Shown: positions 1 through 10,315 of the stretch, piece by piece
How positions within the stretch are numbered: position 1 is the stretch's first letter
Layout of the letters: every line of letters begins with the position of its first letter
DNA from: a virus
Lineage: Duplodnaviria; Heunggongvirae; Uroviricota; Caudoviricetes
IMG/VR virus record: IMGVR_UViG_2537561977_000009
Coordinates: 1 to 10,315 of that record
Strand: one strand, 5' to 3'
DNA length: 10,315 nucleotides
The notes under the pieces: generated by a model
What the model was told of the DNA's origin: nothing
Seen by the model: only the letters and a program-made list of their open reading frames with translations
Databases searched by the model: none
Translations under genes and position numbers: made by a program

Positions 1-6482: not shown

Positions 6483-7391
6483 TCAGAATGTCAGTTTGTC
6501 ACTGGATTTACCGAATTTGTCAGACATGGCTCCCAGGCCAGCCAGGACATCGACCTGTCGCTGTCGCCCACCTCCGGGAGCGGCTGGCTGTTGCCAGAAT
6601 TCTTCGAAGTGACGATCAGGTCCAAAGAACGTCGCTGCCTGCTTCACGAACTGTGTGCCGTTATTTCCTGTAGCACGTATCCAGGCGGCATACCGCTTCA
6701 CGCCATCAAGCATGGTTTCGGGTGTCACACCTTCCCTGATTCGGGCTTTCCAGGCTTTGAAGGCTGCTGACTTGGAATTGCCACCAGCACGTTTGGGATA
6801 TTCCTGCCAGGCCTGTTCAAATTCCGGTGAATATTCCTGTCGGGCAGAACGTGCTGGTGCAGACGCGTCAGCGGATGCGCCAATAGTGTTTTTACTCTCT
6901 GTAGTATTCTCTGAAGTAATCTCTGTTGTATTCTCTGTAAGATCGAAATTGGTTTTCCCTTCTCCGCGGCGAGGGGTTTCCCGTGTCCGCGGTGAAGGCT
7001 TTCCCTCCTCCGCGAAATTGGGTTTTACAGTTTCCCGAAAACGGGTTTCCCCATTTCGGGAAAACTGATTGTTTTCATTGATAATTTCATTAAGGCGCTC
7101 ACAATCTATACGGTAGAACATTTTGTGCTCAAGACGCTTGTTGGTTTCAACCAAAATGCCTCTGGACACAAGATGCTTACGCGCTACAGCCTGTTGTTCA
7201 AATGTAAGTCCGGTTTCGTGTTGTATCTCTTCACGCGTTTTATGTACGCCTTCCGCTGCATGTGCTTTATCCTGCCAGTAAAAAATCTGACCAAAGAAAA
7301 TAACAGCGTGCGGACTTCCCATGTATTTAACGAGCCCAGGGTAATAAGCAACCGGATGTCCAAAATCGAGCAGAAGATCAGACGGACGCAT
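6483..7391 (-). CDS. Replication initiator (lambda O-like / replisome organiser) with iterons inside the coding sequence
   Basis: Track ORF 6483..7415. Preferred start is ATG 7391 with GGGAGGTGG upstream (4-nt spacer after GGAGGTGG). N-terminal domain (…VAYYPGLVKYMGSPHAVIFFGQIFYWQD…GLTFEQQAVARKHLVSRGILVE) resembles phage replication-initiator DNA-binding domains. A repeat-encoded linker separates it from the C-terminal domain. Sits upstream of the DnaC-like and DnaB-like genes. Confidence 0.7.
   Translation of the reverse strand: MRPSDLLLDFGHPVAYYPGLVKYMGSPHAVIFFGQIFYWQDKAHAAEGVHKTREEIQHETGLTFEQQAVARKHLVSRGILVETNKRLEHKMFYRIDCERLNEIINENNQFSRNGETRFRETVKPNFAEEGKPSPRTRETPRRGEGKTNFDLTENTTEITSENTTESKNTIGASADASAPARSARQEYSPEFEQAWQEYPKRAGGNSKSAAFKAWKARIREGVTPETMLDGVKRYAAWIRATGNNGTQFVKQAATFFGPDRHFEEFWQQPAAPGGGRQRQVDVLAGLGAMSDKFGKSSDKLTF
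6895..7063. repeat. Iteron array and inverted repeats (putative origin of replication) inside the O-like gene
   Basis: Four tandem 12-bp repeats at 6895..6942 (CTCTCTGTAGTA / TTCTCTGAAGTA / ATCTCTGTTGTA / TTCTCTGTAAGA). Three tandem ~23-bp repeats at 6951..7020 (GGTTTTCCCTTCTCCGCGGCGAG / GGGTTTCCCGTGTCCGCGGTGAAG / GCTTTCCCTCCTCCGCGAAATTG). 10-bp inverted repeat TTTCCCGAAA (7031..7040) / TTTCGGGAAA (7054..7063). An AT-rich stretch follows at 7064..7095. Confidence 0.6.
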
Positions 7392-7407
7392 AGCCACCTC
7401 CCAGGCG

Positions 7408-7608
7408 TTAAACATTTCCGGACTGAAACGCCACCAGCGGATAACTCAGGGTATGAGTACGTCCCTGAACCTGGCAGACAACCTTCTGGCTTTCGGTACT
7501 GACCAGGCAAACCCGCAGAACGTGGCCGTTGCTGGTGGTGAACCACTGCCCCACACGGGGGCAATGGTTGTATCGGTGATACAGGAAATTAACGATGTGG
7601 CGGATCAT
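7408..7608 (-). CDS. Hypothetical small protein (66 aa)
   Basis: ATG 7608..7606 preceded by GGAGGTG with a 7-nt spacer, overlapping the upstream ORF stop (ATGA). Product MIRHIVNFLYHRYNHCPRVGQWFTTSNGHVLRVCLVSTESQKVVCQVQG... has several Cys/His. No family recognised. Confidence 0.5.
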   Translation of the reverse strand: MIRHIVNFLYHRYNHCPRVGQWFTTSNGHVLRVCLVSTESQKVVCQVQGRTHTLSYPLVAFQSGNV

Positions 7609-7799
7609 GGGCGCACCTCCGCCGTAGTTACGTATTTAACCGGGCGACCTTTCATTGAGATGGTTTCACACATCTCTGCCGCTTTCAGTTCCGCCGTTTT
7701 TCTGGATTTATAGCGACGGTGCCAGACAGATGTATCCGTACGAACTGATACATCGTTTCTGTATTCCGTCGTGGAGATGATGATTTCGTAACTAATCAT
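7605..7799 (-). CDS. Hypothetical small basic protein (64 aa)
   Basis: ATG 7799..7797 overlaps the Rha-family gene stop (ATGA), and its own stop overlaps the next start (ATGA). Product MISYEIIISTTEYRNDVSVRTDTSVWHRRYKSRKTAELKAAEMCETISMKGRPVKYV... No family recognised. Confidence 0.5.
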   Translation of the reverse strand: MISYEIIISTTEYRNDVSVRTDTSVWHRRYKSRKTAELKAAEMCETISMKGRPVKYVTTAEVRP

Positions 7800-8347
7800 G
7801 AGCGCACCGCCTTGTCAGAACCATTCAGCCTGGAATCAACAAGTGCAGCGCCAAAAACAGCATCTCCTACACGGTCGTACAGTTTGCTCGCCAGCGGAGA
7901 TTCAACGGCCTTAAGCATTGGGTAAAGCTGGCTTGTCCAGATTTGATGGATTTCACGCAAATGCAGGTATACGCCTCTGGCGTTTTGTGCGACAGATGAC
8001 ATGTCAGCCGCACCAGCTCCTGATAAGCTCCTCTCCATCTGGTTAAAGGCATTGATGTATGCCTCTTTGAACCGGGCGGCACGTTTACCAGTGAAGCCCA
8101 TAGCAAGGAAGGCGAAGCCGTCGCGGGTGATTTGGTAGCAGGGAAGTTTGCGGCCTGAAGCGTCGGTATAACCACTTAACACAAAATTGTGTTCAGCAAA
8201 TTCATCGGAGCATTCTAGGTTTCTAATTCTATCTAAAACCCGCTCATGCCGTTTAGTAAAGTAATTAGCTACTGCAAGAGATGTGGTGACAACACGACCA
8301 TTGATGATCGTAATGTCAGGGTGAGATGGGGTTGGGAAAGTAGCCAT
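7796..8347 (-). CDS. Rha-family phage regulatory protein (183 aa from the internal start; the frame is open up to an ATG at 8644, giving an alternative 282-aa form)
   Basis: Rha-domain signature ITIINGRVVTTSLAVANYFTKRHERVLDRIRNLEC...CYQITRDGFAFLAMGFTGKRAARFKEAYINAFNQME. ATG 8347 is preceded by GGAGG with an 8-nt spacer and places the Rha domain at the N-terminus, as is typical. The upstream in-frame ATG 8644 overlaps the Ant-like stop (ATGA) and would add a 99-aa Gly/Ala/Ser-rich extension. Confidence 0.6.
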   Translation of the reverse strand: MATFPTPSHPDITIINGRVVTTSLAVANYFTKRHERVLDRIRNLECSDEFAEHNFVLSGYTDASGRKLPCYQITRDGFAFLAMGFTGKRAARFKEAYINAFNQMERSLSGAGAADMSSVAQNARGVYLHLREIHQIWTSQLYPMLKAVESPLASKLYDRVGDAVFGAALVDSRLNGSDKAVRS

Positions 8348-8640
8348 GATGGCAGCCTCCGTATGCAATGGATAACTTCCACCACCGGAAACGCCAATTT
8401 CGCTGGTGGTGAACTGAGCAGGGTTGGCGTAACCGGCGCATACGGAAACCGGCGCACCTTTCGGTGCCCCCACCCAGCCCACCATAATTTGGGTATAGCT
8501 GAGTTGTAGCGACAAAAAAGACGCTAACGCGCCAATTGTCGCCGTATGCAATTCCAGGACGCCAATCCCGGCCCCCGCTTTATAAGGGGCAGAGACAGTG
8601 TAACGTCCCGAAATTGCAGAATCAATATCTTGGAGAACAA

Positions 8641-9465
8641 TCATGCAGCACCCGCCAGTTCTTTATCGTGAGTAAATTCGCCATTCCAGTTTCTCTTCAT
8701 GGGTAATGCACCTCTAAGATACTGGCGATAAATCCAGACCGCCCCTTTCTGGAGAAGAACTGGTGTGTACGAATAAAACCCTTCTTCATAACCTGAATCG
8801 ATATAGTGGTGACGTTCGGTCAGATACAGATCTCGGGCATATGCCTTTACACGCCATGCGGGGCTTCGCGATTCAGGACGCTCGTCATAAAGCCAGTTGT
8901 GAGCCTCCAGAAATGCTGTGATGCGCTGAACATTTACTCCATTAAGTTGCTTGCAGAACTGAACCGGTGTCATGCCAGGCTGGAATAAATTTTCCAGATG
9001 TTCGATGTATTGGGCCTGACGATGAACGTAACTAATTGCTCTGTTTTTAGCCTCATATTCGTCCGCCCAGGCACGGGCAGCAGCAGCCGGATCGCTAAAA
9101 TCTGGTAGGGATGCCATTGTGGTAAGACAGTAATTCCCCGTTTTACGAATTGAGGGAATTACCTCCGATGTAATCCACCGTTTAAAACGTCTTGCCTGTT
9201 TTTTTCGACTTTTGATAATCAGCGCATAGAGCCCGGATTCATTGACCAGCAAAGGCTTACGTCCCGAACCTAAGTAATCCTTATATTCGGTTTTATCTTC
9301 ATCATCGATGGACTGAAGGGAGATAGCAGTATTTGTCAGCCCCAGCGCGTTACATATATCCACGGCAAAAAACCATGGTGTTGAATCAATGACCACACTA
9401 CGAACTGATGACAACAATTCACCAGTGCTTGATTTAAAATCGAAAACTTTGATATTGTTTTTCAC
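8641..9465 (-). CDS. Antirepressor-like protein with N-terminal Bro-N domain (Ant family)
   Basis: Bro-N signature KVFDFKSSTGELLSSVRSVVIDSTPWFFAVDICNALGL...LLVNESGLYALIIKSRKKQARRFKRWITSEVIPSIRKTG, with an antirepressor-like C-terminal region. Preferred start is GTG 9465 (GGAG with 7-nt spacer). The track ORF runs to ATG 9663, but the extra 66 residues are Arg/Leu/Trp-rich and lie before the domain. Confidence 0.65.
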   Translation of the reverse strand: MKNNIKVFDFKSSTGELLSSVRSVVIDSTPWFFAVDICNALGLTNTAISLQSIDDEDKTEYKDYLGSGRKPLLVNESGLYALIIKSRKKQARRFKRWITSEVIPSIRKTGNYCLTTMASLPDFSDPAAAARAWADEYEAKNRAISYVHRQAQYIEHLENLFQPGMTPVQFCKQLNGVNVQRITAFLEAHNWLYDERPESRSPAWRVKAYARDLYLTERHHYIDSGYEEGFYSYTPVLLQKGAVWIYRQYLRGALPMKRNWNGEFTHDKELAGAA

Positions 9466-9517
9466 GTAATATCTCCGACGATAAACCCGACTGGCCGGTT
9501 TTCTCTGCCGGCCTTTC

Positions 9518-9789
9518 TTATTTCTGCCAACCAATAACCTGAAATAACCCCATTTTCGGGTGATACCAGCGAGTCCCTCGCGGTTCTGCTTCCTCCATAA
9601 CCCGATAAAAAGCAGCCATAAACGGTTCCACAGCAACAATCGCACGACGAGATAACAATCCATCCGGCGTCATAAATTCATGGGTATCGGTAGGGATCTG
9701 ATATGCGTTCACCAGATTGCGACATTTCGCATCTGACATACCGGTTTTTGCTTTCAGCTGGCGATATCCGGCATAGCCCTCACGAATGG
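9518..9789 (-). pseudogene. 3' remnant of a phage ORF truncated at the IS1 junction
   Basis: The frame is open from the IS1 boundary (9789) to stop TAA 9520..9518 (…IREGYAGYRQLKAKTGMSDAKCRNLVNAYQIPTDTHEFMTPDGLLSRRAIVAVEPFMAAFYRVMEEAEPRGTRWYHPKMGLFQVIGWQK). The only internal ATG (9739) has no SD. The track ORF 9518..9964 is chimeric: its first 58 codons are antisense IS1 sequence. Confidence 0.4.
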
Positions 9790-9844
9790 GGTAATGCTGC
9801 CAACTTACTGATTTAGTGTATGATGGTGATTTTAAGGTGCTTGC

Positions 9845-10120
9845 GTGACTTCCATTTCCATCAGATGTCCTTCCTGCTCCGCTACTGAAGGCGTGGTGCG
9901 TAACGGCAAAAGCACTGCCGGACATCAGCGCTATCTCTGCTCTCATTGCCGTAAAACATGGCAACTACAGTTCACTTACACCGCCTCTCAGCCCGGTACG
10001 CACCAGAAAATCATTGATATGGCCATGAATGGCGTCGGATGTCGCGCCAGTGCACGCATTATGGGCGTTGGCCTCAACACGGTTTTACGTCACTTAAAAA
10101 ACTCAGGCCGCAGTCGGTAA
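9845..10120 (+). CDS. insA: IS1 InsA (transposition inhibitor / N-terminal part of InsAB' transposase)
   Basis: GTG start 9845. 91-aa product [91 protein letters not shown] with a zinc-finger and HTH, matching IS1 InsA closely. Confidence 0.9.
10094..10104 (+). other. IS1 programmed -1 ribosomal frameshift site (A6C motif) linking insA to insB'
   Basis: TTAAAAAACTC at 10094..10104 near the insA 3' end. Reading in the -1 frame from here gives [45 protein letters not shown]..., which matches InsB. Confidence 0.8.
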
Positions 10121-10315
10121 CCTCGCGCATACAACCGGGCAGTGATGTGATTGTCTGCGCTGAAATGGACGAACAGTGGGGCTACGTCGGTGCTAAATCA
10201 CGTCAGCGCTGGCTGTTTTACGCGTATGACAGGATACGGAGGACGGTTGTGGCGCACGTCTTCGGTGAACGCACTCTGGCCACACTGGAGCGTCTTCTGA
10301 GCCTGCTGTCGGCCT
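10102..10315 (+). CDS. insB: IS1 insB' reading frame (partial; made as InsAB' fusion by frameshifting; truncated by the window end)
   Basis: The -1 frame relative to insA is open from the frameshift site to the window end, encoding ...[50 protein letters not shown]. Confidence 0.8.

What the first reader, a model, noticed from the sequence alone, without database searches (positions are those of the whole stretch)
6895..7095. Likely replication origin inside the initiator gene: 12-bp and 23-bp iteron arrays plus an inverted repeat
Within the O-like coding sequence there are four tandem 12-bp repeats (core TCTCTG-N3-GTA), then three tandem ~23-bp repeats (core GGNTTTCCC-N3-TCCGCG), a 10-bp inverted repeat (TTTCCCGAAA / TTTCGGGAAA) and an AT-rich stretch. 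This matches the lambda arrangement where ori iterons sit in the linker-coding part of O. Having two different repeat families side by side is unusual. The 12-bp periodicity of the first array does not match a helical repeat, so it may simply encode a repetitive linker (…TENTTEITSENTTESKNT…), with the 23-bp array being the true iterons.
Basis: partly seen in the sequence, partly recalled or inferred. Interest (0 to 1): 0.45.

Follow-up and report, generated by a model that had tools for sequence, protein, structure and literature searches.

The report
Phage replication origin inside initiator gene
The repeats are very probably the replication origin of an E. coli lambdoid prophage, sitting in the part of its initiator gene that encodes a floppy linker; the short 12-base repeat is conserved as DNA in phages from staphylococci to E. 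coli and may mark where the DNA opens.

Summary
The gene is on the minus strand (6483-7391). It encodes a replication initiator (PHROG 270) with no Pfam lambda-O match. It contains five, not three, 23-bp units in register (6945-7059). A GATC spacer follows, then four 12-bp units (6891-6938). Both periodicities beat all 2000 codon-shuffled controls.

The order [winged-helix N-domain]-[23-bp repeats]-[12-mer array]-[C-domain] recurs in hundreds of phage and prophage initiator genes. The 23-mers change with the N-domain subfamily and are read in three frames, so they behave as iterons.

The 12-mer array (RCARAGAYTACW) stays constant across 18 N-domain subfamilies, 14 C-domain types and hosts from Firmicutes to Proteobacteria. 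Its synonymous sites are fixed: Glu GAG 54/56 inside against 365/744 elsewhere, GC3 0.27 against 0.62. It is therefore a DNA element, not just a linker peptide. It occupies the place of the AT-rich unwinding region of lambda and P22.

Best reading: an iteron origin with a sequence-conserved unwinding-type element, encoded in a predicted disordered linker. No function was tested. In this window the helicase-loader and helicase genes downstream are broken.

The parts
6483..7391 (-). Replication initiator gene (302 aa from the ATG at 7391; the open frame extends to an ATG at 7415).
   Evidence: ORF list and translation. PHROG 270 'replication initiation protein', E=4e-66. Homologues start at MRPSD, and a GGAGG lies just upstream of 7391. 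Annotated in near-identical Stx phages as 'phage replication protein O'. No Pfam, NCBIfam or PDB sequence hit.
7074..7391 (-). Coding region of the N-terminal winged-helix DNA-binding domain (aa 1-106).
   Evidence: The AlphaFold2 model shows helix-strand-helix-helix-strand-strand over residues 18-106 at pLDDT 65-80. The best Foldseek hits are winged-helix proteins, led by plasmid Rep/initiator N-domains 5kbj, 4pql and 4pt7, all weak (E about 0.01-0.04). Homologues at 28-81% identity occur in many proteobacterial phages and prophages.
7066..7100 (.). AT-rich stretch on the N-domain side of the iterons; encodes the end of the N-domain (RLNEIINENNQF).
   Evidence: Composition profile. Lowest-GC 36-mer of the gene, 0.25. 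In GC-rich homologues the array side, not this N-domain side, is usually the GC minimum, so this stretch may be incidental.
7037..7059 (-).
   Evidence: Register anchored to the 12-mer array. Core GGGAAACCC at 7043-7051. Dyad GAAA-N5-TTTC is my own reading of the unit sequences listed.
7014..7036 (-). 23-bp unit 2 (GGGAAACTGTAAAACCCAATTTC), the most diverged unit.
   Evidence: The inverted-repeat arms at 7031-7045 and 7049-7063 span units 1 and 2.
6991..7013 (-). 23-bp unit 3 (GCGGAGGAGGGAAAGCCTTCACC).
6968..6990 (-). 23-bp unit 4 (GCGGACACGGGAAACCCCTCGCC).
6945..6967 (-). 23-bp unit 5 (GCGGAGAAGGGAAAACCAATTTC), next to the 12-mer array.
6939..6944 (-). Spacer GATCTT containing a GATC (Dam) site between the last iteron and the array.
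   Evidence: In the five enterobacterial genome loci and the Clostridium MAG locus L133, GATC is kept while the next amino acid varies (D-L, D-H, D-P). It is absent in Burkholderiales relatives, which have GTTAA there.
6891..6938 (-). Array of four 12-bp units (ACAGAGAATACA ACAGAGATTACT TCAGAGAATACT ACAGAGAGTAAA), read as TENT TEIT SENT TESK. Proposed unwinding-type element of the origin.
   Evidence: GC is 0.33 against 0.51 for the rest of the gene, and Glu is GAG 4/4 against GAA 19: GAG 5 elsewhere. The same DNA motif sits directly 3' of the iterons in homologues from many hosts, with fixed synonymous sites.
6840..7073 (-). Segment encoding the predicted disordered linker (aa 107-184). It contains all the iterons and the 12-mer array.
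   Evidence: AlphaFold2 pLDDT is about 34 across residues 107-184, between two folded domains.
6486..6839 (-). Coding region of the C-terminal domain (aa 185-302; the YSPEFEQAWQEYPKRAGGNSK type). Presumed contact for the helicase loader or helicase.
   Evidence: Helical model at pLDDT 62-80. The domain is shared at 94-95% DNA identity with phiP27 L17, which has a different N-domain and different repeats. It is one of 14 C-domain clusters found joined to the array.
5594..6481 (-). DnaC-like helicase-loader gene just downstream. It is interrupted by an in-frame stop in this window (ORFs 6239-6481 and 5594-6217).
   Evidence: PHROG 50, Pfam IstB_IS21, NCBIfam DnaC. Three-frame translation. Intact 879-nt genes in Stx2_EH2201 and in E. 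coli RMDEC465.
4207..5618 (-). DnaB-like replicative helicase gene. It is frameshifted in this window (ORFs 4944-5618 and 4207-5028).
   Evidence: Pfam DnaB and DnaB_C on two overlapping ORFs. Frame switch seen. Intact genes of about 1.4 kb in relatives.

Best explanation
Window 6891-7059 is the vegetative replication origin of a lambdoid (Stx/phiP27-type) E. coli prophage. It lies in the part of the phage's own initiator gene that encodes a disordered inter-domain linker.

Inferred mechanism, by analogy with lambda O/ori-lambda, P22 gene 18 and SPP1 G38P/oriL:
1. Dimers of the N-terminal winged-helix domain bind the five phased 23-bp iterons, which have the core GGGAAASCC and an imperfect dyad.
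2. The resulting nucleoprotein complex destabilises the adjoining 12-mer array RCAGAGAYTACW.
3. The array serves as the strand-opening and helicase-entry zone. It may be read sequence-specifically as single strands.
4. The C-terminal domain brings in the phage's DnaC-like loader and DnaB-like helicase, which are encoded immediately downstream.

Shown here: the anatomy, its non-random nature, its recurrence, the divergence of iterons with the N-domain subfamily, and DNA-level selection on the 12-mers.
Inferred only: binding, unwinding and origin activity.

In this particular copy the loader and helicase genes are disrupted. The origin could therefore fire only if those proteins came from elsewhere.
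For: 1. The initiator identity and the replication-module context are established.
2. The repeats are far beyond chance.
3. The 23-nt period is not a multiple of 3, so successive units are read in different frames.
4. The same order (N-domain, about five 23-bp units, 12-mer array, C-domain) recurs widely.
   - It occurs in Klebsiella, Acinetobacter, Salmonella and Burkholderia phages found through the N-domain protein alone; the Pasteurella and Aggregatibacter phages carry 23-nt-phased units followed by a 13-bp variant of the array.
   - It occurs in 31 of 34 genome loci found the same way.
   - It occurs in 82 of 99 unique viral ORFs found through the array.
5. Each of 18 N-domain subfamilies has its own 23-mer consensus. 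N-domain identity correlates with iteron-profile similarity: rho 0.60, with 0 of 2000 Mantel permutations reaching it. Close relatives keep five units in register but with altered cores.
6. The 12-mer array is constant across those subfamilies, and its synonymous sites are fixed in 29 genes found through the protein alone.
   - Thr ACA/ACT: 134 of 137 in the array, 166 of 482 elsewhere.
   - Glu GAG: 54 of 56 in the array, 365 of 744 elsewhere.
   - Ala GCA: 18 of 18 in the array, 210 of 1047 elsewhere.
   - Ile ATT: 31 of 33 in the array, 128 of 341 elsewhere.
   - GC3: 0.27 in the array, 0.62 elsewhere (p = 4e-9).
7. The lowest-GC 30-mer of the gene overlaps the array in 20 of 29 genes.
8. 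Lambda and P22, whose origins are annotated in their records, have iterons followed by an AT-rich zone with ACAAAAGA(C) repeats in the same position and orientation. That zone is the unwinding region in lambda (PMC7466680, PMC5043065).
9. SPP1 oriL is biochemically validated. It has direct repeats plus an AT-rich unwinding element inside gene 38 (PMC6316719).
10. The origin-encoding segment is predicted to be disordered.
Against: - No experiment exists on this origin or on any close relative in the searchable literature.
- The correlation between iterons and N-domains is also expected from simple physical linkage and shared ancestry.
- At 33% GC the array is only moderately AT-rich, and its Glu codon is GAG rather than the more AT-rich GAA. 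Plain ease of melting therefore does not explain its conservation.
- In the window itself the lowest-GC stretch is on the other side of the iterons, at 7066-7100.
- The array is always read in one frame (119 of 120), so a peptide constraint may coexist with the DNA constraint.
- The N-domain cannot be shown to be homologous to lambda O (hhalign probability 12.9%).
- The helicase-loader and helicase genes are broken in this copy.
Confidence: 0.75

Rival explanations
1. The 23-bp repeats are the origin iterons, but the 12-mer array is not the unwinding zone. It is instead a double- or single-strand binding site for a conserved protein. Candidates are a host replisome component such as primase or helicase, a nucleoid protein, or a conserved surface of the winged-helix initiators. 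Such a protein would position priming or loading, or regulate firing.
For: - Conservation is sequence-specific rather than compositional: GAG is kept over GAA, and position 7 is A in 73 of 73 units.
- The motif persists across phyla and across different initiator, loader and helicase types.
- From my own knowledge, untested: each unit carries TTA/CTA on one strand and CTG on the other. These are the preferred start trinucleotides of DnaG primases in Firmicutes and in E. coli.
Against: - No matching known site was found, and there is no DnaA box near the origin.
- The array sits exactly where the lambda and P22 unwinding regions sit.
- It is the GC minimum of most GC-rich homologues.
- This rival overlaps with the best explanation, because unwinding elements of oriC and RK2 are also read sequence-specifically (PMC5043065).
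Confidence: 0.25
2. The 12-mer array is mainly a conserved junction that allows in-frame homologous recombination between initiator modules (N-domain plus iterons against C-domain). It has no direct role in initiation.
For: - Mosaic joints flank the array. phiP27 shares only the part 3' of it. mEp460 shares only about 40 bp of the array, at 97.5% identity, with otherwise unrelated domains.
- N-domain subfamilies and C-domain clusters are freely shuffled around the array.
Against: - Selection for evolvability is weak.
- The motif is kept at synonymous sites between phages of Firmicutes, Acinetobacter, Burkholderiales and Enterobacterales, which are unlikely to recombine often.
- Its tandem 12-nt (or 13-nt) periodicity and its fixed distance from the last iteron are not needed for recombination.
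Confidence: 0.1
3. Both repeat arrays are only protein-level repeats of a low-complexity linker, and the origin lies elsewhere in the phage genome.
For: - The segment encodes a predicted disordered, polar linker.
- The 12-mer array is always in the frame that gives T-E-I/N-T.
Against: - A 23-nt period cannot give a peptide repeat shorter than 23 residues.
- Codon choice in the 12-mers contradicts the usage of the same genes.
- The 13-nt variant changes frame between units.
- Iteron cores are conserved as DNA across units that are translated differently.
Confidence: 0.03
4. The 23-bp repeats are initiator-binding sites used chiefly for control, such as autoregulation, titration or handcuffing, rather than for initiation.
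For: Iterons in plasmids serve both initiation and control (PMC5043065). Nothing here separates the two roles.
Against: - The sites lie in the middle of the gene, not at its promoter.
- The consensus scan finds no promoter above chance.
- The arrangement copies that of the annotated lambda and P22 origins.
Confidence: 0.05

Closest known systems
Phage lambda ori-lambda within gene O (and the six-iteron origins of Stx phages 933W and P27)
   Same: - The origin lies in the middle of the initiator gene.
- Dyad-symmetric iterons are about two helical turns apart (lambda starts are spaced 20, 24 and 23 bp).
- An AT-rich zone follows on the C-domain side, and a two-domain initiator has a linker encoded by the origin.
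- Helicase-delivery genes follow immediately downstream (PMC7466680).
- The lambda AT-rich zone itself holds ACAAAAGA repeats that resemble the ACAGAGA core.
   Different: - The initiator has no Pfam Phage_rep_O match, and the profile comparison with lambda O and P22 gp18 is insignificant.
- There are five iterons with a different sequence.
- The AT-rich zone is a regular, sequence-conserved 12-mer array.
- The partners are DnaC-like and DnaB-like proteins, not lambda P with host DnaB.
Phage P22 origin within gene 18
   Same: - The annotated rep_origin (record positions 32840-32984) lies inside the initiator gene.
- It has GGTAAAAC-type repeats followed by two ACAAAAGACAATA units.
- A DnaB-like helicase gene follows.
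- By eye the P22 gp18 C-terminal sequence resembles that of the Pasteurella and Aggregatibacter phage homologues of the window's N-domain; no alignment was run.
   Different: - The P22 N-domain is of the lambda-O type.
- The repeats after the iterons are 14 nt apart and differ from the 12-mer consensus.
Bacillus phage SPP1 oriL within gene 38 (replisome organiser G38P)
   Same: - It is an experimentally validated origin made of direct repeats plus an AT-rich unwinding element.
- It lies inside the initiator gene, between the N- and C-domains, and is followed by loader and DnaB-type helicase genes (PMC6316719).
- By eye the G38P C-terminal sequence resembles the Phg_2220_C-type C-domain (Pfam hit on the cluster representative) that is found joined to the 12-mer array in other phages; G38P itself was not scanned.
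   Different: SPP1 uses 11-nt and 9-nt repeats and lacks the 12-mer array.
13-mer unwinding elements of oriC and of iteron plasmids such as RK2
   Same: Short tandem AT-rich repeats lie next to the initiator-binding sites. Their exact sequence matters, and the initiator reads them as single strands (PMC5043065).
   Different: - The units are 12 nt with a G-containing core (CAGAGA).
- They lie in coding DNA.
- They are shared by elements with different initiator specificities.
- No opening or binding data exist.
RepA_N-type plasmid initiators (pSK41 RepA; PDB 5kbj, 4pql, 4pt7)
   Same: - These are the best structural matches of the N-domain model.
- From my own knowledge, these plasmids also carry their iteron origin inside the rep gene, between a DNA-binding N-domain and a host-specific C-domain.
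   Different: - The matches are weak (E 0.014-0.04, TM about 0.4) and generic winged-helix proteins score almost as well.
- No sequence similarity was detected.

Membership tests
Iteron origin embedded in the initiator gene (lambda / P22 / SPP1 kind) | Three or more phased direct repeats located between the N- and C-domain coding parts of the initiator gene | tested here: met
   Five 23-bp units at 6945-7059, inside the predicted linker-coding segment.
Iteron origin embedded in the initiator gene (lambda / P22 / SPP1 kind) | Repeat sequence specific to the initiator's DNA-binding domain | tested here: met
   Eighteen N-domain subfamilies each have their own 23-mer consensus. Mantel rho is 0.60, with 0 of 2000 permutations reaching it. 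Physical linkage contributes to this correlation.
Iteron origin embedded in the initiator gene (lambda / P22 / SPP1 kind) | AT-rich unwinding element adjoining the repeats on the C-domain side | tested here: met
   The 12-mer array has GC 0.33 against 0.51 for the rest of the gene. It is the GC minimum of the gene in 20 of 29 homologues. Unwinding itself was not tested.
Iteron origin embedded in the initiator gene (lambda / P22 / SPP1 kind) | Helicase loader and/or helicase genes immediately downstream | tested here: met
   DnaC-like and DnaB-like genes follow. They are intact in relatives but disrupted in this window.
Iteron origin embedded in the initiator gene (lambda / P22 / SPP1 kind) | The initiator binds the repeats, and the fragment supports initiator-dependent replication | not testable with these tools
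   This needs EMSA or footprinting and an origin-cloning assay.
Lambda O protein family (Pfam PF04492 Phage_rep_O) | Significant match of the N-domain to the family profile | tested here: not met
   No Pfam family at E <= 0.01. hhalign against lambda O plus P22 gp18 gives probability 12.9%, with only the helix-turn-helix part aligned. The protein works like O but is not filed as a member.
RepA_N / DnaD-like winged-helix initiators | N-domain fold superposable on solved RepA_N N-domains | tested here: inconclusive
   The top Foldseek hits are 5kbj, 4pql and 4pt7, but at E 0.014-0.04 and TM about 0.4, on a model with pLDDT 65-80.
DnaA-assisted origins | DnaA box (TTWTNCACA) in or beside the origin | tested here: not met
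   One match in the whole window, at 5904, which is the chance expectation. None lies near 6890-7100.
Structured RNA element | Match to a curated RNA family | tested here: not met
   No Rfam match at E <= 1. The folding z-score of -4.0 comes from hairpins in the dyad-symmetric iteron zone; the 12-mer array is unpaired in the centroid structure.

The most novel reading that the evidence does not exclude
The tandem 12-mer RCAGAGAYTACW is a near-universal, sequence-specific origin element of temperate-phage 'initiator-gene' origins. It is independent of the initiator's iteron specificity, of the helicase-recruiting C-domain and of the host phylum: it occurs in phages of Staphylococcus, Bacillus, Acinetobacter, Burkholderiales and Enterobacterales. 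A component common to all these systems would read it. Candidates are a conserved single-strand-binding mode of the winged-helix domain, or the bacterial DnaB/DnaG machinery. The degenerate ACAAAAGA repeats in the lambda and P22 AT-rich regions would be relatives of it. That would make the 'AT-rich region' of phage origins a defined motif rather than a compositional feature.
Probability: 0.35. Interest if true: 0.7.

Novelty: new member of a known kind. Interest (0 to 1): 0.5.

Why it matters
The replication modules of many Stx-type and other temperate phages are not lambda O/P, and their origins are unmapped. The papers found here on these modules describe the genes but not the origins (PMC8044961).

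This analysis gives a simple, transferable rule for locating the origin in a large class of phage and prophage initiator genes: phased 23-bp repeats directly followed by a CAGAGAYTAC array.

It also gives a sharp test of what the unwinding region of a phage origin does. Recoding the 12-mers synonymously keeps the protein but changes the DNA.

If the 12-mer is read by a common factor, it would be a shared vulnerability and a compatibility determinant across unrelated temperate phages. It would also help in annotating origins and in predicting which prophages can still replicate.

Tried and rejected
- Pfam, NCBIfam and PDB sequence searches of the initiator gave nothing.
- Profile comparison with lambda O and P22 gp18 was insignificant.
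- Foldseek against the PDB gave only weak winged-helix matches.
- Rfam found nothing in 6400-7500.
- The promoter and terminator scan was at chance level. Its one 'terminator' is the iteron dyad.
- No DnaA box lies near the origin.
- Literature searches found no description of this origin or of the 12-mer. They covered iterons, lambdoid phages, 12-bp repeats, replisome organiser, the string ACAGAGATTAC, and the Eru replication-region paper.
A 4-sequence alignment worked.
- SPP1 gene 38 was checked for the 12-mer array and lacks it.
- N-domain subfamily 2 seemed to lack the 23-nt periodicity. In the one member examined (L023) this is because only two 23-spaced units are present.
- The idea that the window's AT-rich stretch at 7066-7100 is the conserved unwinding zone was dropped, because in 20 of 29 homologues, including most GC-rich ones, the lowest-GC 30-mer overlaps the array on the other side of the iterons.
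Full report
**What is there.** The finding lies inside a minus-strand ORF, 6483-7415. Homologues begin at MRPSD, and a GGAGG precedes the ATG at 7391, so the gene is most likely 6483-7391 and 302 aa long.

On the coding strand the order is as follows.
- The end of the N-domain is an AT-rich stretch at 7100-7066.
- Five 23-bp units in one register follow at 7059-6945.
- A spacer, GATCTT, follows the last unit.
- Four 12-bp units follow at 6938-6891: ACAGAGAATACA ACAGAGATTACT TCAGAGAATACT ACAGAGAGTAAA.

Lag-23 and lag-12 autocorrelations are 0.66 and 0.75. They exceed every one of 2000 codon-shuffled versions of the gene (maxima 0.52 and 0.68). They are also the strongest periodic signals in the 10.3-kb window.

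**Context.** The window is an E. coli lambdoid prophage. The minus-strand gene order is:
- Bro/Ant-like and Rha/Ash-like regulators, then two small ORFs;
- the initiator, then DnaC-like loader and DnaB-like helicase;
- NinH-like small ORFs, Q antiterminator and four tRNAs;
- holin, endolysin and Rz.

The initiator matches PHROG 270, 'replication initiation protein' (E = 4e-66). It has no Pfam, NCBIfam or PDB sequence match.

At 96-97% DNA identity it is the 'phage replication protein O' of about 20 Stx1a/2a/2d-converting phages. At 97-99.8% it occurs full-length in 101 complete E. coli genomes.

An AlphaFold2 model built from 24 homologues gives three parts:
- a winged-helix N-domain (residues 18-106, pLDDT 65-80);
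- a segment with pLDDT about 34 (residues 107-184);
- a helical C-domain (residues 185-257).

The low-confidence segment corresponds to window 6840-7073, which holds the iterons and the 12-mers. The origin-like DNA therefore encodes a linker that carries little protein-level constraint, as in lambda O.

**The architecture is a family trait.**
- *Phages found through the N-domain protein.* tblastn of the N-domain alone found homologues at 26-62% identity. They came from phages of Burkholderia, Pasteurella, Aggregatibacter, Klebsiella, Acinetobacter, Salmonella, Vibrio and others. Six were read.
  - Each of the six has 23-nt-phased repeats right after the N-domain.
  - Four of them (Klebsiella, Acinetobacter, Salmonella, Burkholderia) then have 12-mer units of the same kind: CTACAGAGATTA x3, ACAAGAGAATAC x2, GAGATTACACAG and GCAGAGACTACT.
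  - The Pasteurella and Aggregatibacter phages carry a 13-bp variant instead.
- *Genome loci found through the N-domain protein.* A scan of one genome per bacterial species with a 4-sequence N-domain alignment gave 34 loci. They include Morganella, Proteus, Serratia, Yersinia, many Burkholderiales, Acinetobacter and Comamonadaceae. In 31 of them lag 23 is the strongest periodicity just after the N-domain, and 29 have the array.
  - 119 of the 120 hits lie in the same reading frame, and 106 of them lie in ORFs of 240-420 aa.
  - Of 99 unique ORFs, 82 have lag 23 as the top periodicity in the 125 nt upstream. Five others have lag 21, 22 or 24.
  - The remaining 12 form one subfamily. In the member examined (L023) only two 23-spaced units are present.

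**Iterons.** The 99 ORFs plus the window gene fall into 18 N-domain subfamilies (60% identity or more), each with its own 23-mer consensus. They also fall into 14 C-domain clusters, which are shuffled against the N-domains.

The window's subfamily keeps the consensus GGGAAACCC..TTTTCGCGGA while being joined to five different C-domains. Relatives from Morganella, Serratia, Yersinia, Klebsiella and Proteus keep five units in the same register, but with altered cores: GGGAAAGCCC, GGGAAAGTCC, GCGCAAAGCGC.

N-domain identity and iteron-profile similarity correlate, with rho 0.60 and 0 of 2000 Mantel permutations reaching it. Linkage alone would produce some of this correlation. The informative contrast is that the 12-mers lie in the same 170 nt and do not diverge.

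Most units show an imperfect dyad, GAAA-N5-TTTC, which suits a dimeric winged-helix protein. Because 23 is not a multiple of 3, identical DNA cores are translated three ways. Annotated lambda iterons start 20, 24 and 23 bp apart.

**The 12-mer array is selected as DNA.** In the 29 genes found through the N-domain protein only, codon use inside the array differs sharply from the rest of the same genes.

| Measure | In the array | Elsewhere in the gene |
|---|---|---|
| Thr as ACA/ACT | 134 of 137 | 166 of 482 |
| Glu as GAG | 54 of 56 | 365 of 744 |
| Ala as GCA | 18 of 18 | 210 of 1047 |
| Ile as ATT | 31 of 33 | 128 of 341 |
| GC3 | 0.27 | 0.62 (Wilcoxon p = 4e-9) |

- In phage BcepIL02 the array has GC3 of 0.20, inside a gene with GC3 of 0.87.
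- In the window gene all four Glu codons of the array are GAG, against GAA 19: GAG 5 elsewhere.
- The unit consensus from 73 units is RCARAGAYTACW, and position 7 is invariant.
- Pasteurella and Aggregatibacter phages carry ACACTAGATTAC units 13 nt apart, so the same DNA is read in different frames.
- The lowest-GC 30-mer of the gene overlaps the array in 20 of 29 genes. From the array and gene lengths I estimate about two would be expected by chance.
- A blastn search of isolated phages with a 48-nt array found 100 records.
  - They include Staphylococcus, Bacillus, Acinetobacter, Klebsiella, Erwinia, Pseudomonas and Burkholderia phages.
  - Every annotated feature under the listed matches is a replication, DnaD-like or otherwise unnamed gene.
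- In the Staphylococcus 37 and X2 and Bacillus BtCS33 and Athena genes, lag 23 is again the top periodicity upstream. The Glu codons of the array are GAG although Staphylococcus phage X2 uses GAA 23: GAG 3 gene-wide.

The array is therefore not merely a repetitive linker. It is, however, always in the T-E-I/N-T frame, so a peptide constraint may coexist.

**What the array probably does.** It sits where lambda and P22 have their AT-rich region, directly after the last iteron on the C-domain side.
- Lambda has ACAAAAGACACTATTACAAAAGAAAAAAGAAAAGATTATTC there.
- P22 has ACAAAAGACAATAT ACAAAAGACAATAA there, inside the annotated rep_origin.

In lambda this region is the one that unwinds. Two iterons plus this region form the minimal unwinding substrate (PMC7466680). 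The exact sequence of unwinding elements matters in oriC and RK2, whose 13-mers are read as single strands (PMC5043065). SPP1 oriL has direct repeats plus an AT-rich unwinding element inside gene 38 and has been reconstituted in vitro (PMC6316719). Its repeats differ in sequence.

By position and composition the array is therefore best read as the strand-opening and helicase-entry element. This is inference. Its sequence-specific conservation across initiator types and phyla suggests that something reads it, and I could not identify what. No DnaA box is nearby, there is no Rfam family, and promoter-like sites are at chance level.

**State of this copy.** The origin itself differs from that of the Stx phages by only a few substitutions.

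The DnaC-like gene carries an in-frame stop, and the DnaB-like gene carries a frameshift. Both are intact in E. coli RMDEC465 (99.8% identical initiator), in Stx2_EH2201 and in phiP27. Either the prophage is decaying or these are sequencing errors.

**Comparison and novelty.** The locus works like lambda ori/O, P22 ori/gene 18 and SPP1 oriL/G38P. It is not a member of the lambda O Pfam family. The N-domain model best resembles plasmid RepA_N-type initiator N-domains, but only weakly.

An origin inside an initiator gene is a known kind, and this is a new, unmapped member. What seems undescribed in the literature I could search is the conserved 12-mer array and the simple rule that goes with it: 23-nt repeats followed by the CAGAGAYTAC array.

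**Scores.** Interest is 0.5. The finding itself is expected for a lambdoid initiator gene. The cross-phylum, synonymous-site conservation of the 12-mer is a real surprise, and it makes the role of the 'AT-rich region' directly testable.

Noticed in passing
window 5594-6481 and 4207-5618 (minus strand): The DnaC-like loader gene has an in-frame stop (80-aa and 207-aa ORFs). The DnaB-like helicase gene has a frameshift (224-aa and 273-aa overlapping ORFs). Both genes are intact in E. coli RMDEC465, Stx2_EH2201 and phiP27. This copy is either a defective prophage or contains sequencing errors.
   Followed up: partly
window 2776-3085 (minus strand): Four tRNA genes (Gly-tcc, Thr-tgt, Arg-tct, and a CAT-anticodon Met/Ile) lie between the Q antiterminator (3285-3701) and the holin (2269-2484). 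This is the position where Stx-type phages carry tRNAs and toxin genes. No stx gene is present here.
   Followed up: no
window 9845-10120 (plus strand): A 91-aa ORF matches PHROG 1191 'transposase' (E = 2e-53) at the right edge of the window. It lies next to a truncated antirepressor-like ORF (9518-9964). An insertion sequence may interrupt the early region of the prophage.
   Followed up: no
L166, L168 (Staphylococcus phages 37, X2); L167, L169 (Bacillus phages BtCS33, Athena); L170 (Pseudomonas phage AF): The same ACAGAGAWTACT tandem array occurs in the initiator genes of Firmicutes phages, with 23-nt periodicity upstream and GAG Glu codons against a GAA-biased gene. The motif therefore crosses phyla.
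   Followed up: partly
L005 and L007 (Pasteurella phage Pmp14, Aggregatibacter phage Aaphi23), just after the iterons: A 13-bp variant of the array (ACACTAGATTAC units 13 nt apart) changes reading frame between units.
   Followed up: partly
L164 (lambda, record positions 39119-39170) and L165 (P22, record positions about 32920-32960): The classical AT-rich regions of the lambda and P22 origins contain short ACAAAAGA(C) repeats in the same position as the 12-mer array. They may be degenerate relatives of it.
   Followed up: partly
window 6939-6944, and the equivalent position in L130, L131, L133, L135, L136, L138 and many IMG/VR loci: In the enterobacterial loci (and the Clostridium MAG locus L133) a GATC (Dam) site directly precedes the array, and it is kept while the encoded residue after Asp varies (Leu, His or Pro). 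Burkholderiales relatives have GTTAA there instead.
   Followed up: partly
L002 2900-3100 (phiP27 gene L17): phiP27 shares the window's C-domain at 94-95% DNA identity. It has a different N-domain and its own repeats (15-nt TGAAGGTTCAGAATCTGACGG-type units and two 24-nt-spaced CTTGCGGATCATGTTTTGAA units), with no 12-mer array. The mosaic joint falls exactly at the 3' end of the array.
   Followed up: partly
window 6885-7100 (minus strand): As RNA, the origin segment folds better than all 200 shuffles (z = -4.0). The stable hairpins lie in the dyad-symmetric iteron zone, and the 12-mer array is unpaired in the centroid structure.
   Followed up: yes

Follow-up and report, generated by a model that had tools for sequence, protein, structure and literature searches.

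The closest described relatives of the locus reported here are the immunity regions of phages P4 and P1 and the isrK-orf45-anrP locus of Gifsy-1. In P4, the CI RNA is encoded within eta, which is coupled to the gene upstream, and translation of eta prevents termination (PMC10111431). In the immI region of P1 and P7 (c4 RNA - icd - ant1/ant2; the c4-icd-ant system is summarised in PMC8198154), an antisense RNA carrying a' and b' segments is cut from the very transcript that it controls (PMC8198154 and textbook accounts). Gifsy-1 produces a processed RNA of about 80 nt and a translated orf45, whose AUG lies at nt 107 of the isrK transcript; IsrK was recognized by the authors of that study as a structural homologue of P4 seqA (PMC4825925).

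The DNA analysed here, called the window, is a stretch of 10,315 nt, and we focus on positions 8348-8644. All genes around this region lie on the minus strand, coordinates being given in plus-strand numbering. The region belongs to an E. coli prophage, lambdoid and equipped with a CI/Cro-type switch, in whose early-right operon it comes just before the replication genes. Upstream of it lies a Bro-N/Ant-type gene (8641..9465, minus strand; Pfam Bro-N 1.2e-20; PHROG anti-repressor Ant). The mechanical ORF of this gene is open as far as 9663, and the annotations of phiP27 and E. coli NZ_CP065613 contain an equivalent CDS of 825 nt. Its TGA stop (8643-8641) and the ATG at 8644 form an ATGA overlap (8644-8641), from which an ORF of 282 codons runs to 7796. 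This long ORF appears in databases as an 'Ash'+Rha fusion, a protein identical to its product is annotated in E. coli (P0002), and it provides an eta-like frame through the entire RNA cassette described below. A second ATG (8347-8345), in frame with ATG 8644, opens a short ORF of 183 codons (8347->7796) encoding a Rha-family regulator or antirepressor; it is preceded at a distance of 8 nt by a GGAGG Shine-Dalgarno (SD) sequence (8360-8356).

On the minus strand, 8348-8644 holds a known type of phage RNA switch, an immunity cassette with an antisense RNA of the P1 c4 / P4 CI type. An 88-nt C4/CI-type antisense RNA (8489-8402, minus strand) matches Rfam RF01695 with 80.7 bits, against a gathering threshold of 45, over model positions 1-87 of 87. 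It comprises a 17-bp closing stem, a hairpin GCACC-GAAA-GGUGC and a hairpin GCCGG...CCGGU that carries the b' segment (UCCGUAUGC, 8446-8438) in its loop, while a' (ACGCCAA, 8430-8424) is single-stranded. The minimum free energy of the RNA is -45 kcal/mol (z -3.87), and the corresponding structure is the consensus structure. The first-pass annotation had proposed a structure and covariation analysis as a check. With 45 distinct relatives aligned, every one of the 1215 pair cells holds a standard pair and 12 of the 27 C4 pairs show double (compensatory) changes, compared with 29-50% of cells paired in slid-partner controls, with the reservations that the loci were retrieved by a pattern that fixes helix 3, that helix 3 is uninformative for covariation and that the loci are phylogenetically dependent. 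This locus and thousands alike are annotated under the names 'Rha family regulator', 'peptidase' or 'ash family protein', and no RNA is marked in them; the functional unit is an immunity RNA of the C4 type that has an a'/b' specificity of its own.

The short repeats that had drawn attention to this region are parts of this cassette. Every listed repeat, hairpin, ORF and ATG or ATGA was found in its place: CCGTATGCAAT twice (8359-8369 and 8542-8552), AACCGGCGCA twice (8431-8440 and 8447-8456), the inverted GCATACGG(A) at 8438-8446 and the hairpin GCACC-TTTC-GGTGC at 8454-8467. The 10.3-kb window has three copies of GCATACGG, which lie together in a span of 190 nt, against an expectation of 0.27 copies, and none of 200 shuffles reached three; these repeats are real and non-random, beyond chance. 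A second triplet was missing from that first list: ATTGGCGT is present at 8566-8559 and 8398-8391 (minus strand), with its complement ACGCCAA at 8430-8424. The upstream targets are a1 (8566-8559), in a hairpin with loop AUUGGCGU, and b1 (AUUGCAUACGG, 8552-8542). The downstream targets, a2 (AUUGGCGU, 8398-8391) and b2 (AUUGCAUACGGA, 8369-8358, overlapping the SD), form with the SD a region (8356..8398) that would pair with a' and b'; the predicted duplexes have energies of -19.2 kcal/mol (b'/b2) and -10.3 kcal/mol (a'/a2). The two b copies are 183 nt (61 codons) apart and therefore lie in one reading frame.

The downstream target bears directly on the internal start. GCAUACGGAGG includes the SD of ATG 8347, and the placement of b2 on this ribosome-binding site is kept in relatives, with the end of b2 invariably in the SD. 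P4 shares the start context GGAGGCTGCCATCATGGCT, and there the same SD-ATG-GCT follows b2 and opens the 65-codon kil. The suspicion that a repeat copy overlapping the internal ribosome-binding site hints at regulation of the short start is supported: this repeat is the b2 target of the C4 loop. Among 103 unique related loci, we counted 26 variants of b' and 10 of a'. A complement of at least 8 nt to the locus's own b' is found downstream in 99 of the 103 loci and upstream in 88, whereas between loci with different b' such a complement occurs in only 22 (downstream) and 11 (upstream) of 9634 pairs. Across relatives, the C4 loop therefore co-varies with both its upstream and its downstream targets, and the 26 loop/target specificities constitute a ready set for tests of RNA-RNA recognition.

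Upstream of C4, the cassette carries an IsrK / P4 seqA-like leader RNA (8514..8590, minus strand) composed of a 5' hairpin (8590-8571), the a1 hairpin, b1 and an intrinsic terminator. The Rfam isrK model (RF01394) matches this leader over its full length with 60.2 bits (gathering 50). The c4-a1b1 model (RF03163, gathering 46.7) gives 25.9 bits here and 44.1 bits, also below its threshold, in P4 itself. A terminator scan identified the Rho-independent terminator GGCGC-GUUA-GCGUC followed by six U, with its stem-loop at 8533-8520 and the U-run extending to 8514. With C4 and, by its isrK match, the leader above the Rfam gathering thresholds, the structured regulatory RNA that the first-pass annotation had considered is borne out. 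A putative sigma-70 promoter (8597..8625, minus strand) precedes the leader, with a -35 element TTGATT (8625-8620), a 17-nt spacer and a -10 element TACACT (8602-8597), and the transcript would start near G8590. A sigma-70 scan of 8250-8800 called no promoter at a threshold of 9/12, because TTGATT-17-TACACT matches at 8/12 only; it is on conservation and homology with isrK that this candidate promoter rests. Of the 33 aligned relatives that share this spacing class, 30 have both hexamers without change, homology between loci starts exactly at the promoter, and non-coding versions of the cassette have promoter-like hexamers at the same position.

The order of elements is the same as in the P4 immunity region (PLE - seqA - CI RNA - seqC - kil, nested in eta), and P4 itself gives a C4-family match of 74.9 bits and an isrK/seqA match of 60.8 bits. 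In both loci, a short ORF follows closely on seqC/b2, and a long ORF in the same frame extends over promoter, seqA, CI and seqC; both are matched by Phage_ASH, and both cassettes lie upstream of replication genes. P4 differs in that the short ORF encodes a 65-aa Kil/Icd-like peptide instead of a 183-aa Rha-family protein, in its a'/b' specificities and in the spacer from a1b1 to C4, which is 84 nt shorter here; moreover, the host element of the window is a lambdoid prophage with a CI/Cro-type switch. As in P1/P7 immI, b2 is placed on the ribosome-binding site of the first ORF that follows, and the controlled gene is of the antirepressor type; nested in-frame starts are found there too (ant1/ant2; PMC8198154 and textbook accounts). 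In P1, however, the c4 region forms a leader that is not translated, and the target is separated from ant by icd, a small coupling ORF. In the window, the Rha start itself carries the target, and an open frame encloses the entire cassette. Non-coding cassettes of Stx phages and APSE have the same promoter-isrK-C4-target-SD layout before an Ant or Bro-N gene, and APSE-7 is annotated with C4, a' and b'. These copies have stops in all three frames and occupy an intergenic gap, while the copy in the window lies in a continuous ORF.

The gene that would be placed under C4 control is the short Rha ORF. The Rha domain (Pfam PF09669 / TIGR02681; 104.6 bits, above cut-off) covers residues 120-205 of the long form and is complete in the 183-aa short form, and distant Rha homologues align from about residue 11-12 of the short form. 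A dual start giving two isoforms, as had been suggested, is probably correct, since the internal SD-ATG-GCT is a conserved start shared with P4 kil; the conventional N-terminal protein domain that a long isoform might be thought to carry found no support.

We consider it likely that an immunity cassette of the P1 c4 / P4 CI type, acting by antisense RNA, is here placed in a frame that is translated through, with genes nested as in P4 eta/kil and Gifsy-1 isrK-orf45-anrP. By homology with P1, P4 and Gifsy-1, we infer the following course from the lysogen to escape. In the lysogen, a constitutive promoter within the first codons of the long ORF would produce an untranslated transcript, a fraction of which would end at the terminator as a small RNA, the remainder being processed to stable C4 RNA. 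C4 would pair with a2 and b2 and block initiation of the short Rha, and this pairing would probably also cause premature termination before the replication genes; the a1/b1 RNA may compete for C4. When transcription instead arrives from upstream, in the early-right operon and via the Bro-N gene, ribosomes would start anew at the ATGA overlap and go on translating across the cassette. Such translation would hold the RNA unfolded and Rho off, and upstream transcripts would therefore escape immunity and yield the long protein. Since translation through the cassette would keep these transcripts free of immunity, the open frame appears to serve as a ribosome track and not to encode a folded 'Ash' domain; that the long frame is translated, and that this prevents termination, is presumed by analogy with P4. 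Because the host is a lambdoid prophage with a CI/Cro-type switch, RNA immunity would be a second layer of control, not the sole immunity. That a lambdoid E. coli prophage should have a P4/P1-style RNA layer controlling an antirepressor-type protein is relevant to induction and to superinfection exclusion among related prophages, Stx phages included.

It could be argued that the short Rha ORF alone is translated and that the open frame is a by-product of RNA conservation that is never read: selection on the amino-acid sequence is lacking, the cassette also exists in non-coding versions and ATG 8644 has no strong SD of its own. We regard this as unlikely in view of how the frame behaves in relatives. 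The long frame is open in about 90% of related loci. In 76 unique cassettes, the Ash frame has 8 stops while the other two have 112 and 198, hence stops are some 14-25 times rarer in the long frame, and this holds at hypervariable sites as well, the b' site having no stop in the Ash frame and 7 in each of the others. Moreover, the listed spacing classes of open-frame loci differ from that of the window by multiples of 3. The frame also reaches up to 500 nt or more upstream of the conserved RNA, typically from an ATGA overlap with an upstream ORF, which recurs in many contexts, this window included; in one class it is open even across an out-of-frame kil-like gene. Finally, the equivalent regions of P4 eta and Gifsy-1 orf45 are reported to be translated. 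The region does not, then, merely happen to lack stops, as the first-pass annotation had put it: the frame is systematically kept open in relatives, and its stop-free state is no accident.

Another reading is that of a plain long protein, an Ash-Rha regulator with two domains in which residues 1-99 are a genuine Ash domain; what looks like RNA would then be secondary and the internal ATG a mere methionine. Pfam PF10554 (Phage_ASH) indeed matches residues 15-109 of the long form with 60.7 bits (gathering 26, E 2.2e-16), thousands of database proteins are annotated as Ash+Rha, and the frame, which is conserved, is probably coupled to the gene ahead of it. We hold this reading to be highly improbable. 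Codon-position variability is flat across the cassette, and a coding pattern, with a 2-3-fold third-position excess, appears only from ATG 8347 onward. In the Rha-linked subset, pN/pS is 0.67 for the extension and 0.35 for Rha, a suggestive comparison but one confounded by mosaicism and RNA constraint; the alternative frames were therefore added as a control. The value is 0.84 in the Ash frame, not below those of the two closed frames (0.67 and 0.80), against 0.35 for Rha. At 0.67-0.84, below 1, weak selection on the peptide may nevertheless act on the extension. Protein-level conservation with normal codon substitution had been named beforehand as the mark of a simple long protein; the extension, though conserved, does not show substitutions of a coding pattern, and covariation of the stems forces radical residue changes. 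An AF2 model based on a shallow alignment (25 sequences) gives pLDDT <50 for residues 1-111, the folded region beginning at residue 112, and 55-84 for the Rha part. Thus, for Phage_ASH as a protein domain, neither purifying selection on amino acids (codon position, pN/pS) nor a predicted fold (AF2) was found.

The distribution of the cassette argues against an Ash domain in the same way. Stx2 phage II and APSE-7 carry the same cassette with stops in all three frames, it is also found midway in unrelated ORFs such as those of Ayreon and SfV (orf37), and the borders of homology, 8626 and about 8323, differ from the start of the ORF. The P4 namesake of Phage_ASH, the old 'cI' ORF that PF10554 also matches, itself overlies the CI RNA. 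The equation of Ash with P4 epsilon (PMC8628076) was rejected, because P4 epsilon matches PF25738 and it is this ORF over the CI RNA that matches PF10554. The methodological lesson is that a conserved open frame with a significant Pfam match need not mean a protein domain.

A different emphasis is suggested by Gifsy-1, where, as here, an IsrK-type RNA with a terminator is followed by a RNA of about 80 nt (STnc1160), an ORF starting from its AUG and an antirepressor-like gene (PMC4825925). Positive control could accordingly dominate, with the terminated IsrK-like RNA opening an inactive mRNA structure in trans and starting translation at an orf45-like ATG, here fused in frame to Rha, C4 repression not being the main event. 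The in-frame ATG at the 5' end of C4 (8483..8485, Met54) would be that start: it matches by position the first AUG of orf45, as we infer, its alignment columns (A5 T6 G7) are invariant in relatives and PHROG 4908 profiles begin there. The isrK match above gathering and the intact terminator speak in the same sense, as does the fused orf45-anrP of 287 aa reported in S. dysenteriae (PMC4825925). We find it very doubtful that this is the main event. No SD is evident ahead of ATG 8485, whereas the one at ATG 8347 is perfect and covered by b2 in 99 of 103 loci. The location also differs, being the early-right operon here and the vicinity of antQ in Gifsy-1, where orf45 stops just before anrP and is not joined to the upstream gene; the frame in the window has no such stop, as in the S. 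dysenteriae fusion, and runs up to the stop of Bro-N. Furthermore, the Gifsy-1-type mechanism is compatible with C4 repression: the two are not exclusive, because IsrK, when it pairs with a'/b', takes the other side of one and the same interaction. As for a chance ORF or a plain intergenic spacer, the former was rejected on the frame statistics (8 stops vs 112 and 198) and the latter because the sequence is highly conserved and structured.

With the translated-through immunity cassette as the preferred reading of this locus, a wider proposal may be made, which we hold to be evenly balanced between true and false: that the 'Ash domain' at large (PF10554; PGAP 'ash family protein') is the conceptual translation of a mobile promoter-isrK-C4-target RNA cassette and not a protein domain, and that its frame is stop-free and indel-locked to multiples of 3 only for ribosomes coming from an upstream gene, which would make transcripts immune to the antisense RNA, across at least 8 unrelated downstream effector genes. 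The idea that closed-frame cassettes are those without a preceding gene drew no clear support from the six closed loci with enough flanking sequence. Were the proposal true, Ash would illustrate a general situation in which translatability is selected and the peptide is not, and studies taking PF10554 as a protein marker would in fact detect an RNA element.

The effectors found downstream of the cassettes are Rha, Kil/Icd-like, phiP27-type, Ayreon/SfV-type and integrase-linked genes, among others.

This part of the window has its genes on the minus strand. The long ORF (8644 to 7796, minus strand, 282 codons) begins with an ATG that shares bases, as ATGA, with the TGA stop of the Bro-N/Ant ORF before it, and a GGAGG stands 8 nt before its in-frame ATG at 8347, from which a short form comprising Rha could be made. 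The first-pass annotation had hesitated between an N-terminal extension and a repeat-rich RNA region for the 99 codons before this internal start, and each repeat that it listed there was indeed found in place. GCATACGG is present in three copies in the 10.3-kb window, all within 190 nt (0.27 expected; three or more in 0 of 200 shuffles). A second repeat set of the same layout had gone unlisted: ATTGGCGT occurs twice, at 8566-8559 and 8398-8391, and its complement stands at 8430-8424.

An Rfam scan of the window returned three matches, all on the minus strand: a full-length C4 antisense RNA (RF01695, 8489-8402, 80.7 bits, gathering threshold 45), a full-length isrK (RF01394, 8590-8514, 60.2 bits, gathering threshold 50) and, below threshold, c4-a1b1 (RF03163, 8603-8551, 25.9 bits, gathering threshold 46.7). 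The hairpin noticed in the first pass is C4 helix 2, and the AACCGGCGCA pair forms both arms of C4 helix 3, whose loop, termed b', is the inverted GCATACGGA. This loop has two targets, the direct CCGTATGCAAT copies, of which b1 lies upstream and b2 downstream. In the second set, the two ATTGGCGT copies correspond to a1 and a2, and the single-stranded segment complementary to them to a'. b2 (GCAUACGGA, 8366-8358) overlaps the Shine-Dalgarno GGAGG (8360-8356) of ATG 8347. The C4 RNA folds into the family consensus structure (-45 kcal/mol, z -3.87), and the predicted duplex energies are -19.2 kcal/mol for b'/b2 and -13.7 kcal/mol for b'/b1. The isrK-like part ends 3' in a terminator hairpin followed by U6 (8533-8514), and position 1 of the isrK model lies six bases after putative promoter hexamers, TTGATT (8625-8620) and TACACT (8602-8597), separated by 17 nt. 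Among the 33 aligned relatives that share the window's spacing class, 30 keep both hexamers unchanged. The promoter scan did not call TTGATT-17-TACACT, which matches at only 8 of 12 positions.

Relatives were retrieved with a pattern built from helix 3 and the a' region, yielding 120 IMG/VR loci. Across 45 distinct C4 sequences, all 1215 of 1215 pair cells held standard pairs, and 12 of 27 pairs had changed on both sides; when partners were slid by 1-3 columns as a control, pairing fell to 29-50%. Helix 3, being fixed by the search pattern, is uninformative in this test. The 103 unique loci contain 26 b' loops and 10 a' segments. Perfect complementarity over 8 nt or more to the locus's own b' was present downstream, at the Shine-Dalgarno sequence, in 99 of 103 and upstream in 88 of 103; when the b' came from a locus bearing another loop, such a complement occurred in only 22 (downstream) and 11 (upstream) of 9634 comparisons. 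The three-way co-variation of b' with its upstream and downstream targets is what an immunity-specificity determinant should show. We consider it very probable that an RNA cassette is present and controls the 8347 start.

The P4 seqA-CI-seqC region with kil and eta, c4-icd-ant of P1 and isrK-orf45-anrP of Gifsy-1 are systems of the same kind. Unlike in these, the effector directly on the target is a 183-aa Rha protein, all parts are fused into one frame, and the setting is lambdoid. The kind of system is thus already known, and what is added here is quantitative evidence that a frame is kept open across it without selection on the peptide.

Could the extension nevertheless be a selected peptide? 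Pfam places Phage_ASH at residues 15-109 of the long form (E 2.2e-16) and Rha at residues 120-205. In P4 itself, the Phage_ASH match is the old 137-codon "cI" ORF, exactly over the CI RNA (Rfam C4, 74.9 bits), thus "Ash" is the translation of a C4-type RNA cassette. Variability across the cassette is flat over codon positions (0.70, 0.77 and 0.75 bits for positions 1-3), position 3 being flat or lower within each subgroup; from the internal ATG on, the third position is 2-3 times more variable than the first two (for example 0.207/0.136/0.473 and 0.104/0.105/0.309). The pN/pS of the Ash frame (0.84) is no lower than that of the two stop-containing frames (0.67 and 0.80), and that of the Rha part is 0.35. 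AlphaFold2, run on a 25-sequence alignment, gave residues 1-111 pLDDT below 50 and no secondary structure, which is weak evidence given so shallow an alignment, and showed clear helices and strands from residue 112 (pLDDT 55-84 in the Rha part). Alignments of distant Rha proteins, those of Paenibacillus, Pseudomonas, Vibrio and Lactobacillus phages, begin at short-form residue 11-12, so the Rha family in general lacks such an extension. P4 epsilon belongs to another family. The P4 stretch concerned is 7888-8584 of our locus L004. A published survey of P4-like satellites took PF10554 as its epsilon profile ("Ash, also called epsilon"; PMC8628076), but in current Pfam P4 epsilon matches PF25738, and we rejected the equation of Ash with epsilon on this ground. 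PF10554 matches the ORF over the CI RNA, and the survey's epsilon marker therefore reports the RNA immunity region.

The open Ash frame is no accident. Set relative to the C4 pattern, it runs without a stop through the cassette and far past its ends in about 90% of loci, and the other two frames meet stops within 12-140 nt. In 76 unique cassettes it contains 8 stops, the others 112 and 198; the hypervariable b' site has none in the Ash frame and 7 in each of the others. The spacer between a1b1 and C4 has several lengths, and those listed for the open-frame loci inspected are all a multiple of 3 away from that in the window, evidence that is partly circular since a spacer of any other length would shut the frame. 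The frame is joined to at least 8 different downstream genes and usually begins by an ATGA overlap with whichever ORF is upstream. Hardly any variation is seen in the internal start context, GGAGGCTGCCATCATGGCT, at which the 65-codon kil of P4 begins, the long frame there being eta. In nine IMG/VR loci (L006, L008, L014, L021, L041, L045, L054, L067 and L116) a kil/Icd-like ORF of 63-81 codons starts at the conserved SD-ATG, shifted by 1 nt from the frame of the long ORF. The long frame still stays open through it as an alternative frame and runs into the next gene; in L006 and L008 it meets no stop for about 1.2 kb after C4. The cassettes of Stx2 phage II and APSE-7, the latter annotated as isrK and C4, have stops in all three frames and lie in an intergenic gap before an Ant or Bro-N gene.

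That the frame exists for translation-through is the reading we lean towards, with some reserve. The sequences themselves show the RNA elements with their complementarity and co-variation, b2 lying on the SD, the conserved short start, the maintained long frame and the ATGA junction; the mechanism that follows is inferred. By analogy to P1 (PMC8198154), P4 (PMC10111431) and Gifsy-1 (PMC4825925), the internal promoter would produce an untranslated RNA in the lysogen, part of which would terminate as an IsrK-like RNA, while read-through RNA would be processed to C4. Pairing of C4 with a2/b2 would block the short Rha start and promote termination, and the a1/b1 RNA may act as a competitor for C4. 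On transcripts of upstream origin, ribosomes would continue over the ATGA junction and across the cassette, so that these transcripts would escape control and yield the long protein. A third start is possible at the in-frame ATG 8485 (Met54), which would match by position the first AUG of Gifsy-1 orf45, a translated ORF whose fusion to anrP is reported in S. dysenteriae (PMC4825925).

The cassette itself appears to be the mobile unit. Matches to phage Ayreon (96%), phiP27 and many E. coli prophages extend over about 8323-8626. One border lies just ahead of the putative -35 and the other about 8 codons after ATG 8347; neither falls at the ORF start. Against the closest E. coli prophage (98.6%), homology stops at 7620 and restarts at 8322, a mosaic joint with breakpoints that were alike in phage and E. 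coli searches; the Rha body is thus a swapped allele, the RNA cassette and Bro-N gene being shared. The first 8 or so codons after the internal ATG (8323-8347, minus strand; MAT-x-P-x-x-S/Q) travel with the cassette and are common to otherwise unrelated products (P4 Kil, the Ayreon/SfV type, Rha). This sharing suggests that the regulatory unit includes the start of the coding region.

The window is a lambdoid E. coli prophage, with the minus-strand order Roi/Rha-like, Bro-N, long ORF, two small ORFs, O-like, DnaC-like, helicase, ninH, Q, four tRNAs and lysis genes. By this order the cassette belongs to the early-right operon and precedes the replication genes, as P4 CI precedes alpha. With a second Rha/Roi-like gene (9518-10225, minus strand) upstream of the Bro-N gene, the region has three consecutive Bro-network genes. 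Two overlapping minus-strand ORFs (4207-5618 and 5594-6481) make up the replicative helicase gene, a split explained by a 1-nt gap near 5037 relative to E. coli NZ_CP065613, and the DnaC-like gene has an internal stop; both point to a defective prophage or a sequence error. The tRNA cluster (2779-3085, minus strand) is flanked by the Q antiterminator gene on one side and the lysis genes on the other, and its members are annotated as Gly, Thr, Arg and Ile in a near-identical E. coli prophage.
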